Shown here piece after piece: positions 1 through 64,000 of a DNA stretch of 64,000 nt (its first letter is position 1; each line of letters opens with the position of its first letter). Both the position numbers and the translations under genes were made by a program. The stretch comes from Planctomycetota bacterium (GTDB taxonomy: Bacteria > Planctomycetota > UBA8742 > UBA2392), in contig QEVF01000009.1 of the NCBI GenBank assembly GCA_003576915.1, positions 17,638 through 81,637 on the forward strand. Direction: 5' to 3'. Under the pieces are notes generated by a model. That model saw only the letters and a program-made list of their open reading frames with translations. It did not search any database and was not told where the DNA came from.

Positions 1-1
1 C

Positions 2-1783
2 ATTGCCACCTCCCCCATTTCAAAGCTGCAGAAGTCGCTCTCCCTGCTCCTGAACCTGCTGCTGCTGGCCTGCCTCGTGCTGGCCCTCAGCGGTCTGAAG
101 ATTCCGGATGCGCGCCAGCGCGGGTTGCCGCTGGTGCTGATCATTGACACGACGGCCAGCATGCAGACACGCACGCTGGATGGCTCCCGGCTGGAACTGG
201 CCCTGGCTCGAGCCAGAGAGATCGTGGATGCCGCCGGTGACAGCCCCGTCACCCTCATGACCTGGAACGGCTCGCTGCTTCTCGCGGCCCCCGCCGACTG
301 CGAACCCTCCGTGGCCAAGGCTGCCTTGGGGCGCATTGAAGCAACGGACTTGGGCGCCGGAGACGAAGCGCTGCTGCTGGCGCTGCGCCCCCACTTCGAG
401 GCCAAGCGCGCCCAGCGTATTGCCCTGATCTCGGACCATCGCCCCGGAGCCGTATCGGCCGACTACCTGTTCGTCCCCGCCGGAGCCGCCGCCGCCAACG
501 TGGGCATCGTGGCCGCCGATGTTCACGACGCAGGCAAGGGACAGGCCGACCTGTTTTTCGGCCTCGAGCTCTTTGGCGAAGATCGCAGCCTGGTGTCGGT
601 CAAACTCGAGCGCCTGACGGCCGGCGAAGATCAGCCTCTGGTGGAAGTGGCCGACGTGCGCGAGCTGACCCTCGCCCGCGGGCCGCGCACGCCCGTGAGC
701 TTCAGGATCAGCCGGCCGGGTCTTTACCGCGCCCGCCTCGAAAGCGAGGACGCTCTGGCCCTCGACAGCCAGGCCTTCCTTCGCTACGCCCCTCCCGCCA
801 AGCTGGCCGTGGCGTGCGTCGGCCCTCTGCCGCGCTCTCTGGGAACGCTGCTGTCCGCGTTGGAGTTTGTCACGGTGGTCGATGCCGCGGACGCCGATGA
901 CTCCACCACCGCGTTTGTCTACACCGACGGCGCCAAGGCCCGTCGCACCCGCCTGCCGGCGGCCTATGTCGGACCCCAGTCCGGAGCTCCGGGCGTGCGG
1001 TTTTCGAGCGCGAGCGACGCCTCTGATTTCGCCGCCCGACCCGCGCGCAGCTTTCTCTGGCGTGGGGCGGGCGTGCCGGACCTCAGGCTGGGCGCAGTGT
1101 GCAACATCGAGAGTGCGGGCTTCTTTCAGCCGGTGCTGGAGGCGGGCACCGGGGTTTCGATATGCATGCTGTCGCGCGACAACGAGGCGCTGTCCGACCT
1201 GATTGTCGGTTTCGACCTCGACCACGAGGCCAACAACTTCCGCAACAAGTACGCCTTCGTGATTTTCTGGAGCAATTGGTTTGAACACGTGCGCTCCCTG
1301 CTTGAGCCCCTGCCCCGCGGCGCCGTACGCACCGTGGACACCCTCGAAGTGCGCAAGCTTGAGGGGCGCGGCGAGTTCAGTTACCGGCGCCCGGGCGCAC
1401 AGGAGGGCTGGCAGGCGTCCATGCCCGGCGACGTACTGTCCGCCGAACGCGTCGGGCTGCTTCACTTTCAGGGATTGCGCGAAACCTCGGAACCGCTGCT
1501 GGGCGTGAGCCTGCTCGACCCCGCCGAAAGCAACACCGCCGCCGTCAGCGATGCCGTCTGGGATTCAGCGGCCGCCAAAGAATTTCTCTCGGCCGCCAAT
1601 GCCAACGATGGAGATCAGGCCGACTACGACCTGCGGCCCTGGCTGGCTCTGGCTGCGCTGGCGCTGCTGTTGTTTGACTGGTTCTACTTCAGGCGGCGCT
1701 TTGCCCTGGGGCAGGGCCGGCCGTCCGTCCGGAAGACGGCGCGCGGCGCAACTGCGATTCGAAGGCGCCAAGCAGGCGCTTGA
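2..1783 (+). CDS. BatA-like membrane-anchored von Willebrand factor A (VWA) domain protein, 5' end cut by the window edge
   Basis: The frame is open from base 2 (..KSLSLLLNLLLLACLVLALSGLK reads as an N-terminal TM helix), so the Met at 77 is internal. LVLIIDTTASM is a typical VWA domain start. A C-terminal TM helix LALAALALLLFDWFYF is followed by RRR. Confidence 0.75.
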   Translation: MATSPISKLQKSLSLLLNLLLLACLVLALSGLKIPDARQRGLPLVLIIDTTASMQTRTLDGSRLELALARAREIVDAAGDSPVTLMTWNGSLLLAAPADCEPSVAKAALGRIEATDLGAGDEALLLALRPHFEAKRAQRIALISDHRPGAVSADYLFVPAGAAAANVGIVAADVHDAGKGQADLFFGLELFGEDRSLVSVKLERLTAGEDQPLVEVADVRELTLARGPRTPVSFRISRPGLYRARLESEDALALDSQAFLRYAPPAKLAVACVGPLPRSLGTLLSALEFVTVVDAADADDSTTAFVYTDGAKARRTRLPAAYVGPQSGAPGVRFSSASDASDFAARPARSFLWRGAGVPDLRLGAVCNIESAGFFQPVLEAGTGVSICMLSRDNEALSDLIVGFDLDHEANNFRNKYAFVIFWSNWFEHVRSLLEPLPRGAVRTVDTLEVRKLEGRGEFSYRRPGAQEGWQASMPGDVLSAERVGLLHFQGLRETSEPLLGVSLLDPAESNTAAVSDAVWDSAAAKEFLSAANANDGDQADYDLRPWLALAALALLLFDWFYFRRRFALGQGRPSVRKTARGATAIRRRQAGA

Positions 1784-4190
1784 AAGCGTCCTCAGCTTCC
1801 GATTGTTCGGCCGGCGGCCCGTAACGCAGGCGGTAGAACTGCTCTGTCAGTTCACGCACAGCTTCAAAGGTGCCCCCGCCGCGGCGGATCACACGCCATG
1901 CGAACTCGCGGGGCGTTTCAAATGGCCTCTTGTGAAAGCCGACGCGCGCCAATGCCAGCAGCAGCCGGACATAGAGTCCCTGCTGGCGCCGGTTCATGCC
2001 ACGCAATCCGGAGTCGACACCCATCTCATCCAGCACGCGCTTCTTGAGCCTGCGGCGTCCCCGGTGGCGCCACAGCATCCAAAGCACCAGCGCCGACAGG
2101 GGCGCGAGCACCAGCGAAGCCCGCGCCCAGGGAGACTGCGGCAGATAGTCCGGCATCCAGTCCGTCGCGACCGCCAGAGCCTCACGTAATTGCTCCACGC
2201 CGCGATCAAAACCATCTTCGATATCCCTGGCCAATTGCTCGCGCGCCTCGTTGCCATAGCCGATCAGGGGGTCCCTCGGCTGGCCGCCAGATGGCGTCTG
2301 CGGGTCCGTGCCCTGGGTTGCCGCGTCAGGCTCAGGGCCGGGGTCAGGGGTGACTTCAGGCTCGGGCGATGGCTCGGGATCGCTGCCCGCCGCGCTGGGC
2401 GGTGTCGGGTCAAAGGTGACCCAACCATAGCCCTGCACGTAGACCTCGACCCACGCATGGGCGTTGGAACCATAAACTTCAAACACACCGCGCTCTTCGT
2501 TGTAAGTCGTGGCGTGAAAACCAACCGCCAGCCGGCAGGGCACGCCCGAAGCGCGCAGCACGGCGCACATGGCCGACGCGAAGTACTCGCAATGGCCGTA
2601 GGGTTCCGTCGTAAGGAAGCGATAGATGCAATCCGCCCCGGGACGGGGCCGGCGCTGCAGCGAGTAACTGTACAGATTTTCCCCTGTGCGCTGCACCTTG
2701 GCCTCCGCAAAATACCGCACCAGCCAGCGGGCAGCAGCCACCGAGCTGAAGACCGGATTGTCCCCGCTGACGCGCCGCGAAGCGCGGTTGCGAACTTCCG
2801 CCACCACCGGCAGCGAATTGAGCTTCTCGGCAAGGCTCTTGGGCAACAGCCAGTACGCCCGTTCCGGCGTGCCCGGTGCAGGAGCGCCGTTCTCAGGCGG
2901 GGCGCGCGGCGGCGCCTTGCCCGCCAATCGTGCCTCCAGATCGCCGTAGTCCATGATGAACTCGACGCTCTCAAAGCCGTAGGTGGAACTGAGTTTCACG
3001 CCGGGAGCCCGCAGGATGCCGGCCTCCGGCGTCCAGATGGCTTCCGCGTCAAAGCCGGTCAGCGCGACGGGCTCGGCGGTCAGGGGCAGCTCTCCCAGTT
3101 CGCCCAGGCCGCCGCGCAGCAAGCTGACCTTGTAGCCGGCCAGTCGGAAGCCCTCGCCCGGATTGCGCGCACCCGGCAGGCGCCGCTTGCCGCGCTGGGC
3201 CTCGCCCAGCAACGTGCCGCTGGTGGATGAAGGGGAGGGGCTCCAACGTTCACCGTCAAAGGTGGAGTGAGTGAAACAACGCAGATAGAGGGGCGTGGGG
3301 ATGTATCGAGGCGTCTGAACGGTCAAGGGCCTGACCTCGAGCACCTTCTCCATCGACTGCTGAATCTCGCCGAACTCGCCCAACTCGACGCCGCGCGACA
3401 GCGAAGTGATGCCGGAGATGGACCTTTCGCCCCCTGTCCCGCCTGACTTCGTGCCGCCTCCCGACTTGCCCGGCGCGCCGTTCCCGGCCACGGGTAGCGC
3501 GCCGTCCTTGTGCCCGTCGTCGCGGCTGAACTCAATTCGCGGCATGGCAAAGAAGAGCACAAACGTAGCCGCCAGCATTGAAATCACGGCGCCCCAGAGC
3601 ACGGCGAAGAACGAGCCGCGCATCAGGCTGCCGGGCTGAGATGCCGCCACTCCCTGACTCCTTCCCTCGAGCGGAAAGAGCTGCAACTGCATGCGGGCCG
3701 GATAGGAAAACGCGACGTAAAGCGCAGCCAGGGTGCCCATGCCCAGAAGCCAGGGCCAGAGCACATCGTCCAGCGGGCGCCTCAGCCCCGCCACCACGAA
3801 AAAGAGCGTCAAGACCAGAACCAGGCTGGAGAGCCGCGCGCTTTCCCGCGTGTACAGCACCATGAGCTGCACGGGCAATATCAGTACCGGCAAGGGCGTA
3901 TTGAGGGCCAGGCCGATGGCATCGCCCCGATAGGGATCGATGCGATCCAGGGTCGCCAGCAGGAACATGGCCGGAAGCATCAGGTAAAACGCCAGCAGGT
4001 AGGGCCGAAAGCGCCTTAAGGCGGGCAGCACCAGAAAGGCTTCCTGCAGGCAGAGGCAGATGAGGATGAAGGCCGGTTCACGCCAGTCCATGAGGCCGCG
4101 CCGATGGAACAGCACGCCGGTCACCGAAAGAGCAATGCCCAACACCCGGGTGATGTGGCGGTAAAGGGCCCCCGTGGAGTGGATGCTCAT
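1689..4190 (-). CDS. Transglutaminase-like enzyme with N-terminal multi-pass membrane domain (TgpA/DUF3488-like)
   Basis: The N-terminal ~200 aa are hydrophobic helices. The transglutaminase core Cys-His-Asp is visible: GHCEYFASAMCAVLRASGVPCRLAVGF ... NAHAWVEVY ... GWVTFDPTP. The start overlaps the upstream DUF58 stop by 4 nt. Confidence 0.85.
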   Translation of the reverse strand: MSIHSTGALYRHITRVLGIALSVTGVLFHRRGLMDWREPAFILICLCLQEAFLVLPALRRFRPYLLAFYLMLPAMFLLATLDRIDPYRGDAIGLALNTPLPVLILPVQLMVLYTRESARLSSLVLVLTLFFVVAGLRRPLDDVLWPWLLGMGTLAALYVAFSYPARMQLQLFPLEGRSQGVAASQPGSLMRGSFFAVLWGAVISMLAATFVLFFAMPRIEFSRDDGHKDGALPVAGNGAPGKSGGGTKSGGTGGERSISGITSLSRGVELGEFGEIQQSMEKVLEVRPLTVQTPRYIPTPLYLRCFTHSTFDGERWSPSPSSTSGTLLGEAQRGKRRLPGARNPGEGFRLAGYKVSLLRGGLGELGELPLTAEPVALTGFDAEAIWTPEAGILRAPGVKLSSTYGFESVEFIMDYGDLEARLAGKAPPRAPPENGAPAPGTPERAYWLLPKSLAEKLNSLPVVAEVRNRASRRVSGDNPVFSSVAAARWLVRYFAEAKVQRTGENLYSYSLQRRPRPGADCIYRFLTTEPYGHCEYFASAMCAVLRASGVPCRLAVGFHATTYNEERGVFEVYGSNAHAWVEVYVQGYGWVTFDPTPPSAAGSDPEPSPEPEVTPDPGPEPDAATQGTDPQTPSGGQPRDPLIGYGNEAREQLARDIEDGFDRGVEQLREALAVATDWMPDYLPQSPWARASLVLAPLSALVLWMLWRHRGRRRLKKRVLDEMGVDSGLRGMNRRQQGLYVRLLLALARVGFHKRPFETPREFAWRVIRRGGGTFEAVRELTEQFYRLRYGPPAEQSEAEDAFKRLLGAFESQLRRAPSSGRTAGPAPGQSAA

Positions 4191-5431
4191 GCTTCGCCCT
4201 CCGCCTCGCCCCGTGCCAGTTCGCGGCTGGTGATGCTGCGCCGGCCCAGCACGTCAAAGGAAAGGTTGGAGCGGAAATCCGCGTCAGCCGCACCGATGAC
4301 GATGGCCCCTGACGTGCTTGGCAGGCGGGCCTCCGCGTGCTCTTTGGGGCCCAGCGTAAGCAAGATGGGCGTTTCCTGAGCGTCTCCGAGGCCCACTTGA
4401 TCAATCCAGCGGGCCAGGGGCACCTCCGAAAGTCCCACGTGCGCCAGACGCTCCATGATGGCGTGATACTGCGAGTCTCCGCGACCGTGCTGGCTCACCA
4501 GCAGCGTCTGGCCGAGATGGGCAAATCGGAAGTTCACGCTTTGGCGTGTGAGGAAAAACGTAATGCCGGCACACAGGCCCACCAGCGCTTCCAGACGCTC
4601 CCGCAGCGTGTTGGGGTCGCCGACGGGCGCGGTATTCAGGATGATCACGAAGTTTGCGTCACGCCTGCCCTCCAGTTCGAGGATCATCGGCTTGCCGGTG
4701 CGCGCCGTCGTGCGCCAGTGAATGCGCTTGAGGTTCTCCCCCTGCCGGTACTCGCGCACGCCAAACACTTCTTCATCGCCCCGGTGGGATGTCGATGACT
4801 CGCCAAAGTAGCGAGCCAAGTCCAGCAGGCGCTCTTCCAGCTCCCGCGACAGGCGAAGCGGCCTCGGGTAAGCCACGATATCGCTGCGGAAACTCAACGA
4901 CCGCGAAGCGGCCACCAGCCCGAACGGAAACGCCGAGGTCACGTTGATCTCGCGCAGCCGGTGGTTGCCGCGCCGCCTCAGGGAGGCCGCCACGGGCAGC
5001 CGCAGAACAAAGCGCGGCGAGACGGCCATGGCGAGCTGGAGCGGAAAGTCCCGCTGCAGATCCGGCAGGGCCGTGTCATCAAGAATCAGGGAGAAACTCG
5101 GCAGCCAGCGCTTGCGGTTGTGGACCAGAAGCTCGATCTCGAAGGTCTCTCCGACGTGCGCCGCGCCGGGATGCCTGCGCTTGACCTCGATGCCCCGGAT
5201 ATTGAGCCAAACCCAGACCGCATTGACCGCGGCCATGGCCACAGGCAGGCAGCCGAGCAGGAGGAAGGCGTTTTCCCCGGTGTGAGCGCCCGCCACGAAC
5301 AGGCCGATGCCTGAAAGAACAAAGTAGGCCCCCCAGCGCGTGGGGCGGGGCAGCACGCGCAGCCACGCCCAAAGTCGCTCTCTGCGGCGCCGAACCTGCC
5401 GGGTGGACTGGGTTGCCGCTTCGCCGCTCAT
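4187..5431 (-). CDS. DUF58 domain protein (Bat/MoxR-operon type)
   Basis: An N-terminal pair of TM helices is followed by the DUF58 hallmark FGVREYRQGENLKRIHWRTTARTGKPMILELE. Confidence 0.8.
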   Translation of the reverse strand: MSGEAATQSTRQVRRRRERLWAWLRVLPRPTRWGAYFVLSGIGLFVAGAHTGENAFLLLGCLPVAMAAVNAVWVWLNIRGIEVKRRHPGAAHVGETFEIELLVHNRKRWLPSFSLILDDTALPDLQRDFPLQLAMAVSPRFVLRLPVAASLRRRGNHRLREINVTSAFPFGLVAASRSLSFRSDIVAYPRPLRLSRELEERLLDLARYFGESSTSHRGDEEVFGVREYRQGENLKRIHWRTTARTGKPMILELEGRRDANFVIILNTAPVGDPNTLRERLEALVGLCAGITFFLTRQSVNFRFAHLGQTLLVSQHGRGDSQYHAIMERLAHVGLSEVPLARWIDQVGLGDAQETPILLTLGPKEHAEARLPSTSGAIVIGAADADFRSNLSFDVLGRRSITSRELARGEAEGEA

Positions 5432-5446
5432 GTTGGCTCGCGCTGA

Positions 5447-5818
5447 CTAATCGGACGGGGCAGTGGTATCGATGTCGGGCTTCTCGCCGCGGCCGCCCAG
5501 ATAACCCCACAGCATCAATGCCGTGGCAAACAGCCCAAGGCCAAGGCAGACCACCGCCAGCAACGTGAGCCACCCGCGATGCAGGCCCTGTTCGGCCACT
5601 ATTGAAACGAAGAAACTGCCGTGGAGTTCTGCCTGCTTCGCGGCCTGAGCCGCCAACTCGCGCTGGCTTCCACGACCGGGAAGCACCACCACCAACTCTT
5701 CGCGTCGGGCAAAGACGTTCTCGTAGCGTACGCCGGCCAGGTCCAGGGCGCGCCGCAGGGCCGCCACGGGTTCCGCGGAGCCGGCAGGATAGGCAGGTCG
5801 ATCCATAGGTTGGGTCAT
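5447..5818 (-). CDS. Hypothetical protein with C-terminal TM helix
   Basis: ORF with normal composition. The ATG at 5818 forms an ATGA overlap with the upstream stop at 5815-5817. LLAVVCLGLGLFATALMLWGYL is a TM helix. Confidence 0.5.
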   Translation of the reverse strand: MTQPMDRPAYPAGSAEPVAALRRALDLAGVRYENVFARREELVVVLPGRGSQRELAAQAAKQAELHGSFFVSIVAEQGLHRGWLTLLAVVCLGLGLFATALMLWGYLGGRGEKPDIDTTAPSD

Positions 5819-6807
5819 GGGCAGGGGAACCACGAAATGGCGCCGGAGCGCAAGCCTTGCACATAAATGCGACCCTGGGCAGGAGCGCCGGCCAGTTCCA
5901 GGGGATCCACCGTCATGGGGTGCTGGGCCACCACCCGCCGCTGCGCGGCATCGATCTCAACGACATCGCCCTGCAGCGGACGAGCCAGCAACGCGCGCGT
6001 CTGGGCGCGGTTGAAGGCCACGCCGCCCAGGAAGCCGCGGACACGCTCGCCTCGATGCCAGCGCAGGACGTCATCCACCACGATTTCCCCCACGAGCTTC
6101 AGGCTGGCGGTATCGTAAATGAAGATGCTGCCCTGGGCCGAGACCCAGGCCTCCTGGCGCGAAGCGCAAAAAGCCACCCGGGCCAGGCCCTTCTGTTCGG
6201 CGGGCCAGAACACATCACCCGCCAGGTCCATGTTTTCGTTGAGCACGAACAGGTGGCTGGAGTCGCTCACCGTGAGCCAGCAGCGGCGGCCATCAGGCTG
6301 AGCGTACAGCGCAGCCGGAATAGTCGTGGGCGGCAGGAATGTCAGCGCCTGCACATGAGCAGTGGCCGCCTGCCCGTCCATCACGTACACCGCGGGAACA
6401 GGGGGCAGGTCCGGCTCCATCTGCGCAAACCCGGGCACGCGGCAAACGCTGCCGCGCAGGGCTTCAAACAGCGCCGGCGAGAGCGCCCCATGTTCCCGGG
6501 TCAGGGCGGCAATTCTCGGCACATCCGTGAGCAGTTCGTGAAACTGGCGCGGCTGCTTTTCCAGCAGCGCGGCAATGCGCTGCGAGTCCAGCACGCTGAA
6601 GCTGAGATTGCCGTCGGGAAGGCGCGGCCAGCCGTCACACACCAGCACACAGCGGCCAAAGGGCCAGGCCATCAGCCGCCCCGGCGATGAAGCCAGCGCG
6701 GCATGGAACTCCCCCCGGGGGTGATCCGGCTGCCAGGCAAACAGCGTCTCCAGCCCGTCCACACGCCGGATGTAATAAAGGGTGTTGCCCGCGGCATCCA
6801 GAAACAC
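5815..6807 (-). CDS. Hypothetical protein
   Basis: A 330-aa ORF co-directional with and tightly packed against its neighbours. I recognise no family. Confidence 0.5.
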   Translation of the reverse strand: MFLDAAGNTLYYIRRVDGLETLFAWQPDHPRGEFHAALASSPGRLMAWPFGRCVLVCDGWPRLPDGNLSFSVLDSQRIAALLEKQPRQFHELLTDVPRIAALTREHGALSPALFEALRGSVCRVPGFAQMEPDLPPVPAVYVMDGQAATAHVQALTFLPPTTIPAALYAQPDGRRCWLTVSDSSHLFVLNENMDLAGDVFWPAEQKGLARVAFCASRQEAWVSAQGSIFIYDTASLKLVGEIVVDDVLRWHRGERVRGFLGGVAFNRAQTRALLARPLQGDVVEIDAAQRRVVAQHPMTVDPLELAGAPAQGRIYVQGLRSGAISWFPCP

Positions 6808-6808
6808 G

Positions 6809-7912
6809 TCAACCCTTCTTGTGGGACTTCACGTCGTCAATGGCGCGGCCGATGCGGGCCAAGCCCTCGCGCACCTCGGCGGGGTTGCTCTTGTACCCCA
6901 CGCGCAGGAATCCCGGTGACTGGAAGTATTCGCCGGCCACCACCAGCACTCCGTACTCATTGCGCAAAACGGTGGCCAGGTTGCCGGTTTCCTCAAGCCC
7001 CTTGACGCGCATCCAGCACACGAGGCCGCCCGGCGGCGTGAAGGCCTCGATGTCGGTGCGCGTCTTGAGCCATTCAGCGACGATGGGCCAGTTGCGTTCG
7101 TGCAGGCCCCGCGTGATGGCCCTGAGCCGCGAAAGATTGCCCAGTGCCTTCGCCGCCATGTTCTGGCACACCGGCGAAATCTCCGGATCGACGACGTCGG
7201 CCAGATCACACATTCGCGAGGCAATGCGCGCCGGCGCCAGCGCCCAGCCAAAGCGCAGGGCGGACAGGCCGTAAACCTTGGTCAGGCTGCTGGTCACGAT
7301 CACGTTGTCGCCATAGCCAAAGCAGGTGTCGTCTTCGGCGCCGATCTTCAGATGATCGAGGTAGACCTCATCCACCAGCACGGTCGTGCCGTTCTTGGCC
7401 GCCGCAGCGATCATGTCCTTGAGCAGGTCACGGGGCAGCTTGGCCATGCTGGGATTGTGCAGGTCCGTGAATACCGCCAGCCGCGTCTTGTCGTCCAGCA
7501 GGCGCTTGAACTCGCCGAGGTCGGGGGCAAATCCGTTTTCAAAGCGGCGCTTGAGCTGCACAGGGCGGCAACCCGCCAGCGTCGTGAGGCTGTTGAACTG
7601 GCCGTAGCCGGGCATCTCGATGATGACTTTGTCGCCGGGCTGCAGCACCGCCGAGAAGGCAAAGAAGTTCGCCTCGCTGCTGCCCGCCGTCAGCACGACA
7701 TTCTGGCCGCTGCACTTGTAGCGCGTGGCCAGCCAATCCACGTTGCGCGGGTCGCCGTAGCTGTTGCAGAGCGCATCGAGGTCGTAATCGTCAGCGCTGA
7801 AGTTCAGCTCGCCCGGCTTGGGCGGATACATGCCGCTGCCGGCCATGTAGATGCCGTCTGCGTATTCCAGCCGCTTGGCATGGCGCATGTACGAAAACGG
7901 TTCGAAGTCCAT
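6809..7912 (-). CDS. PLP-dependent aminotransferase, class I/II fold
   Basis: SSLTKVYGLSALRFGW is the Schiff-base lysine motif. ...VLVDEVY... and NPSMAKL are also typical. Start chosen at MDFEPF (7912); the ORF extends to 7960. Confidence 0.8.
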   Translation of the reverse strand: MDFEPFSYMRHAKRLEYADGIYMAGSGMYPPKPGELNFSADDYDLDALCNSYGDPRNVDWLATRYKCSGQNVVLTAGSSEANFFAFSAVLQPGDKVIIEMPGYGQFNSLTTLAGCRPVQLKRRFENGFAPDLGEFKRLLDDKTRLAVFTDLHNPSMAKLPRDLLKDMIAAAAKNGTTVLVDEVYLDHLKIGAEDDTCFGYGDNVIVTSSLTKVYGLSALRFGWALAPARIASRMCDLADVVDPEISPVCQNMAAKALGNLSRLRAITRGLHERNWPIVAEWLKTRTDIEAFTPPGGLVCWMRVKGLEETGNLATVLRNEYGVLVVAGEYFQSPGFLRVGYKSNPAEVREGLARIGRAIDDVKSHKKG

Positions 7913-7978
7913 GGGCACCCCCTTGCCTGCGTTTGTAGCGGAGGCTCTGCACCGAGGCAAGGCAAGTATTTGTACGCG

Positions 7979-9172
7979 TCAGGCTCCCGGCCGCCTCGAC
8001 GCGGCCTGGTCGGCGCGGCACTGATCCAGCCAGGCGTACAGGGCCGCCATCTGCTGGGCGAAGTCGTGCGTATGCCCGTCCAGCGGGTTTTTGAAGAAGG
8101 GCGCCAGTTGGGCCAGCATTCCGCTCTCGCCCCGTCGCCAGGCCAGCGAGGTCAGACGCACGAGGTCCAGCACCAGGGGGGCCGCCAGGGCGCTGTCGCA
8201 GCCCTGCCAGGTGAACGAGAAGGTCATCTCCGTGCCCAGGAAGCCCCGGAAATGGACCAGGTCCCAGGCGGTCTTCCAGTCTCCCAGACTCGGAACGTAT
8301 TTGATGTCGGTCTGCACCCAGGCGTCGCCCCCAAGCATCTCGCGCAGGGCGACGTCCTTCTGGCGCAGCTTGCTGTCCTTGGCGGCCGGGGCGTCCAGCG
8401 TGCGACCGTCGGAATTGCCCAGGAAGTTGTTTCCCACCCAACTCATCACACGCAGGTTGCGCGCAATGAACATGGGCCCCAGCACGGTCTTGAGCAGGGT
8501 TTCGCCCGTCTTGCCGTCCTTGCCGGCATGGGGCAGGCGCGCATCTCGGGCCAGGCGCCGCAGGGCCGGAAGTTCGCTCGCCTGGGACGGCGTGAAGTTG
8601 ATGAACGCGCAGTCCTGCCGCAGCGCCGCCAGGGCGTTGATCAGCGTCGATGTGCAGAACCCGGGCCCCGCCTTGGCCAGGGCCTGGAGCAGCGCCGCGG
8701 GGGCGTCGAAGTCGGCCGTTTCGGCGAAGTGCGGTTCGGTGCTGCTGACGTTGACGACAATCAGGCGCTCCACCCCATGCTCCGAGCGGAAGCGTGAAAG
8801 CCGCTCCTCGACCCGCGCCAGCTCTGCCAGGTAGCCGCCGCGTGGAAGCTTGCCGAACTCGAAGGAATCCACCCGGGCGATGCGGGCATCGGTTTCATCG
8901 AGCTGGCTCTTGAGGGACTCCGCCAGGTGAAGCGGCAGAATGCGGGCTTCGCCGGCTTCGCGCGCCCGCTGCCAAAGCGCCACCCGTGAAATGTCGCACC
9001 CGCCCAGCACCAGATCATTCAACAGGGGCAGGGCCAGGCCGCGGAACTCCGGACCTTCCGTCACCAGGCCCGTGCCGTCTGCCAGACCTCGCGCGACAGC
9101 GAGCGCGCCCACGATACTCGTGACTCCGACGTTGCCACAGGCGCCAATGAAGTAGACTCCGACCTTGCTCAT
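7979..9172 (-). CDS. ino1: myo-Inositol-1-phosphate (inositol-3-phosphate) synthase
   Basis: N-terminal Rossmann motif GACGNVG. Family-typical blocks are GKDGKTGETLLKTVLGPMF, GNNFLGNSDG, YVPSLGDWKTAWD, FTWQGCDSALAAPLVLDLVRL. Confidence 0.85.
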   Translation of the reverse strand: MSKVGVYFIGACGNVGVTSIVGALAVARGLADGTGLVTEGPEFRGLALPLLNDLVLGGCDISRVALWQRAREAGEARILPLHLAESLKSQLDETDARIARVDSFEFGKLPRGGYLAELARVEERLSRFRSEHGVERLIVVNVSSTEPHFAETADFDAPAALLQALAKAGPGFCTSTLINALAALRQDCAFINFTPSQASELPALRRLARDARLPHAGKDGKTGETLLKTVLGPMFIARNLRVMSWVGNNFLGNSDGRTLDAPAAKDSKLRQKDVALREMLGGDAWVQTDIKYVPSLGDWKTAWDLVHFRGFLGTEMTFSFTWQGCDSALAAPLVLDLVRLTSLAWRRGESGMLAQLAPFFKNPLDGHTHDFAQQMAALYAWLDQCRADQAASRRPGA

Positions 9173-9190
9173 GTGCTGTTTCCTCTGGCC

Positions 9191-10282
9191 CTACTTGCCC
9201 TGCCTGATTCTCGCCAGGGCGTCCACGGCCGACTGCGCCAGCGCCCTTCTCTCCGCCCCCTGACCCGCAAGCGTTTGGCCCTCTCCTTCAAAGCTCCGCG
9301 GGTTGTAGGCCGGCGCAACCTCCATCACCGCCGCCGACCGCACGGCCTCGCCCGTCGCGCCGCCTGAACCATCCACCGCTGCTCCGGCCCTGCCCTCTTC
9401 GGCGGCCCGGGCCCTGGCTCCCGCCGCCGCGGCCGCCTGCTCAACGCGGCGCGCCAGCTCTTCCTGCGCCGACACGTCCGCCGGCACCTTCTCCGGCAGA
9501 ATCTGATCAAGCGATTCACTGCGGCCTCCCTGAGACGCCCGTGCCTTCTCCAGTGCCGCCTGCCTTTCTTCCGCCGTCGCCCTCGGGTCGCGCAGCACCG
9601 ACGCCAGCTCCTTCATGCTTGCCTGCTCGCGGCGAAGTCCCATGGCCTGCTCAAAGGCCTTGAGGTCGTCCGCACTGCCGCTGCTGGCGGCCCCTGACGC
9701 AGTTCGGCCGGACACCGCCGGCGCGCCCGCGCCAGGCTTTGCGGCCACTTCCAACGGCAGCCGCGCCGCCGCAAGCCAGGCCACCAGGGCCAGGAGCGCC
9801 GCCAGGGGGCCCGCCACAAGCCAACGACTCGCCACGGCCGGAGGTAACTCCAGCGGCCCGCCTTCAGCCGCCCGCACCTGCGCAATGCCAAGCAGCGCGG
9901 GGCCGAAGGCTCCCGTGCCGGCAGCCGCAAGCGCCGTGGAAATGACAGCATCAGAATCTTTGCGCCCCATCTCCAACGCCAGCGCACAATCCGTGGCGTC
10001 TGGCAGGCGCCACCCCTTCATCGCGCGAACAAGCTCCACCAGCGCGCCCGCAGCCATGCCCGCAAAGGAAAGAGGCTGCCACAACGCCCAGGCCGAGCCA
10101 AAGGCCAGCCAGGGCAGCCAGGCGAGCAACACCACGGCGGACAGAGCACCGGCCGCACCGCCAGCCAGCAGGCGCGGCACCACGCGCGCAATCTGCCGCC
10201 CCACCAGGCGGGTTCGCATGGTCGCCAGGGCGCCCTTCAATGCGGGATTGAGTGCAACTCCGCCGGCCTGTGTCGTGCTCAC
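9191..10282 (-). CDS. Ala-rich membrane protein, unknown function
   Basis: Several hydrophobic helices in the N-terminal half and a coiled or low-complexity C-terminal half. The 3' end overlaps the MIPS region by spacing only. Confidence 0.45.
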   Translation of the reverse strand: MSTTQAGGVALNPALKGALATMRTRLVGRQIARVVPRLLAGGAAGALSAVVLLAWLPWLAFGSAWALWQPLSFAGMAAGALVELVRAMKGWRLPDATDCALALEMGRKDSDAVISTALAAAGTGAFGPALLGIAQVRAAEGGPLELPPAVASRWLVAGPLAALLALVAWLAAARLPLEVAAKPGAGAPAVSGRTASGAASSGSADDLKAFEQAMGLRREQASMKELASVLRDPRATAEERQAALEKARASQGGRSESLDQILPEKVPADVSAQEELARRVEQAAAAAGARARAAEEGRAGAAVDGSGGATGEAVRSAAVMEVAPAYNPRSFEGEGQTLAGQGAERRALAQSAVDALARIRQGK

Positions 10283-11046
10283 GGCTTCTCCGGCTCGAAA
10301 ACCAGCACGACATGGGCCCCGGCGCGCGGCAGGCCCGGTGCGTCGGGGTTGGGAGAGTAGACATCACTCACTGCGCCGTGTTTGGCGCGGTTGTCGATGA
10401 TGCAACTGGCGTCGTGCCAAACCGCTGCCATGTTCCCCAACTGGTCCGCGGCCACTACGCTGCGGTTGGCTTCGGGCATGTATTGCTCGATGCCGCCCGT
10501 AAATACAAACATTCCATACTCGGGCGGCCGCTTCTCCACCGCGTTCCACAGCCAGTCCTCCACGCGGGCCATGGTCACGTTGCCCGTGTCGCGGTGTGTG
10601 AAGCGCACCGAGATCCTTACGCCGTCGCCCTGGGGCACTTCGGGGTAGCCGCGCCCCTGGGCTTTGACCGCGGCCTCGGTCAGGCCGATAATCTCCAGAC
10701 CCCGCTTGACGTGCTCACTGCGCGCCGTGACGGTGAACAGGGCCTCGTGGGCCGAACCGCCGGGGCCCACAATCAGGAACTCCAGGGGGCGGCGCTGGCC
10801 GCCCAATAGCGTGGCCTCCAACTCCACCCGCTTGAGTGCGGGGTAAACCTTCAGCCCGCCCTCAAATGAAATGAACTCGTCGCTCTGCGATGGCAGCGTC
10901 ACTTTTTCGGGCGCGGCGGGAGCGGCCGTGTTGACTGCGGGTCCGTTCTGCGGCCTGCGCGGCGGCGGCGCATCGGCGGCGCGGCACCCGTGAAACAGGC
11001 AGGCAGCCGCGACGACCGCCATCACTGTTCTGAAGTCTCTTGCCAT
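10279..11046 (-). CDS. Lipoprotein, possibly YdjY-domain like
   Basis: The ATG at 11046 gives MARDFRTVMAVVAAACLFHGC, a signal peptide with a Cys. The family assignment rests on my recognition of LEFLIVGPGG..HEALF-type blocks only. Confidence 0.5.
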   Translation of the reverse strand: MARDFRTVMAVVAAACLFHGCRAADAPPPRRPQNGPAVNTAAPAAPEKVTLPSQSDEFISFEGGLKVYPALKRVELEATLLGGQRRPLEFLIVGPGGSAHEALFTVTARSEHVKRGLEIIGLTEAAVKAQGRGYPEVPQGDGVRISVRFTHRDTGNVTMARVEDWLWNAVEKRPPEYGMFVFTGGIEQYMPEANRSVVAADQLGNMAAVWHDASCIIDNRAKHGAVSDVYSPNPDAPGLPRAGAHVVLVFEPEKP

Positions 11047-11153
11047 GGCACCACCCGCAAAGTGTTCCCAAAGCTTCAGCATTCTGACGAGTTTAGCGGA
11101 GATTGGTTCGCCGGAAACGCTGATTTGACATTGACTTAGGTCCCCAGTGCCTC

Positions 11154-11771
11154 TCAAGGCCGTCGGGGTAGCCGCCCCAGAGCATCCATGAATTTGAACG
11201 TCATTTCATACTCGGGCATCCGGGCCTTCTTGCGGTCCTTGTTGACGGCATGAACCACGTCGATACCCAGCACCACAAAGGCCCAGGGCGCGGTCTGGCC
11301 TGAAGCGCCCTCACGGGCGCTGCCGGCAAAGCTGACTTCTATTTTCTCGATGACGGCTCCGCTCTGCATGATGCTGCGCTCGACGGCTTCCTTGACCGCG
11401 CCGAACACCCGCCGATAGGGCTCGCGGGAAGCGGCAACGCCCGCGTCGCGGCCGCTGCGCGGCAGCAGGTCAGAGAGAGCGACGCGGGAGTTCTCGACCA
11501 CGCGCCTGCCCCTGGACCCCAGCGCCACGACAAACTGGCCCTGGCCGGCCGCAGCGTCCCACTCGCAATAGAGGGTAACCTGCTCGCGCATGACGGGGGG
11601 TGCGCCGGTGAGCCCGTCCTTGGTGCTCAGGTTCGACTCCATGACCAGCTCCTCAGGCCTGAAGTGGGTGCAGACGATGAAGAAGATGAGCAACTGGAAC
11701 ACACAGTCGATCATCGGGGTCATGTCAAAGGTTGGGTGGCTTTCGCTGCGTCTTCTCCTGCGAACGAGCAT
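11154..11771 (-). CDS. exbD: ExbD/TolR-family protein with extended C-terminal domain (paralog 3)
   Basis: MLVRRRRRSESHPTFDMTPMIDCVFQLLIFFIVCT aligns residue-for-residue with the two upstream paralogs. GGAGA lies 6 nt upstream of the ATG at 11771. Confidence 0.8.
   Translation of the reverse strand: MLVRRRRRSESHPTFDMTPMIDCVFQLLIFFIVCTHFRPEELVMESNLSTKDGLTGAPPVMREQVTLYCEWDAAAGQGQFVVALGSRGRRVVENSRVALSDLLPRSGRDAGVAASREPYRRVFGAVKEAVERSIMQSGAVIEKIEVSFAGSAREGASGQTAPWAFVVLGIDVVHAVNKDRKKARMPEYEMTFKFMDALGRLPRRP
11670..11730. repeat. Copy 1 of a ~61-nt near-identical segment shared by the three exbD paralogs
   Basis: gcagacgatgaagaagatgagcaactggaacacacagtcgatcatcggggtcatgtcaaag differs at 2 positions from the copy at 12970-13030. 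Confidence 0.9.
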
Positions 11772-11893
11772 GGGAAGTCTCCATGTGGAAGGCCTCCCCG
11801 GGAAATGCTGCAAACGGCACCGCCGCCGGCCTGTTCGAAAAAAGCGGCGCGGGCGCGATGATCTCGCGCCCGCGCCCTCCCTGATTGCACGTG

Positions 11894-12538
11894 TTACTTC
11901 GCGGCGCCGCCGCCGCCGGGCTTCATGCCGGCGGTGCGTCCGTAGGCGTCAGCGAACTTGAAGGTCACGCTGAGTTCCGGCTTGTTGGCCGCCTTGCGCT
12001 TGGTGTTGATTTCGGAGGAGGCGTCAATGGCCATGGAGACGAACATCCACGGCGCCGTGCCCGAAGAGACGCCCGCCACGGCGTTCTTGGCGAAGCTGAT
12101 TTCCAGCTTCTCAATCTTGGCGCCGCTGCGCTCGATGTAGTTCTCAACGGCGTCCACGAGAGCCTTGTGCACCGTGCGGTAGCGGTTCTTCTTCTCGGCA
12201 ATGCTGCCCATGCCGTCGCCGTCCATCACCACGATATCCAGCAGGCCCATGCGGGTGCCCTCCACCACTTTGCGGCCGCGGGCGCCGATGGCAACGACGT
12301 ACTGGTTTGTGGCCGTGGCTTCATCCCAGTCGCAGTAAACCGTGATCTGCTCCTTGGGCAAAGCCGCCGCCGCGCTGAGACCTTCATCGGTGGGCAGGTC
12401 GGCGCGCATGGAGCGCTCCTCCTGTTTGAAGCGGGTACACACGATGAAGAAGATGAGCAACTGGAACACGCAGTCGATCATGGGCGTCATGTCGAACGTG
12501 GGTGTCTTGTCGTCGCGCCTTCTGCGTTTGAGTGCCAT
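11894..12538 (-). CDS. exbD: ExbD/TolR-family protein with extended C-terminal domain (paralog 2)
   Basis: MALKRRRRDDKTPTFDMTPMIDCVFQLLIFFIVCT. The C-terminal ~130 aa resemble those of paralog 3. Confidence 0.8.
   Translation of the reverse strand: MALKRRRRDDKTPTFDMTPMIDCVFQLLIFFIVCTRFKQEERSMRADLPTDEGLSAAAALPKEQITVYCDWDEATATNQYVVAIGARGRKVVEGTRMGLLDIVVMDGDGMGSIAEKKNRYRTVHKALVDAVENYIERSGAKIEKLEISFAKNAVAGVSSGTAPWMFVSMAIDASSEINTKRKAANKPELSVTFKFADAYGRTAGMKPGGGGAAK
12438..12496. repeat. Copy 2 of the exbD N-terminal nucleotide repeat
   Basis: The core acgatgaagaagatgagcaactggaacacgcagtcgatcat is identical to copy 3. Confidence 0.85.
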
Positions 12539-12565
12539 GTTCTGCTCCGGTTCTGAAGAAAGGAA

Positions 12566-13072
12566 TTACTCGTTCATTTCCTTCAGGACGTAAACCTTGA
12601 TTTTGTACATGCGCACTTCGACCATCAGCTCAATCAGCTTGGCGAACTCCCCGGCCGGTGCGCGGGCGTCCACGCGCACGGCAATGAGGTTCTCGCTGCG
12701 ATTGTCGGCCTCACTCCAGCCGGGAAGCTTGCGCGTTACATCCACCCGGCGGGCTTCCTGGTTCAGAATCGCCTTCATTTCGTCCGGCGACTTGGGCGTC
12801 GGCGCGCCGTAGCAGAACCACCCGAACTCTTTGGGCAGGTCTTCGTACGACCCCTGATTCACCGGCGCCACGTGGATGGTGAAGAGCTTGGGCGCGGACT
12901 TCTCTTCGGCCACAGCCGAGAGCGCGTCGGGCAGGCGCAACTGAACGTTCTCCTGCTGCGTGATCTGCGTGCAGACGATGAAGAAGATGAGCAACTGGAA
13001 CACGCAGTCGATCATCGGCGTCATGTCAAAGCCGATGGGCGGGTTCTCGTTCTTTTTGCGGTTCAGCGCCAT
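12566..13072 (-). CDS. exbD: ExbD/TolR-family protein (paralog 1, canonical length)
   Basis: MALNRKKNENPPIGFDMTPMIDCVFQLLIFFIVCT; 168 aa. Confidence 0.85.
   Translation of the reverse strand: MALNRKKNENPPIGFDMTPMIDCVFQLLIFFIVCTQITQQENVQLRLPDALSAVAEEKSAPKLFTIHVAPVNQGSYEDLPKEFGWFCYGAPTPKSPDEMKAILNQEARRVDVTRKLPGWSEADNRSENLIAVRVDARAPAGEFAKLIELMVEVRMYKIKVYVLKEMNE
12970..13030. repeat. Copy 3 of the exbD N-terminal nucleotide repeat
   Basis: See the copies at 11670-11730 and 12438-12496. Confidence 0.9.
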
Positions 13073-13102
13073 GGGTTACTCCGCTTTCCCTGAGTCGTTG
13101 AG

Positions 13103-13849
13103 TTAGCCCTGCTGCTGGGCGGCGTAACCCGAGATCGTGGTCAGCATCTCGTCCACCACCAACGCCACGGAGTTCACGATGTCGTTGGCCTTGTTCTTGA
13201 AGAACCAGTAAGCCACGATGCCGGGAATCGCGATGCAGAGACCCACAACGGTCGAGAGCAGCGCCAGGGCGATACCGCCCGACACCATCTTCGGGTTTAC
13301 CTGGCCGCCAGGCGCGTTCTCAATGGTGGCAAATGTATCCACCATGCCTGTCACCGTGCCGAACAGACCCATCATGGGGCCAATGGCCACACACACCGAA
13401 ATGGGGCCCAGATGGCGATCGAGCTTCTCGCCCTCAATGCTGAACTGGAACGAAGCTGCGTCCTTGGCGGCGTCAGGGCCGGCCGAAACCTTGTTCAGGG
13501 CCGCGGCAATGGAGCGCGTCAGCATGTTCGGGGTCGCCTCACAGTACTGCAGCGCACCCTCGAGGTCGCCTTCGTCGATGTAGTTCTGGAGCGCTGCAAT
13601 GCACTCCGGCGCCACCAGCTTGTCGCGGCGCACATTGACGAAGCACTCGATAATCCACCCGAACAGGAAGATGGACGTCAAGAGAATCATGCTCTGCGTC
13701 AGAATGCCGAACCAGCCCGACGGAATACCGAGCAGCTTCTCGCCCAGCGAATAGCTTGGCATTTCTTCCGCCAGCAGGGCGGGCGCAAAGGCCGACGCCA
13801 AGCCGAACGCGGCAATGACGAACAACGCGTGCTTGTGCTTCTGGAACAT
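13103..13849 (-). CDS. exbB: MotA/TolQ/ExbB proton-channel protein
   Basis: Three TM helices and the family block GPMMGLFGTVTGMVDTF. Confidence 0.85.
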   Translation of the reverse strand: MFQKHKHALFVIAAFGLASAFAPALLAEEMPSYSLGEKLLGIPSGWFGILTQSMILLTSIFLFGWIIECFVNVRRDKLVAPECIAALQNYIDEGDLEGALQYCEATPNMLTRSIAAALNKVSAGPDAAKDAASFQFSIEGEKLDRHLGPISVCVAIGPMMGLFGTVTGMVDTFATIENAPGGQVNPKMVSGGIALALLSTVVGLCIAIPGIVAYWFFKNKANDIVNSVALVVDEMLTTISGYAAQQQG

Positions 13850-14121
13850 GTGAGCCTCTCAGGCAGGGTTGACCATCGCCCAGGTACGGACGCCGTAGCC
13901 GGGCAAAATCAGGGATTACGATGACAAACGGCCAAGGCCGCGGGCGGTTCAAAAAAACTGCCTGGCAGAGCCGGAACCAGGGCCGCCCAAGACCTGGCTG
14001 GTCGTTGAAGACGTGGCATCGGCCACACTTTCAACCTGGTCGGGGCCTCGCTGAATCGGGCCCCACCTCTGATTCAAGCGGCGTTTCAGCCCCCTGAAAC
14101 GCGCAAGCCATCCATGGCCTG

Positions 14122-15453
14122 CTAGGATTTGAAGCGGTCGATAGCCTTGGTGATTTCCGCCACTTTGGGGTCGTTGGCGGCGTTCGTGTTGCCCAAAGTT
14201 GTGCGCAGCTCAAACATGTAACGTTCGGCCGTTTCCGCGTGGCGCTTGGCGACTTCCTTATCCTTGGCCAGCTTGGCCATCTCCGCGCAGGCATTGGCCG
14301 CGCCCAGCAGCGCGAGGCTTCGGAAGTCCGCGTCGCCCGCAAACACCGACAGGGAATTGGCGTAGCTTTGCAGCGCCAGCGCCCAGTCATCGGAATTCTT
14401 GGCGTTGGCCGAGCGCACCATGCCCATGCCGAGATAGGAACCACAAACCTGGTAGGCGGCATCCTGGGTGATCCAGTTGTTCTTGGGCGGGCTCTTTACC
14501 GCCTTCTGCTCGGCCTCCCACTCGCGGATCGGGGCCGAAAAGCGCGACTGGGCGCCCGTCGGATTGCCCTCCTGCACCAGCAGGAAACCCACCTTCAGAC
14601 CCGCCTGAATCGAATCACGGCTTGGCCGGCCGCCGTTGCGCTTGAGCGCAGCCGACGCCAGCTTCTCATAGATCTCACGGGCACGCTTCACGCCGTCCTT
14701 GCTGGCTTCCGCCAGCGCGCCCGCGGCGCGCAGGGCCCGGATGGACCAGTCAATGTATTCGGGCCGGGCCGACTTCTGATTGAGCGCGAGGGTCAGTTCC
14801 TCCAGCTTGCCGTACCCCTTGGAGAAGGCTTCATCGTTCTTGCCGTCGCGGGCCAGGGCGTCGCCCAGACCCTCCAGCGCATCCAGATACAGGCGGTGGA
14901 GGTTCCCGGCCTCCTTCACCGCGGCCCCGGTGGGCGACGCAAAAGCCACGCCGCGCACGGGGTTCGACGGGATGTTGGGCTTGTTGGCGCCCAGCGCCGC
15001 CGCCGCCTCTGCTTCCTTCAGGTAGGCCATGAACGCGGCAGCCGCGTCGGCAAACATGCCTTGAAGCAACTTGCCGCGCGCCACGAAGTAGAGAGAGCAG
15101 AGTTTGACGCGAAGTTTGTCGCCTTCGTCGGTCAGGCCCTTGGGCGGGTTGTCCAGGTAGCCCTGAGCGTCCTTTTCGAGGGCGTCGCCGCGGCCGGCGA
15201 GCAGCTTTTTGGCGAGGCCGTTGAACTGGTCCATGCCATTGAGCGTGTAACGCACCTGTTCGACGTCCCAGATGTCGATGCGCGAACCCGGCTGCCGGTT
15301 GGCGTCCTTCCACTCGATGCCGGACAGCGTCTCTGCCTCGATGGAGCGGAACGCGGTGGTGCTGCCATCTCTGCGCAGCACGGTGCCTTCTGCCGCAAAG
15401 AGGGCGGGCGAGAGTGCAAGGGCGCAGAGCGCGGTGAGTGCAAGCCTGTTCAT
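14122..15453 (-). CDS. Secreted helical/TPR-like repeat protein
   Basis: Signal peptide MNRLALTALCALALSPALFA. The rest is alpha-helical repeat-like (A/L/K/E rich). Confidence 0.6.
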   Translation of the reverse strand: MNRLALTALCALALSPALFAAEGTVLRRDGSTTAFRSIEAETLSGIEWKDANRQPGSRIDIWDVEQVRYTLNGMDQFNGLAKKLLAGRGDALEKDAQGYLDNPPKGLTDEGDKLRVKLCSLYFVARGKLLQGMFADAAAAFMAYLKEAEAAAALGANKPNIPSNPVRGVAFASPTGAAVKEAGNLHRLYLDALEGLGDALARDGKNDEAFSKGYGKLEELTLALNQKSARPEYIDWSIRALRAAGALAEASKDGVKRAREIYEKLASAALKRNGGRPSRDSIQAGLKVGFLLVQEGNPTGAQSRFSAPIREWEAEQKAVKSPPKNNWITQDAAYQVCGSYLGMGMVRSANAKNSDDWALALQSYANSLSVFAGDADFRSLALLGAANACAEMAKLAKDKEVAKRHAETAERYMFELRTTLGNTNAANDPKVAEITKAIDRFKS

Positions 15454-15488
15454 GATTCTTTCCCGTAAGAGTTTTCGCCTGGCGTCGG

Positions 15489-18400
15489 TCAGCGCATTTT
15501 GAGTTTCTTCGCCTCGGCCTCGAGCTGATCGGCGGCCTTGGTCAGCCCGGCCTTGAACTTCTTGGTGTCCTCGTCTTCAAAGCCCAGATTCGGCAGGGCC
15601 TTGTTGCGCAGCAAGGTCAGCGTGTCGTCGACCTCGCGCTTGACCAGGACTTCGCTGGCCAGCTCTTCAATGCCCATGGCCTGCTTTCCGTACTTGCGCA
15701 GCCAGTCCGTGGTGAGCTGTCCCCAGGCCAGGAGGCTCTTGCGGTACTCCGGACGGTAGGGATGGTCGTCCAGCTGCGCAAAGCTTGTCCACTGGTCGAG
15801 GTGAATGCGGCGAGCACGCCAGAGGTAGTCGGCCTCGCTCTTGGGCAGGGCCTGGACCTTCTTGGGGTCGGCCTCAAGCCACACGTTGAACTGGTCTACA
15901 AAGGGCGGATACTCGACAGCGGGCCCCTTGAGGGCATGCAGTTCAAGGAAGATGGCAATCAGCGTGTCAATGGTGTCGAGGTAATACAGTTCGATCTGCG
16001 CCTTGAAGGTCAGCTCGAACAGGACGCCGCCGCGCTGGCTCTTGGCCATTTCGTTGACGTTGCGGACGATCACGAAGCAGTAGGCGCGCCGCATCAGCAC
16101 TGCCGCCTTCTTGAGATCCTCCACGTTGCGGCTTTCCTTGTACTGCTCAAAGTAGGCGCGTCCGAGCTGGTACTTCAGCTCCAGCTCTTCGCCGCTCCTG
16201 GTTCCGCCGCACAGCGGAGGCTTGGCCTGGCGGTTGGTGGGAATCAGCAGCTCATTGCCGAAATACTTGCTCTTCTGGTGCAGGTCGAGGCACTGCTGGA
16301 GATAGAAGATGGCGCGCTTCCAGTCGCGGACACGGAAGTAGTTCTTGCCCAGAATCAGCAGGTCCGCCGGCGGCAACTCGGCGTTGCCGGAGCCGCGCGT
16401 TTCACGCCAGCGTTCGTAATAGGTGAGCACCTTGGTGAGCATGGGGCGCATGCGTTCATCGAGGCTGGCCGAAGTCTCCTCGAGAAAACCGCCGAAATCG
16501 TAGATGAAGGTCGTGCCCACGAAGTAGGCCAGGTGCGCGGTATTCAGGCTCACCTGGGTGTTCAGTGTGGCATACAGGCCGGCCTTGTCCGCGGGCAGCT
16601 TGGTGTCGCGGGCCTGGGCGTCCAGCCGGTCCAGCAGTTCCGTGTTGGCGCCGGTCGTCAGCTTCTGGGCGTCGGAACGGATGGAGTCATAGGCCTTGTC
16701 CTTGATCAGCGCGTCAAACTCGGCGCGCACGGCATCGCCCCAGCGCTTGGGGTAGGACTCCGCGTACTCCTTCCAGCGTTTCTCCAGGATGGGCAAGAGC
16801 TCCGGCGTCACCAGCGTGGCGACGTTCTTGTCCGTGCCCAGGGCGACTTTGACCAGCCACTCATCCCAGAAGTGCTGGGCGAGGAGGCGGTGCTTTTCGA
16901 GCGTGTTCTTGGCGGCGTTGTACTTGTCCAGCTTTTCCTTGTTGGAGCCCAAGGCGCCCTCAGACTTGAAAAGGCCGATCTTGAGCTGGTTGAACAGCGA
17001 GCGGAGATTGGTGGAGGCGTTGGTCAGTGCCTGGGTGCGCGGATTGAGGGTGTCGATGAAAATGGTGTAGATGCGGGCAATCATGTCCGCGATCTTCTTC
17101 TTCTGGTCGGGGAAGGCGGCCTCGTAGGCGCGCAGCAGTGCCTCGGCGCCGTCGCCGTCCTGCTCTTCCGCCAGGCCCCAGAAGGAAAGCTCGATGACCG
17201 CGCGCTGCACCTCCGCCGCCGAAGCGAAGTGGGAGCCAAACAGGTCCCAGTGGCGCTTGAGGATCGTGAGCGCCGTGGCGCGGTTGGCGTTGCGCAACTC
17301 GTCGCGCTTGGCGTCGGATTTGGCGGGATTGCGCATCAGAAAGGCGTACCAGTAGGCCGCACGGCCCATCATTTCCATTTCATCGCTGGGCTGCCGCGAA
17401 CGCTCGGGCTGCTGCTTCCAGCGCTCCTGCATGACTTCCGCGACGGCCAGGAAACACTGCACGAGGTTGTCCTTGTCGGGGCTGACGCGCTCCTTGATGT
17501 CGTCCCAGTTGCGCAGCACCACCACCAGCATGTACTTCTTGAAGTAATAGACGGCCTTGTGCCACATGGCGACATCGACCTTGAGGGCCGTGTCGGCCAT
17601 GGCGGCAAAGTGGGCTTCCTCCTGCTTCTCCCAGATCTGCTTGGGCAGGCCCTCGAAGTCGCGGGCGTGGCGGGCCTTCTGCTCCGCAAAGAACTCCGCC
17701 GTTTCCTGCTCATTGGCCTCGCCGGAGCGGCTGGGGTGGCGGGCGGCAGCGTCCTCAATCTGGTTGGCATAGGCCGTGGCCGCAAAATACATGGCGATGC
17801 GGAACTTCTTGTAGCGCACCGGCAGCGAGGCATAGCGCACGGCGGCCTGGGAGAACTTCTTGGCGTTGTAAAGCTTGCCGGCGTTGGCAAAGGCTAGGTC
17901 GTTGACGGCGTCTTCGCCGCCGAGCTTGGCCTTGAAGTCGTCAGCCTCGGTCTTGAGGCCTTCAAACGTCTTGTTGCCGGGCTCCCCGAACTTGCCGCTC
18001 ACCAGCCAGCCGGCGACCTTGGAGTAGGCCTTGGCCATTTCGCCGGGAAAGTCATAGGCCGACTTGGTGTCGGTGATCAGGTCGCACATGTTCTTCATGT
18101 GGTCCGGCACGGGCTGGCCCGCCTCGGGGGCGGTGTCGCCGTTGTCCTTGCCGAACTTGTAGACGAAGTACCACGTGCGCAGGCAGGCCTCACGATAGGC
18201 CATGGCGCCATCGACGTAACGATGCAGCAGATCAGAGTAGATCGTGGCGATCTTTGAGAAGCACTCGGGCGCATAGGTTTCAAACGACTGCACGCTGGTG
18301 CACTCCGCCAGCAGCAACTGGTAGGCGCGCAGCACCTTCAGGATGGGCCCGTAGCCCACGATCACCGCGTCCTTGATCACGGCCTTGCCGCAGCGCAGGC

Positions 18401-19511
18401 GCAGCTCCGGCGAAACGCCCTCGCCCGCGCCGATGTCCGCCAGCACGGAAAGGGCCTGGCGCTTGAAGTTCAGGTCATTGTCGGATGCCAGCTTGAACAG
18501 CTCGTCCAGGGCCTGATTGATGTTGGCTCCCAGCCGAATCTGGGCGCTGATGCGGAACAGGTTGAAACGCTTGAAATCCGTGGCCAGCTCGCGAATGGAG
18601 CCGTACTGGGTGAACGCCTTCTGATACTGGTCGATGCACTGCTGCAGGAAGCGCCTTTCGTAGCCCAGATCGCCGGTCTGGAGTTCGGCGGCGCGCAACC
18701 AGCCGCGCAGGGCCTGGGACCCGACGTCAGGTCCGGGCGGGTAGTCCGCCAGCAGGCTGGGAATCTCGAGATACTTGGCGACGGCCCCCTCCGGGTTGCG
18801 CAGGGCAAGTTCGATATCGCCCAGCAGCAATACCGCGTCGATCCACTCCACACAGATGTCGAAGCTGAACTGCAGCTCGCTGACCTCGTTGGACGCCTGG
18901 CGGAAGAAGCCCACGCGCTCACTGCTGCCTTCCGGGTAGGTCAAGCCCTTCACATACAGCGAAACACAGATGTTCAGGAATGCCTGGCGATAGTTGTGAG
19001 CCAGCCTGCTGTTGTCCCAGAAAGCCGTGCCCAGCTCATTGCGCTTGGTTTCAAGGGAGCCGCGCTCTTCCTTGAGCGTGCCCAGGGCCTTGTCAACCAG
19101 GACGCGCGCACCCTCGGCGTTGAGGCGGGCCTTGGCCCGTGCCAGCTCGATGCGCAGAATGGCCAGCTCGATGCGGCCGTCCTGGTCTTCAGGGTTGCCG
19201 TAGACTTCCTCGGCGCTTTCGTAGCCTTTGCTCCGGGCGTCGAGGTCGCCGCTGCGCGAAAACTCGTCGTCGGCCTTGGCCTTGAACACGCGCGCGAGCG
19301 CCGAGCGCGCCCGGGACTTTTCGTCGTCTGTGCCGCGGTCCATCTGGCGGCGCAAAAGCTTCTCGGCCTCGTCGTACATCTTGAGGCGAACGCCCAGATA
19401 ATAGCCATAGTCCGAGAGATCCCGGGCCTCGGCCTGGCCCGCGCAAGCCCCCAGCGTGAGCATCAGGGCGAGCGTCGAGAAGATCATCAGATAACTGCCG
19501 CGTGTGAACAT
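15489..19511 (-). CDS. Very large (1340 aa) secreted helical/TPR-like repeat protein
   Basis: Signal-like N-terminus MIFSTLALMLTLGACAG. Protein-like composition throughout; the antisense ORF at 15762-17897 is compositionally a shadow. Confidence 0.7.
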   Translation of the reverse strand: MFTRGSYLMIFSTLALMLTLGACAGQAEARDLSDYGYYLGVRLKMYDEAEKLLRRQMDRGTDDEKSRARSALARVFKAKADDEFSRSGDLDARSKGYESAEEVYGNPEDQDGRIELAILRIELARAKARLNAEGARVLVDKALGTLKEERGSLETKRNELGTAFWDNSRLAHNYRQAFLNICVSLYVKGLTYPEGSSERVGFFRQASNEVSELQFSFDICVEWIDAVLLLGDIELALRNPEGAVAKYLEIPSLLADYPPGPDVGSQALRGWLRAAELQTGDLGYERRFLQQCIDQYQKAFTQYGSIRELATDFKRFNLFRISAQIRLGANINQALDELFKLASDNDLNFKRQALSVLADIGAGEGVSPELRLRCGKAVIKDAVIVGYGPILKVLRAYQLLLAECTSVQSFETYAPECFSKIATIYSDLLHRYVDGAMAYREACLRTWYFVYKFGKDNGDTAPEAGQPVPDHMKNMCDLITDTKSAYDFPGEMAKAYSKVAGWLVSGKFGEPGNKTFEGLKTEADDFKAKLGGEDAVNDLAFANAGKLYNAKKFSQAAVRYASLPVRYKKFRIAMYFAATAYANQIEDAAARHPSRSGEANEQETAEFFAEQKARHARDFEGLPKQIWEKQEEAHFAAMADTALKVDVAMWHKAVYYFKKYMLVVVLRNWDDIKERVSPDKDNLVQCFLAVAEVMQERWKQQPERSRQPSDEMEMMGRAAYWYAFLMRNPAKSDAKRDELRNANRATALTILKRHWDLFGSHFASAAEVQRAVIELSFWGLAEEQDGDGAEALLRAYEAAFPDQKKKIADMIARIYTIFIDTLNPRTQALTNASTNLRSLFNQLKIGLFKSEGALGSNKEKLDKYNAAKNTLEKHRLLAQHFWDEWLVKVALGTDKNVATLVTPELLPILEKRWKEYAESYPKRWGDAVRAEFDALIKDKAYDSIRSDAQKLTTGANTELLDRLDAQARDTKLPADKAGLYATLNTQVSLNTAHLAYFVGTTFIYDFGGFLEETSASLDERMRPMLTKVLTYYERWRETRGSGNAELPPADLLILGKNYFRVRDWKRAIFYLQQCLDLHQKSKYFGNELLIPTNRQAKPPLCGGTRSGEELELKYQLGRAYFEQYKESRNVEDLKKAAVLMRRAYCFVIVRNVNEMAKSQRGGVLFELTFKAQIELYYLDTIDTLIAIFLELHALKGPAVEYPPFVDQFNVWLEADPKKVQALPKSEADYLWRARRIHLDQWTSFAQLDDHPYRPEYRKSLLAWGQLTTDWLRKYGKQAMGIEELASEVLVKREVDDTLTLLRNKALPNLGFEDEDTKKFKAGLTKAADQLEAEAKKLKMR

Positions 19512-19712
19512 GGAAACGTCTCCGTGTTGCCTCGGAGTGGTGCGAGGTAGCTAACCTCGGTAGGGCCCAGTCGAACGCCTTGGGGGGCGTTCGGTATAAC
19601 ATGGCAAACGGCTGAAACAACCCAAGGTTCAGGGGCCCTGACAAATTGGTGACGAAGCCTGAAAACAGTCAGGCCGGGCAGGAAGCCCGGCCTGAGTATC
19701 TGCGCCAAAGCA

Positions 19713-22418
19713 TCAGCGGTCGCGCGGCGCGGTTTCGCCCGACGGACGGTCACGCTCGATTTCTTCCTCGAGGTCGATGATGCGGGCCGTCACCACGATG
19801 ATGATGTCCTGGCGAACGGTGCTCTTGCCCTTGCGCTTGAAGAGCGAGCCGATCAGGGGCAGGTCCGAAAGGATGGGGATGCCGCTTTCCACGTCGGTTT
19901 CGCTCATGGTGCGCATGCCGCCGATGACGAAGCTGCCGCCGTCGGGCACCGTGACCGTGGTACGAATGCGCTGCAGGGTGAGCTGCGGCGTCTGGATGGC
20001 GACAGGCGAACCCACGCCCAGGGAGGTCACAAAGGTGGGAATCGGGCGCAGCAGCAGCGCCAGAGTCGGCCTCAGTTCCAGGGTGATGTAGCGGCGGTCA
20101 GCGCTGACCGTGGGCCGCACGTCCAGCACGATACCGTCGCGGATGATGCTGACCACAGGGTCCGCCACGGCAATACCCGTGGCCTGGCTGGTGTTGAAGT
20201 CCGAGATGTAGGCCACCTCATTGAGCACGCTGACGTGGGCGCGCTGGGTGTTGTGCACCGTGATGCGCGGTGCCGTGAGCAGCGTGGCACGCTCGCGCTT
20301 GCGCACGGCGCGGATGATGGCGTTGATCTCGGGGTTGTCCACGAAGGCGAGCTGGAATGAAGCGCCGCCCGAATTCGTCAGGCCAAATCCGCCGCGTGTT
20401 CCGCCCAGAGCCTTGTCGAACAGGTTCTCGACGCGGGCGCGCTGGTCAATGCGCACGTTGCCCGAAGGAGGCATGTCCTGAAAGAAGAAGCCCGCGTCGT
20501 TGCCCGTACCGCCGGGACCGGCGGGGTTGGCGTTGTTGCCGAACTGGATGTCGTCCAGCGCGGCAGGAACGGGCGGATTGCCCGGCGCCGGAATCTGCGG
20601 GCTTCCGCCCACGCCGCGGAAGTCGAGGCCGATGTCCTCGAGGAAATCGTCGCGGATCGTGATGAAGCGCGACTCCACGCTGACGGTCAGGCCCTGCGAG
20701 CGGCGCAGGTCGTTCAGCAGTTGCGCCACCTTCTCGATGTTGTCGGGGTTGTTCAGGATGATCAGTTCCTGCTGGCGCGTCGAGATGCCGTGCCCTTCCT
20801 TGCTCCAGCTGTCGGGGTCAATGGACTCCTCGATCACCCCCTGCAGGTCCTCAATCGTCAGGGGGTCGGCCTCGGGCCGGTCCTGATCCTGGGTGAAGCG
20901 GTCGGTGTCGTTGGCATCCGTGCGCAGGCGGGGCTCGTCGCCCTTGAAAGTCCGCAGGTTCACCAGCAAGTCGGCCACGTTGAACACGCGCCGCGCCACG
21001 TTGCGGCCTTCATCGGAGCCCTTGGCGCCGATGATGACCGCGCCGTTTTCCACCCGCCAAGACAACTCGATGGAATCGCAGATCAGGTTCAGTGCCTGGC
21101 GCAGCTTCACGCGGCCCACGTCGATCGTCACCGGGGTCTCCCCCGGAACGTCGCGGGCGCGCAGGATGTTGATCTTGCCGTCCGCCTTCAGCTTCTTGAT
21201 GACGTCGTCCAGGGTCTGCTCTTCAAAGCTCAGCAGCAGGTCCACCGTTTCCAGGGCGCTGCGGACAGCCAGGTCTTCCTTCGACAGCGGCGTCTTGCGC
21301 GAACGCTCCAGACGGTCCGCGCGCTGTTCCGTGCGCTGCCAGTCTTCGTAGTCGGGCAACTCCACCGTGCTCTTGGGAAACACGTTGGTGTGCACGATCT
21401 GGGCCATCACCTGCTTCCAGTTCTGGTTGAAGGCCTCCCAGGTGTCGCGGTCGGCCTTGCCGCGCTCAAGGTCGCGGGCGATGTTCTTCAGGCGGGCGAC
21501 CTCGGCGTTATAGGGGTCTTCACGCAGAATCTGGTTGAGCACCGTGATCGTCTCGCCGTACTCGCGGCGGTCAAAGAGCTCCTTGGCCTTCGAATAGAGA
21601 CTGCGAATCTGCTCGCGGTAGCGGTCGAGTTCTTCCTGCATCTCGAGCTCGCGGATACGGCGCTCCTGCTCCTGCGTCGTGACGTAGTCCTTGACCCGGG
21701 CCTCTTCGCGCTTCTGCCTCGCCTCTTCAATCATCAGGCGGGCCTCGCGCTCCTTGGCCTCGGTGTCGAGCATGTAGCCCGTCCAGCGGATCACATCAAG
21801 GACCTTTTCCAGCTCCGCTATGGCCTTGTTGTACTCGCCGTCGCGCATGAGGCGGTCGGCGCGGTCAAGGCCGGCGTCGATCTCATAGATGGCCTCGGCG
21901 CGCAGCGCCTGGTCTTCATTGCTGCGGGCGCGCGCCACGTTCGATGACTCGCCCCGCGAAAGGCCCAGCACGCGCTCCACATCGTCACGCACCTGGGCCG
22001 CCTTCACGTTGCCCGGGTCCATGTCCAGAGCGTCGTTGGCCAGCGCGCGCGCCTTGTCGTAGTTCGCCTCGCGATAGTACGTGTAGGCTTCCTGGGCGTA
22101 GTAGTCGGCCAGGGCCTTGAGCTCTCCCTCGTTGAACTTGCCGCCGCCCGCACGGCTGCCCCGACCGCCCTGCACTTCGCGGGCCGTGCCCTCACCCGAC
22201 GCGGCAGGCTTGGACGCCTCTTCGCGGGCTTCCTGACGGCCCGCGCGATCAGCGCTGCTTTCCTTGCCGTCGTCAAACTTCGCGACGTAGTCGTCCGTCG
22301 TCGGTTTCACCGAGACGTTGTCGACCGGCTTGGTCGAGGAGGCACAGGCGGCAATGAAGCCAAATGACGCGGCTACGGCAACGTACGCCAAGCGCTTCTG
22401 AAGCCTAAGCTTCTTCAT
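19713..22418 (-). CDS. Secretin-family outer-membrane channel lipoprotein with N-terminal TPR/coiled region
   Basis: Lipobox FGFIAAC. The C-terminal secretin signature is GGMRTMSETDVESGIPILSDLPLIGSLFKRKGKS...IIIVVTARI. Confidence 0.85.
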   Translation of the reverse strand: MKKLRLQKRLAYVAVAASFGFIAACASSTKPVDNVSVKPTTDDYVAKFDDGKESSADRAGRQEAREEASKPAASGEGTAREVQGGRGSRAGGGKFNEGELKALADYYAQEAYTYYREANYDKARALANDALDMDPGNVKAAQVRDDVERVLGLSRGESSNVARARSNEDQALRAEAIYEIDAGLDRADRLMRDGEYNKAIAELEKVLDVIRWTGYMLDTEAKEREARLMIEEARQKREEARVKDYVTTQEQERRIRELEMQEELDRYREQIRSLYSKAKELFDRREYGETITVLNQILREDPYNAEVARLKNIARDLERGKADRDTWEAFNQNWKQVMAQIVHTNVFPKSTVELPDYEDWQRTEQRADRLERSRKTPLSKEDLAVRSALETVDLLLSFEEQTLDDVIKKLKADGKINILRARDVPGETPVTIDVGRVKLRQALNLICDSIELSWRVENGAVIIGAKGSDEGRNVARRVFNVADLLVNLRTFKGDEPRLRTDANDTDRFTQDQDRPEADPLTIEDLQGVIEESIDPDSWSKEGHGISTRQQELIILNNPDNIEKVAQLLNDLRRSQGLTVSVESRFITIRDDFLEDIGLDFRGVGGSPQIPAPGNPPVPAALDDIQFGNNANPAGPGGTGNDAGFFFQDMPPSGNVRIDQRARVENLFDKALGGTRGGFGLTNSGGASFQLAFVDNPEINAIIRAVRKRERATLLTAPRITVHNTQRAHVSVLNEVAYISDFNTSQATGIAVADPVVSIIRDGIVLDVRPTVSADRRYITLELRPTLALLLRPIPTFVTSLGVGSPVAIQTPQLTLQRIRTTVTVPDGGSFVIGGMRTMSETDVESGIPILSDLPLIGSLFKRKGKSTVRQDIIIVVTARIIDLEEEIERDRPSGETAPRDR

Positions 22419-22611
22419 AATTGCTCCACAGCGTCGGGGAACCCGGGGACGCAGCGTGAGGGGATAGAGTTTCTTTGGGGGCCTTTAATGTAGCTGCGAG
22501 GGGCAGCCTGTCAACAACCTGCATGGCAATGCGCGTCATTGATGCGTCATGGCTCCAGACGAAGGGAGCCCCGCCACGGCGGGGCCCCGACCTCGTGAGA
22601 ACAACGCTCCA

Positions 22612-24561
22612 TCAGCGGTCGACGTAGTGGACGCCGAAGATGTCCATCTGGGCCGAGCCCAGTTTGACCACGCGCTTGTCCACGCCTTCGAACGTGAGGC
22701 CAGTCTCACTGGAAACGTCCAGAAGAGCCAGCTTGGCGATATCGGCGGGTCTCACTGCCACGCCGCCATCGGTGAAGCACTGCACCATGCCTGCCGTGCC
22801 GGCCAGTTTCTTGATGCCGGCGGCATCCAGGCCGATGGACTCCCCCTTCTTGACGTCATGCATCACCACGACGCGGTACCAGCGACTGTCCACCTGTTTC
22901 CAGATGGTCAGCTCAAAGCGGGCATTGCCGGCCTTGCCGTTGGCGGAGTAAACGCGCATGGCAATGGGGTTGGTCATGCCCGCGGGATCGGTGTTTTCGA
23001 TGGAGGGCGCGTCCTTGGTGTCACGAGGCAGCACAAAGCGCGTGCCCGAACGATCGGACAACTCGAGGTCCGAGCCGGAGAAACCGGAGAGGGCCCAGGG
23101 CGTCGTGAAGTCCAGGGTATCCTTCATGGAGGAAAGGGACTTGAGCAGGTCGGCGCTGGGTTTGCCCTCGGCATCGAGAACCCGTACTTCCCGCTCCTTG
23201 AGGGCTGCGAAGTTGTAGCGGCCGCCCAGTTGGTTGGCCCCATCAAGCACGAGCGACTCGACGATTTCCACACGGCGCCACTCGCCCCCCACCTCGGCAA
23301 ACCGGGAGAGGCGAACCTTGGCGTCCTGAGTGCCCTTGGACTGCCATGAGAGGTACACGCGGTTGTACAGCACCACGGGGCGGTGGGCCTGCTCGGCGCG
23401 CTCGGACGTCTTGAAGCCTTCCACGAACTTGTCGTCAGACTTCAAGCCGGCCTTCAGCTTCTCCTTGGTGGTGGCGCGCACCGCATAACGGTACGTCGTT
23501 TCGGTATTGAACGTGGTATCGACGAAGCTGGTCTCCGTCACGGGCGACGGCGTGATCAGCTCCCAGTCCGAAGGTTCCGGCGGACGCGTGGGCTTGGCAT
23601 CCTTGGTTTCGAGTTCGTAGTCGCGCTCTGATTTGCCCTTGTTGCCTTCGGTCTTCTGCCAGGCCGTAAAGCGAGCGCGCCACTTGCTTTCGGCGTCGCG
23701 GTAACGGGGCAGATCTTCCCGGTTATAGCGCGTCTTGCGGGCATCGGCGTCGGTGGGACTGAAGCGCTCAACCCAGTAGGCAAGGTCCGACGGAGCGTCT
23801 TTGATGCTGGGCGCATTCCAGGTGATCGTAATCTTGAAGTTACGGGCATCGGCCACGGCCACGACGCTATCCGGCGCAGCGAGGTCAAACTCCGTCACGG
23901 TGGGAGCAGCTCCGGCAATGAATTCGTCGAAATTCAGGAAGCTGTCGCCATCGGCGTCCTTGGACTTGAAATCGCTCTTGCCCGAGGCGGCATACTCGGA
24001 CTCGGTCAGCTTCCCGTCCTTGTTGCGGTCGAGATCGTCAAACTGCTTGCGGCGGGGGTCCACTTCACGCTCGTTGTACTCATCTTCGTCGAGCGAACCG
24101 ATGGGCGCGCGCTTGTCCAACTCATCGAAAGTGCGACCCTGACGGGCCTTCCTGGTCTTGTCGAACTCGTCGCGCGAGAGTTTGCCATCGCGGTTTTCAT
24201 CGGCTGCGGCGAAATCCAGCCCCTCCGTCGCGCCCAGCACTACGCGAAACTGCAGGGGCAGATCGAGCGCCTTACGCTCGTTCGCGACGGGACCGGCCAC
24301 GGGCACTTTGCCCGCGGGGCCGAGGCCCGCTGCCGCGCCGTCAATGCCCTGAGCCATGAACTTCACGTTGCCGGTCACCTTGGGGTCGTTGAGCTTGCTG
24401 TTGACCTGGGCCACGGTGTCGGCGATGGTCCGGGCGGGCTTGTCGGTGTCGCCGACGAGAAAGACCGCCAGAATGAAGACAATCATGAGCACGGCGCCGA
24501 GTACCGGCGCACCCATGGGTCCGTGCTTGATAAGGGCGCTGCTCTTGTTGGGTTCTGCCAT
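22612..24561 (-). CDS. Bitopic protein with three EF-hand-like Ca-binding loops and a large beta-rich C-terminal region
   Basis: AGGAGG lies 7 nt upstream of the ATG at 24561. TM helix GAPVLGAVLMIVFILAVFLV. The loops are DENRDGKLSRDEF, DRNKDGKLTESEY, DADGDSFLNFDEF. Confidence 0.7.
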   Translation of the reverse strand: MAEPNKSSALIKHGPMGAPVLGAVLMIVFILAVFLVGDTDKPARTIADTVAQVNSKLNDPKVTGNVKFMAQGIDGAAAGLGPAGKVPVAGPVANERKALDLPLQFRVVLGATEGLDFAAADENRDGKLSRDEFDKTRKARQGRTFDELDKRAPIGSLDEDEYNEREVDPRRKQFDDLDRNKDGKLTESEYAASGKSDFKSKDADGDSFLNFDEFIAGAAPTVTEFDLAAPDSVVAVADARNFKITITWNAPSIKDAPSDLAYWVERFSPTDADARKTRYNREDLPRYRDAESKWRARFTAWQKTEGNKGKSERDYELETKDAKPTRPPEPSDWELITPSPVTETSFVDTTFNTETTYRYAVRATTKEKLKAGLKSDDKFVEGFKTSERAEQAHRPVVLYNRVYLSWQSKGTQDAKVRLSRFAEVGGEWRRVEIVESLVLDGANQLGGRYNFAALKEREVRVLDAEGKPSADLLKSLSSMKDTLDFTTPWALSGFSGSDLELSDRSGTRFVLPRDTKDAPSIENTDPAGMTNPIAMRVYSANGKAGNARFELTIWKQVDSRWYRVVVMHDVKKGESIGLDAAGIKKLAGTAGMVQCFTDGGVAVRPADIAKLALLDVSSETGLTFEGVDKRVVKLGSAQMDIFGVHYVDR

Positions 24562-24617
24562 GTCCGGCCCTCCTGCGGGGCTTGCTGTTGCGTAAGTTCC
24601 TGTGGGCTGCGTGGGGC

Positions 24618-25652
24618 TTATTGGTCGGCCGGCGCGGCTTGGGCCTTGATGCCGGGCACCCACCGGGGATTGGCGCGCAGCGCTGACAACTTGAGTTCAA
24701 AGCGCATGGACACGCCGTAAACCGTTTCAGCCTCGAGCTTGCGGGCGACTTCCGCGCGCTTGGCGTTGTCCCACTGTTCATCGGTGACGTCCGGGGGAAT
24801 TTCCCACTTTGCGCGCTCTTCGGCCGAAATCTCGTAGCCCGTGTCATGGGCCCGCGACGACTGGAAGCCTGTCAGGGAGACCAGCTCAAGGGGCAGTCCT
24901 TCGCGTTTGCCGCCGCGGGACTCCATGGTGGCGTTTGAGGGCACGAGCAGGCTGTCCGTGATCGCCAGGGCCAGGCTCGGCGAAGCGTTGAACACGAACT
25001 GGAACTCGTGGCGCAGCCAGGGTTCCTTCTCTTCCGCCTGGGGTTCGTTGTTGAAGCTTCCGAACTCGAACTTCCTGAAGCTGAAGGGAGCTGAGGCGTA
25101 TTCCGGCATGGCCTTGAGGCACTCACACACCACGAGCACTTCGGCCATCACGCGCAGGCGCGCCTGCATCATCAGGATTTCAGGCTGCTGGATACGGCGC
25201 ATGTCCGAGGCGGTCTGCTCCCAGAAGCGCGCGCCCTCATTTTCTTCGGGCTGCATCTTGCGACCCAGCTTGACCAGCAAGTTAGGAAGAGGCCATTCCG
25301 CCTCCAGGGCCTGAAAGCGCATCTGCAATGCAGAGATGGTGCGCGAGGCGTCGTTGTTGAAGTCGTCAGGCGTGGCGTAGGTCTTGTCAAAACGCAGCAG
25401 GGCCTTGCCCTGGTTGCTTTCCCAGTCCGCGCGGAACTTCTCGACCTCCGCGATGAAGCGGGCCTGGCGAGCCTGGATGTCCTTGACGTCTCCCGCCGAA
25501 GGGATGGACTGCTTGGCCGCAGCCTGGAGCTTGCCGGCGGCCGCCGTCAGGTCGCTTTCGGCACCGGACTTGACCATGACCCCGACGCCCGTCATGACCA
25601 GGCCCAGGAAGCCGAGCACACCGAAGAGGATGAAATGCAGTGAGTCCTTCAT
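24618..25652 (-). CDS. Bitopic membrane protein (occupies the PilO/PilP position)
   Basis: AGGAG lies 8 nt upstream of the ATG at 25652. TM helix FILFGVLGFLGLVMTGVGVMV. No motif recognised. Confidence 0.55.
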   Translation of the reverse strand: MKDSLHFILFGVLGFLGLVMTGVGVMVKSGAESDLTAAAGKLQAAAKQSIPSAGDVKDIQARQARFIAEVEKFRADWESNQGKALLRFDKTYATPDDFNNDASRTISALQMRFQALEAEWPLPNLLVKLGRKMQPEENEGARFWEQTASDMRRIQQPEILMMQARLRVMAEVLVVCECLKAMPEYASAPFSFRKFEFGSFNNEPQAEEKEPWLRHEFQFVFNASPSLALAITDSLLVPSNATMESRGGKREGLPLELVSLTGFQSSRAHDTGYEISAEERAKWEIPPDVTDEQWDNAKRAEVARKLEAETVYGVSMRFELKLSALRANPRWVPGIKAQAAPADQ

Positions 25653-25692
25653 GAGTCCAACTCCTGTTTGCCGCTTCAGCAAAAGGTCCGGG

Positions 25693-27747
25693 TTACTGGT
25701 TTGATGCGTCCGCCGGAGGAGGCGGGGGCTCAATGGCGTCCAGCTTCAGCGTGACCTGAACGCGGAAGGGGGCAAAGAACCGCTTGTCCAGCTTCGTGCG
25801 ATCGCCCAGGGTGTCCAGCACGAACGGCTTGCCGGGAATGCCGGCGCCCAGCAACAGCGCGGTGTTGCCCGGCGTGACATCGGAGAGAACCTTGATGGTC
25901 AGGTTCTCCCACTTGATCTCCTTGATCACCTGCTCGCTCAGACCCTCAAGCTGGTTGCTGGCCTTGAGTTCAGCCAGCAGGGCCGCGGCCAGCTTCTGGG
26001 CCACCAGTCCGCCGTTGCCGTCGCGCCCGCCGACCAGCACTTCCGCCGCGCGATCCACCGCCGACGCCTGCTGCGAGGCCAGTTGAACCATGGCGCCCAG
26101 GGAGGCCTCGTAGCGAAGCTCCCGTTTGGCCGTGAAGTAGCGCGGCGCCTCGGGGTTCGCGGCTTCGCCCGCAGCGGGCGCCTGCAGGGGCACGAGGGCC
26201 GTTTCATAGAGCGTGGGCTTGAGCACCATGGCGGCGTTGCCGCTGCCTTCACCGGGATTGTTGATGCGCAGGACCCTGTCATCCTTGCTGGATTCGGCGT
26301 ACTCGGCGATGGCCGTGTCCACGGCCCGCGCCACCAGCCCCGGCAGCATGCGCACGGGCAACTCGAAGTATCGGGTTTCCTCCCGCGCCGGCTCGCCCTG
26401 CGTGCCCGGCACGGTGTACTTGACCATGCCCACGCGGCCCAGGGCCAGGTTCTTGAAGCTGCGCGCCCTCAACTCGTTTTCTTCGTTCTGCTGGGCCAGG
26501 GCCACGGCGCCGGTGGCTGCCGAAACGTCGGCCTCGGCCTTGGTGGCCGGCGCGATCTTCTCTTCCTTGCCGCCCGCGGCCCCCACACCCAGCACCAGGG
26601 CCACCAGTCCGCCCACGAACATCATGGCGCCCGCGGCAATCATGGGCACCTTGAGCTTGGCCTTTTCGCGAGCCTCCAGGCGCTCGCGCGGCATCAGGTT
26701 GATGGTGTTCAGGCCGGCCACGCCGAGGGCCTCCAGGCCCAGGCCAATGGCCACCGTGAGGCTCTGGATGTTGTCCTGGACTTCCGCGGGGTCCACGCTG
26801 CGCGAAAGCTGGAGCCTGGCCGGCGTTTCAACCTTGTGAACCTTGTATTGAAGCTGCTGCTCGAAGAACTTCTGGATGTTGATGAGCTTGGAGCCGTTGC
26901 CCATCATCACCAGCTGGTTGATGTTCGCGCTCTCGTTCTGGCTCTTGTAGAAGCCCACGGCGCGATAGATCTCACCCACCATTTCCTTCAGCGGCGGCTT
27001 CATGGCCTCGAACACCGCTGCCGCGTCTTTGCTCTTCGCTGCGCGGCGCTTGAGTTTTTCAGCGTCGTCGTCGGAGAGCTTGAAGCGGGCCTTCAGGGCC
27101 TTGGTGATGTCGTTGCCGGCCACGGGCACCACGCGCACATAGGTCTTCTGGCCGTCAATCACCACGAGGTCGGTGTTTTCCGCGCCGATGTCAATGGCAA
27201 CGCAGCAGGAGCTCACGCCCTCGTCGAGTTCGAACTTGATGTAGTTGTAGATGCCCAGGGGGGCCACCTGGATGCCCGTGATTTCGAGGCCCGCGGCCTC
27301 GCAGGCATCCACAATTTCCTCTACGGCCTGCTTCTTGGCCGCATACAGGTTGACCTTGCGCTCATCGACGGCGGTCGGATCGTCGATGGTCTGGTAGTCC
27401 CACACAGCCTGGTCCAGGGGAATCGGCACCTGAGACTTGGCTTCGTTTTCGATGGTCTCGCGGACCTTCTCGTCGCTCACGGGCGGCAGGCTGATGATGC
27501 GGCCCAGCGTGTTCTGGCCCTTGATCGAGACATACACCGGCTCGCCACGCTTGATGCCGTTGGCCACGCGGAATGCCGCCAGGGCCGCCGAGGTGGCATC
27601 CGCCACGCTGGCGCCGCCGGCCAAACCATAGTCATTGAGGCTGACAATGCTGATGGTATCGAGGGTGACTGTGCCGCGGTCCTCCGTGAGTCGAACCGCC
27701 TTGATGCTCGATGTGCCGAGCTCAATGCCCCAAGCTGTTTTCGCCAT
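25693..27747 (-). CDS. PilM-like actin-fold domain fused to a TM helix and a ~300-aa periplasmic domain (PilM/PilN-like fusion)
   Basis: WGIELGTSSIKAVRL and IDIGAENTDLVVIDG are the PilM/FtsA-like phosphate-binding motifs. TM helix MIAAGAMMFVGGLVALVLGVGAAG lies at about residue 365. Confidence 0.75.
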   Translation of the reverse strand: MAKTAWGIELGTSSIKAVRLTEDRGTVTLDTISIVSLNDYGLAGGASVADATSAALAAFRVANGIKRGEPVYVSIKGQNTLGRIISLPPVSDEKVRETIENEAKSQVPIPLDQAVWDYQTIDDPTAVDERKVNLYAAKKQAVEEIVDACEAAGLEITGIQVAPLGIYNYIKFELDEGVSSCCVAIDIGAENTDLVVIDGQKTYVRVVPVAGNDITKALKARFKLSDDDAEKLKRRAAKSKDAAAVFEAMKPPLKEMVGEIYRAVGFYKSQNESANINQLVMMGNGSKLINIQKFFEQQLQYKVHKVETPARLQLSRSVDPAEVQDNIQSLTVAIGLGLEALGVAGLNTINLMPRERLEAREKAKLKVPMIAAGAMMFVGGLVALVLGVGAAGGKEEKIAPATKAEADVSAATGAVALAQQNEENELRARSFKNLALGRVGMVKYTVPGTQGEPAREETRYFELPVRMLPGLVARAVDTAIAEYAESSKDDRVLRINNPGEGSGNAAMVLKPTLYETALVPLQAPAAGEAANPEAPRYFTAKRELRYEASLGAMVQLASQQASAVDRAAEVLVGGRDGNGGLVAQKLAAALLAELKASNQLEGLSEQVIKEIKWENLTIKVLSDVTPGNTALLLGAGIPGKPFVLDTLGDRTKLDKRFFAPFRVQVTLKLDAIEPPPPPADASNQ

Positions 27748-28165
27748 GGATACCCCTGTGACGCACGTCGACGGTCAAAACGGGCCCTGCAACTCCCGAT
27801 AAACGGCGCGGCACTGCCCAGAAAAACAGGCAGCACGCCGAACGATCGCAGGATACCTGGGGGAGCCCACAGCATGGCCAAGCGCGCGCTCAACGTCAAG
27901 CGTGCATTGCCGTTCCATCGGCCGGTGGTTCGACTCAGGTTCTCGTGATCGCGCTGCGGTTATACAAGACCCCCGCCTGATGCCTACTGCGAATTCCTTG
28001 CGCAAACATCACGGGTTTTTCACGGGTTGACGAAACCGACGCCCGAACTTTGCGTCCAAGGCCTGACTGGATCAATTCACGAAAACTTGCCGAAATTGCC
28101 TCTTTACGGGTTATCCTCATCAGATGCCCCGTTTTGACACGACGCTTATCACAAGGAGGCCCGCC

Positions 28166-29653
28166 ATGCTCCGACTCCGCATTTTCCTGTCCCTCCTTGC
28201 GGCCCTCGGCCTTGCCTGCGGCGCCTGGGCGCAGGAAGAGGGCGAAGGTTCCGAACCGGCCGCCCCCGGCCGCGCCATCAGGGAACGGGCCGCCGCCGAC
28301 GCCCGCCTGCTGCTGCCGCAACTGGGGCTGGGCGGCTCGGAGAAGGTGCCCCTGAACCCCGAACTGGGAGAGGTGAGGCAGGTCAAGGCGGCCTTCGAGG
28401 GTGAGGGCGCCGACAAGCTGAAGGCCTGGGCGGCCCTGCCGCCCAACGCCGACAAGTCCCGCAAGCACGCCCTGGTGTTCGCCTTTGTGGGCGCCGGCGA
28501 CGAAGACACCAAGGAAGCCGTCAAGCAGGTCGCCGCCATCAATCAGTCGCGCGACCCCGTGGTCGTATGCTCTCTGGAATATCGCTTTACGCGCCCCGTC
28601 GACGAACGCACGGCGGTGATCGAATTCTGCGCGCCGGCAGAAGTCCGTCAGGCCGCCTGCCTCAAGCTGCTCCAGACCATGCTCAAGGATTACAACGTCG
28701 ATCCCCAGCGCGTCTTTCTGGTCAGTGACTGGGCGGGCAGCGAAGCCCTTGCCTGGTCGCGCCAGCTCTGGGAGACGGACGCCGATGCCTTTCCCTTCCG
28801 GGCCATCATCATCAACGGCACCGTGACCGCGCAGGCCGAGGAGTTGCCCCCGGTGCCCTACGTATTCGGCATCGAGGAGGAGGTGCTCAAAAGGTTCAAG
28901 GGCGAGCAGGCCGACCTCAACCCCAAGAACCTCACCAATGCCCTCATGGCGCGCGGTTCGCCTTGCCAGTTTCACGCCTACAAGAGTGCCGTCATCGGGG
29001 TGACGCCGCGCTGGCAGATGATCGTGCGCGACGCCGTCAATCGCCTTGGCGGCCCGGGCGCGGTGGTCTACCCCGAGCAGCTTACGGGGGCCAACGTGGT
29101 GACGGAGGCCGACGCCGTTCCCTTTGGCGAATCCAAGGACCCGCATGTGTCCAAGGTCGTGGAGCTGGCCAGGGCTGAGCGCTGGTCGGAGGCCTGGAAA
29201 TACATGAAGGACACCCTGGCCGACAAGAATCTGAAGCCCAAGGACAAGAAGCCGCTTCAGGACTTCCAGAAGGAATGGGACAAATACCTGACCGGCGAAC
29301 TGGATCGACTCAACAAGTCCATCGAGGCCAGCATCAAGGCCAACATGTGGTCCCACAACCTGCACCGGGCAAGGCTCACGGCCATGGTGGAAGCCTTCAA
29401 GGATGAGAAGTGGTGCAAGGGCAAGCCCTACGCAGCCAACATCGAGAAGCTCAAGACCTATCCGCCGGCCGAGCGTGAAAAGGCGCGTCGCGAGAAGCTG
29501 ACCCAGGCCATTGACCTTGAAATCGCCGGAGAACGGGACAAGGCCAAGGCGCTGTATGCCGAGGTGGCCAAAGGCCTGAATGAAGATGGCGGGCACAGCG
29601 AAAGCGCCAAGGCCGCCAAATACCGGCTCGACTGGTGGACGGACGTCCGGTAG
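28166..29653 (+). CDS. Secreted hypothetical protein
   Basis: AAGGAGG lies 6 nt upstream of the ATG at 28166. Signal peptide MLRLRIFLSLLAALGLACGAWA. The overlapping 553-aa minus-strand ORF is a shadow. Confidence 0.65.
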   Translation: MLRLRIFLSLLAALGLACGAWAQEEGEGSEPAAPGRAIRERAAADARLLLPQLGLGGSEKVPLNPELGEVRQVKAAFEGEGADKLKAWAALPPNADKSRKHALVFAFVGAGDEDTKEAVKQVAAINQSRDPVVVCSLEYRFTRPVDERTAVIEFCAPAEVRQAACLKLLQTMLKDYNVDPQRVFLVSDWAGSEALAWSRQLWETDADAFPFRAIIINGTVTAQAEELPPVPYVFGIEEEVLKRFKGEQADLNPKNLTNALMARGSPCQFHAYKSAVIGVTPRWQMIVRDAVNRLGGPGAVVYPEQLTGANVVTEADAVPFGESKDPHVSKVVELARAERWSEAWKYMKDTLADKNLKPKDKKPLQDFQKEWDKYLTGELDRLNKSIEASIKANMWSHNLHRARLTAMVEAFKDEKWCKGKPYAANIEKLKTYPPAEREKARREKLTQAIDLEIAGERDKAKALYAEVAKGLNEDGGHSESAKAAKYRLDWWTDVR

Positions 29654-30487
29654 TCAGCGCCGCACCACGGGCTCAGACCCCAGGAGTTCAAGGGCCAGCA
29701 TGACGTCGGCGTGAACCTTCTTGCGCGTATCCAGCGTGTAGTTGCGCAGCAGATAGGCCGGGTGGTAGGTGCAGACCACGTGGCGGCCCTTGTATTCGAA
29801 GCGCCTGCCACGCAGTTGCCCGATGGGCTCCTGGCTGTTGCACAGCCACTGGGCCGGAAAGCGGCCCACGGCAAGCAGCACACTGGGGTTGATGATCTCA
29901 ATCTGGCGCTCGAGGTAGGGCCGGCACTGCGCGATCTCGTCGGGCTCGGGGTTGCGGTTGTCCGGGGGGCGGCACTTGAGCACGTTGCAGATGTACACGT
30001 CCTCCCGCCTGAGCTTCATGCCTTTTTCAATAATGTCTGTCAGCAGCGCCCCTGCCCGCCCCACAAAGGGCCGCCCCTGCTGGTCTTCGTCCGCGCCCGG
30101 CGCTTCGCCAATGATCATCAGGCGCGAATCCGGGTTGCCCGTTCCGAACACCGTCTGCTTGCGGGTGGCGCAGAGTCGGCAGGCCTCGCACACACGCACG
30201 GCCTCGGCCAACGGGGCAAGCAGGCCAGCGCGTTCGCCGCCAAAGCGCTTGAGCTCCTCCAAAGCCACGCTGGGCGCCATCACGCCGCGCGCGACCAGGG
30301 CGGGAGCCTTCACAGCCGGGGAGGGAGCCTTGGTCGCGGGCAGCGGGGGCGCGGGCGGCGCCGGCGCTTTCCTGGCCGCGGCGCCGGATTTCTTCTTGAG
30401 GCGCACATGGCTCAACCCGCCCGCCTGAAGCAACTCCAGGTGGCCGCGAATCTGCCTTGCCAGATCAGAGCGGGTAGGACGCGCCAT
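29654..30487 (-). CDS. udg: Uracil-DNA glycosylase, family 4
   Basis: Family 4 motif GEAPGADEDQQGRPFVGRAGALL plus the C-terminal HPAYLLRN block. Confidence 0.85.
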   Translation of the reverse strand: MARPTRSDLARQIRGHLELLQAGGLSHVRLKKKSGAAARKAPAPPAPPLPATKAPSPAVKAPALVARGVMAPSVALEELKRFGGERAGLLAPLAEAVRVCEACRLCATRKQTVFGTGNPDSRLMIIGEAPGADEDQQGRPFVGRAGALLTDIIEKGMKLRREDVYICNVLKCRPPDNRNPEPDEIAQCRPYLERQIEIINPSVLLAVGRFPAQWLCNSQEPIGQLRGRRFEYKGRHVVCTYHPAYLLRNYTLDTRKKVHADVMLALELLGSEPVVRR

Positions 30488-30489
30488 GC

Positions 30490-30798
30490 TTAGTGAACGA
30501 GCTTGGGTCCGCCGCCTTCCTTGCCCGGGCCCTTGCCGGGCTCTTCTTCGTGATCGTGAGGCATGGCCTGCAGCAGGCCCGACTGCTGGCCGAGCTGGAC
30601 GGCGACATCCAGGGTCTGCGAGGCGATGGCCAAAATGGCGTCGCAGGGCGTTGCCTGCCCGCCGGGCATGGTCAGGCGCGAGCGGTAAGGCGAAACGGCG
30701 ACGGCCGCGAGCCTCAGGTTGTTGATGGCGGACAAAAAGAGCTCAAGCGCTATGGACGCTGCGTGGTCTTGAGGAGTGATCTTCTGTTCTTCGGCCAT
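30490..30798 (-). CDS. Small hypothetical protein
   Basis: An ORF starting at MAEEQK, tightly packed between nrnA and udg. Confidence 0.4.
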   Translation of the reverse strand: MAEEQKITPQDHAASIALELFLSAINNLRLAAVAVSPYRSRLTMPGGQATPCDAILAIASQTLDVAVQLGQQSGLLQAMPHDHEEEPGKGPGKEGGGPKLVH

Positions 30799-30811
30799 GG
30801 TCTTCTTTCGT

Positions 30812-31855
30812 TCAACAGATGATGGCGCCGCCCGTGCGCCCAAGGGTTTGCGTCAATGCAACTTCGCAGGCCTCAATGATGGCCCGCTCCACCTCAGCCA
30901 CAGGACGACCGGCCACCTGCAGCCCGGCCGCGCGCTTGTGGCCGCCGCCGCCGAATTTCGCGGCGACCTCATTGACCGGCATCTGGCCTTCGCTGCGCAG
31001 CGAGCACTTGAGCAGCAGGGCCTCGATTTCGTGGAACATCAGGCAAACCATGCCCCCGCCCAGGGACTTGGGGATGGTCACCATTTCCGCGGCATCCATG
31101 GCATCGCAACCCGTCTTGAGCAGCATATCGGTGCTGACGCGGGCAATGACGATCCTGCCGTCCAGGCGCGTTTCGAGGGTTTCAGCCACCATGGCCTCAA
31201 GGCGGATGCGCCCCAGTGTCTTGCTGCGATACAGCCGCTGCGTGAGCTCCGAGACCTGCAGCCCGAAGTCCTCGATCAGCGAGGCCACGATGCGAAAGCT
31301 CTCCGGCGTGCTGTTGCTGTGGTTGAAGCGGCCGGTGTCGGTGACAACGGCCACGAACAGGGCCACGGCGGCCGCCTGATTGAGCGCCAGCTTGGCTTCC
31401 TTGAGCACGTGGTACACCACTTCGCCGGTACTGCTCGCATCAGGCAGCACCACGCTGGCGTCGCCAAAGCCGGGATTGTCCACGTGGTGGTCCAGGTTCA
31501 CCACGCGCGTGCCCGGCGCCAGGCGCTCCAGCACGCGCCGGGCACGCGACTGCGCCCCGACGTCAAGAATGACGGCCGTGTCATAGCCCGTCAGCGCAGC
31601 GGGCAGCTTCTCCAGAGGGCTGAGTTCTACGCCGTCCTGCAGGAATTCGTACTTGCCCGAACCGCCGTCCTGAGTCACGGCCAGCACTTCCTTGCCCGCG
31701 GCGCGCAGCGCGTGCACCAGCGTGAACATGCTGCCCACAGCGTCGCCATCCATCAGGGGATGGGCGCCCAGCACCACCCGCCTGGACTGCCGCAGCAATG
31801 CCGCGGCCGCCCGCACCTGGGCGTCCACGGTCTTCTCATGATAGAGGTCTTGCAA
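30812..31855 (-). CDS. nrnA: DHH/DHHA1 phosphoesterase (NrnA-like oligoribonuclease / pAp phosphatase)
   Basis: DGDAVGS, LDHHVDN (DHH) and GGGHKRAAG (DHHA1) motifs. Confidence 0.85.
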   Translation of the reverse strand: MQDLYHEKTVDAQVRAAAALLRQSRRVVLGAHPLMDGDAVGSMFTLVHALRAAGKEVLAVTQDGGSGKYEFLQDGVELSPLEKLPAALTGYDTAVILDVGAQSRARRVLERLAPGTRVVNLDHHVDNPGFGDASVVLPDASSTGEVVYHVLKEAKLALNQAAAVALFVAVVTDTGRFNHSNSTPESFRIVASLIEDFGLQVSELTQRLYRSKTLGRIRLEAMVAETLETRLDGRIVIARVSTDMLLKTGCDAMDAAEMVTIPKSLGGGMVCLMFHEIEALLLKCSLRSEGQMPVNEVAAKFGGGGHKRAAGLQVAGRPVAEVERAIIEACEVALTQTLGRTGGAIIC

Positions 31856-31891
31856 GCCGCGCCTTTCCAGCCCCGGGGTGCCCCACGAAGG

Positions 31892-32755
31892 TTATCGCTT
31901 CACCACGCGGTTGCGCAACAGGCCCACGCCCTCGATTTCGCACTCCACCAAATCGCCGTCCACGAGCTTGCCCACGCCCGCAGGCGTGCCCGTCGCGATC
32001 ACGTCGCCGGCCTCCAGCGTCATGTAGCGCGAAAGCACGGCAATCAGCTTGTCCACGGGATGAATCATGTGCCGGGTGTTCCCGTTCTGCCGCACTTCGC
32101 CGTTGACGCGGCAGGTGATTGCCAGAGCCTGGGGGTCCGCGATGGCATCCGCTGCCGCCAGCCAGGGGCCCATGGGCGTGAAGGTGTCGAAGTTCTTGCA
32201 GCGCAGCCAGGGGTGCTTGTTCTCCCGGTCGGCCTTCTGGAGATGCCGCGCGCTCACGTCGTTGAGCACCGAGTAGCCCGCCACGTAACTCAGGGCCCTT
32301 TCGCGGGGAATGTCCTTGCCGCTGCGCCCGAGAATGACCGCGAGTTCGACTTCGTGATCGACGCGGCTGTCCAGCCAGGCAGGCAGCACGATCTCGCCTT
32401 CGTGGGCAGTCAGGGAACTGGAGATCTTGCCGAACCAGACGGGCTCAGGCGGAGCCGTGGCCCCGAACTCCGCGGCGTGATCCTGATAGTTCTGGACCAG
32501 GGCAATGATCTTCGGCGGACGCTTCAGGGGCAGGCACCAGGTGAAGCCCGCAGGAATCTCCTTGAGGCGCTGGGCCTGGTCAGCCACGGATCTGGCGGCG
32601 TCGGAAAGGCGCCCGGTCTCCACCAGAGTCATGAGCGATTGGGCGCGGTAACGCTCGGCGAGAAACACCGTGGCGTCCAGCAACCGGCCGTCCACCTCGG
32701 CTCCAAGGCCGGGCTGGGCGCCGCGCTCAAAGGCAAACAGCCGGGCGAACTTCAA
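31892..32755 (-). CDS. Fumarylacetoacetate hydrolase (FAH) family protein
   Basis: HEVELAVILG, NDVSAR, and the GDVIATGTPAGVG C-terminal block. Confidence 0.85.
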   Translation of the reverse strand: MKFARLFAFERGAQPGLGAEVDGRLLDATVFLAERYRAQSLMTLVETGRLSDAARSVADQAQRLKEIPAGFTWCLPLKRPPKIIALVQNYQDHAAEFGATAPPEPVWFGKISSSLTAHEGEIVLPAWLDSRVDHEVELAVILGRSGKDIPRERALSYVAGYSVLNDVSARHLQKADRENKHPWLRCKNFDTFTPMGPWLAAADAIADPQALAITCRVNGEVRQNGNTRHMIHPVDKLIAVLSRYMTLEAGDVIATGTPAGVGKLVDGDLVECEIEGVGLLRNRVVKR

Positions 32756-33495
32756 GAATCACCCCCGCCTTCTCCGGCGATCTGCGAGGCGCGCCGGGCC
32801 GCCGCGCGTGTCTGGGGGGCGAAGCACTGGATCAGTTCGGGCTCCCTGCCGCCCAGAACGTCACTCAGCAGCGTCAGGAGCTGCTCGGCAAGTTCGGACT
32901 TCGTGGAAGGCGGAACCTCCTGGATGACGCCCTTGGCGTTGATCACGCGCACGGCCTCGCGGCTGTCGCCGAAGTGGGCCGGGGTGGTCACGACCATGAT
33001 GTCGCAGTTCTTGCGCTGGAGCTTCTCGCGCGCGTACTCGAGCGCGTTGTTCACTTCCAGCGAGAATCCGATCACGTACTGGCCGGGCTGGCGCCGCTTG
33101 CCCATGCGTTTGAGCACGTCAGGATTGCGCAGCAGCCGCAGGGTTATCTTGTCTTTCTTCTTCTTGATCTTGCCGCTCTCGCGCTTCTCCGGCCGGTAGT
33201 CGCTGACGGCGGCAGTGGCGATGAACACATCGCAGTCGCCAAAGCGCTCATCGACCGCGGCGAGCATGTCCTCGGCGCTGATCACAGGCACAAACCGCAC
33301 GCCCGCCGGCGGCGCGAGATGTGTAGGGCCGCACACCACCGTGACCTGCGCGCCCATGCGCTGGGCCACGCGCGCGACCTCCAGCCCCATGCGGCCCGTG
33401 CTCGGGTTGCCTATGAAGCGCACGTCGTCGATGTACTCGTGGGTCGGGCCCGCCGTCACCAGCAGCCTCACTCCCGCAAGGGACTGGCGCGGCAT
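32752..33495 (-). CDS. coaB: Phosphopantothenate-cysteine ligase, stand-alone CoaB domain
   Basis: LLVTAGPTHEYIDDVRFIGNPSTGRMG ... AAVSDYRP. The ATG at 33495 shares its A with the asparaginase TGA (TGATG). An alternative ATG is at 33519. No CoaC flavoprotein domain is present. Confidence 0.8.
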   Translation of the reverse strand: MPRQSLAGVRLLVTAGPTHEYIDDVRFIGNPSTGRMGLEVARVAQRMGAQVTVVCGPTHLAPPAGVRFVPVISAEDMLAAVDERFGDCDVFIATAAVSDYRPEKRESGKIKKKKDKITLRLLRNPDVLKRMGKRRQPGQYVIGFSLEVNNALEYAREKLQRKNCDIMVVTTPAHFGDSREAVRVINAKGVIQEVPPSTKSELAEQLLTLLSDVLGGREPELIQCFAPQTRAAARRASQIAGEGGGDS

Positions 33496-34481
33496 CAGGG
33501 TTCGTGTCTGGCGAGCCATGTCGAGATCTCTTCCTTGTTCATTCCCGCGCCCAAAGCCGCCATCAGCAGCAGCCTGACTTTGTGTCCCGGCAGACCCGGC
33601 GCGAACAGCAGGCCCGCCTCCTTGAGCCGGGCGCCGCCGCCATCGTAGCCGTAGGCGCCGGAAACACGGCCTCCCCAACAGCGGGTGGTCAGCGCCACCA
33701 GCAGGCCGCGTTCAACAGCCCCGGCAGCCGAGCGCGCCATGGCGGGCGGCAGGTTGCCGCGCCCCAGGGCCTCTATCACTATGGCCTTTTCGCCTCGCTC
33801 GACCAGATAGTCAATCATGCGCCCGTCCGTACCTGCGGCGGCAATGACGAGCGCGACGTCATGTTCCAGGCGCGCCGTCTCGATGCGCCGGTAAGAGACT
33901 GGCCCGCGATAAAACAGCACCTCGCCGCCATCGATAATGCCAAGGGGCCCCGTGTCCGGCGACTGGAAGGTGTCCAGCGCCTCGGTGTAGGTCTTGGTGA
34001 CTTCCCAGGCGGCGTTGATGGTCGAATTCATCACCACCATGACCCCCTTGCCGCGGCATTTGGGATGGGCGGCCACCTGACAGGCCTGAAACAGATTGAT
34101 GGGGCCGTCCCAGGACAGCATGGAGCTGGTGCGCATGGCACCCACGAACACCACGGGCTGCTCGTGGCGGTGCAGCAGGTCCACAAGGAAGGCGCTTTCC
34201 TCCAGCGTGTCGGTGCCGTGGGTGATCACGACGCCGTCAAAGCCGTCGCTGCAGGTCTTGTCCACCAGCCGCGCCAGCTCGAACATGCGCGCCGGCGTCA
34301 TGTGCGGGCCGGGCAACTGGCCAAAGTCATGCACCTTGGGCTGGCAGAAGTCCTCCAGGCCGGGCACGTCGCGCAGAATGTCGGCCCCGGCCAGCTTGGG
34401 CACGGCGCCGCGCCCCCCGTCATCAAGCATGGAGATGGTGCCGCCCGTAAAAATCAGCTTGAGTCTGGGAAGATGGGCCAT
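33495..34481 (-). CDS. ansA: L-asparaginase (type I family)
   Basis: IFTGGTISM active-site threonine motif, [10 protein letters not shown], and [10 protein letters not shown]. Confidence 0.85.
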
Positions 34482-34570
34482 GGGATGCCGCGCCTTGAGG
34501 GTGCCGCGGGCACTTTAGCGAAGGAAAAGGTAAAAGCTAACGCCGCACTCACGCAACGTTCAAGGTCCAC

Positions 34571-35603
34571 CATGACACGCGTCTCCGACTTCCGCTCCGA
34601 CACCGTGACCCGGCCCACGGCCGAAATGTACGAAGCCATGGCCAGGGCCGAACTGGGTGACGATGTGCTGGGCGACGACCCCACAGTCAACCGCCTGGAG
34701 GCCCTGGCCGCGGACATGCTCGGCAAGGAAGCAGGACTCTTCGTCACCAGCGGCACCCAGGGCAACCAGATCGGCATTGCCCTGCACTGCAAACGCGGCG
34801 ACGAACTGATCTGCGAGTTCGGGGCCCACACCTACAACAATGAAAGCGGCGCCATGGTGGTCATTGCCGGCGCCCAGCCCCGCCCCGTCAAGGGCAAGGC
34901 GGGCGTCATGGATCCGGCGGAAGTCGAAAGCCTGATCCGCCCCACCAACATCCACAATCCGCGCACGGCGCTGATCACGGTGGAGAACACCCATAACGGC
35001 GCGGGCGGCACCATCGTTCCGCTGGAGAACGTTCGCGCTCTGGGCGAAGTCGCCCGCCGCCACAAGCTCAAGTTCCACCTCGACGGGGCGCGCCTCTGGA
35101 ACGCCCATGTTGCCACGGGCATCTCGCTCAAGGACTGGTGCCGGGACTTCGATACGGTGTCTGTCTGCCTGAGCAAGGGCCTGTGCAGCCCCGCGGGAAG
35201 CATTCTCGTGGGCAGCAGGGCCGACATCGAGCGGGGCCGCTACCTGCGCAAGCAGTTGGGCGGCGGCATGCGGCAGGCCGGCATTCTGGCCGCCTGCGGC
35301 CTTGTGAGCCTGACGAAAATGGTCAGCCGCCTCGCAGAAGACCACCGCAACGCCCGGACCCTGGCGCAAGGCCTGGCCAAGCTGCCGGGCGTGACCGTGG
35401 ACCTTGCGACGGTACAGACCAACATCGTGTTCTTCGCCCTGCCCAACCGGGAGAAAGAGCTGCCTCAGCTTCTGGCGCGGCTGTCGGACAAGGGCGTGCT
35501 GGCTCTGGCCCTGGGCGGGCGCGTACGCATGGTCACGCACCACGACGTCAGCCACGAGGATGTCGCTTTGGCGCTCGACGCCTGGAAGTCCGTGATCGGT
35601 TGA
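34571..35603 (+). CDS. ltaE: Low-specificity L-threonine aldolase
   Basis: The ATG at 34571 gives [16 protein letters not shown]...[16 protein letters not shown]...[10 protein letters not shown]...VCLSKGL (PLP lysine). The upstream 355 codons of the 699-aa ORF are antisense to ansA. Confidence 0.85.
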
Positions 35604-35616
35604 CGGGACCCGGAAA

Positions 35617-36423
35617 CTATTCGAGGGCCAGGGAAACGGCCTGCATGCCTTCTCCGCAGACCACGCGCCCGACGTGGCGCTCGCGCAACGCCTGTTCAAG
35701 GGCGGCCACGTAGGTCAGGCCGTAGCCCTCGGGGCCTGCCGCAAGCGTCCGGCCGGCCGCGACGCCGTAGCGCACATCACCCATTCTCGCAAGGCCTCCA
35801 TCTTCAGCTGAGAGCAGCCAGGCGCTGGCACCAGATGTGCCGCGCACATGGAGGTCGAGCTCGCCGGCAAAGGCCCCCACAGCCTCCACGCCCACGGCCA
35901 GGGCGCCGGGGGCCCGGCCGCGCTCCACGAGTCGCACGGCGTTGGCGAGGGCGGCCACGGCACTGGTAGCGCCCGTACTGATCAGCGATGTGCGCCCGCG
36001 CAGGCCAAATCGTATGGCAATCTCGCCCAGAAACATGCTGGGCAGGGTGTACACAAACAGCGCAGGGGAGGCGCCCTGGGGGCCGCCCTTGAGCAGCGTG
36101 TCGTGGTACAGGCCATCGACTTCCAGGCAGCCGAGCATCGAGCCCCCGACCAGGGCCAGATCCTCGGGCCGGGTGATGGATACCTTGGCCAGACACAGCT
36201 CGGCGGCTGCCAGGGCAAGCTTGCAGAGTTCATCCATGCGGCCAAAGCGCGGCGACGGCGTGGCCGAAAAATAGCGGCCCTTGAGCGCAGGAATCCCTTC
36301 GCCTGAGGGCGCCCCGAGTTCAGGCCAGGAGGCCTCGCGCCAAAGCGAAGCGCCGACGCTTGGGCCTCCCTGCACGATGCCCCGGGCCGAGATGCGCGCA
36401 TAGCTCACGAGGCCCACAGTCAT
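35617..36423 (-). CDS. Beta-ketoacyl-synthase-like protein lacking an obvious active-site Cys context (chain-length-factor-like partner)
   Basis: A 268-aa protein with ATGA overlap to the upstream KS stop. It looks thiolase-fold-like but has no C-H-H triad that I can place. Confidence 0.55.
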   Translation of the reverse strand: MTVGLVSYARISARGIVQGGPSVGASLWREASWPELGAPSGEGIPALKGRYFSATPSPRFGRMDELCKLALAAAELCLAKVSITRPEDLALVGGSMLGCLEVDGLYHDTLLKGGPQGASPALFVYTLPSMFLGEIAIRFGLRGRTSLISTGATSAVAALANAVRLVERGRAPGALAVGVEAVGAFAGELDLHVRGTSGASAWLLSAEDGGLARMGDVRYGVAAGRTLAAGPEGYGLTYVAALEQALRERHVGRVVCGEGMQAVSLALE

Positions 36424-37547
36424 GCAACCTCCGGCGGGCCCACCAGCAGGGCCGTGTTCATGCCGCCAAATCCGGAGTTGGTGCTCAGCACCAGGCCCGG
36501 GCCGACATCACGCGGGCGACCACGCACGACATCGAGAGCCGGTTCGTCGGCCGCCTGGCCCGAAAACCCCGCCGTAGGCGGAATGACGCCGCGCCCGGCC
36601 ACCAGGGCGGACACCAGCAGCTCCACCACGCCGGCGGCCCCCAGCGTGTGCCCGATACTGCCTTTGATCGAGAACACGGGCGGAATGCGGCGGCCGAACA
36701 CCCGCTCAAAGGCGTGAGCTTCCATGGCGTCGTTGTAGCGCGTGGCGGTGCCGTGCGCGCAGATGGCCTTGATTCGGCCAGCGTCCTGCCCCTTCAGGCA
36801 GCGTTCGATGGCAAGCGCCAGCCCCAGGCCGTCGCGGGAGGGGCCGCTGATGTGGTTGGCGTCGTTGCTCGCCCCAAAGGACACCAGGCGGCCCAGGGCG
36901 CCGCGCGGGGCCTGCAGGCTCAGGCGCGCGGCGGCCCCGGCCTCCCCCAGCGTCAATCCGTCGCGGGTGGTGTCAAAGGGCCTTGCCCCGGCAAGGGACA
37001 CAGCCTTGAGCGATCCAAAGCCATGCTCGATGAAGAGCGAAAGCGCGTCTGCCCCGATGACCAGGGCCTCGTCGGCGTCGCCATCTTCGAGCATCTCGGC
37101 GGCCTCGATGGCCGCAAAGGAGCCTGAAGCGCAGGCAGTGCTGGTGGCCTGCACGCGGCCCGCAATGCCCAGGCGCCGTGCGAGTTCTGATGCCATTTCG
37201 CTCAGAACAATGCCGGGCTCCAGGGGCTTCACACGCAACGCGCGCTGAAGTTCCCACTGGTCCAACTCGCCCTTGGTGCTGGCAAACACCAAAGCGCAGC
37301 GATCCGACCTTGCACTCCCGGGGCCAAGCTCGCGGGTGCTTTCCAGGGCCAGCGCCATGCAGCGCCGCATGGAAAGCTCGGGGTCGCGCGCGGGAATCTC
37401 GCAGTGGGCCGCGACGTAGGGTCGGCTGCGGCCCGCGGGCTTGAAGGCCACGCGACCCTCCAGCAGGCCGCGCCAGAGCGCCTCCAGGTCGCCCAGAGGC
37501 GTAATGGCGCCGCCTTTCACCACGAAAATGGCCCGCGACGGTTTCAT
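36420..37547 (-). CDS. Beta-ketoacyl-ACP synthase (FabF/KAS II-like)
   Basis: STACASGSFAAIEAA (Cys), HGTATRYND (His) and KGSIGHTLGAAG (His). Confidence 0.85.
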   Translation of the reverse strand: MKPSRAIFVVKGGAITPLGDLEALWRGLLEGRVAFKPAGRSRPYVAAHCEIPARDPELSMRRCMALALESTRELGPGSARSDRCALVFASTKGELDQWELQRALRVKPLEPGIVLSEMASELARRLGIAGRVQATSTACASGSFAAIEAAEMLEDGDADEALVIGADALSLFIEHGFGSLKAVSLAGARPFDTTRDGLTLGEAGAAARLSLQAPRGALGRLVSFGASNDANHISGPSRDGLGLALAIERCLKGQDAGRIKAICAHGTATRYNDAMEAHAFERVFGRRIPPVFSIKGSIGHTLGAAGVVELLVSALVAGRGVIPPTAGFSGQAADEPALDVVRGRPRDVGPGLVLSTNSGFGGMNTALLVGPPEVA

Positions 37548-38032
37548 GCAAAGGGAGAAGGCTGCGCCGCTCCGCCCTTGATTTCACCGCGCAGCCAGGC
37601 CTGGCGCACCTTGTCAAAGAAGGGCGGGAAATTGAGCACCAGTTCGCCCTGCCGGGTGGTCAGCACCTGGGTGGTCTCAGCCGTGGCCAGCAGCGCGCCA
37701 TCTTTGGCGCGCCGCAATTCGTAGCGGGTGACGAGCTTGGGCACCTCGGCATAGTGCATGGCGGCCGTGACGTCCAGCTTGTCGCCGTAGCGCGCGGGCG
37801 CCTTGTACTGAATCTTCAGGTCCACGAGCGGGGCGAAGTAGCCGTGCTCAAGAAAGTCCTCATAGGAAAGTCCGATGCGCGCGCCCAATTCCTGCCGGGC
37901 GTCCTCCAGGTAGGTCACGTAGTTGCCGTGCCAGACGATGCCCAGGGCGTCGGCCTCCTTGAAGCGAACGGTCACTCGCGTCGTGTGAGTCAGGGGGGCC
38001 GGCTGGCCCTCTTGCGGTTTCTTGGCGGTCAT
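37544..38032 (-). CDS. 4HBT/YbgC-like acyl-CoA or acyl-ACP thioesterase
   Basis: VRFKEADALGIVWHGNYVTYLEDAR is the hotdog-fold motif. The stop overlaps the KS start (ATGA). Confidence 0.8.
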   Translation of the reverse strand: MTAKKPQEGQPAPLTHTTRVTVRFKEADALGIVWHGNYVTYLEDARQELGARIGLSYEDFLEHGYFAPLVDLKIQYKAPARYGDKLDVTAAMHYAEVPKLVTRYELRRAKDGALLATAETTQVLTTRQGELVLNFPPFFDKVRQAWLRGEIKGGAAQPSPFA

Positions 38033-38081
38033 GGCGGGAATCTAGCGAAGGGGCCGCGCCCCGGCAGGGGGTAGTGGCGGG

Positions 38082-39653
38082 CTACTTCGTGGCCGGCTTG
38101 TCAAAGTCGTAGCGCCGCGCGTTTTCTTCGCGCACTTCCTCTTTGCCCGCCAGTTTGTAGGCGTCAATCCACGGCGAGAGGTTGTTCACCAGGGCGCGCG
38201 AGGTGCGCCCCCCACCGTGACTCTCGCCCGGCTCGTCATACTGAAAGAACAGGTAGCGGGCGCTGGTGCCGACTTCGTTCACCGTGGCATCGACGGGAAC
38301 CCACCGTCCCAACCAGACCTCGCTCCAGGCGTGATAGCCCCAGAACCCCTCGCTTCCGCCGCTGACATAAACCACGCCGCTGACGTTGCGAGCGGGCAGG
38401 CCTGCTGCCCGCGCCAGGGCCACGAAAAGCGCCGAGTGCTCCGTGCAGTCGCCCTTTTTTTCGTCGAAGGCCTGGCGCGCCGTAGCCGACCCGGAGTTTC
38501 CGGATTCCTTCTTGAGGTAGCGGTAAACGAACCGGCAAAGCGCCTCGGCGGCGGCGCGGCTGTCCTTGGCGCCCTTGACCAGTTCCTGAGCTTTCTTGGC
38601 CAGGACGTCGTCGTGGCTCTCGCATTGGGGCGTGGGTTCAAGCAGGGCTTTGACGGTGTCATCCACCTGGGTCAATGGATAGGCCGGAGCCTTGAAGTCA
38701 GCCCCCAGACGGCGGGACCTGAGACGGGCCGCATAGCCGGTTTCCTTGCCCTTTTCGTAGCGCACGACGTCGTGGTACTCGTTGGTCTCGATGAGCGGGA
38801 GAATTCCGTCGCCGTCGTCCACAGGGAAGCGGAAGTGGATCTCCATGCGCTCGATGTTCTCGTTCTTGCCGGGGACAACGATGTTGGCTTCCATCGAAGT
38901 TTTCAGCGCCGGGACATCCTCCACGGTGAAGGGCTCGGGGATGGCGTCCACCTTCTCCACGAGAATCAGGCCGCCGGACTGAATCCACAGCGGGTTGGCT
39001 TCGAGGTCAAAGAGGGCCTCGCTGCGTTCGCCGCCCTCGATCAGGTGGATAACCATGCCCGTCAGCTTGGCGCCGGTGCGGGTCTTGCGGGTACCTTCAC
39101 CCTGTATCATCCAGGTGGACTGTTCGAGCGCCATGTCGCTGAGGTCAAAGCGGGTGAAGGTAAAGCGCTCACCGGCCTTGAGCTTTCCCTGCGCCTTGAG
39201 CTGCATGAACGCCTGCCGGTCCGAGAGGATGTTGCCGTCGTGCTTGACCTCGAGGCTGGTCTTCTTGCCGCCATTGCTGACAACGACCGCCACACGCTTT
39301 TCCTCGAAAGTGTACTCGCAATCGAGCGTCTGGGCGCCGTCGGTCTTGGACAGCTTGGCGGAAATCTGGCGGAAGTCGCTGTCGAAGATCTCCTCGCTGC
39401 GGCTGCCGATCTCGAATGTCGATTTGTCCCAGCTGCGCTTGATGATCAGGTGCTGCACATCCGTGGTGCGGATGCGCTCGGATTCACCGTCCTTGAAGCG
39501 CTCGACGGTGGACTTCATGTACCCCACGCGGGCATTGCTCATGTAAGCCAGATACAGAAACGTACTGGGCTCGGAGGCCTTGGGGGTCTCCTGCGCCGCG
39601 GCAGACGCATAGGCCAGAAGCAACAACAGCAACGCAGAGCCAAGTCGGCGCAT
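38082..39653 (-). CDS. Secreted transglutaminase-like cysteine protease domain protein
   Basis: Signal peptide MRRLGSALLLLLLAYASAAA. Core: GDCTEHSALFVALARAAGLPARNVSG ... GYHAWSEVWLGRWVPVDAT. Confidence 0.8.
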   Translation of the reverse strand: MRRLGSALLLLLLAYASAAAQETPKASEPSTFLYLAYMSNARVGYMKSTVERFKDGESERIRTTDVQHLIIKRSWDKSTFEIGSRSEEIFDSDFRQISAKLSKTDGAQTLDCEYTFEEKRVAVVVSNGGKKTSLEVKHDGNILSDRQAFMQLKAQGKLKAGERFTFTRFDLSDMALEQSTWMIQGEGTRKTRTGAKLTGMVIHLIEGGERSEALFDLEANPLWIQSGGLILVEKVDAIPEPFTVEDVPALKTSMEANIVVPGKNENIERMEIHFRFPVDDGDGILPLIETNEYHDVVRYEKGKETGYAARLRSRRLGADFKAPAYPLTQVDDTVKALLEPTPQCESHDDVLAKKAQELVKGAKDSRAAAEALCRFVYRYLKKESGNSGSATARQAFDEKKGDCTEHSALFVALARAAGLPARNVSGVVYVSGGSEGFWGYHAWSEVWLGRWVPVDATVNEVGTSARYLFFQYDEPGESHGGGRTSRALVNNLSPWIDAYKLAGKEEVREENARRYDFDKPATK

Positions 39654-39717
39654 GGTCCAAACCCTCCGGTTTCACCCCGGACATGCTAGCGAATCACGCG
39701 CCTGACACTGCGGCAAA

Positions 39718-41805
39718 TCAGCGGATGCGCAAAATGCCGCGCGCGTGCAGGCCCCGTTCTTCAAAGGCCGTGAAGACCGTGAGGTCCTTGAAGAAAGAAA
39801 GGCCGCGCGCGTCGCTGATCAGGCTGTTGACGTACTTGTCGCCCTCGACGCGGCAGGTCTCAACCCAGGCGTTCTTGCGGCGGTCATACTCGGCGCTGAC
39901 CCGGGGATCGGAAAGGGACGTGACGTCCTGGGGGTTGAGGCCGAAGGACTGGGCGATTTCGCGGCGCAAAGCGCCGGGGTCTCTCCCCTCCACGAGGTTG
40001 ACGTTGTACTTGGCATCACGCAGGGTCTTGAGCAGGTTGCCCTCGGTGATGAAGGCGCCGACGCGCTCGAACTCGGCGTAAATGGTGGCATGGGCCGACG
40101 GCGGCAGGTCGGCCATGGGCAGGGCGCCGGGCCGCCCGATGCTGCCCTGGGGACGAGTCCTGGCCGTCAGGGCAAACTCCAGCAGGCGGCGCGAGTTCGT
40201 GATCACCAGCCACTCCCCCACCATGGCCGAGACCGTCTGCAGAGTCAGGCGCGTGGAGTTGCTCTGCCGCTCCGCTTCGTCGCCTGTGAAGTCCAGGCCG
40301 TAGACGGTCTGCCCCGCCAGTGTCTCCGTGCGCACGCTGCGCGTGGTCTTGCGCGGCGGATCGCCGGGGTTCTGGGGCTTGCGGCCAAACAGGTTGTCCA
40401 GAAAGCCGTTGAGCAGGGTGCCGGCAGACTCGGGCGCGGCGCCGGGGGTGCGGAAGGCAAACACGAAAGCGGGCAGTGGCACGCCGGAAATCTCCGTGAC
40501 GTCGGGCTGGTAGCTGCGCGGCGCCACGCCCATCACGATCTCCTCGGCCTTGATGGTCTGCAGGACCCGGGTGAAATCACCGATGAAACTCATGCGCGAA
40601 GCGTCATCAAGCACCTGGTTATTGATGACCTCAAGGGATTGCCGGTAGCTGACCTGCATCACGAGGTCCTCCGGCAGAATCTGGAGCTGCGTGGGCCTCG
40701 CCCCCGGCTGCGCCCAGGTCTGGCGCAGGTGGGAGTACTGTGGCAAGCGCAGGCGCTCTTCGTCGGCCAGCAGGTACTGGTCAAAGGTGATGGCGCTCGT
40801 GTCCGACAGGTCGACGCCATAGTACGCCGCCGTAAACGGCCGGGTATCGAGGTCCTTTTCGACGATGCGATTGATGGGCCCCAGCACGTCATAGTTCAGC
40901 TTGACCACGTTCTGCGGCAGGCCGTTGTAGGCGTCCACCGGATTGACCATCTGGCCGTTGCGCTCAATGGGCTTGAGGCGCAAACGCAGCCGGTCCAGGT
41001 CGAGGTAGACGCTCAATGAATGGCGGGCCCGGGCGTCGTCGTCGGCCATGTCGCGGGCCGCCTTGAAGCGCGCCACCTTGCCCAGCCCCTGAACCTCGCC
41101 GCGGTGGGCCAGAATACAGGCATTGAGCAGGCGCGGGCTGTCACTGATGACGAGCACGTCATCGAGCAGCGTCACCAGCAGGTCCTGAGCCTTGGGCGCT
41201 GCCTCGCCCTCAGGCGACGGCGCGGCCGGCAGCTTGACGCGCATGACGCCGCCGTCGAACTCCATCTGCGGGCTCGAGGGGCCGCCGGGCGCAAAGGTCG
41301 GCGCAAAGCCCGCAAACTGCCAGTAAAAGCGGACTTTGCGGCTCACGCGCGACAGGGCCACAAAGCGCGACGTATCGCCCTCCATATCCGTGCACAGCAG
41401 GAGTTCGCCCGCCAACACGTCGCGAAACAGGGCCAGATTCCCCGCATCGCGCAACTGCGCCTCGCTGCGCTTGAGCCCGCTGTCAATGGTCTTTTCCTTG
41501 AAGTCGGCCAGGCTCGGCCCGACGGTCTTGCCGAGATTGTCGCGCCAGACTGAGGCCTGCTCCAACTGGCCAAAGCGCGGGCGCGACACAAAGCCATCGT
41601 CCAGGAATTCGCGGATTTCTTTCTGCCGCTTGCCCAGGTCGTCAATGCGAAGCACCGAGCAAAGCTCGGCCGGGGCCAAATCCTCCAGCTTGCCCTCAAA
41701 TTCGCTGCCCGAAGACGCATAGCGCGTGGCGACAAAGCCCGCCAGCGCGGCCAGCACCACACCTGCAGCCAGGCCAGACCACTTCGCAACCTTGACCACC
41801 TGCAT
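39718..41805 (-). CDS. Membrane-anchored hypothetical protein (~695 aa)
   Basis: The ATG at 41805 gives MQVVKVAKWSGLAAGVVLAALAGFVATRY, an N-terminal TM anchor. The ORF extends to 42102 but that region is Arg/Pro rich. Confidence 0.6.
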   Translation of the reverse strand: MQVVKVAKWSGLAAGVVLAALAGFVATRYASSGSEFEGKLEDLAPAELCSVLRIDDLGKRQKEIREFLDDGFVSRPRFGQLEQASVWRDNLGKTVGPSLADFKEKTIDSGLKRSEAQLRDAGNLALFRDVLAGELLLCTDMEGDTSRFVALSRVSRKVRFYWQFAGFAPTFAPGGPSSPQMEFDGGVMRVKLPAAPSPEGEAAPKAQDLLVTLLDDVLVISDSPRLLNACILAHRGEVQGLGKVARFKAARDMADDDARARHSLSVYLDLDRLRLRLKPIERNGQMVNPVDAYNGLPQNVVKLNYDVLGPINRIVEKDLDTRPFTAAYYGVDLSDTSAITFDQYLLADEERLRLPQYSHLRQTWAQPGARPTQLQILPEDLVMQVSYRQSLEVINNQVLDDASRMSFIGDFTRVLQTIKAEEIVMGVAPRSYQPDVTEISGVPLPAFVFAFRTPGAAPESAGTLLNGFLDNLFGRKPQNPGDPPRKTTRSVRTETLAGQTVYGLDFTGDEAERQSNSTRLTLQTVSAMVGEWLVITNSRRLLEFALTARTRPQGSIGRPGALPMADLPPSAHATIYAEFERVGAFITEGNLLKTLRDAKYNVNLVEGRDPGALRREIAQSFGLNPQDVTSLSDPRVSAEYDRRKNAWVETCRVEGDKYVNSLISDARGLSFFKDLTVFTAFEERGLHARGILRIR

Positions 41806-41987
41806 GCTTGACTCCGTTGCCGCCTGGCCCGCCGAGCCCAGTTCGAGGGGGCGTAACCATGAACGCCCGACTGATTTTATACGCCCCAGGGCAGCGGAGA
41901 GCGGGTAATTAGGCGTGCGGGCTTGCAATAATTCCATAAAACTATATAATTCATAAAAGCCGCGGTCGATCCAAGGCAGGCGGGAAC

Positions 41988-44900
41988 ATGAAAAGCATCC
42001 GAGACAAGTGGTGGCTTCACGCAGGGGTCCTGGGCGCCCTGCTGGGCGGGCTGCTGCTTGCCTGGGTGGCCTTGGGCGCCCATGAAGTTGAACACGCCGC
42101 ACTGCTCAATGACCTGCGCCGCAGCAAGACTGCCGCGGCTCAGGAGACGCCCTTGCAGGCCGGGCGCCGCTTTGGCGGCCTGGCGACGGAAATCGAACAT
42201 CGCCTCGAGGCAGCCAGCCTCGACGAGCGCAACGTGCCCACGGCGCGGTTTCTGGCCGCCCTCCTCAGGCTCTGGCAGGCCGAACGGGAGCTGGATCACC
42301 ATGCCAATACCGCCGACACCCATACCTTCGGGCAGGCGCGAGCCTACGAACGGTTGCTGGCAGCGATGGGCAATGAAGCGCTGACGACCGGAGAGGAATC
42401 TCTGGGCGAAGAACGGGCGGAGGCCGTGCGGCAGGCGCTGGGCGAGGAGTTGCCCACGCGTGAAGGGCTTTCGCGGCGCCTGGAGGCCCTGCACTGGAAG
42501 CTGGCCGCGCGCTGCCTTCGTGAAGGGGACCATCTTGCCGCCTGGCAATATCTGCGCCTGCTGCATGAACCGTTGAGCATCCGCTCCGGGCAGGGCGACG
42601 AACTCTGGGTCTTGCCCTCCCTGGGCGCCCGCGCAGCCGAAAGCATGCAGGCGTTCATGGAGTCCCTGGCGCAGGGGGCCGTCGGCGGCCCGGCGCCCGA
42701 CCTGGCTCAGCAACAGAGGGACTGCGCGGCCATCCTGGACCGATTGGGTTCACTGTGCCGCCTGGCGGCGAGCAGCGCCAAGCCGGCGGGCGAGGAGTTT
42801 GCCCGAAAATCCGAAGAACTGACCAAGCGGGAAAGCGTGCTGGAAGCCGACATCGCCGCCCTGAGCCGGCCGGCGCTCTCGGCGGCGCAGGAGCGCGAGC
42901 ACCTGTCCCGCTATTACCCGGACTCAGCTTCCCTGGAGGCCGCCCTCAAGGACACCGCGCAGCACCGCCTCGACCGTCTGGCCGAGCGCCGCCTGGCGCT
43001 CAAGGTCGAGGTCGAGCGCTACAAATCAGCCCAGGAGGCCCTGCAGGGGTTTCTGCAATACCCCTCCAAACTGGTCCGCGAGGTTGTCAACGCGCCAAGG
43101 GCGCGGGAGGCACTCCGGCAATCCATCGCCGCCGCCCTTGCCGCGCGCCGACCCTGGCTCTTGCCCCTTCCGGGCGCGGCAAGGCAGCCCCTTCCGGAGG
43201 CCGCGCAACTGGCGCAACTGGCCCAGCAGGCCCTGGCCGCGGAGTTGTACCTTTGTGCGGCCCAATGTGCCCGGCTCGCGGGGCGAAAAGATGACGCTTC
43301 GGCGGCGCTGAAGGACATGCAGTCGCACTTTGAGGCCTGGGCTGATCTGGTTCAATTTGAACCGGCCGCAGCGGAAGCGGAATCCGGCCGCGGGCACCTG
43401 GGCGTGAGCCTGCTGGCCGCGGCCAGAGCCCAGATCCAGTCCCGTGTTCAGGGGAGCGCTGGCGAGTCGGCCCAGGTGCAACTGGAGTGGGTGCGGCGCA
43501 TGGAGGCCGCCCTGCTGACCGGCAGTTCCGAACACTCGGCGCTGGCCCTGGACGAGGCCCTGGGGGTCCTGCGCACGCTCAGCGGCCCGCGGCGCCCGGC
43601 GGCGGGCCAGAAGGACGAACAGGGAGAGCCCGAACTGCCCCGGCTGGAAGCACGCTACGAGAGTCTGCGCGATGCCGCGCTGGCCATGCTTGCCCGTGAT
43701 GCGGGCTCGGACCAGCCCGAGGTGCGTGACCTAGGGGAACTGGGTCTGGCACACCTGATGCTCGCGGACGCCGGGTACCGGTTCGACTTCCTCTTCTGGC
43801 AGGATACGGAGCATCTGTCTGCCTTCGCGCGCCCCGGGGAGGGCGCGAAGGCGGCCAGAGCCCGCTGGCTGGAGGGTCCGCCGCGCGAGGCCCGGCGCCA
43901 GGTCGCCGAGATTCTGGCGCGCCTTGAGCAGCGCACCCAGTTTTCGCAGCAACCCCGCCTCTACATCGAAACCAGGCTGCTCAAGGGCCGCCTGCGGGAG
44001 CTTTCGCCGGCCCCCAACTCCCCATCGGGCCTGCTGGGGGACTGGGCGGGGGCCCTGCGGGACATCTATCTGCCCCTGTGCCAGAGTTCAGAACTGCGCA
44101 CCCTGGACCCCTCTGAACAGGGCGCCCTGGACAGCCTGTCCGAGTTCGCCGCGCAGTACCTCCAGAGGCTCGACCGCGTGCTGGCCCTGGCCCCGCAACC
44201 GGATGCCCTTCAGGCGGCCCGCTGGGCCGCCGCCGACGCCTGCAGGCGCGTGCTGGCCGAACTGGGGGCGGTCACCGATCACGTGGCCATGCTCGACCAA
44301 CTGGCGCAGCTTCGGGTTCTGCCGCCCGCGGCACACCGCCGGGCCTATGAACTGCTGGCCCACGTGGCAGGCCTCGAACAGCATCTGGCGCAGGAAGCCC
44401 AGGCCCAGCGCCAGAGCGACAAGGCCCGCAGCTACGCCACGGAAGCCCGCAAGCACTACCGGCTGGCGGCCGCACGCCTGATGGATGACCTCAAGAACCT
44501 TCCCCCCGGCGCCTCGGAAGCCGCCCTCATGTGCTCCCTGGGGCTGTGCTTTGAACAGGGAGGTGAACCCCTGCTGGCGGTGGCCGCCCTTCGCCGCTAC
44601 TTCGCCGCCCGCGATGTTCTGGATCGCGCCGAGGGCAGGGGCAACCATTTCGAGGCCGCCAATGCCATGGCGCGCTCCTTTGAGGCCCTGGAGAACTACA
44701 GCGACGCCGGCAGCGGCAGTGAATTCGGCGGTGCCGTGGCCGCGTGGCGCTGGTCCGTCATGCAGTCCCGGCGCGTGATTGAACGCAGCGGCAAGCTGCC
44801 GCCCCACTCCCTTGAGGCTTTCATCGGCCTGGCGCGCTCGCGCAGGCACCTGGCGCTGGCCAGGCAGGATGCGACGCAACTGACCCTTGCCATGGAGGAG

Positions 44901-45722
44901 CTGGAAGACCACATCCTGCTGGCGCGCATCTTCAAGGTTCCGCCGCGCGACCTCGACCAGACCTCGGCCTGGCGCGACGCCCAGTTCGAGCGTGGCCTCT
45001 GTGCCCTGGAACTGGCCCGCATCGAGCGCGCCTCGGAGGGATTTGTCCCGCACCGCGCGCGCCGCTGGCTGGATCTGGCCCGCCGTTCCTTTGACGACGT
45101 CGTCCAGCGCTTCCACGACGAGGAAAGCGAGCCTGTGCTGCGCGCACAACTGGAACTGGCCCGCGCTGAATGGATGGACGGCGTCTACGTGCCCTCGCCC
45201 CTGTCCGATGCGAGCCTCGATCCCCTCAAGCGCGCCGCCGCCCGCATGCAGGCCCTGACGGCGCAACTCGAAACCCAGCGCGCCCGCAGCGACTCCGCAC
45301 AGATGCCCTTTGAACACGAGGTGCTGGAGCGTGATGCCCTGTGCCTCCAGGGAGACGTGCTGGAACTGCTGGGGCGCCGCCTTGAGGCCATTGCCGCGGC
45401 CCCCCTGGGGCAGCCACAGGACTGGCTGGAGGCCCGCAAACGACTGGAGGGCGCCCTGGCCGCCTATGAGCGCCTTGAGCGCCTGTATGGACAATCCCAC
45501 CTCAGCGCCTGGGCCCTGGCCCAGCGCATCGAGATTCTGCGGCTGCTGGGCACCCGCGCTCCCGTGGACCGCGAACGGGCCCAGGAACTCCTCGACGGCG
45601 CCGAGCGCGCCCTCGAACGCATCACAGAGTCCCAATGGGCTCAGGCCCCCGCCAGCATGGGCAAAGCCTACTGGGAGCAGTGGTTCCGCTGGTATCGCCA
45701 AAGCCGCGCACTGGAGCGCTGA
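41988..45722 (+). CDS. Very large (1244 aa) membrane-anchored helical-repeat protein
   Basis: N-terminal TM helix WWLHAGVLGALLGGLLLAWVALGA. The rest is A/L/E/R-rich helical and TPR-like. Confidence 0.65.
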   Translation: MKSIRDKWWLHAGVLGALLGGLLLAWVALGAHEVEHAALLNDLRRSKTAAAQETPLQAGRRFGGLATEIEHRLEAASLDERNVPTARFLAALLRLWQAERELDHHANTADTHTFGQARAYERLLAAMGNEALTTGEESLGEERAEAVRQALGEELPTREGLSRRLEALHWKLAARCLREGDHLAAWQYLRLLHEPLSIRSGQGDELWVLPSLGARAAESMQAFMESLAQGAVGGPAPDLAQQQRDCAAILDRLGSLCRLAASSAKPAGEEFARKSEELTKRESVLEADIAALSRPALSAAQEREHLSRYYPDSASLEAALKDTAQHRLDRLAERRLALKVEVERYKSAQEALQGFLQYPSKLVREVVNAPRAREALRQSIAAALAARRPWLLPLPGAARQPLPEAAQLAQLAQQALAAELYLCAAQCARLAGRKDDASAALKDMQSHFEAWADLVQFEPAAAEAESGRGHLGVSLLAAARAQIQSRVQGSAGESAQVQLEWVRRMEAALLTGSSEHSALALDEALGVLRTLSGPRRPAAGQKDEQGEPELPRLEARYESLRDAALAMLARDAGSDQPEVRDLGELGLAHLMLADAGYRFDFLFWQDTEHLSAFARPGEGAKAARARWLEGPPREARRQVAEILARLEQRTQFSQQPRLYIETRLLKGRLRELSPAPNSPSGLLGDWAGALRDIYLPLCQSSELRTLDPSEQGALDSLSEFAAQYLQRLDRVLALAPQPDALQAARWAAADACRRVLAELGAVTDHVAMLDQLAQLRVLPPAAHRRAYELLAHVAGLEQHLAQEAQAQRQSDKARSYATEARKHYRLAAARLMDDLKNLPPGASEAALMCSLGLCFEQGGEPLLAVAALRRYFAARDVLDRAEGRGNHFEAANAMARSFEALENYSDAGSGSEFGGAVAAWRWSVMQSRRVIERSGKLPPHSLEAFIGLARSRRHLALARQDATQLTLAMEELEDHILLARIFKVPPRDLDQTSAWRDAQFERGLCALELARIERASEGFVPHRARRWLDLARRSFDDVVQRFHDEESEPVLRAQLELARAEWMDGVYVPSPLSDASLDPLKRAAARMQALTAQLETQRARSDSAQMPFEHEVLERDALCLQGDVLELLGRRLEAIAAAPLGQPQDWLEARKRLEGALAAYERLERLYGQSHLSAWALAQRIEILRLLGTRAPVDRERAQELLDGAERALERITESQWAQAPASMGKAYWEQWFRWYRQSRALER

Positions 45723-46181
45723 ATGAGCCTCACGGACCTCGAGGTAGCGACCTTCCTCGACCTGCTGGCGCAACAACGCCGGCAGTACGAGCGCATGCGC
45801 GAAAATGCCCTGGGCGATGCCGAATTCTTCCGCACCATGCCCCAACCCCATGAGCTGGCCGCCCTGCTCGATCGCAAGCGCCTTGCCATGGAGGACCTGT
45901 CGGCCCTTGAAGCCTTGCTGGCGCCCTGGGCCCGTCGCTGGGTCGAGCATCGTGGAGACGCGGCGGCCGGAGGGGCGCAAGCCGTGGAAGAGGCCCTTGG
46001 CGCCGTCCAGGAGGCCCTGAAGTCTCTGATTGCGGCGGAAGACGCCGCGAACAAAGTAGCGGAAGAAACTATGCTGGGCGCGCGAAGGCGGTTGCGCGCG
46101 CTGGCCTCATCGGGTCAGGCGGCCCGGGCCTATGGGGCCAGGGCGCCTTCGCAGGCACACTTCGTTGATGAGCGCCCATGA
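45723..46181 (+). CDS. Hypothetical helical protein
   Basis: The ATG directly abuts the upstream TGA (TGAATG). The 3' end overlaps mutT by 4 nt. Confidence 0.5.
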   Translation: MSLTDLEVATFLDLLAQQRRQYERMRENALGDAEFFRTMPQPHELAALLDRKRLAMEDLSALEALLAPWARRWVEHRGDAAAGGAQAVEEALGAVQEALKSLIAAEDAANKVAEETMLGARRRLRALASSGQAARAYGARAPSQAHFVDERP

Positions 46182-46591
46182 GCCCTGCCAAAGTTTCGCA
46201 AGTTGCCGTGGTCATCCTGTTCGACGGCGAGAAGATGCTGATCAACCTGAGGCCCAAACAGACGTACTTCGGCGGCTGGTGGGAGTGGCCGGGGGGCAAA
46301 GTGGAACCCGGCGAAGGACCCGAACAGTGCGCGCGGCGCGAACTGCGCGAGGAAATCGGCCTGGAGGCCGGCCCCCTCACGGAACTGGAAAGACGCGTGG
46401 TGCAGCATCCCGACCGCGAGGTCCAGCTCACATTCTTCATGGGGCGCGTGCTGCCCGGGCAGCAGGCCCGCGAGGGCGCCCTGCTGCACCGCTGGGTCTC
46501 GCCCGCGGAGGCACTGGAGTACAAGTTTCTGGAGGGGAGCCTGCCTACGCTCAAGCGCATCATCGAGGAAGGCATATTGCCGCCCGCATAG
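46178..46591 (+). CDS. mutT: NUDIX hydrolase (MutT-like)
   Basis: Nudix box GGKVEPGEGPEQCARRELREEIGL. Confidence 0.85.
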   Translation: MSPAKVSQVAVVILFDGEKMLINLRPKQTYFGGWWEWPGGKVEPGEGPEQCARRELREEIGLEAGPLTELERRVVQHPDREVQLTFFMGRVLPGQQAREGALLHRWVSPAEALEYKFLEGSLPTLKRIIEEGILPPA

Positions 46592-46723
46592 GACAAACCG
46601 GCCCCCGCGCAAAAATCCGGGTTTCCTTGACACCCCCCACTTCAGTCATACCATCTTGCGGCACTTCGGGAGCAGCCGGCCTCTGACGGGCCGTTTAGGC
46701 GGCTCCTACAGCGGGAGAGCATC

Positions 46724-47317
46724 ATGGCGAAGAGTCCCTCAACCAAGAAGAAGGTCGTGAAGAAGGCCGGCGCCAAGGCGGGCAAGGCGGCCAAGTCCGG
46801 CAAGCCGGACAAGCTCGACAAGAAGGCCGACAAGGCTGTGGCCGTGGCTGAGAAGCCGAAGGCGCGGGAGTTCGAGGAGAAGTCCAAGGGCGCCACACCG
46901 GTCACCCTTCACCACCGCAAGCTCAAGAAGGAAGAACTTGAGGAGTTCCGCCAGATGCTGCTGGCCCGCCGCCGCCAGCTTCAGGGCGACGTCGAGGAAA
47001 TGGAGAAGGAAGCCTTCTCCGACGAAACCAAGACCCTGTCCATGAACCACATCGCGGACAGCAGCTCCGAGCAGTACGAGCAGGATTTCACGCTGCACCA
47101 GATCGAGAACGAAACCGAGGAACTGCGTGAAATCAACCGCGCGCTCGACAAGATCGAGGCCGGCACCTACGGCATCTGCGAGGCCACCGGCGAATACATC
47201 AGCATCGAGCGCCTGAGGGCCATGCCCTACACCCGCATCACCATGGCCGCGCGCCGCAAGTTCGAAGAGCAGGGCGGAGGTGAGGAGTTCGGCGTGTTCC
47301 CCGAGCACCGCTTCTAG
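46724..47317 (+). CDS. DksA/TraR-family protein with Lys-rich N-terminal tail and degenerate zinc finger
   Basis: The coiled-coil and C-terminal block LDKIEAGTYGICEATGEYISIERLRAMPYTRI align to DksA GYCESCG...LCIDCK, but only 1 of the 4 Cys is retained. The N-terminal 45 aa are KKxxK/A-rich. Confidence 0.7.
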   Translation: MAKSPSTKKKVVKKAGAKAGKAAKSGKPDKLDKKADKAVAVAEKPKAREFEEKSKGATPVTLHHRKLKKEELEEFRQMLLARRRQLQGDVEEMEKEAFSDETKTLSMNHIADSSSEQYEQDFTLHQIENETEELREINRALDKIEAGTYGICEATGEYISIERLRAMPYTRITMAARRKFEEQGGGEEFGVFPEHRF

Positions 47318-47420
47318 CCTGCTGTTTGCCACAATTCGGGCACGGCCTTGGCCGTGCCCTTTTGCTTGGGCGGGCAGACCGGCTTGCCTGTACAATCAGG
47401 GGGCCTGGGCCGGCAAAGCT

Positions 47421-49451
47421 ATGCGCATCGTGATGCTCAGCCTTCTGTGGATTGCACCGGCCCTGATGGCCCAGTCGCCGGCGCCTGTCGATTTTTTCGG
47501 CCCGGAGCACTTCGCGGCGGCCAGCGAAGACCCTCGGCGCGGCGCGCTGACGGTAAGTTTCGTCAGCGAGATTCCGCCGTTTCTAGATCTGAACAACTCC
47601 GACCCCCTGCCCGCCTCAAACCGCTTTGAGTCCACTCAGACGGGCCTGGTGCTCACGGCCGCGGGCAAAGGCCAGAGCTGCGAGGCGGAACTGGATGCCG
47701 GCTTCGTGCATGCCCTGGGCACGCTGAGCATTGTGGAATTGGACTCCGGAGCCTCGGTCGCGTTTCACCTTCGCTCCCTCAGTTCCGAGGCCACGGGCAC
47801 GCCGCCGGAGTACCTCCTGCTCCTCGCCCGCGACGGGGCTGACTCAGGCCGCCTGCGCCTGCTCACCCGCACTCGAAACGGCTTCTCCGAGACTGCGGCC
47901 GCCCGCCTCGAGAACCACGACTTCAGCGCCGCCGCGACCTTCAGCCTGGCGGCCGGTGCTGACAAAGTCGAGGCCGCCTTCGGCGGCGCTTCGGTCCAGG
48001 GCGCAGCCCGCCTCAAGTCCGGATTCACCCTGGCACTGGCGGCCAGCGACGGACGCTGCCGCGTCCGCGACCTTTCGCTTCAGTGCGAACTTCACGCCCT
48101 CTGGTGGCAGGACGCCCTGGCGCGGCTGGAAGCCAAGCGAACCCTGGCGCGATTGAAGGAATACACCACGCAGGGGCTGCTTTCCGGAGTGTGCCAGGGC
48201 AGCCTGAGGGACGAAGCCGAGGATCTGCGCGCCTACCCGCCCGCCCTGGAACAGGCCCGCCGTGATGCGCTGCAGAATCCCGACTTCGTGCGCCGCTTCA
48301 ACCTGCTGCGCGAGATTGCGGCGGCGCACCCCAAGCTCGCCCTGGCGCAGCACGAGGCAGGCGTTGCTGCCCTGCTCGCGGGCTTTTCGCAGGCCGCCCG
48401 CGACTCCCTGCGCGCCGCCCTGGCCCTGCGCTCCGATTCCCTGACGCGCCTGGCGCTGGCGGAAGCCTGCCTGCGACAGCGCGACTTTGACGCCGCAGGC
48501 CGCCACCTCGAGCAGGCGCGCGACGGGCTGGACGCGAAATTGCTGCCCGACATGGCCCTGTTGAGCGCGCGCCTGGCCGCGGCACGCGGCAACATGGCGC
48601 TGGCCGCGCGGGACCTGACATTGGCGCGCGCACGCTGGCCCGAGCACGCGGCCCTGGCGGCCTTTGCCGCGTCGGCGGAAGAACTTGTCGCTCCTTTGGG
48701 CCTAGCGAAATGGAGCCGGCCGGGCCCCCTTGGCCTGACCGTGGTCAGCGACCTCGACGACGCCGCTCTGGAGAAGCTGCTGGCCCGCCTGGGGCCATAC
48801 ATTGACCGCATCCGCCACTGGCTGCCGGGGCTGGCGCAGAAGCTGGAGGGGTCCATCGCCGTCTACTCGACACCGACGGGCTACCTGCGCGCGGCCCTGC
48901 TGGTGGCGGGCGAGAGCCTCGACAACGTGGCGGGCATGTTTCTGCCCGCAGGCATCGGGGGCGGCCCCAGCGTGGTGGCATGCCGCGCGTTCGGCGAGGA
49001 TGAACTGGCGCGTACGCTGGTGCATGAACTGTGGCACCTTGCCGTGTACTCGCTCAAGGGCAGCGCCATGGCCCCCTGGCTCAACGAGGGCATGGCTGTC
49101 TACCTGTCGGCGGGCCAGGCCGACAAAGACGGCACGCTGCGCTTTGTGCGCCTGCCCAGCGAGTTTTCGCGCATGTCGGAGCAACTGGTCGAGGCGCTCA
49201 GCGATCCCCAGGCCGCCCGGCGTGCGCTCGGCGCGGGTCTGGACTCCTTCTACAGCCCCGATGTGCAGCGCATGAACTATGCCCTGGCCTGGGCCCTGGT
49301 CTGGTATCATTGCGAACATTCGGTGGCGCAGGAGAATGTCCTGCGCGGGCTGCTGGCGGGGGATGCCGCCACCCTGGCTCAATTGCAGGAGGGCCTGCCG
49401 GCGCTGCTCGCGGCCATGGTCCGGGCGCTGAAGGAGCGCAAGCTCGCATGA
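47421..49451 (+). CDS. Secreted TPR-containing putative zinc metallopeptidase (HExxH)
   Basis: The ATG at 47421 gives signal peptide MRIVMLSLLWIAPALMA. LVHELWHLAV is an HExxH motif. Central Ala-rich TPR-like repeats. Confidence 0.6.
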   Translation: MRIVMLSLLWIAPALMAQSPAPVDFFGPEHFAAASEDPRRGALTVSFVSEIPPFLDLNNSDPLPASNRFESTQTGLVLTAAGKGQSCEAELDAGFVHALGTLSIVELDSGASVAFHLRSLSSEATGTPPEYLLLLARDGADSGRLRLLTRTRNGFSETAAARLENHDFSAAATFSLAAGADKVEAAFGGASVQGAARLKSGFTLALAASDGRCRVRDLSLQCELHALWWQDALARLEAKRTLARLKEYTTQGLLSGVCQGSLRDEAEDLRAYPPALEQARRDALQNPDFVRRFNLLREIAAAHPKLALAQHEAGVAALLAGFSQAARDSLRAALALRSDSLTRLALAEACLRQRDFDAAGRHLEQARDGLDAKLLPDMALLSARLAAARGNMALAARDLTLARARWPEHAALAAFAASAEELVAPLGLAKWSRPGPLGLTVVSDLDDAALEKLLARLGPYIDRIRHWLPGLAQKLEGSIAVYSTPTGYLRAALLVAGESLDNVAGMFLPAGIGGGPSVVACRAFGEDELARTLVHELWHLAVYSLKGSAMAPWLNEGMAVYLSAGQADKDGTLRFVRLPSEFSRMSEQLVEALSDPQAARRALGAGLDSFYSPDVQRMNYALAWALVWYHCEHSVAQENVLRGLLAGDAATLAQLQEGLPALLAAMVRALKERKLA

Positions 49452-49726
49452 ACGACCTTCCGCCCCTGCCCCCGGTTTCACCCCAGAGCACAGCCGAAGT
49501 GGCCGGCGCCCGAAGGGTGCAGGACCCCCTGGCGCGGGCCGGCGCGATTTCCGGAGAAGTCAAGGATGCCGCCGCAACTTCGCCCGACCGCGACGCCGAC
49601 GGCCACCAGGCGCCCGGCCACGATGGGGGCAAGGCCGCCCCGGACGAAAAGCCCGGTGCGGACGAAGACCCGACAGGCAGAGACCGGCGGCCCTCGCTGG
49701 GCATCGTGATTGACGTGGAGGCTTGA
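49448..49726 (+). CDS. Small acidic/Pro-rich ORF translationally coupled on both sides
   Basis: ATGA overlap with the upstream stop and TGATG overlap with the surE start. Low-complexity sequence. Confidence 0.35.
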   Translation: MNDLPPLPPVSPQSTAEVAGARRVQDPLARAGAISGEVKDAAATSPDRDADGHQAPGHDGGKAAPDEKPGADEDPTGRDRRPSLGIVIDVEA

Positions 49727-50526
49727 TGCGGATTCTGGTGACCAACGACGACGGTATGAACGCCAGCGGGCTGGTGACGCTGGAAAAGGCGGTGCAACGC
49801 CTGGGCGGCGAGGTCTATGTCGTCGCCCCGGAGCAGGAGCACAGCGCGCAAAGCCACGCCATTACCGTGCGCCAGCCCGTATTCGCGCGCACACTGCCCC
49901 TGACGCACGGCGAGAAGCAGCGCATCGCCATCAGCGGGACGCCCTGCGACTGTGTGCGCCTGGCCTGCATCAAGCTTCTTGAGCACAAGCCCGATCTCTG
50001 CGTTACCGGCATCAACCACGGCGCCAACCTGGGCTGGGACGTGTTCTTTTCAGGCACCGTTTCGGCCGCGGCCGAGGCGCACAGCTTCGGCATTCCAGCC
50101 ATTGCCTTTTCACTGGCCACCTGGAGCAAGCCGGACTGGACCAACCTCGACCTGCTCGTGGCGGACCTGCTGCGCTCGCTGCTGGCCGCGCGCCACACCC
50201 AGCGCAACTTTCTGTACAGCGTGAACATACCCCCCATCCCGCCGGCGAAGATGCAGGGCGCGAAGATCACCCGGCTCGAGCCCCTGGTCAAGGGCGACAA
50301 CTTTGAAGAGCGCGAAGCTCCCGACGGGCGGCGCTACTACTGGCCCACCTGGGACGAACGCAAGGCCGCGCGCGACAGGATTACCGATGAGCGCTATGAC
50401 AGCGCCGCCGTGCGCGCCGGCTACATCAGCATTACGCCGCTGCGCTATGACGTCAGCGCCATCGAGGATGCGGCGCTGACGCCGGTGTTCTCCGACTACA
50501 AGCCGGGCCGGGCCCTTGAAGCCTGA
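49726..50526 (+). CDS. surE: 5'/3'-nucleotidase SurE
   Basis: MRILVTNDDGMNASGL and GINHGANLG motifs. Confidence 0.9.
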   Translation: MRILVTNDDGMNASGLVTLEKAVQRLGGEVYVVAPEQEHSAQSHAITVRQPVFARTLPLTHGEKQRIAISGTPCDCVRLACIKLLEHKPDLCVTGINHGANLGWDVFFSGTVSAAAEAHSFGIPAIAFSLATWSKPDWTNLDLLVADLLRSLLAARHTQRNFLYSVNIPPIPPAKMQGAKITRLEPLVKGDNFEEREAPDGRRYYWPTWDERKAARDRITDERYDSAAVRAGYISITPLRYDVSAIEDAALTPVFSDYKPGRALEA

Positions 50527-50543
50527 GAAGCGTTCATGCGCCT

Positions 50544-50903
50544 TCAGGCCCGCCTGAACTTCTCGCAGGCGTAGGGCTGGTCTTTCAGCGCTTTGCACAG
50601 CGCGTCTTCGGTCAGCTCGCAACCCGCCTTCATGGTGATGGTCAGCGTTTCGTGTTTCTCGTCCAGGCTCACCTCGTCCACACCGTCCAGTGCGAGCACC
50701 AGCTTCCTGAGGGCGGCTGCGCCTTCGGCGTCCTTGACTCCGCTGACCGAAACTTCATATTTCGCTGCCTTCACGGGCAGGTTGCGCGGGCCTCAGCCCG
50801 CTCACAGAAAGTCGGGCGTTGCGCCCCCGGCGCCAAAGGGCGCCGCCGACAGCGCGCCGCAGGACAGTGCGGCCAGCAAAACCAGCGTGAGCATCCTGTG
50901 CAT
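50544..50903 (-). CDS. Exported protein with N-terminal UAGU motif (two in-frame TGA) followed by an HMA-like ferredoxin-fold domain; putative selenoprotein A
   Basis: GAGGAG lies 6 nt upstream of the ATG at 50903. Signal peptide MHRMLTLVLLAALSCGALSA. The TGAs at 50802-50804 and 50793-50795 are in frame with the 76-aa ORF at 50544-50774, reading ..DFL-U-AG-U-GPRNLPVKAAKYEVSVSGV.. The listed ORF starts only at an internal GTG. Confidence 0.6.
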
Positions 50904-50960
50904 GGCATTCTCCTCAGGCCCCGATTGGGACGCCGGCGCGGCCGTCGAGGTTCCGCCAAT

Positions 50961-51272
50961 TCAGGGACCGGCAGGCGTCAGGGGGCTCAACTGGCGCAGG
51001 GTTACCCCCTGTTCGAGGGCCAACCGCTCAAGGGCAGCGCGCAGGGCCTGCTCCGTGCCAAGCCAGGTGATGTGAAACTCGCCCTGGGGCTCTTCGTATA
51101 CGCTTTGGACGCCATCCAGGCGCGCGATCATCTGATCGAAACCGGGTCAGTCCTCGCCTCACTGCCCGTAATCGAGCCAGGCGAGATAGTGGTGGGGCGG
51201 GGGCGCCTGCGGTTTGGGCGGGGCCGCACAGGCGGCGAGCAGCAGCAAGGACGTGAGCCACATCAAGCGCAT
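50961..51272 (-). CDS. Lipoprotein with HMA-like domain carrying UGEDU at the metal-binding loop (two in-frame TGA); putative selenoprotein B
   Basis: The ATG at 51272 gives MRLMWLTSLLLLAAC (lipobox). The TGAs at 51159-51161 and 51147-51149 are in frame. My manual translation downstream is stop-free to the TGA at 50961: ..YLAWLDYGQ-U-GED-U-PGFDQMIARLDGVQSVYEEPQGEFHITWLGTEQALRAALERL.. I see no clear SD. Confidence 0.55.
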
Positions 51273-51283
51273 GTCATAGAATA

Positions 51284-51315
51284 GAAAACCGGGCAACTGG
51301 CGTCGCCCGGTTTTC
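51284..51315 (-). terminator. Intrinsic terminator-like hairpin downstream of selenoprotein C
   Basis: On the minus strand, GAAAACCGGGC-GACGCCAGTT-GCCCGGTTTTC is followed by TATTCT. Confidence 0.6.
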
Positions 51316-51333
51316 GTATTGCGGCGGAGGATG

Positions 51334-51753
51334 CTACTTGCCGGAGCCCTTGTTCCCGTCAGTTCCGTCCTTCTTTTCTTCCTTCTTTTCTTCCTTGGTC
51401 TCCTCGCCTTCCTTGGCGAAAGAGCGGACGCTGAACTTGCTGTCCTCGAAGGCCTTGACGACCGCATCCTTCTCGATCGTCTTGCCTTCCTTCATCGTGA
51501 CGGTGGCTTCCTGCTTCTTCTTGTCCCACGTTGCTTTTTCCACGCCTTCCAGGCTGGAGAGGGTCTTGACGACCGCAGGTCCTCACGTCGCTCACGTCGC
51601 GCCGTCGATGCCAACCTTGTAAACCGTGGGTGCTGCCTTGGCCGGCTGCTCGGCCTTCTTTTCTTCGCCCTTGCTCTCCTGGGCCTGGCAGGCCACGCCC
51701 GCCACACTGACCGAGAGCAGGAGCGCGGCAGCGACGAATCCCATCTGACGCAT
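51334..51753 (-). CDS. Exported HMA/MerP-like protein with GAT-U-AT-U-G at the GMTCxxC position (two in-frame TGA); putative selenoprotein C
   Basis: AGGAGG lies 6 nt upstream of the ATG at 51753. Signal peptide MRQMGFVAAALLLSVSVAGVAC. TGAs at 51592-51594 and 51583-51585. The readthrough product VYKVGIDGATUATUGPAVVKTLSSLEGVEKATWDKKKQEATVTMKEGKTIEKDAV aligns with the Cys paralog VVTIEGMTCIKCAKAVEKAIAAIDGVESVKVCDKSGKALVTMKEGKTLDKTAV. Confidence 0.7.
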
Positions 51754-51825
51754 GTGCATCCTCCTGTTAGAGAAATGGAAACAACCCTTCCATATGGAAC
51801 TACGGAGGGCAGCTTAGCATTCCGC

Positions 51826-51858
51826 AAAAAAAGAGGGAGCGGCGCAGGCCGCTCCCTC
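51826..51858 (-). terminator. Strong rho-independent terminator after the Cys-type HMA gene
   Basis: On the minus strand, GAGGGAGCGGC-CTGC-GCCGCTCCCTC (11-bp stem) is followed by TTTTTTT. Confidence 0.8.
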
Positions 51859-51877
51859 GGCATGCGGGCGCAGAAGA

Positions 51878-52360
51878 CTAGCCCTTGGACTTCTCTGCCG
51901 TCTTCGCTTCCTTGTTCTCGTCCTTCTTGGGTTCGGCCTTCACGACGGACTTGGTCTTGAACTCCGTCTCCTTGAGGGCCGTCTCGACGGCGGTCTTGTC
52001 AAGGGTCTTGCCTTCCTTCATGGTGACCAGCGCCTTGCCGGACTTGTCGCAGACCTTGACGGACTCAACACCGTCAATGGCGGCAATGGCCTTCTCCACG
52101 GCCTTGGCGCACTTGATGCAGGTCATGCCTTCAATCGTCACGACAAAGCTGTTGGCCTTGACCTCGCCGCAGCCGCCACAATCCTTGGCATCGCCCTTGT
52201 CACAGCAGCCCTTGCCTTCTTCTTCACAGCACTTCTCGCCGTCCTTCTTCTCGCTCTTCTTGTCGCCGCAGCTATCACAGCCCTTGCACTGGGCCATCAG
52301 CGGGGCGCCGGCGAAAGCCAGGCCGAGGAAGAGCATCAAAGCAGTCAGGAACTTCGTCAT
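51878..52360 (-). CDS. Exported Cys-rich HMA domain protein (MerP/CopZ-like, canonical GMTCxxC)
   Basis: The ATG at 52360 gives signal peptide MTKFLTALMLFLGLAFAGAPLMA. A Cys-rich linker follows (CKGCDSCG..CCEEEGKGCCDKGDAKDCGGCG), then VVTIEGMTCIKCAKAVEKAI. Confidence 0.85.
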   Translation of the reverse strand: MTKFLTALMLFLGLAFAGAPLMAQCKGCDSCGDKKSEKKDGEKCCEEEGKGCCDKGDAKDCGGCGEVKANSFVVTIEGMTCIKCAKAVEKAIAAIDGVESVKVCDKSGKALVTMKEGKTLDKTAVETALKETEFKTKSVVKAEPKKDENKEAKTAEKSKG

Positions 52361-52459
52361 GTCGTCTCCGTTCATTAGTGCGGGGCAAGGCCCCATCGTG
52401 GTTGTCGTAAGCGGCCCATTATAGACGAACGGGCCGGGTCCGTCCTTACATCAAAATGG

Positions 52460-52936
52460 TCATTTCACCTTGTGTCGCGCCTTGAGCGCCTTCCAGTCTC
52501 CCTGCAGGTCCTCCTTGAAGCTGAAGACCTCATAGCCGAAGTCCTTGTAGATGAAGTCTGTGACAGTCTTCTCGTCCAGCCGGATCTGGGGCTTGCACAG
52601 GACGAAAAGCGTGAATTCCTCGATCACGGTGAAGCTGTCCAGCAACCCATACTGGGTGGTGAGGGCGTCCACGACGCCCGTGGTTCAGCCGCCTCAGTCG
52701 ATGCCCTTGAGGCCGATGGCGTAGATCACCTCCCTGATTTCCGGCCTGGCTTCCGGTTCCGCCTTGGGTTCAACCTTCGGCTCGGCCTTGGGCTGGGGCC
52801 TCGCGCCGCAGCCGGAGTCAACGGAAGCAGGCTCGCCGCCGCCCTTGCGCAGATGCACGGGCTGGAAGTCTTCTTTGGTGAGCTGGCAGCCGCCCGTCAG
52901 GGCCAGCAGCAACAGGGCCAGGAGTCCGCGGTTCAT
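52460..52936 (-). CDS. Lipoprotein with HMA-like domain carrying UGGU at the metal-binding loop (two in-frame TGA); putative selenoprotein E
   Basis: GAGGAG lies 6 nt upstream of the ATG at 52936. Lipobox LALTGGC. The TGAs at 52694-52696 and 52685-52687 join the listed ORFs 52694-52936 and 52460-52672 in one frame: ..EVIYAIGLKGID-U-GG-U-TTGVVDALTTQYG.. Confidence 0.65.
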
Positions 52937-52946
52937 AGCCTTCTCC

Positions 52947-53834
52947 TCAAATCAGGTAGCTGAACATCAGCATGAATTCGCCTTCATGGTAGAACTGCTT
53001 GCCGAACAGATAGCGATAAACCGGCAGGTTCAGCCCGAACTTGCACTCGATGCGGTTGGTGATGTTCATCTGCATGCCAAGCGCCAGATGTACGAAATAG
53101 CCGCCGCTGTTGTCATCGCGGTCGCCGTGCATGCGTCCGCGGTGCTCAAAGCGGGCGTCGGCCTCCACCAGCAGAATCAGGTCAAAATCGCGGTAATCCG
53201 TAAGCTGGAACACGCGATAGGCGTAGGCCAGGTGGGCCTGGGCTTCGGGGCCCGCGCCGCTGCCGTCAATCTGGGTGCTGCCGCGCCCCGCCAGGTCAAA
53301 CCAGAGGTAGTGGCGTGTGGTGCTGGTGGAAGCTGAGAGGCCGAACGTGAACGTCCAGTTGTCGTCAAACTCGTCGCCCATGGGCTCGCCGTGGCGCCGC
53401 GTGGCCGTGGGCATGTCGATCGTGGCAAACCACGACGCCTTGGTGGAACCGCCCTCAAACACGTTGTTGAGGAAGCGGTAAGTGCCGGCCAGAGAGAACT
53501 TGCGGGCGCCGGAGTAGACCTCGCTCCCGTCCTTGCTGTGTTCGCGCATGTAGAAGTAGGGCGTCTTGATCCGCATGGCGAAGTCGCGCGAGAACCCGTA
53601 GGTGACGCCGGGCTCGATGGTGTGCATGAACATGCGGCGGTCGCGCCCGTTGGAATCGGGGTTGTCGCCGCTGAAATAGCGGAAGGCCCAGTCGAACTCC
53701 TGCTCGAGTTCAAGTTCGAGGCCCTTGTTCCAGATGGTTCTGGGTCCCAGTCCGAACATGGTTTCGTGGGCGCTCACGGCGCCCGCGCCCAGAACTCAGA
53801 CCAGTGCCAGCAAAGCCAGGTGCTTCAGCGTCAC
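52947..53834 (-). CDS. Putative outer-membrane beta-barrel protein with one in-frame TGA inside the signal peptide
   Basis: The GTG at 53834 is preceded by AAGGAG with a 6-nt spacer and overlaps the merR stop (GTGA). The N-terminus MTLKHLALLALV-[TGA 53796-53798]-VLGAGAVSA|HE is a signal peptide. The body has alternating beta-strand-like sequence and ends ..MLMFSYLI. Confidence 0.6.
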
Positions 53835-54274
53835 GCCGGACTCCTTTTCTTGCCCTTGGGGGCCCTGGTTGGACCGCCTTCTATGCCTTGGAGGATGCTG
53901 CAGCATTCGGTGCTCTTGTCGCCGCCGGGGCAGCGTTCAATGAGGTCAGCGAGGTGATCGCGCATCTCGGTCAGCAGCTCGATTTTGCGAGTAATCTCGA
54001 TGAGCTTGCGCGAGGCAAGCTCGCTGACGTCTCCGCAGGTGGCGAGGTCGGAGGTGCGCAGGAACAGCAGGTCCTGAATCTCTTTGAGCGTGAAGCCGAC
54101 ATCCTTGGCGCGCTGGATGAAGCGCAGGCGCGCGACGTCGTCGTCGCCGTAGAGGCGATGGCCGCCGGCGCTGCGCTCGGGTTTGGGCAACAGACCCTCG
54201 CGCTCATAAAAGCGCACGGTTTCGATGTTGATGCCCGTGGACTCGGCCAGCTTGCCTACCGTCATGGTGGTCAT
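53831..54274 (-). CDS. merR: MerR-family regulator with the mercury-type Cys triad
   Basis: The HTH is KLAESTGINIETVRFYEREGLL. Cys80, Cys115 and Cys124 have the same spacing (35 residues, then C-x8-C) as Cys82, Cys117 and Cys126 of Tn501 MerR as I recall it. Confidence 0.85.
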   Translation of the reverse strand: MTTMTVGKLAESTGINIETVRFYEREGLLPKPERSAGGHRLYGDDDVARLRFIQRAKDVGFTLKEIQDLLFLRTSDLATCGDVSELASRKLIEITRKIELLTEMRDHLADLIERCPGGDKSTECCSILQGIEGGPTRAPKGKKRSPA

Positions 54275-54291
54275 GTGGCACCTCGGGGAAC

Positions 54292-54322
54292 AAGTTACCT
54301 CCGTAGCTTACTACGGGTTCAA
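54292..54322 (-). promoter_or_regulatory. MerR-type promoter/operator: -35 TTGAAC, 19-bp spacer containing dyad CCGTAG-N4-CTACGG, -10 TAACTT
   Basis: The minus strand reads TTGAAC CCGTAGTAAGCTACGGAGG TAACTT. The spacer counts to 19 nt. The dyad resembles the Tn501 mer operator (TCCGTAC-N4-GTACGGA). It lies ~18 nt upstream of the merR ATG. Confidence 0.75.
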
Positions 54323-54363
54323 GGGAATTGGCAGGAATCAGAACGGCAGCAACTGCGCAGAGT

Positions 54364-54391
54364 CTGGAAGCTGGTGGTCAGGGCCGGACTT
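54364..54391. repeat. Direct repeat of the tRNA-Phe 3' end (copy distal to the tRNA)
   Basis: ctgGaagctggtggtcagggccggactt matches 54525-54552 at 27 of 28 positions, with 24 contiguous identities. Confidence 0.9.
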
Positions 54392-54494
54392 CGAGCAGCC
54401 GCTGCGCGGCTGCGAGACAGCGCAGCAGCCCGGCCCACAGGCCGGGCGTAAGCGTAGCGGCGGCGAGCGCAGCGAGACGAAAACCTCACGAAAT

Positions 54495-54518
54495 GACCCC
54501 GGCAGGTCGCCCGGGGTC
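54495..54518 (-). terminator. Hairpin terminator downstream of tRNA-Phe
   Basis: GACCCCGG-N8-CCGGGGTC is followed on the minus strand by ATTTCGTGAGGTTTTCG. Confidence 0.55.
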
Positions 54519-54524
54519 ACTGTG

Positions 54525-54552
54525 CTGAAAGCTGGTGGTCAGGGCCGGACTT
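54525..54552. repeat. Direct repeat copy overlapping the 3' end of tRNA-Phe
   Basis: See 54364-54391. Confidence 0.9.
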
Positions 54553-54608
54553 GAACCGGCGACCCATGCATTTTCAGTGCATTGCTCTACCAACTGAGCT
54601 ACCTGACC
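54533..54608 (-). tRNA. tRNA-Phe (anticodon GAA), CCA encoded
   Basis: The minus strand reads GGTCAGG TA GCTC AGTTGGTA GAGC A ATGCA CTGAAAA TGCAT GGGTC GCCGG TTCAAGT CCGGC CCTGACC A CCA. This gives a complete cloverleaf. Confidence 0.9.
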
Positions 54609-54717
54609 CTGTGCCGCGTCTTGCCGCGGCAGGCGCGAAAAGGTAGCAGCAATCGGGACTACGTCAACCCGCTGGCGGCGTTTAGTATGCCGGCGGCACA
54701 TCGCACGCGGAGGCACC

Positions 54718-55905
54718 GTGAAAATCTCGGACATCGTCATCACCCACGCCCGGCGCACCCCCATTGGCAAGTACTCCGGGGCGCTGGCACCCCTGAACGC
54801 CGTCCAGCTTGGCACCCACGCCGTCAGCGCTGTGCTCAGGCAAAGCGCCATCGACCCCGGCCTCGTGGGCCAGGTAATCATGGGCCACGGGCGGCAGGCG
54901 GGCAACGGCCCCAACACGGCGCGCCAGGTGGCCATTCGCGCCGGTCTGCCTGAAACCTGCATCGCGTACACCATCAACATGGCCTGCGCTTCGGGCCTCA
55001 AGGCCATTGTCAACGCCGCCCTCGCCATCACCAGCGGCGAATGCGAAGCGGCCATTGCCGGCGGCATGGAAAGCATGACCAACGTGCCCTTCATGCTCAC
55101 CTCAGACGCCCGCAACGGCTGGCGCATGGGGCACCACGAAGTCACCGACCTCATGTATCGCGACGGATTCCTCTGCCCCCTGGCCGACCAGCTCATGGGC
55201 CGCACGGCCGAGACTTTGCGCATCCAGTACAACATCAGCCGCGCCGAGCAGGACGAATTCGCCGCAGCCTCCCACAACAAGGCCGAAGCAGCCCTCAAGG
55301 CAGGCCGCTTCAAGGATGAAATCGCGCCCGTGACCCTGCGCGACAAGAAGGGCGAAACCCTGCTGGACCGCGACGAAGGCGTACGCGAGGGCTGTACCCC
55401 CGACCAGATGGCCAAGCTCAAGCCCGTGTTCATGGACGACGGCACCGTCCACCCCGGCAACGCCTCGGGCATCACAGACGGCGGCAGCGCACTCCTGCTC
55501 ATGAGCGCGGAAAAGGCCTCAAAGCTCGGCTTCAAGCCCCTGGCGCGGCTGGAAGGTTATGCCTTTGCCGGCGTGGACCCCAAAGTCATGGGGCTGGGGC
55601 CCGTGCCGGCCACCGCGGACATCAACCGCAAGCTGGGACTCAGCATCGACCAGTATGACCTCGTTGAACTCAATGAAGCTTTTGCGGCCCAGGTGCTGGC
55701 CTGCGACCGCGAGATGAAGATCCCCCGCGACCGGCTCAACGTCAATGGCGGCGCCATTGCCCTGGGTCACCCCATCGGCAACACGGGGGCCCGCATCGTG
55801 ACCACTCTGGCCCATGAACTGCGCCGGCGCGGCGGCAGGCGCGGCCTGGCCACGCTCTGCGTCAGCGGCGGCCTGGGCGCCTCCCTGGCCATCGCTGCGG
55901 TGTGA
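54718..55905 (+). CDS. Acetyl-CoA C-acetyltransferase (thiolase II)
   Basis: GTG start. NMACASGLKAI (Cys), NGGAIALGHPIGNTGARI, CVSGGLGASLAI. Confidence 0.9.
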   Translation: MKISDIVITHARRTPIGKYSGALAPLNAVQLGTHAVSAVLRQSAIDPGLVGQVIMGHGRQAGNGPNTARQVAIRAGLPETCIAYTINMACASGLKAIVNAALAITSGECEAAIAGGMESMTNVPFMLTSDARNGWRMGHHEVTDLMYRDGFLCPLADQLMGRTAETLRIQYNISRAEQDEFAAASHNKAEAALKAGRFKDEIAPVTLRDKKGETLLDRDEGVREGCTPDQMAKLKPVFMDDGTVHPGNASGITDGGSALLLMSAEKASKLGFKPLARLEGYAFAGVDPKVMGLGPVPATADINRKLGLSIDQYDLVELNEAFAAQVLACDREMKIPRDRLNVNGGAIALGHPIGNTGARIVTTLAHELRRRGGRRGLATLCVSGGLGASLAIAAV

Positions 55906-56054
55906 CCGGCCGCGGTATGGGGAAAAGCCCGCCACGAAGTCGCCCGTGCTGCCACGCGGGCCGGCGGACTTTGAGGCCCCCCGGCAAGGCGGGATGCCCC
56001 GCGGGCCTGGTGCTGCTAACATGTCAGGGCGCGCCGGATCAGGAACCTCAAGCC

Positions 56055-56972
56055 ATGGCCGTTAAACTCAGTCGCGAGCCCGGGCTGTTCTCCGTGCTGC
56101 TAGGCAAGGCGGCGGCGCCGGACGTGGGCCTGCTGGCCCCCCTTCTGGCGCGCAAGATCTCCATCACCCGCTCCGATGCCGTACGCGCCCTGCGCCAGCA
56201 GCGCGGCATCATCCTGGAGGGCTTGAGCGCCGAGAGAGCGGAGGCAGCCCGCGAGCTGCTCGCTTCGGAGGGCATGGAGCCAAACGTGGTCGCCGATGCC
56301 GAGGTGCCGGCCCAGAGCAAAGCGCTGGAAATCGCCCTGGCGCGGCTGGATGAACACTGCTTCGAGACGCCGTCGCTGCAGGGCGCGGGGCTGCCGCAGT
56401 TGTGGCCCTGGGAGCATCTGGTGCTGGCCGTGGGCGGCCTGATCATCGACCCCAGGGCCCAGGCCGAACGCCTGACCAGCGGCCTGGAAAAGGGGCTGAT
56501 CCACGAAGCGGAAGTGCGCAAGGCCCAGGCCCAGCGCATGCTGGAGAAGTCGCGCCACCGGGTGTTCCCTCTCTCCACGGAACTGGGCCGCGACGAGCCG
56601 CAACTGGCCGAAGCCCTGGCCAGCGCCCAGCGCGCCCGCCTTGCGCGGGCCAAGGGCGAAAAGCCCGCCGAGCCCGCGCTGGAAGGTGAGTTCGGCCGCA
56701 TCGCGACGCGCCTTGACCTGTTCTTCTCCCGGCCCTTTGAGCGTCTGCGCGTCACCGAGAAGACCCATGTGCAGGAGTTGACGCGCAGCGCCCTGCCCGC
56801 CAAGCAGCTTCACACCCTGGCGGCCACCCTGGCGCGCAAGGTGCCGGCCGAAAGGCTGGCTCCTTCCACCTGGATGCTGGCCGCGGGCAGCGACTCCGGC
56901 GAGTATCTGTTTGACGACGCGCCGCAGTTCGACGATTACTGCCGCTGGTGCCTTTGGCGCGTGCAGCAATAA
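56055..56972 (+). CDS. Hypothetical protein
   Basis: Start chosen at MAVKLSREPG; the upstream part of the 356-aa ORF is Arg/Pro/Cys-rich. No family recognised. Confidence 0.5.
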   Translation: MAVKLSREPGLFSVLLGKAAAPDVGLLAPLLARKISITRSDAVRALRQQRGIILEGLSAERAEAARELLASEGMEPNVVADAEVPAQSKALEIALARLDEHCFETPSLQGAGLPQLWPWEHLVLAVGGLIIDPRAQAERLTSGLEKGLIHEAEVRKAQAQRMLEKSRHRVFPLSTELGRDEPQLAEALASAQRARLARAKGEKPAEPALEGEFGRIATRLDLFFSRPFERLRVTEKTHVQELTRSALPAKQLHTLAATLARKVPAERLAPSTWMLAAGSDSGEYLFDDAPQFDDYCRWCLWRVQQ

Positions 56973-57059
56973 GCCGCAACGCGCCGGCCGTTCGTTCGTT
57001 ACATTGCAGGCCATGGCGCCGTGTTGTGCGGCATGCCGGACCTGAGCGGGGAATCCTTG

Positions 57060-57584
57060 ATGAGCGCCGCAGCGTTTCGCTTTCTGTTGCTGGGCCTGTT
57101 TGCCCTTTGCGCCGCATGCAGTTCAACGCAGCCGCCGCCGGACGACCTTTTGCCTCCGCAGGCAGACCGGCAGGCTGAATTGACCCGCCTGTTCGACCGT
57201 TTCGCCGGGCCGGAGCTGCCGGCCCGCGCTGCCGCAGCCGAAGCGGCCAAAGCCAACGAGAAGGACCGTCGCTTCCTGGCCAGCCTTTGGGGCACGCGCT
57301 CCAGCGCCCCGCTCTGCGCCCGGCGCTACGCCGACGCATTGTCCGCCGCCGGCAAGCATCTTGAAGCCTTCGAGTGGTACCAGCGGGCCTTCATGCAGAC
57401 TGCGGCCCGTGACGCCTCGCGCCACGAGCTGCGCTATGAAATGGCCGAGGAGTACTACGCGCTGGGGCGGCACCAGGACTGCATTGCCCTGCTGGCCAAC
57501 CGCCTCTCCCTTGAGCCGTTGCCTGCCGCAATGCGCGTCAAGTACGATGCCCTGCAGGAAGCCGCCGCCAAGGCCGCCCGCTGA
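57060..57584 (+). CDS. Lipoprotein with TPR-like helices
   Basis: The ATG at 57060 gives MSAAAFRFLLLGLFALCAAC (lipobox). Confidence 0.6.
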   Translation: MSAAAFRFLLLGLFALCAACSSTQPPPDDLLPPQADRQAELTRLFDRFAGPELPARAAAAEAAKANEKDRRFLASLWGTRSSAPLCARRYADALSAAGKHLEAFEWYQRAFMQTAARDASRHELRYEMAEEYYALGRHQDCIALLANRLSLEPLPAAMRVKYDALQEAAAKAAR

Positions 57585-57624
57585 CCGGGCCCCATGAGCG
57601 GCCGCACAGAGGCGGACCTGGGCC

Positions 57625-58497
57625 ATGAGACACCGGATGGACGACACGCTGCTGATGCTCGCGCGTCAGCTTGCCAAAGTCGCGTTGCAGGAAGACATCG
57701 GGCCCGGAGACATCACCGGTCAATCCCTGCTCAGCGCCTCGGCTCCTGCCACGGCCTCCATCAAGTTCAAGCAGGATGGCGTGCTGGCCGGCATTCAATG
57801 GGCCCAGCTTGTGCTCAGTGAACTCGACCCCGGGGCCGGCGTTGAACTTCTGGCCCAGGACGGCGACCGCATCCGCGAAGGCACGGTGGTGGCCCGCGCA
57901 CGCTCGACCCAGCAGGCGCTCGTCGCCGCCGAGCGCACCATCCTCAACCTGCTGCAGCGCCTGTGCGGCATCGCCACCCTTACGGCGCGCATGGCCGAGC
58001 TGTGTACCGGAACCCGGGCCATGGTGCTGGACACCCGCAAGACCACGCCGGGGCTTCGTGCCTTCGAGAAGTATGCCGTGCGCTGCGGCGGCGGCGTGAA
58101 CCACCGCATGGGCCTGTACGACGAGGCCATGATCAAGGACAACCATCTCTACATCAGCGGGCTCGATCTCAAGGAGGCCGTGGCGCGCATCCGGCGGCAG
58201 AAACCTGACGTCTACCTGACGGCCGAAGCCGAAAGCGTGGAACAAGCCAGACTGGCCATGGAAGCCGGAGCCAACGTTGTCATGTTGGACGATTTCTCGA
58301 TGGACGAAATCCGGCAGGCCGTGGAAATGCGCAATCAGGAGAAGCGCTTTGCCCGGGTACAACTTGAGATTTCCGGCGGTGTGAACCTCTCCAACATTGA
58401 ACAGTACGCCCAGACCGGGGTGGAACGCATCAGTGTCGGCGCGCTTACGCACAGCGCCGCCGCCCTCGACATCTCGATGAAGGTGGACCGGCCCTGA
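57625..58497 (+). CDS. nadC: Nicotinate-nucleotide diphosphorylase (carboxylating), quinolinate phosphoribosyltransferase
   Basis: ALQEDIGPGDITG, ERTILNLLQRLCGIAT, LDTRKTTPGLRAFEKYAVRCGGGVNHR, MIKDNH. Confidence 0.9.
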   Translation: MRHRMDDTLLMLARQLAKVALQEDIGPGDITGQSLLSASAPATASIKFKQDGVLAGIQWAQLVLSELDPGAGVELLAQDGDRIREGTVVARARSTQQALVAAERTILNLLQRLCGIATLTARMAELCTGTRAMVLDTRKTTPGLRAFEKYAVRCGGGVNHRMGLYDEAMIKDNHLYISGLDLKEAVARIRRQKPDVYLTAEAESVEQARLAMEAGANVVMLDDFSMDEIRQAVEMRNQEKRFARVQLEISGGVNLSNIEQYAQTGVERISVGALTHSAAALDISMKVDRP

Positions 58498-58717
58498 GGC
58501 GAACACCCTGCCCGCCGGGGCACATTTTGAACCAGCGTCCAACGATGTTCGATTTGCCGTAGCCGCGCGGCGAGGCGAAGGTCTCAGGGCCGGGGCCGGC
58601 GCGGAACTTTTATGACTTTTTGAAAGCTATAAATGTGATGTTTACTTCTTCGGCATCGTACACTGTCTTCGCAATGGTTTATCGGTGACAAAACAAGGTC
58701 AAAACGTACTATTTTTA

Positions 58718-58746
58718 TTGACACTTTGTGTTTGATGCTGTAAAGT
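58718..58746 (+). promoter_or_regulatory. Sigma-70-like promoter: TTGACA, 17-nt spacer, TAAAGT, with an A/T-rich UP-like tract
   Basis: atttttaTTGACActttgtgtttgatgctgTAAAGT lies in a conspicuously AT-rich patch (58600-58760) of an otherwise GC-rich window. Confidence 0.6.
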
Positions 58747-58798
58747 TCAGGGGTCTCAGCAATCTAACCAATCTCTTCGGCCAGTGAAGTGTCATCGT

Positions 58799-58852
58799 GG
58801 CCGGGAGGCAATCAGCGGCGCCTACCGTCACCGCCGTTGTTGCTTCCCGGCC
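58799..58852 (+). other. Long imperfect hairpin in the 5' leader of the P-domain lipoprotein gene
   Basis: GGCCGGGAGGCAA...TTGCTTCCCGGCC forms a 13-bp outer stem with one G-T pair. CAGCGGCG...CGCCGTTG forms the inner stem. It is followed by CGTGTTTGTTG. Confidence 0.5.
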
Positions 58853-58935
58853 CGTGTTTGTTGACGACCCCGAAGAAAACGTTATCGTGCGCCTAAACTG
58901 CTTTCAGTTCTAACTTTCGAAAGACGGAGGCCGTA

Positions 58936-59997
58936 ATGCGCGCTCCCAGATTGATGCTGTTGGGCGTCGTCCTTGGTTCCATGGTTTTGCTCAGCGCCGC
59001 CTGCGAGGACAACGACGACGAAGAACGCCCCCTGCCCCAGCGCGCCCCCGCGGCCACGCCTCTGCTGCGTACCTACTACCTGACCCAGACCACGCCTAAG
59101 GACATGCGGGCCATCAAGATCCCCGAGGGCGACGCCTTCGACAAGGACGAGCTGACCCTCGAATTCCAGATGGCCGGCAATGAACTCGTCACGGACGTCG
59201 AAGTCGGCGTCACCGTCGGCGGCGGACGCAATCCTGTCAATTACGACCTGTACATGCGGCTGATCTCGCCGCGCGGCACGACTTCCGCCTGGAAGCCCGT
59301 CGACCTGGCCACGGGCAACGTCTACTACCCCAAGCAGGTGATTCCCTTCCTCTACGAATTTGACGGCGAAAACAGCACCGGCACCTGGAAGGTGCAGCTG
59401 CGCGACCCGATCAAGGACAACGACGGCCGCCTGCTGTTCCGCAACGCCACGCTGCGCATCAACGACGGCGAGATTTCCACGGTGCGGGGCCTGGCCAACA
59501 ACGCCAACGAAACGGTCTCGCTCGACGCAACCCAGGGCCGCTATGACGTGCTGCCGGAGGTGTGGACCACGCTGTTCACCGGCGACTTCGGATACTTCGG
59601 CGTCAACGCCATGCTGCTCAACCAGTTCACCTTCACCCAGAGTTTCTCCGTGCGCTCCCTGGCGCTCAACTTCAGCATTCTGCAGCGCGAGGAAGCCAAG
59701 GACGAAGACGTGATATTCCTTGTGATGTCCCCCTCGGGCAACTACGCCTTCTACCAGCTGGGCGACGCCGGCCTTTCCGTGGATGTCGGAGTCGGCAAGC
59801 TGCGCTCGGTGAGTTACGCCCTGACCGAGTTCCTGGGCGAACCCTCCCAGGGAACCTGGACGGTGGCCCTGGTGGACAAGCTCATCGACTCCAACACCTT
59901 TGAGCTGCGCGTCAACGGCCCCGTGGACATCGGCGGCGGGACCATTGCAGTCCAGAGCAACCCCATCACCCTCACGCTCAACGGACGCACGTACTAG
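58936..59997 (+). CDS. Lipoprotein with two proprotein-convertase P-domain-like modules
   Basis: Lipobox LLSAAC. Two occurrences of the P-domain-like block: FDGENSTGTWKVQLRD and FLGEPSQGTWTVALVD. GGAGG lies upstream of the ATG. Confidence 0.65.
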   Translation: MRAPRLMLLGVVLGSMVLLSAACEDNDDEERPLPQRAPAATPLLRTYYLTQTTPKDMRAIKIPEGDAFDKDELTLEFQMAGNELVTDVEVGVTVGGGRNPVNYDLYMRLISPRGTTSAWKPVDLATGNVYYPKQVIPFLYEFDGENSTGTWKVQLRDPIKDNDGRLLFRNATLRINDGEISTVRGLANNANETVSLDATQGRYDVLPEVWTTLFTGDFGYFGVNAMLLNQFTFTQSFSVRSLALNFSILQREEAKDEDVIFLVMSPSGNYAFYQLGDAGLSVDVGVGKLRSVSYALTEFLGEPSQGTWTVALVDKLIDSNTFELRVNGPVDIGGGTIAVQSNPITLTLNGRTY

Positions 59998-60063
59998 CAG
60001 GGTGTTCTAAGGCGGCCCCAGGGCCTCCTTGTTCAACGGCCTGCTGCCCGGGATTTTGCTTCG

Positions 60064-60091
60064 AAAACGGCCCGCTGAAGCGGGCCGTTTT
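60064..60091 (+). terminator. Rho-independent terminator
   Basis: AAAACGGCCCGC-TGAA-GCGGGCCGTTTT. Confidence 0.85.
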
Positions 60092-60106
60092 CGTGGGCGC
60101 TGAAAT

Positions 60107-60142
60107 TTTGCAATTGCGACCAATTCTCATTTGCTATTGCGA
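60107..60142 (+). promoter_or_regulatory. Two 13-nt direct repeats (TTTGCAATTGCGA / TTTGCTATTGCGA), 23 nt apart, upstream of the porin gene
   Basis: The repeats are at 60107-60119 and 60130-60142. TATACA at 60154-60159 could be the -10. Confidence 0.4.
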
Positions 60143-60192
60143 ACGAGTCTCAGTATACAACGCCTATACAGCCCTGTTTATCCGGAGAAACC

Positions 60193-61476
60193 ATGAGACC
60201 TCTTGCCCTGACACTCCTCGCCGCAATGCTCGCCGCACCCCTGGCCTGCCAGGACCGCACCGACGAAATCCGACGCGCCATGGAACCCGCCGATGCAGCC
60301 TCCCCCGCCAAGCCCGCCGCTCCCTCCGCCCAAGCCCACGACACCGGCCCCGGCGAAAACTTCATCCGCCGCTGGGAGCGCGGCGCCGGAGAAATTGACA
60401 GCCCCGCGGGCAAGTTCCGCCTCGGCGGTTATGCCTCGCTCCACCACAAGACCATCGAGAAGTACAACGGCGGCAACTCGACCAACTTCTTTGATTCCAT
60501 CCGAGTCGTTCCGCAGATGGACTGGGAGGTCACGGACTGGCTCGAGTTCGCCATCGAGATCGAGTTCGAAGGCGGCGGCGCCGGCGCCCCCTACCTTACC
60601 AACAACTACATCGTGCTCGAGTACGCCGAGGCCCGCGCCACGCCCCTGGACGAACTCAACTTCAAGGCCGGCATCCTGCTCGTGAACTGGGGCCGCTACA
60701 ACCGCAACCACGACGACATCCTCTGGGACCTCGCCGACCGTCCCTTCGCCACGCGCCTGATCGTGCCCGGCACCTTCATGCAGCCCGGCGCCGGCGTCTA
60801 CGGCAGCTTCAATCAGGTCCCCTTCATCAGCTTCAATTACGACATCGCCGTCACCCAGGGCCTCAACAGCAACTTCAGCAGCAACGACGGCTCACGCAAC
60901 GCGCGCACCTCCTTCCGTGTCGACAACAACGACAACAAGGCGCTGTGGTTCCATTTCGGCATGATGCCCGATTTCGGGACCGACATGGTCACCGCCGATG
61001 TCGGCGCTTCCTTCACCTATCAGCAGATTGCCGTGGGCAACCGCGAATCCCTGCGCGGCGTCGGCGTGGACGGCGGCCTGAAGTTCAAGGTCGTCGAGCG
61101 CTTCGGCATTGACGTCACCGGTGAGTTCAGCCGCATGTGGATCAACCGCTCGTCCTCGCCCACCGTACCCAACGGCCTCTGGGGCTGGTTCGCTGACGTG
61201 CTCTTCAAGTTTGACCCCTTCCCCGCCGCCTGGCGCGAGAAGGTCTTTGGCGCCAACCCCTACATCGGCCTCATTTTCCGCCTCGAGCAGAACGACCTCA
61301 ACGACGACTACAAAGGCGCGGCCGCCAACGACGACCGCTTCGCCGTCACCATCGGCCTGAGCTTCCGCCCCATCTCCAAGCTCGTGCTGCGTCTTGAGTG
61401 GAAGAACACCCAGGCCCGTAACCGTGACGATGGCGATGAAAACACCTACGTCATCAGCACCTCCATCGGCTTCTAG
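60193..61476 (+). CDS. Outer-membrane porin-like beta-barrel
   Basis: Signal peptide MRPLALTLLAAMLAAPLAC. Alternating strand pattern and a C-terminal ...YVISTSIGF with terminal Phe. Confidence 0.65.
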   Translation: MRPLALTLLAAMLAAPLACQDRTDEIRRAMEPADAASPAKPAAPSAQAHDTGPGENFIRRWERGAGEIDSPAGKFRLGGYASLHHKTIEKYNGGNSTNFFDSIRVVPQMDWEVTDWLEFAIEIEFEGGGAGAPYLTNNYIVLEYAEARATPLDELNFKAGILLVNWGRYNRNHDDILWDLADRPFATRLIVPGTFMQPGAGVYGSFNQVPFISFNYDIAVTQGLNSNFSSNDGSRNARTSFRVDNNDNKALWFHFGMMPDFGTDMVTADVGASFTYQQIAVGNRESLRGVGVDGGLKFKVVERFGIDVTGEFSRMWINRSSSPTVPNGLWGWFADVLFKFDPFPAAWREKVFGANPYIGLIFRLEQNDLNDDYKGAAANDDRFAVTIGLSFRPISKLVLRLEWKNTQARNRDDGDENTYVISTSIGF

Positions 61477-61522
61477 CAGGCCGCTGAAACGCAGTCTGTA
61501 AGCCCTCAACCACAGGGACGCC

Positions 61523-61897
61523 ATGAAACCAACCTCGAAAGTGGGCCTCTCTCTCCCCCACCAGCCGCGCGTCTGGACTTTCGTGGCGTCCCTGCTGCTT
61601 CTCTGCCTTCTGGGCCTCAGCGCCGCCTGTTCAGCCACGGGGCAGACCCAGGCAGCAGGCCAGGCCGAGCCGCCCAGGCCCGCTGCGCAGCCGGTTGCCC
61701 TTTCGCCCGAATATGAGGAAGGGCGCAGCCTTTACAATCGCAAGTGCGGCACCTGCCACGAACTCTACGCCCCCAGGGAATTCGCACCCCACGAATGGCC
61801 GCGCTACGTCAAGCGCTACGGCCCCCGCAGCGGCCTGAGACCCGCCGACCGCGAGAAGGTCACGGCCTACCTGCAATGGGCGGCCGCCCAGCCCTGA
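61523..61897 (+). CDS. Small mono-haem c-type cytochrome, lipoprotein-like
   Basis: The signal/lipobox is LLGLSAAC. There is a single CGTCH (CxxCH) haem-binding motif. Confidence 0.65.
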   Translation: MKPTSKVGLSLPHQPRVWTFVASLLLLCLLGLSAACSATGQTQAAGQAEPPRPAAQPVALSPEYEEGRSLYNRKCGTCHELYAPREFAPHEWPRYVKRYGPRSGLRPADREKVTAYLQWAAAQP

Positions 61898-62054
61898 CTT
61901 CTGCCCGCGCCCAAACGAGCTACACTCGCGGCCTGCCCGGCCCGCGCGGCTGCACGGACCGGATTCATCACAGGCTTTGGCTGCCACTGCGGCCTTGGCC
62001 CCGGGGCTGGAAGAGTCGGAATTTCGGCCTTTCAGCGGCCTGCCAAGAGGGCCC

Positions 62055-62903
62055 ATGCGTTTTGCCGACGTCACCGGCCAGGTCATCGAGCTCGCCGCGC
62101 CACCGAGACGGGTCATCAGCCTTGTGCCCAGCGTGACGGAGACGCTGTTTGCCATCGGCGCGGGGGCCTCGCTCGTGGGCCGCACCCGCTATTGCGTTTC
62201 TCCCGACCCTGACGTGCGGGCCATTGAGCGCGTGGGCGGAACCAAAGACCCCGACCTCCAGCGCATCCAGGCGCTGAACCCCGACCTGGTGCTTGCCAAC
62301 CGCGAGGAAAACCGCAAGCCCGACGTCGAGGCCCTGCGAGCGCGCGGCATCCCGATCTACGTCGAGGAACCCGTCACGGTGGTGGAGGGGCTGGAAACCG
62401 TCAGCCGCCTGGGGCAGATGTTCGCCGTCGAAGCGGCCGCAGACGCCATCGTGCGCAGGGGCGCGCAGGCCCTTTCCGACGTCAAGGCGCGGCGGGCGGA
62501 CCTTGAGGCGCAGAACGCGCTGAAGTTGACGCCCCGCAAGAGCGTGCGGCCGCGCGTCGTGGCCTTCATCTGGAAAGATCCGTGGATGGTGGTGGGCTCG
62601 CGCACTTTCATGGGCGACATGATCGAAACCCTGGGCGGCGAGCACCTGTTCAGGTCCGCGGCGCAGCGTTACTTCACCGTGGAGCCCGACGAAGTAGCCG
62701 CGGCAAACCCCGACATCCTGCTCTTCCCCGACGAGCCCTATGCCTTCTCGGAGCCCGACCTGAACTTCTGGCTCGAGCGCTTCCCGGCCCTGAGTGCGGT
62801 CAGGCACTCGCGCCTGCGCCCGTGCAGCGGCCAGGACCTGGCCTGGTACGGCGCACGCATTCCCGGCGCGCTGGCGCGGCTTCAGCCCGCGGTGGCCTGG
62901 TGA
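62055..62903 (+). CDS. BtuF/TroA-like (helical-backbone) periplasmic-binding-fold protein, cobalamin or Fe-siderophore type
   Basis: RVISLVPSVTETLFAIGAGASLVGRTRYC...DPDLQRIQALNPDLVLAN. No signal peptide from either candidate start (62055 or 61977). Confidence 0.7.
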   Translation: MRFADVTGQVIELAAPPRRVISLVPSVTETLFAIGAGASLVGRTRYCVSPDPDVRAIERVGGTKDPDLQRIQALNPDLVLANREENRKPDVEALRARGIPIYVEEPVTVVEGLETVSRLGQMFAVEAAADAIVRRGAQALSDVKARRADLEAQNALKLTPRKSVRPRVVAFIWKDPWMVVGSRTFMGDMIETLGGEHLFRSAAQRYFTVEPDEVAAANPDILLFPDEPYAFSEPDLNFWLERFPALSAVRHSRLRPCSGQDLAWYGARIPGALARLQPAVAW

Positions 62904-62979
62904 TTTGGTTTGAAGTGGGATGGTTTGCTCCCTAACCTTCGCGCCCGTTTCGGGGGCGGGCATCTTTGCAGGAGCAAGC

Positions 62980-64000
62980 ATGAAGAGTTTGGCGAGTGTG
63001 ATGCTGTCGGCTTTGCTGGCGCTGTGCGCCGGCGCGCTGACGGCCCAGGACGCGGACAGGCTGACCACCACGGGCGGAGACGTCCTGATCGGCAAGTTCA
63101 TCAAGCTCGAAGGCGGCAAGGTTCACTTCGAGGCGGCCAAGGTGGGCAACGTGCAGGTGGCCCCCGCGGACATCAAGGAGATCAGCCTGGCCTCGGCGCG
63201 CGAGGTGAAGTGGCGCACGGGAGACGACGTCCAGCGCCAGGAAAGCGGCACGCTCTCCTCGCGTGACGGAAAACTGGTGCTCAAGGATGCCTCAGGCGAG
63301 CGCGAGATTGACCTTTCCAGGTTCAAGGGCATCAATGAAACGGTGCCCGACGAGCGGCCCCAGTGGGATATCGGCGCGCGCCTCTTCTTCGGCTGGACGG
63401 AGGGCAACACCGAAACCTACTCCATGGGTTTCCGCTTCGACATCAAGCGCACGACCAAGCACAACCAGAACATCCTCTACGGCGAGGGCAACTACCTGCA
63501 GGACCGCCTGCTGGATGAAGACCAGGTGCGCCGCCGCGACTTCGCCTTCGGCTACGCCTACCGCTACATTTTTGATTTCAACCTGACCATCGACGTCACG
63601 GAAGACCTCTACTTCAACGAGCTGGCGGGCTTCCACTGGCGCAGCGTCACGGGCGTGGGCCCCGGCTACTTCATTGTGCGCCAGCCCAAGACCACGCTGC
63701 ACGCGGGCGCCCACCTTACTTACACCTATGAAGACCAGATGAACGGCGCCGAAGATCGCGGCTACATCGGCGCGCGCGCCCGCGGCGAGTTCGAGACCTT
63801 TCAGCTCGACGACAACCTGCACATCAAGGCCGTCAGCGAGATTCTGTTCGACTTCGACGAGACGAAGAACCTCGTCGTGAACAACTCGCTGCTGGTCGAG
63901 TACAAGTTCGCCGGCTACTTCACCGCGGGCATGCTGCTCCGTCACACCTGGGACAACATCCCGCCCGAGGGTTTCCGCCACCACGACTTCAATTTCCTGT
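62980..64000 (+). CDS. DUF481-like outer-membrane protein, 3' end cut by the window edge
   Basis: Not in the ORF track because it has no stop. My manual translation from the ATG at 62980 is open to base 64000. Signal peptide MKSLASVMLSALLALCAGALTA. FFGWTEGNTETYSMGF... is typical of DUF481/YdiY-like proteins. Confidence 0.7.
   Translation, partial: MKSLASVMLSALLALCAGALTAQDADRLTTTGGDVLIGKFIKLEGGKVHFEAAKVGNVQVAPADIKEISLASAREVKWRTGDDVQRQESGTLSSRDGKLVLKDASGEREIDLSRFKGINETVPDERPQWDIGARLFFGWTEGNTETYSMGFRFDIKRTTKHNQNILYGEGNYLQDRLLDEDQVRRRDFAFGYAYRYIFDFNLTIDVTEDLYFNELAGFHWRSVTGVGPGYFIVRQPKTTLHAGAHLTYTYEDQMNGAEDRGYIGARARGEFETFQLDDNLHIKAVSEILFDFDETKNLVVNNSLLVEYKFAGYFTAGMLLRHTWDNIPPEGFRHHDFNFL

What the first reader, a model, noticed from the sequence alone, without database searches (positions are those of the whole stretch)
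52947..53834. In-frame TGA inside the signal peptide of the outer-membrane barrel, with a stem-loop exactly 11 nt downstream
The only start with an RBS (AAGGAG, 6 nt, GTG at 53834) overlaps the merR stop as GTGA. It gives MTLKHLALLALV-[TGA]-VLGAGAVSA|HE, a textbook signal peptide interrupted by TGA at 53796-53798. Starting at the listed GTG (53777) would remove the signal peptide from a beta-barrel protein. Eleven nt 3' of the TGA lies GGGCGC CGUGA GCGCCC (53768-53784), a perfect 6-bp stem with a loop containing GU. In E. coli fdhF-type SECIS elements the SelB-binding apical stem-loop lies about 11 nt 3' of the UGA. A Sec in a cleaved signal peptide has no obvious chemical role. It could instead act as a selenium-availability checkpoint for the operon, or be a Trp/Cys readthrough site.
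Basis: partly seen in the sequence, partly recalled or inferred. Interest (0 to 1): 0.75.

Follow-up and report, generated by a model that had tools for sequence, protein, structure and literature searches.

The report
Selenocysteine codon inside a signal peptide

Summary
On the minus strand, GTG 53834 (RBS AAGGAG) opens a normal signal peptide. An in-frame TGA (53798-53796) interrupts it, and 11 nt later comes the hairpin GGGCGC-CGUGA-GCGCCC.

The same TGA occurs in 22 distinct sequences from about 20 Planctomycetota species and metagenome contigs, down to about 42% protein identity. It is always TGA, while the mature protein is under purifying selection (dN/dS 0.04-0.34). Eighteen of the 22 sites meet all published bacterial SECIS criteria with a simple stem (all reach the energy threshold once bulges are allowed; one then has no G at the loop start). 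The background at other TGA triplets is 1-7%. Most orthologs without the TGA have lost the hairpin.

The operon also encodes four small secreted proteins with paired in-frame TGAs in metal-binding positions (UGGU, UATU, UGEDU, UAGU). One is a scoring HMA domain. Across species these sites show Sec/Cys alternation and a covarying SECIS. So the clade very probably decodes UGA as selenocysteine.

Best reading: a real Sec codon in a cleaved signal peptide, acting as a selenium gate on a MerR-controlled metal and selenoprotein operon.

Caveats: everything is computational, covariation in the barrel hairpin is weak, and the Sec machinery genes could not be checked.

The parts
53831..54274 (-). MerR-family metal-sensing regulator (147 aa). 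Its stop TGA overlaps the barrel's GTG start as GTGA. Cys80, Cys115 and Cys124 have MerR/PbrR-type spacing.
   Evidence: Pfam MerR_1, MerR-DNA-bind and MerR. The best NCBIfam hit is TIGR02051 MerR at 132 bits, below its cutoff of 150.85, with ZntR, CueR and CadR close behind. Cys positions were counted from the translation.
54292..54322 (-). Candidate MerR-type promoter: TTGAAC, then a 19-nt spacer containing the dyad CCGTAG..CTACGG, then TAACTT.
   Evidence: Read directly from the sequence. The 19-nt spacer lies outside the 16-18 nt range of the promoter scan, so no tool has confirmed it.
53841..53846 (-). Shine-Dalgarno AAGGAG, 6 nt upstream of the GTG start.
52947..53834 (-). Full precursor of the outer-membrane beta-barrel: a 22-residue signal peptide containing the UGA, then a 273-aa mature protein starting at the nearly invariant (>=90% conserved) His (codon 53768-53766), then the stop at 52949-52947.
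   Evidence: Translation. The ortholog alignment shows intact signal peptides and a conserved AxA|H(E/N)T(M/L)FG cleavage region. AF2 model: pLDDT 83, all-beta. Structural match to the COG4313 channel 4RL8, TM 0.74-0.75. Remote relatives hit PF13557.
53796..53798 (-). In-frame UGA at codon 13 of the signal peptide; proposed selenocysteine codon.
   Evidence: Conserved as TGA in 22 distinct sequences, never TAA or TAG, while the real gene stops are a mix of TGA, TAG and TAA. The mature protein has dN/dS of 0.04-0.34.
53768..53784 (-). SECIS-like hairpin GGGCGC-CGUGA-GCGCCC. There are 11 nt between the UGA and the stem and 17 nt between the UGA and the loop.
   Evidence: It passes all four published bSECIS criteria. 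It matches the SECIS of the adjacent selenoprotein gene (GGGCGUCGUGGACGCCC) at 14 of 17 positions, and one stem difference is compensatory.
52460..52936 (-). Lipoprotein selenoprotein candidate: ...AIGLKGID-U-GG-U-TTGVVDAL..., with TGAs at 52696-52694 and 52687-52685.
   Evidence: The UG(G/Q)U motif is conserved in all 27 loci examined.
52663..52679 (-). SECIS of the lipoprotein gene: GGGCGUC-GUG-GACGCCC.
   Evidence: The hairpin is conserved in 27 loci at a fixed spacing. One stem position changes among G-C, A-U and U-A; 0 of 500 shuffles reach the observed covariation score. Model R1 scores it 39 bits.
51878..52396 (-). Secreted HMA-domain protein with an ordinary CxxC motif (GMTCIKC) and a Cys-rich N-terminal region.
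   Evidence: Pfam HMA; NCBIfam CopZ-like and MerP-like hits.
51334..51759 (-). Secreted HMA-domain selenoprotein candidate: ...VGIDGAT-U-AT-U-GPAVVKTL..., with TGAs at 51594-51592 and 51585-51583.
   Evidence: Read-through translation. With U written as C, PF00403 HMA scores 31.7 bits (cutoff 24.8) across the motif. The best NCBIfam hit is NF041115 UxxU_metal_bind at 33.5 bits, below its cutoff of 95.
50961..51272 (-). Small lipoprotein-like selenoprotein candidate: ...LDYGQ-U-GED-U-PGFDQ..., with TGAs at 51161-51159 and 51149-51147.
   Evidence: The UGE(D/G/S)U motif is conserved in L011, L012, L031 and L032.
50544..50903 (-). Secreted HMA-like selenoprotein candidate: ...TPDFL-U-AG-U-GPRNLPVK..., with TGAs at 50804-50802 and 50795-50793, followed by the hairpin CUGCC-CGUGAA-GGCAG.
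   Evidence: Weak HMA hit of 20.9 bits, below the cutoff.

Best explanation
The TGA at 53798-53796 is a selenocysteine codon. SelB carrying Sec-tRNA(Sec) binds the hairpin at 53784-53768 and inserts Sec at position 13 of the signal peptide of a COG4313/PF13557-type outer-membrane channel. Signal peptidase is predicted to cut after VSA (the mature protein starts at a nearly invariant His), so the Sec residue is discarded and has no role in the finished protein. Its value is therefore regulatory. The channel is made only when charged Sec-tRNA is available, and otherwise translation stops after 12 residues. This ties production of the channel to selenium supply. The same supply is required by the four UxxU or UxxxU metal-binding selenoproteins encoded just downstream in this MerR-controlled operon. 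Early termination could also reduce expression of the next genes through polarity. Shown: the conserved UGA, the SECIS-type hairpin, purifying selection on the protein, and Sec-type motifs in neighbouring genes. Inferred: that Sec is actually inserted, that the signal peptide is cleaved at the predicted site, and that the purpose is a selenium gate.
For: (1) The TGA is conserved. It occurs in 22 distinct sequences from about 20 species-level MAGs and independent metagenome contigs. It takes two positions in two clades, 10 or 15-17 codons before the mature His, and is never TAA or TAG. (2) The genes are functional: dN/dS is 0.04-0.34 between TGA-bearing pairs, with dS up to about 1.2. (3) TGA is a normal stop in these genomes. 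merR ends in TGA, and so do several of the barrel genes, at the conserved C-terminus. No other gene in about 450 kb of held DNA has this architecture. (4) All 22 sites have a hairpin with a GU-containing loop that starts 21-26 nt from the U of UGA. Eighteen of 22 pass all published bSECIS criteria with a simple stem, against 7.5% (loose criteria) and 1.1% (tight criteria) of 11,434 background TGA triplets (criteria from PMC13188914). The other four reach -8.1 to -14.2 kcal/mol when bulges are allowed, though the L028 fold then has a 9-nt loop with no G in its first two positions. (5) The hairpin goes with the TGA: mean best hairpin is -10.7 kcal/mol in 23 TGA-bearing sequences against -5.7 in 9 TGA-less ones, p = 5e-4 without phylogenetic correction. 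Synonymous recoding never reaches the observed summed stability, 0 of 500. (6) The Sec trait is inferred from eight further in-frame TGAs in the operon. They form U-xx(x)-U motifs at metal-binding positions. One protein scores as a full HMA domain across the motif. UG(Q/G)U is conserved in all 27 loci, and the next HMA gene alternates between U-xx-C and C-xx-C across species. The SECIS after UGxU shows significant covariation. (7) The window's barrel hairpin matches the neighbouring gene's SECIS at 14 of 17 positions. (8) TGA-less orthologs carry single-base neighbours of TGA at that column: TGT (Cys) in L040 and TCA in L018. L018 and L031 retain remnant hairpins, as described for ex-selenoproteins in PMC1794560.
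Against: No selA, selB, selC or selD could be examined in these genomes, and none lies in the DNA held, so the Sec trait is inferred and not shown. Covariation in the barrel hairpin is weak: one compensatory pair, and the shuffle control is not significant. The stem could be partly a by-product of conserved Ala/Val/Pro/Gly codons in GC-rich DNA. Folding z-scores against shuffles are unremarkable. A covariance model built from the neighbouring gene's SECIS did not retrieve the barrel hairpin at E <= 10. Rfam gives no hit. TGA-less orthologs mostly have Val, Leu or Ser at that position and only one has Cys, unlike typical selenoproteins, although this is expected if the residue has no chemical role. 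The lineages are related, so the counts overstate independence. No precedent was found for Sec in a signal peptide. Terminator-like hairpins at 51858-51833 and 51315-51284 suggest the distal selenoprotein genes are separate transcripts, which limits any polarity effect.
Confidence: 0.6

Rival explanations
1. The UGA is read through at low frequency by a near-cognate tRNA, most likely tRNA-Trp, without the Sec machinery. The codon simply throttles synthesis of the channel, and the hairpin is incidental or only slows release factor 2.
For: UGA is the leakiest stop codon. In clade B the next base is usually C, which from general knowledge of E. coli is a weak termination context. Covariation in the hairpin is weak and folding z-scores are ordinary. 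The residue identity seems unimportant, since TGA-less orthologs have Val, Leu, Ser or Cys.
Against: It does not explain why a GU-containing loop sits at a fixed 17-22 nt from the UGA in all 22 sequences. It does not explain why most TGA-less orthologs lose the hairpin and the loop Val codon. It also does not explain why the window's hairpin nearly copies a bona fide SECIS next door. The C after the UGA is confounded by the Leu codons (CUN) of the hydrophobic core. In a cell that has SelB and Sec-tRNA (inferred), a UGA followed by such a hairpin would be expected to recruit them.
Confidence: 0.2
2. The first 12 codons are an independent leader mini-ORF that ends at the UGA. The barrel is translated separately from a downstream start (GTG 53777 or ATG 53759) by reinitiation. 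The mini-ORF and hairpin form a leader-peptide type of control.
For: Gene callers start the protein at the internal Met or GTG. In many sequences the hairpin loop displays an in-frame GUG. The merR stop and the mini-ORF start overlap, which suggests translational coupling.
Against: A product starting at 53777 or 53759 has no signal peptide, yet the protein is an outer-membrane barrel and the residues after the UGA continue a canonical hydrophobic core and an AxA cleavage site. The two halves stay in frame in all 22 sequences despite length changes. The loop codon is GUC or GUU, which are not start codons, in L009, L010, L017, L020 and L022. In clade B no canonical start follows the UGA early enough to give a signal peptide.
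Confidence: 0.07
3. Sec is inserted and has a chemical role. For example, the signal peptide is kept as a membrane anchor, or the released Sec-containing peptide binds or hands over a soft metal such as Hg, Cd, Ag or Cu at the inner membrane.
For: The whole operon is built around Sec- and Cys-based soft-metal ligands under a MerR-type sensor. Transmembrane Cys pairs carry Hg in MerT (general knowledge). L023 and L024 have a Cys immediately before the UGA, giving a C-U pair, a motif linked to heavy-metal binding in bioRxiv 10.1101/2022.07.06.499078.
Against: The UGA sits at two different depths in the signal peptide in the two clades. Neighbouring residues are not conserved. It has been replaced at least 5 times by Val, Leu or Ser without other changes. 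The AxA|H cleavage site is canonical and the mature N-terminal His is nearly invariant (>=90% of sequences).
Confidence: 0.08
4. It is a sequencing or assembly error, or an inactivating mutation in a decaying gene.
For: A single in-frame stop near the start of a gene is the commonest form of artefact or pseudogene. Some orthologs have a sense codon at this position.
Against: The same TGA appears in 8 independent assemblies of the close lineage and in about 20 further species. The protein is under strong purifying selection. The stop is always TGA and is always followed by the same type of hairpin.
Confidence: 0.01

Closest known systems
Bacterial Sec-UGA with a SECIS element (E. coli fdhF type; consensus model of Zhang and Gladyshev as summarised in PMC13188914)
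   Same: An in-frame UGA is followed within the coding sequence by a GC-rich stem-loop with G-U at the start of a small apical loop, 17-22 nt after the UGA. In the window there are 11 nt between the UGA and the stem, as in fdhF. It lies in an organism whose neighbouring genes carry canonical Sec/Cys-type sites.
   Different: The Sec would lie in a cleavable signal peptide, not at a redox or metal-binding site. Orthologs without the UGA have Val, Leu or Ser there and only one has Cys. The residue is predicted to be absent from the mature protein, so the site would serve control and not chemistry.
SECIS-like element in the E. coli selAB leader that binds SelB to control translation (Thanbichler and Boeck; recalled from general knowledge, and discussed in PMC13449736)
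   Same: A SECIS-type RNA and SelB are used for gene regulation and not to build a catalytic site.
   Different: The selAB element has no decoded UGA and acts on initiation of the machinery's own mRNA. Here a UGA is decoded, or not decoded, inside the coding sequence of a client gene.
UxxU metal-binding selenoproteins (NCBIfam NF041115) and MerT/CopZ-like heavy-metal selenoproteins (NF045683)
   Same: The downstream genes 51334-51759 and 50544-50903 are HMA-type domains whose CxxC is written UxxU. They sit in a heavy-metal context, as listed for these families in PMC13188914.
   Different: Scores are far below the curated cutoffs (33.5 against 95). The lipoprotein family with UG(G/Q)U and the UGEDU protein match no family model. 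None of these known families includes a partner gene with a UGA in its signal peptide.
COG4313 / Pfam PF13557 (Phenol_MetA_deg) outer-membrane channels, structure 4RL8
   Same: The predicted fold matches (TM 0.74-0.75), the size is similar, there is a C-terminal beta-signal-like motif, and remote sequence relatives score in PF13557.
   Different: The window protein itself does not reach the Pfam model. It belongs to a narrow Planctomycetota-specific subfamily, with only 10 cluster representatives below E = 1e-30. It has a nearly invariant mature N-terminal His and is always found next to a MerR gene.
Programmed stop-codon readthrough (for example the phage Qbeta A1 protein; general knowledge)
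   Same: A conserved UGA must be passed to make the functional product, and most ribosomes probably terminate there.
   Different: Known cases extend a protein at its C-terminus to make two products. Here the stop is at codon 7-13, and the terminated product is a useless peptide.

Membership tests
Bacterial Sec-UGA / SECIS recoding site | In-frame UGA conserved among orthologs of a functional gene | tested here: met
   22 distinct sequences, always TGA; dN/dS 0.04-0.34.
Bacterial Sec-UGA / SECIS recoding site | Apical loop of 3-9 nt on an upper stem of 4-16 bp (PMC13188914, Fig. 2) | tested here: met
   Stems of 4-9 bp and loops of 3-6 nt in all 22 sequences.
Bacterial Sec-UGA / SECIS recoding site | G in the first two loop positions, usually followed by G or U | tested here: met
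   The loops are CGUGA, GUC, GUCC, CGUGCU, GUUG, CGUGGC, GUUC and GUG. GU is in all 22 loops; it starts at position 1-2 in 20 of them (L024: UGAUGC; L028: CCGUGAUGC).
Bacterial Sec-UGA / SECIS recoding site | 16-37 nt between the UGA and the apical loop | tested here: met
   17-21 nt in the 18 sites that pass the test; 17 nt in the window.
Bacterial Sec-UGA / SECIS recoding site | Free energy of -7.5 kcal/mol or lower | tested here: met
   18 of 22 with a simple stem. The other four reach -8.1 to -14.2 kcal/mol when bulges are allowed. Stability is not unusual relative to shuffles.
Bacterial Sec-UGA / SECIS recoding site | Stem supported by compensatory changes | tested here: inconclusive
   One compensatory pair (L017), with the remaining changes being G-U wobbles. 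77 of 500 shuffles reach the observed percentage paired and 66 of 500 the covariation score.
Bacterial Sec-UGA / SECIS recoding site | Cys-containing homologs at the Sec position | tested here: inconclusive
   One of 9 TGA-less orthologs has TGT (Cys) at the column (L040). The others have Ser, Val or Leu.
Bacterial Sec-UGA / SECIS recoding site | The genome encodes selA, selB, selC (tRNA-Sec) and selD | not testable with these tools
   None is present in the held DNA, and the whole MAGs could not be searched. The trait is supported indirectly by conserved UxxU and UxxC sites with Sec/Cys alternation and a covarying SECIS in the same operon.
Bacterial Sec-UGA / SECIS recoding site | Resemblance to proven SECIS elements of the same organism | tested here: inconclusive
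   14 of 17 positions match the adjacent gene's SECIS, with one compensatory pair. However, covariance model R1, built from that SECIS family, did not retrieve the barrel hairpin at E <= 10.
COG4313 / PF13557 outer-membrane channel | Match to the Pfam PF13557 profile above its gathering score | tested here: not met
   No Pfam hit for the window protein. Remote relatives found with the family profile do hit PF13557, for example P0080 at 53 bits and P0041 at 49 bits.
COG4313 / PF13557 outer-membrane channel | Beta-barrel fold like 4RL8 | tested here: met
   AF2 model with pLDDT 83 and pTM 0.78, all-beta. Foldseek TM 0.74-0.75 to 4RL8 and 0.6-0.68 to FapF.
COG4313 / PF13557 outer-membrane channel | Sec-type signal peptide for export | tested here: inconclusive
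   The n, h and c regions and an AxA site are present in all orthologs, but a UGA interrupts them in most. No signal-peptide predictor was available.
UxxU HMA-type metal-binding selenoprotein (NF041115), for gene 51334-51759 | HMA fold with the CxxC metal site written as UxxU | tested here: met
   PF00403 scores 31.7 bits (cutoff 24.8) across the motif when U is written as C. Both codons are TGA.
UxxU HMA-type metal-binding selenoprotein (NF041115), for gene 51334-51759 | Score above the curated NCBIfam cutoff | tested here: not met
   33.5 bits against a cutoff of 95.
MerR (Hg-responsive) regulator, TIGR02051 | Score above the equivalog cutoff | tested here: not met
   132.2 bits against a cutoff of 150.85. 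ZntR, CueR and CadR models score nearly as well. The metal specificity is therefore unknown.

The most novel reading that the evidence does not exclude
The UGA and SECIS in the signal peptide form a dedicated selenium gate. This would be the first natural case in which selenocysteine decoding is kept by selection purely as a regulatory switch, with the residue thrown away, and not for the chemistry of selenium. Synthesis of an outer-membrane channel would then depend jointly on a metal signal through MerR and on selenium supply through SelB and Sec-tRNA. The device would be old in this Planctomycetota clade, and dispensable enough to have been lost at least five times.
Probability: 0.4. Interest if true: 0.85.

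Novelty: new variant of a known kind. Interest (0 to 1): 0.8.

Why it matters
Selenocysteine is normally found only where its chemistry is needed, and searches for selenoproteins rely on that through Sec/Cys pairs at active sites. A conserved Sec codon in a part of the protein that is cut off and discarded would show that the recoding machinery can also serve as a nutrient-sensing control element. It would also reveal a class of UGA sites that current selenoprotein-finding methods miss, and that gene callers mis-annotate as N-terminally truncated proteins without a signal peptide, as happened to this family in every database entry examined.

The finding also exposes an undescribed Planctomycetota operon from wastewater and sludge communities. 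It carries nine in-frame UGAs and combines a MerR-type sensor, an outer-membrane channel and several Sec-based soft-metal binders. That is relevant to how mercury, cadmium, silver and selenium are handled in such systems.

The proposal is directly testable with reporter fusions, with and without selenium.

Tried and rejected
**Sequencing error or pseudogene:** rejected. The TGA recurs in independent assemblies and species, and the gene is under purifying selection.

**Genome-wide reassignment of TGA:** rejected. merR and several barrel genes end in TGA at conserved C-termini. No other gene in the held loci shows a split architecture.

**Rfam:** nothing at gathering thresholds in the window, and only chance-level hits at E <= 10 around the site.

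**Covariation in the clade B barrel hairpin:** not significant.

**Thermodynamic z-scores against dinucleotide shuffles:** unremarkable, -0.1 to -1.2.

**Covariance model from the neighbouring gene's SECIS (R1):** it finds only its own site in the window, and the barrel hairpin is not among the matches at E <= 10. The model is dominated by the conserved coding sequence of that gene, so I treat this result as inconclusive.

**Direct search for Sec machinery:** no tRNA-Sec in the window or in 23 loci. tblastn with E. coli SelA, SelB and SelD found no hit in about 450 kb of held DNA. This is uninformative, because those genes need not be linked. I ran no further search on E. coli SelA, because the top of the list would be filled with enterobacterial clusters.

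**In-frame GUG in the hairpin loop as a reinitiation start:** rejected. Five lineages have GUC or GUU there, and the product would lack a signal peptide.

**Literature searches for Sec or UGA in bacterial signal peptides:** no precedent found.
Full report
**1. The observation**

On the minus strand the sequence reads AAGGAG (53846-53841), then six bases, then GTG (53834-53832). The GTG overlaps the merR stop as GTGA. Translation gives MTLKHLALLALV, then TGA (53798-53796), then VLGAGAVSA followed by HETMFGLGPRTIW..., in frame with the 276-aa ORF listed from GTG 53777. Eleven bases after the TGA lies GGGCGC-CGTGA-GCGCCC (53784-53768).

**2. Not an error, and not a private mutation**

The protein has 34 relatives in the protein database. 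All come from Planctomycetota MAGs or metagenomes, and none carries a Pfam domain. Some relatives have an uninterrupted, ordinary signal peptide. Many others are annotated with implausibly short N-termini that start just after the TGA column.

I fetched the DNA to check. The TGA is identical in seven independent assemblies of a lineage whose protein is 96% identical. It is also at the same codon in L009 (65% identical). I then scanned one genome per species and a metagenome collection and translated upstream of the conserved mature N-terminus. This gave 22 distinct sequences with an in-frame stop in the signal peptide.

- In the window's clade the stop lies 10 codons before the mature His.
- In a second clade, about 42% identical, it lies 15-17 codons before the His, directly after the charged n-region (for example MRLLLR-TGA-LLILLPAVLPASLAA|HNTLFG).
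- The interrupting codon is TGA in every case. The same genes end in a mix of TGA, TAG and TAA, including TGA at the conserved C-terminus, so TGA is an ordinary stop in these genomes.
- The mature protein is under purifying selection in TGA-bearing lineages: dN/dS is 0.04-0.34, with dS up to about 1.2. These are working genes, and the ribosome must pass the UGA.
- In about 450 kb of held DNA, no other gene has this architecture.
- On a tree of the barrel proteins, the nine TGA-less sequences are scattered among the TGA-bearing ones. This fits an old TGA lost at least five times.

**3. The hairpin**

Anchored on the TGA, all 22 sequences have a GC-rich stem of 4-9 bp and a loop of 3-6 nt. The loop contains GU, which is always an in-frame Val codon. 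It starts 21-26 nt from the U of UGA.

The published consensus for bacterial SECIS elements requires four things (PMC13188914, Fig. 2):
- a 3-9 nt loop on a stem of at least 4 bp;
- a G in the first two loop positions, usually followed by G or U;
- 16-37 nt between the UGA and the loop;
- a free energy of -7.5 kcal/mol or lower.

Eighteen of the 22 sites pass all four with a simple stem. The same 18 pass a much tighter version (spacing 17-22 nt, GU in the loop). Among 11,434 other TGA triplets in the same loci, 7.5% pass the loose test and 1.1% pass the tight one. The remaining four reach -8.1 to -14.2 kcal/mol once bulges are allowed; L028's fold then has a 9-nt loop without a G in its first two positions.

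The hairpin goes with the TGA:
- The best hairpin in the signal-peptide coding region averages -10.7 kcal/mol in TGA-bearing genes and -5.7 in TGA-less ones (p = 5e-4, not corrected for relatedness).
- Most TGA-less orthologs have also lost the loop Val.
- Two TGA-less orthologs, L018 and L031, keep a remnant hairpin.
- L040 has TGT (Cys) and L018 has TCA at the TGA column. Both are single-base neighbours of TGA.
- Random synonymous recoding never reaches the observed summed stability, 0 of 500.

Against this:
- Covariation within the clade B hairpin is weak. There is one compensatory pair, and the shuffle control is not significant.
- Folding z-scores against dinucleotide shuffles are ordinary.
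- Rfam gives nothing.

The case for the hairpin therefore rests on its position, its loop content and its co-occurrence with the TGA. It does not rest on covariation or raw stability.

**4. The decisive context: a selenoprotein operon**

Sec insertion needs SelA, SelB, SelD and tRNA-Sec. None is in the DNA I hold, and whole MAGs could not be searched. The operon itself supplies strong indirect evidence. Several small ORFs downstream of the barrel are pairs of same-frame fragments. Reading through them gives four secreted proteins or lipoproteins with two in-frame TGAs each:

| Gene (minus strand) | Motif |
|---|---|
| 52460-52936 | ...LKGID-U-GG-U-TTGVVDAL... |
| 51334-51759 | ...GIDGAT-U-AT-U-GPAVVKTL... 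|
| 50961-51272 | ...DYGQ-U-GED-U-PGFD... |
| 50544-50903 | ...PDFL-U-AG-U-GPRNL... |

- With U written as C, the second protein scores as a complete HMA domain across the motif: PF00403 at 31.7 bits against a cutoff of 24.8. Its best NCBIfam hit is the UxxU metal-binding selenoprotein family, although well below that family's cutoff.
- In all 27 related loci, whether or not the barrel carries the TGA, the gene after the barrel has the motif LG(I/V)(D/N)GMD-U-G(Q/G)-U-(A/T)TG.
- The next HMA gene alternates between GM(T)-U-xx-C and GM(M/H)-C-xx-C across species. That Sec/Cys alternation is the standard signature of true selenoproteins.
- The UGxU site is followed by a hairpin GGGCGUC-RUN-GACGCCC, 21 nt from the first UGA, in every locus. 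One stem position changes among G-C, A-U and U-A, and 0 of 500 shuffles reach the observed covariation score.

I therefore infer that this clade decodes UGA as Sec, and does so in this operon. Some cultured Planctomycetes are known to carry complete Sec machinery (PMC4807772).

In the window, the barrel's hairpin (GGGCGCCGUGAGCGCCC) matches that neighbouring SECIS (GGGCGUCGUGGACGCCC) at 14 of 17 positions, with one compensatory stem difference. The hairpin after the last gene's UAGU is CUGCC-CGUGAA-GGCAG, which has the same loop start. A covariance model built only from the lipoprotein SECIS did not retrieve the barrel hairpin. That model is dominated by the gene's conserved coding sequence, so I count the result as inconclusive and not as support.

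**5. What the protein and operon are**

- AlphaFold2 gives a confident all-beta model: pLDDT 83, pTM 0.78.
- Its best structural match by TM-score is the COG4313 outer-membrane channel 4RL8 (TM 0.74-0.75); FapF ranks first by E-value (TM 0.59-0.68).
- A profile search shows the close family is small, with 10 cluster representatives below E = 1e-30. It grades into proteins that hit Pfam PF13557, the same superfamily.
- The window protein itself does not reach the Pfam model.
- The regulator is a metal-sensing MerR homologue. Its Cys80, Cys115 and Cys124 have MerR/PbrR spacing. It falls below every curated equivalog cutoff, so its metal is unknown.
- Upstream of merR I read TTGAAC, a 19-nt spacer with the dyad CCGTAG..CTACGG, and TAACTT. 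This is the layout typical of MerR-type promoters (not confirmed by a tool).
- Terminator-like hairpins after 51878 and after 51334 suggest more than one transcript.

**6. Mechanism**

The most likely reading (about 0.6) is that the UGA is a Sec codon served by the hairpin as its SECIS. The AxA|H cleavage site is canonical and the mature N-terminal His is nearly invariant. The Sec would therefore be removed with the signal peptide.

Three observations argue that the residue's chemistry is irrelevant and that the codon's effect on translation is what selection keeps:
- The UGA sits at two different depths in the signal peptide.
- Its neighbouring residues vary.
- It has been replaced by Val, Leu, Ser or Cys several times.

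Without charged Sec-tRNA, the ribosome releases a peptide of 6-12 residues (the UGA is codon 6-13) and no channel is made. The channel's partners downstream each need two Sec residues, so the gate would keep the channel in step with them. Polarity on the next genes is possible but untested.

Alternatives:
- Near-cognate readthrough that merely throttles expression (about 0.2). It leaves the fixed GU loop and spacing unexplained.
- A chemical role for Sec in a retained or released signal peptide (about 0.08).
- A separate leader ORF with reinitiation (about 0.07). This would give a barrel without a signal peptide.
- An artefact (about 0.01).

**7. Novelty**

UGA/SECIS recoding and UxxU metal-binding selenoproteins are known. 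A conserved Sec codon in a cleavable signal peptide is not: I found no mention in recent reviews or family surveys. I therefore class this as a new variant of a known kind.

The main limits are that everything is computational and MAG-based, the lineages are related, and the Sec machinery was not seen directly.

Noticed in passing
window 50544-52936, minus strand: Four small secreted or lipoprotein genes each contain two in-frame TGAs in metal-binding positions (UGGU, UATU, UGEDU, UAGU), eight TGAs in all. ORF lists and the public gene calls split each of them into two fragments. With the barrel's TGA, the operon has nine candidate Sec codons.
   Followed up: yes
L010-L044, gene immediately downstream of the barrel: A lipoprotein family with the motif LG(I/V)(D/N)GMD-U-G(Q/G)-U-(A/T)TG is conserved in all 27 loci. 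It matches no Pfam or NCBIfam model, so it looks like an undescribed selenoprotein family. Its SECIS shows covariation.
   Followed up: partly
window 54292-54322, minus strand: TTGAAC, a 19-nt spacer with the dyad CCGTAG..CTACGG, and TAACTT lie upstream of merR. This layout is typical of MerR-type promoters. merR and the barrel appear to be co-transcribed, and their coding sequences overlap as GTGA.
   Followed up: partly
window 54533-54608, minus strand; also L011-L016, L024, L026, L027, L030, L032: A tRNA-Phe(GAA) gene lies next to the merR-barrel operon in the window and in many related loci. In some clade B loci a tRNA-Gln takes that place. The synteny is conserved, and it could mark an integration hotspot.
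   Followed up: no
window 53766-53768 (mature residue 1) and the alignment: The first residue of the mature barrel is a nearly invariant His, in A-H-(E/N)-T-(M/L)-F-G. An N-terminal His exposed by signal-peptide cleavage could be a metal ligand.
   Followed up: no
window 51878-52396, minus strand: The CxxC HMA protein has a very Cys-rich, Lys/Glu-rich N-terminal stretch (CKGCDSCGDKK...CCEEEGKGCCDKGDAKDCGGCG) ahead of the HMA domain. Several operon proteins end in Lys/Glu-rich tails.
   Followed up: no
window 51833-51858 and 51284-51315, minus strand: Two strong terminator-like hairpins with T-runs lie inside the gene cluster, after the CxxC HMA gene and after the UATU HMA gene. The cluster may therefore be several transcripts and not one operon.
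   Followed up: no
L023 and L024, barrel signal peptide: These two species have a Cys codon immediately before the TGA (VKLLLC-U-...), giving a C-U dipeptide. That motif has been linked elsewhere to heavy-metal binding. They also have the weakest simple hairpins.
   Followed up: no
window 53779-53790, minus strand: The 5' arm GGGCGC occurs twice in tandem (GGGCGCGGGCGC). The 3' arm can therefore pair in two registers, and RNAfold prefers the outer register, with a larger interrupted loop (-15.9 kcal/mol).
   Followed up: partly

What the first reader, a model, noticed from the sequence alone, without database searches (positions are those of the whole stretch)
54292..54322. Tn501-like mer operator with a 19-bp-spacer promoter directly upstream of a co-directional merR
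The minus strand reads TTGAAC-CCGTAGTAAGCTACGGAGG-TAACTT. The over-long 19-bp spacer carrying a perfect 6+4+6 dyad (CCGTAG N4 CTACGG) is the defining architecture of MerR-family activated promoters. The half-site is nearly the Tn501 one (CCGTAC). The regulator has the Hg-type Cys spacing (C80, C115-x8-C124). Unlike classical Gram-negative mer operons, merR here is the first gene of the unit, as in Gram-positive mer operons. It is translationally coupled (GTGA) to the barrel gene.
Basis: partly seen in the sequence, partly recalled or inferred. Interest (0 to 1): 0.7.

Follow-up and report, generated by a model that had tools for sequence, protein, structure and literature searches.

The report
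MerR-type metal switch driving selenoprotein operon
The site is a real, evolutionarily conserved MerR-type metal-switch promoter, but it controls an unusual Planctomycete gene set (an outer-membrane channel plus metal-binding lipoproteins built with selenocysteine) rather than a classical mercury-resistance operon.

Summary
The sequence is exactly as described: TTGAAC, a 19-bp spacer with the perfect dyad CCGTAG-N4-CTACGG, then TAACTT (54322..54292, minus strand), 17 nt before the ATG of a 147-aa MerR-family gene. The frame TTGAAY-N19-TANNNT occurs once in 64 kb (0.10 expected). Every related Planctomycetota locus examined has a TTGAA-type -35 hexamer, a 19-bp spacer and a CCGTA/CTGTA-type dyad, while the flanks diverge.

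The regulator belongs to the heavy-metal branch of the MerR family, and its Cys80 suggests a divalent-metal sensor. It reaches no subfamily cutoff (MerR 132 vs 150.85 bits; ZntR 127 vs 143). The Cys conserved across orthologues is C125, not C124. No merA, merT or merP lies in the window. "mer operator" and Hg specificity are therefore unproven.

Downstream lie:
- a COG4313/FapF-like outer-membrane barrel;
- a lipoprotein with an HMA-like domain whose metal loop reads U-G-G/Q-U (two in-frame TGA codons, present in all 15 loci);
- a Cys-rich HMA protein;
- three more genes with paired in-frame TGAs, each pair followed by a hairpin like a selenocysteine-insertion (SECIS) element.

The barrel's signal peptide also carries a conserved in-frame TGA, which I cannot explain.

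This is a new variant of a known kind.

The parts
54317..54322 (-). -35 hexamer TTGAAC
   Evidence: TTGAA[C/T] is kept in nearly all related loci; L011 has TAGAAC and L012 has TTGAAA.
54298..54316 (-). 19-bp spacer holding the operator dyad CCGTAG-TAAG-CTACGG (54316..54301) plus AGG
   Evidence: In the alignment of five clade-I upstream regions the invariant columns cluster in TTGAA, CCGTAGTAA and CTAC, while mean column identity is only 62%.
54292..54297 (-). -10 hexamer TAACTT (3 of 6 matches to TATAAT)
   Evidence: A TAnnnT hexamer sits 19 bp after the -35 in nearly all related loci; L004/L025 has GATAAG. The distance from the -10 to the ATG is 17-18 nt throughout clade I.
54279..54284 (-). 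Shine-Dalgarno-like GAGGTG, 4 nt before the merR ATG. The expected 5' leader is only about 10 nt (inferred).
   Evidence: GGAGGT, GAGGT and GGAA sit at the same place in relatives.
53831..54274 (-). MerR-family heavy-metal-type regulator, 147 aa, with Cys at 80, 115, 124 and 125
   Evidence: Pfam MerR_1, MerR-DNA-bind and MerR. NCBIfam places MerR, ZntR, CueR and CadR all below their cutoffs. Best PDB matches: Bacillus MerR 4ua1 (3.8e-28), Tn501 MerR 5crl (4e-24), CadR 6jgv (1.5e-23). C80, C115 and C125 are invariant in 9 orthologues.
52947..53834 (-). Outer-membrane beta-barrel gene. It starts at GTG 53834, preceded by AAGGAG. Its signal peptide, VTLKHLALLALV-TGA-VLGAGAVSA|HE, carries an in-frame TGA at 53798..53796.
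   Evidence: The AF2 model has 14 strands, pLDDT 77 and pTM 0.73. Foldseek matches FapF 5o65 (TM 0.67) and the COG4313 channel 4rl8 (TM 0.71-0.73). Remote sequence relatives are Pfam PF13557. The protein ends in SYLI, and relatives end in YLF.
53768..53784 (-). Hairpin GGGCGC-CGUGA-GCGCCC, starting 12 nt after the signal-peptide TGA (candidate SECIS element)
   Evidence: RNAfold. Hairpins with a CGUG(C/A)U loop follow the equivalent TGA in most clade-II loci.
52460..52936 (-). Family A: a lipoprotein with a Pro/Glu-rich linker and an HMA-like domain whose metal loop is D-U-G-G-U. The in-frame TGAs are at 52696..52694 and 52687..52685. Gene callers split it into 80-aa and 70-aa ORFs.
   Evidence: Sec-Sec in all 15 distinct loci, never Cys. 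The family profile matches CopZ 6ff2 at E = 4.9e-6, and the U..U aligns with the CxxC of the window's own HMA protein.
52645..52679 (-). Two hairpins after the UGGU codons, at 52679..52663 and 52657..52645 (candidate SECIS elements)
   Evidence: 95% of cells are paired and 3 pairs change on both sides. One of these is G-C to A-U, made by Val to Ile together with a synonymous GAC to GAT. The covariation score exceeds all 500 shuffles.
51878..52396 (-). Secreted HMA protein with a classical GMTCIKC loop and a Cys-rich N-terminal stretch (several CxxC and CC). The likely start is the ATG at 52360.
   Evidence: Pfam HMA at 6.4e-9; CopZ and MerP models match at similar, sub-cutoff scores. The equivalent gene in L001 is called at 156 aa.
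51833..51858 (-). Terminator-like hairpin followed by TTTTTTT. This is the probable end of the MerR-driven transcript.
   Evidence: A hairpin is kept at the same place in L001.
51334..51759 (-). Family B: a secreted or lipoprotein HMA domain with the loop T-U-A-T-U. The TGAs are at 51594..51592 and 51585..51583. It is linked to the unit by conserved synteny only.
   Evidence: With U replaced by C it matches Pfam HMA at 2e-7, NF041115 UxxU_metal_bind at 33.5 bits (cutoff 95) and MerP at 33.4 bits.
50961..51272 (-). Family C: a lipoprotein (LLAAC) with Q-U-G-E-D-U followed by PGFDQMIARLDGV. The TGAs are at 51161..51159 and 51149..51147.
   Evidence: U-GE(D/S)-U is kept in L001, L004, L005 and L025.
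50544..50903 (-). Family D: a secreted or lipoprotein with L-U-A-G-U ahead of an HMA-like domain that lacks CxxC. The TGAs are at 50804..50802 and 50795..50793. A hairpin lies at 50780..50765.
   Evidence: In the hairpin 100% of cells are paired, 2 pairs carry compensatory changes and the loop CGUGAA is invariant.

Best explanation
The site is a MerR-family 'activation by distortion' promoter-operator. The adjacent 147-aa regulator binds as a dimer to the CCGTAG-N4-CTACGG dyad inside the over-long 19-bp spacer. Without its metal it keeps the promoter shut. When a thiophilic metal ion binds, bridging Cys80 of one subunit and Cys115 and Cys124/125 of the other, the regulator underwinds the spacer so that RNA polymerase can use the -35 and -10 hexamers. 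The transcript starts about 10 nt before the merR ATG. It runs through merR, a COG4313/FapF-like outer-membrane barrel, a lipoprotein with a diselenol (U-x-x-U) HMA-like domain and a Cys-rich HMA protein, and ends at the terminator at 51858..51833. Three further paired-TGA genes follow, kept in the same order in relatives. The products all work outside the cytoplasm, which suggests that they bind and remove a soft metal in the cell envelope rather than reduce it or pump it from the cytoplasm. Shown here: the sequence anatomy, its conservation, the family placement of the regulator, the fold class of the barrel, and the conserved in-frame TGAs with hairpins. Inferred: binding, activation, the identity of the metal (a divalent soft metal: Hg(II), Cd(II), Pb(II) or Zn(II); Hg is plausible but unproven), the extent of the transcript, and the decoding of TGA as selenocysteine.
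For: The anatomy is exact and rare by chance. Phylogenetic footprint: six distinct clade-I sequences keep TTGAA[C/T], CCGTAGTAA[G/A]CTAC[G/A]G and a 19-bp spacer, while the flanks are unalignable. Eleven clade-II sequences have a TTGAA-type hexamer, 19 bp with a CCGTA/CTGTA-type dyad, then TAnnnT, placed between merR and the barrel gene instead. The regulator has MerR HTH and dimerisation domains, and its best matches are metal-sensing MerR proteins. Cys80 aligns with MerR C82 and ZntR C79, where CueR has Ser. In the literature that position separates sensors of +2 ions from sensors of +1 ions (my knowledge: Changela et al. 2003). All twelve species genomes that hold the barrel have this regulator directly upstream of it. 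Two further regulator homologues at 69-73% identity sit in the same unit. A palindrome inside a 19-20 bp spacer is the published signal of heavy-metal MerR regulons (PMC1526738, PMC3431237). The envelope location of the products rests on signal peptides or lipoboxes on every downstream product. The HMA assignments come, and the barrel fold. Remote relatives of the barrel that keep the same mature N-terminus (AHEPxFxxGP) lie in metal loci. One has merR, a secreted HMA protein and a P-type ATPase. Another has a MerF that passes its curated cutoff (89 vs 50 bits) and a MerT-like protein.
Against: There is no experimental evidence of any kind, and all the organisms are uncultured MAGs. The -10 hexamer is weak (3 of 6), the sigma-70 scan did not call the site, and promoter rules in Planctomycetota are poorly known. 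The inferred leader is very short. No subfamily model reaches its cutoff, so the metal is open. The length of the metal-binding loop varies among orthologues, from x7 to x9. Terminator-like hairpins lie after the HMA gene and after family B, and no MerR-type site precedes families B-D, so their co-regulation is not shown. In clade II the dyad just before the merR ATG has no convincing -10, so it may act only in repression. I could not check the genomes for the selenocysteine machinery.
Confidence: 0.75

Rival explanations
1. One reading: this is a true mercury-resistance (mer) operator, the regulator is an Hg(II)-specific MerR, and the downstream genes form a new kind of Hg defence.
For: The dyad has the same 4-bp centre, the same register and the same 19-bp spacer as the proteobacterial MerR signal TCCGTAC-4-GTACGGA, and it matches 5 of the 6 half-site bases that can be compared. 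MerR is the top NCBIfam model (132.2 bits). The two best PDB matches are the Bacillus and Tn501 MerR proteins, with ERCP-x7-EC aligned residue for residue to Bacillus MerR. C80, C115 and C124 reproduce the MerR 82/117/126 spacing. Selenolates bind Hg(II) extremely tightly (my knowledge). A remote relative of the barrel lies beside a MerF that passes its curated cutoff.
Against: The MerR score is below the equivalog cutoff, and the ZntR model is as close to its own cutoff. The invariant third Cys is C125, not C124, and loop length varies among orthologues. PbrR has the same Cys spacing (PMC3431237). There is no merA, merT, merP or merB. The HMA proteins score the same against CopZ and MerP models. 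The innermost half-site base differs from all MerR consensus sequences. Another remote relative of the module pairs a mer-like dyad with a regulator that has Ser at the Cys80 position, next to a P-type ATPase.
Confidence: 0.25
2. The regulator senses a monovalent coinage metal (Cu(I), Ag(I) or Au(I)), as CueR and GolS do, and the unit handles copper in the periplasm.
For: The HMA proteins match CopZ models best. The mature barrel begins with His-Glu-Thr-Met, residues that suit Cu binding (inference). MerR-type control of a periplasmic copper-binding protein is known from Salmonella CueR and cueP (my knowledge). The remote module L027 has a regulator with Ser at the Cys80 position (CueR 135 bits) and a P-type ATPase.
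Against: Cys80 is invariant in all nine orthologues, where CueR has Ser. The CueR model scores 24 bits lower than the MerR model. The dyad is unlike the CueR signal ACCTTCC-N-GGAAGGT (PMC1526738).
Confidence: 0.1
3. The site is not an activatable promoter. It is either a chance palindrome, or an operator used only for repression or autoregulation, or the terminator of the upstream tRNA-Phe.
For: The -10 is weak and there was no hit in the sigma-70 scan. The window holds 38 perfect 6+4+6 dyads. In clade II, dyads next to the merR ATG lack a clear -10.
Against: The full frame occurs once against 0.10 expected. It is conserved with exact 19-bp spacing across about 17 distinct sequences, including loci where it lies between merR and the barrel gene, far from any tRNA. 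The stem has only 6 bp and no T-run follows it.
Confidence: 0.04

Closest known systems
Tn501/Tn21 MerR with the PmerT operator-promoter (proteobacterial mer)
   Same: A 19-bp spacer. A dyad with a 4-bp centre in the same register, starting at the first spacer base. CCGTA is shared in each half-site. The -10 is weak. The regulator has Cys at the positions equivalent to 82, 117 and 126.
   Different: The innermost half-site base is swapped on both arms (CCGTAG/CTACGG against CCGTAC/GTACGG). merR is co-directional and comes first, rather than divergent. There are no merTPA genes. The regulator scores below the MerR cutoff. The controlled genes are an outer-membrane channel and selenoprotein HMA lipoproteins.
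Firmicute mer operons (Bacillus RC607 type; MerR structure 4ua1)
   Same: merR is the first gene of the operon it controls. This MerR is the best match among solved structures (3.8e-28), with the ERCP...EC loop aligned.
   Different: The Firmicute signal is a 9-4-9 palindrome, ACCGTGTAC-4-GTACAGGGT, in a 20-bp spacer (PMC1526738). Those operons encode MerA and transporters.
PbrR, CadR and ZntR (divalent-metal MerR sensors)
   Same: Cys at the start of the dimerisation helix. PbrR has Cys at 79, 114 and 123, the same spacing as the window's C80, C115 and C124. The promoters have 19-20 bp spacers. HMM and PDB scores are comparable.
   Different: All their models score below cutoff. The ZntR signal is a 22-bp palindrome in a 20-bp spacer. 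These regulators normally control P-type ATPases, and none is present here.
UxxU metal-binding selenoprotein family NF041115, and the MerP and CopZ HMA proteins
   Same: An HMA fold with the metal loop CxxC replaced by UxxU. They are predicted to bind soft metals.
   Different: Family B scores 33.5 bits against a cutoff of 95. Families A and C match no curated model. These proteins are lipoproteins or secreted proteins, encoded several to a locus under a MerR-type switch. Family A has no Cys form among 15 loci.
COG4313 / Pfam PF13557 outer-membrane channels (4rl8) and FapF (5o65)
   Same: The barrel fold (TM 0.67-0.73). Remote sequence relatives fall in PF13557.
   Different: The window protein itself matches no Pfam model. 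It forms a small subfamily (9 representatives below 1e-30), has a conserved mature N-terminus AHE(T/P)xFGxGP, is linked to metal loci, and in many members has an in-frame TGA in the signal peptide.

Membership tests
Heavy-metal MerR-type activated promoter (palindrome inside a 19-20 bp spacer) | -35 and -10 hexamers separated by 19-20 bp | tested here: met
   TTGAAC, 19 bp, TAACTT. The spacing is 19 bp in all related loci.
Heavy-metal MerR-type activated promoter (palindrome inside a 19-20 bp spacer) | Dyad-symmetric operator inside the spacer | tested here: met
   A perfect 6+4+6 dyad, conserved in orthologues.
Heavy-metal MerR-type activated promoter (palindrome inside a 19-20 bp spacer) | A cognate MerR-family regulator gene next to the site | tested here: met
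   The merR ATG lies 17 nt after the -10. The regulator is always linked to the unit.
Heavy-metal MerR-type activated promoter (palindrome inside a 19-20 bp spacer) | Metal-dependent activation through DNA underwinding | not testable with these tools
   This needs EMSA or footprinting, a reporter assay and spacer-deletion mutants.
MerR, Hg(II)-responsive (TIGR02051 equivalog) | HMM score at or above the curated cutoff | tested here: not met
   132.2 bits against a cutoff of 150.85. NF010315 gives 97 against 261.
MerR, Hg(II)-responsive (TIGR02051 equivalog) | Three Hg-binding Cys at the positions equivalent to 82, 117 and 126 | tested here: inconclusive
   C80, C115 and C124 fit in the window. 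Across orthologues the invariant Cys is C125, and the loop varies from x7 to x9. PbrR has the same spacing (PMC3431237).
MerR, Hg(II)-responsive (TIGR02051 equivalog) | Controls the mer structural genes (merT/P/C/F, merA) | tested here: not met
   None is present in the unit, and none among the 30 largest other ORFs of the window or in the related loci.
MerR, Hg(II)-responsive (TIGR02051 equivalog) | Operator TCCGTAC-4-GTACGGA (19 bp) or ACCGTGTAC-4-GTACAGGGT (20 bp) | tested here: inconclusive
   The geometry is the same and CCGTA is shared. The innermost base and the outer T/A differ.
ZntR (NF007069 / TIGR02043) | Score at or above the cutoff, and a 22-bp palindrome in a 20-bp spacer | tested here: not met
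   126.6 against 143 and 120.7 against 167.95. The spacer is 19 bp and the dyad is different (PMC1526738).
CueR (TIGR02044) | Ser at the start of the dimerisation helix, C112-x7-C120, and an ACCTTCC-type operator | tested here: not met
   Cys80 is invariant. The score is 108.6 against 147.4. The operator is unlike the CueR signal.
UxxU metal-binding selenoprotein (NF041115) | HMM score at or above the cutoff | tested here: not met
   Family B scores 33.5 bits against 95. Families A and C match nothing, and family D has only weak sub-cutoff matches to other HMA models.
Bacterial selenoprotein gene | An in-frame TGA conserved across species, with conserved protein sequence on both sides | tested here: met
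   Family A in 15 of 15 loci. Families B-D in the clade-I loci that carry them.
Bacterial selenoprotein gene | A SECIS-like hairpin shortly after the TGA | tested here: met
   Family A: 95% of cells paired, 3 pairs changed on both sides, covariation score above 500 of 500 shuffles. Family D: 100% paired, 2 compensatory pairs. No Rfam family matched.
Bacterial selenoprotein gene | Cys in place of Sec at the same position in homologues | tested here: inconclusive
   The U..U aligns with the CxxC of HMA proteins. No close Cys form of family A was found.
Bacterial selenoprotein gene | selA, selB, selD and tRNA-Sec present in the genome | not testable with these tools
   None is in the 64-kb window. 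The rest of the MAG cannot be read here. Some Planctomycetes have the full set (PMC4807772).
COG4313 / PF13557 outer-membrane channel | The barrel fold, and membership of the Pfam family | tested here: inconclusive
   The fold matches 4rl8 at TM 0.71-0.73. The window protein has no Pfam hit even at E = 10. Eight of ten remote relatives match PF13557 at E < 0.01, seven of them above Pfam's gathering score.

The most novel reading that the evidence does not exclude
This is a selenium-dependent heavy-metal defence of the cell envelope. A MerR-type switch turns on an outer-membrane channel and a set of lipoproteins whose HMA metal loops carry two selenocysteines (UxxU). These trap Hg(II) or other soft metals as selenolate complexes, with no reductase and no pump. 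The conserved UGA inside the channel's signal peptide is decoded as selenocysteine, so the channel is made only when the cell can supply selenocysteine.
Probability: 0.3. Interest if true: 0.85.

Novelty: new variant of a known kind. Interest (0 to 1): 0.62.

Why it matters
The promoter adds a clean, conserved MerR-type switch from Planctomycetota, a phylum whose promoters and metal regulation are barely studied. It has a natural operator variant (CCGTAG/CTACGG) that could be tested as a biosensor part. The genes it controls matter more. Annotation pipelines cut them into 'hypothetical' mini-ORFs of 33-80 aa, because each carries two in-frame TGA codons. Read through, they form a set of envelope HMA proteins with diselenol metal sites beside a metal-associated outer-membrane channel. 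If confirmed, this would be a way of resisting metals by selenoprotein sequestration, and a rare case of several two-Sec proteins in one locus. The conserved TGA in a signal peptide would be a new place for selenocysteine, or for programmed read-through, and can be tested directly.

Tried and rejected
1. A genomic island at tRNA-Phe. The 28-nt repeat of the tRNA 3' end (54525-54552 and 54364-54391) looked like an att scar. It is part of a 161-nt tandem repeat whose copy number varies (3, 2 and 1 copies in L001, L002 and L003). The order thiolase, tRNA-Phe, unit, surE is conserved. The extra 435-aa ORF in L003 has no integrase domain. Rejected.

2. A second MerR site before family B (CCGTAGTTCCATATGG, 51805..51790). 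It has 2 mismatches, which is chance level, and it is not conserved beyond L001. Rejected.

3. The in-frame TGAs are sequencing errors or pseudogene lesions. Rejected, because they recur at the same codons in up to 15 species-level loci, with synonymous changes around them.

4. Re-initiation after the signal-peptide TGA. No consistent start codon follows it. Unlikely.

5. An Rfam scan of 50000-55000 found only the tRNA and two weak sub-threshold matches, and no SECIS family.

6. A search for homologues of family A with U replaced by C in the 5.8-billion-protein set found nothing.

I used profile searches instead.

8. Looking for mer genes, metal pumps or selenocysteine genes among the 30 largest other ORFs of the window found none.
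Full report
**1. The observation**

The minus strand from 54322 to 54292 reads TTGAAC-CCGTAGTAAGCTACGGAGG-TAACTT.
- The spacer is 19 bp. The dyad CCGTAG-TAAG-CTACGG is perfect and begins at the first spacer base.
- The exact dyad occurs once in the window. Matches with 2 mismatches are at chance level (4 found, 1.77 expected).
- The frame TTGAAY-N19-TANNNT occurs once on both strands of the 64 kb, against 0.10 expected. The window holds 38 perfect 6+4+6 dyads, so the combination is informative but a dyad alone is not.
- The -10 hexamer matches TATAAT at 3 of 6 positions. The generic sigma-70 scan, which looks for 16-18 bp spacers, therefore did not report the site. Tn501's TAAGGT also matches at 3 of 6 (PMC3431237).
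- GAGGTG and the ATG of a 147-aa ORF (54274..53831) follow 17 nt after the -10.

**2. Conservation**

The barrel protein encoded downstream has only 15 relatives among 5.8 billion proteins, all from Planctomycetes. It occurs in 12 of 185,579 species genomes, all Planctomycetota MAGs. In every locus a MerR-family gene lies directly upstream. Two further regulator homologues, at 73% and 69% identity, lie in the same unit.

Clade I comprises the window, L001-7, L013-15, L025 and L026.
- The upstream regions are otherwise unalignable, yet they keep TTGAA[C/T]-CCGTAGTAA[G/A]CTAC[G/A]G, a 19-bp spacer, a TAnnnT-like -10, and a constant 17-18 nt from the -10 to the ATG.

Clade II comprises L008-12 and L016-24, where the mature barrel begins AHNTLFG.
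- The same architecture lies between merR and the barrel gene. Examples are TTGAAC-CTGTAGCCTGCTACAGGTG-TATTCT and TAGAAC-GTGTAGGGTACTACACGTT-TAAGGT.
- Most of these loci also have a second CCGTA-N6-TACGG dyad next to the merR ATG.

This footprint is the main evidence that the site functions.

**3. The regulator**

- Pfam finds the MerR HTH and MerR-DNA-bind domains.
- NCBIfam scores are MerR 132.2 (cutoff 150.85), ZntR 126.6 (143), CueR 108.6 (147.4) and CadR/PbrR 105.6 (151.45). No model reaches its cutoff. Across nine orthologues the ZntR and MerR models do about equally well.
- The best matches to solved structures are Bacillus MerR 4ua1 (3.8e-28), Tn501 MerR 5crl (4e-24), CadR 6jgv (1.5e-23), a PbrR-like protein 5gpe (4e-21) and CueR (about 1e-20).
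- The window protein has Cys at 80, 115, 124 and 125. C80, C115 and C125 are invariant among orthologues. C124 is present only in close relatives, and clade II has C-x7-C preceded by His.
- Cys80 aligns with MerR C82 and ZntR C79, where CueR has Ser. By established knowledge this points to a divalent-ion sensor.
- PbrR has Cys at 79, 114 and 123 (PMC3431237), so the MerR-like spacing does not identify Hg.

**4. What the promoter drives**

The merR stop overlaps a GTG at 53834, which is preceded by AAGGAG. Overlapping or adjacent stop and start codons are kept throughout clade I.

The barrel:
- It opens with a signal peptide. The mature protein starts at His (AVSA|HETMFGLGP) and ends in SYLI or YLF.
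- The model has 14 strands with pLDDT 77. It resembles FapF and the COG4313 channel 4rl8 at TM 0.67-0.73.
- Remote sequence relatives fall in Pfam PF13557.

The small ORFs downstream are artefacts of paired in-frame TGA codons. Read through, they give:
- family A, a lipoprotein with a linker and an HMA-like domain whose loop is GID-U-GG-U-TTGV;
- a Cys-rich HMA protein with a normal GMTCIKC loop;
- family B (DGAT-U-AT-U-GPAV);
- family C (YGQ-U-GED-U-PGFDQ);
- family D (FL-U-AG-U).

Evidence that these TGAs encode selenocysteine:
- Family A has both TGAs in all 15 distinct loci and never has Cys.
- Its profile matches CopZ at 4.9e-6, and the U..U lies on the CxxC of an HMA domain.
- With U replaced by C, family B matches Pfam HMA and, below cutoff, the known UxxU selenoprotein model NF041115. 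That model is listed as a predicted two-Sec metal-binding family in PMC13188914.
- Hairpins follow the TGAs. In family A 95% of cells are paired, three pairs change on both sides, and the stem bases at synonymous sites are invariant. In family D the loop CGUGAA is invariant and two pairs are compensatory.

Limits on the regulatory claim:
- Terminator-like hairpins after the HMA gene and after family B, and the lack of MerR-type sites before families B-D, mean that only merR, the barrel, family A and the Cys-rich HMA gene can be assigned to this promoter with confidence.
- No merA, merT, merP, P-type ATPase, RND pump or selenocysteine gene was found in the unit or among the 30 largest other ORFs of the window.

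**5. An unexplained feature**

The barrel's signal peptide has an in-frame TGA at 53798..53796.
- L001-3 and L013 have the same TGA, with synonymous changes nearby.
- Eight of nine clade-II species have one at MRxLLR-U-LLLLPAV.
- Without read-through the barrel has no signal peptide, and no consistent restart codon follows the TGA.
- Hairpins follow it, with CGUGA-type loops in the window and in most clade-II loci.
- A full-text search found no paper describing selenocysteine in a signal peptide.

Whether this is selenocysteine, other read-through, or a checkpoint on selenium supply remains open.

**6. Wider context**

Remote relatives of the barrel keep the mature N-terminus AHEPxFxxGP and lie in metal loci.
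- L027 has merR, a thioredoxin-like gene, the barrel, a secreted HMA protein with CPFC, an ArsR-family gene and a P-type ATPase. Its promoter, TTGACT-CTGTACTTTGGTACAGGGT(T)-TATACT, resembles the Firmicute mer signal, but its regulator has Ser at the Cys80 position (PMC1526738).
- L029 has two barrels together with a MerF that passes its curated cutoff (89 against 50 bits), a MerT-like protein, an HMA protein and a fragment of a disulfide reductase.

'MerR, COG4313-like barrel and envelope HMA protein' is therefore a wider metal module. The Planctomycete version is its selenoprotein form. The link to Hg is suggestive only.

**7. Verdict**

The most likely mechanism is metal-triggered underwinding of the 19-bp spacer by the adjacent regulator, which switches on an envelope system that binds metal. 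I rate this a new variant of a known kind, with moderate to high interest because of what the promoter controls.

Noticed in passing
window 50544-52936 (minus strand): Four genes are split by gene callers into mini-ORFs because each has two in-frame TGA codons (UxxU or UxxxU), in three of them at the HMA metal-loop position. Together with the barrel's TGA that makes nine in-frame TGAs in about 3.3 kb.
   Followed up: yes
window 53796-53798; also L001-3, L013, L008, L010, L012, L016-18, L020-24: There is a conserved in-frame TGA inside the signal peptide of the outer-membrane barrel, at two different positions in the two clades. A hairpin follows it, with a CGUGA-type loop in the window and most clade-II loci. 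Without read-through there is no signal peptide.
   Followed up: partly
window 54364-54391 and 54525-54552; L001 3393, 3554, 3715: The 3' end of tRNA-Phe (54533-54608, minus strand) belongs to a 161-nt tandem repeat with varying copy number: 2 copies here, 3 in L001, 2 in L002 and 1 in L003. It lies between the tRNA and the merR promoter.
   Followed up: partly
window 52150-52290 (N-terminal part of the HMA protein 51878-52396): A Cys-rich, charged stretch (QCKGCDSCGDKK...KCCEEEGKGCCDKGDAKDCGGCG) precedes the HMA domain. It may be an extra metal-binding sponge.
   Followed up: no
window 51788-51799: A perfect 12-bp palindrome, TTCCATATGGAA, lies between the terminator after the HMA gene and the start of family B. 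It is kept in L001 but not in more distant loci.
   Followed up: partly
L016-L023, L010, L012 (just 5' of merR): Most clade-II loci carry a second CCGTA-N6-TACGG dyad 10-20 nt before the merR ATG, with no clear -10. It may be an autorepression site or the promoter of a leaderless transcript.
   Followed up: partly
L027 250-4100; L029 400-8954: Distant PF13557 barrels with the same mature N-terminus (AHEPxFxxGP) lie in other metal loci. One is with merR, a secreted CxxC HMA protein and a P-type ATPase. The other is with MerF, a MerT-like protein, an HMA protein and a disulfide reductase. The 53-aa HMA ORF in L029 starts after the expected metal loop, so it may also be cut short.
   Followed up: partly
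L008 4560-5459, also L009, L010 and L012: In these clade-II loci a conserved 297-299 aa ORF lies directly upstream of merR on the same strand. The L008 copy has no Pfam match.
   Followed up: no
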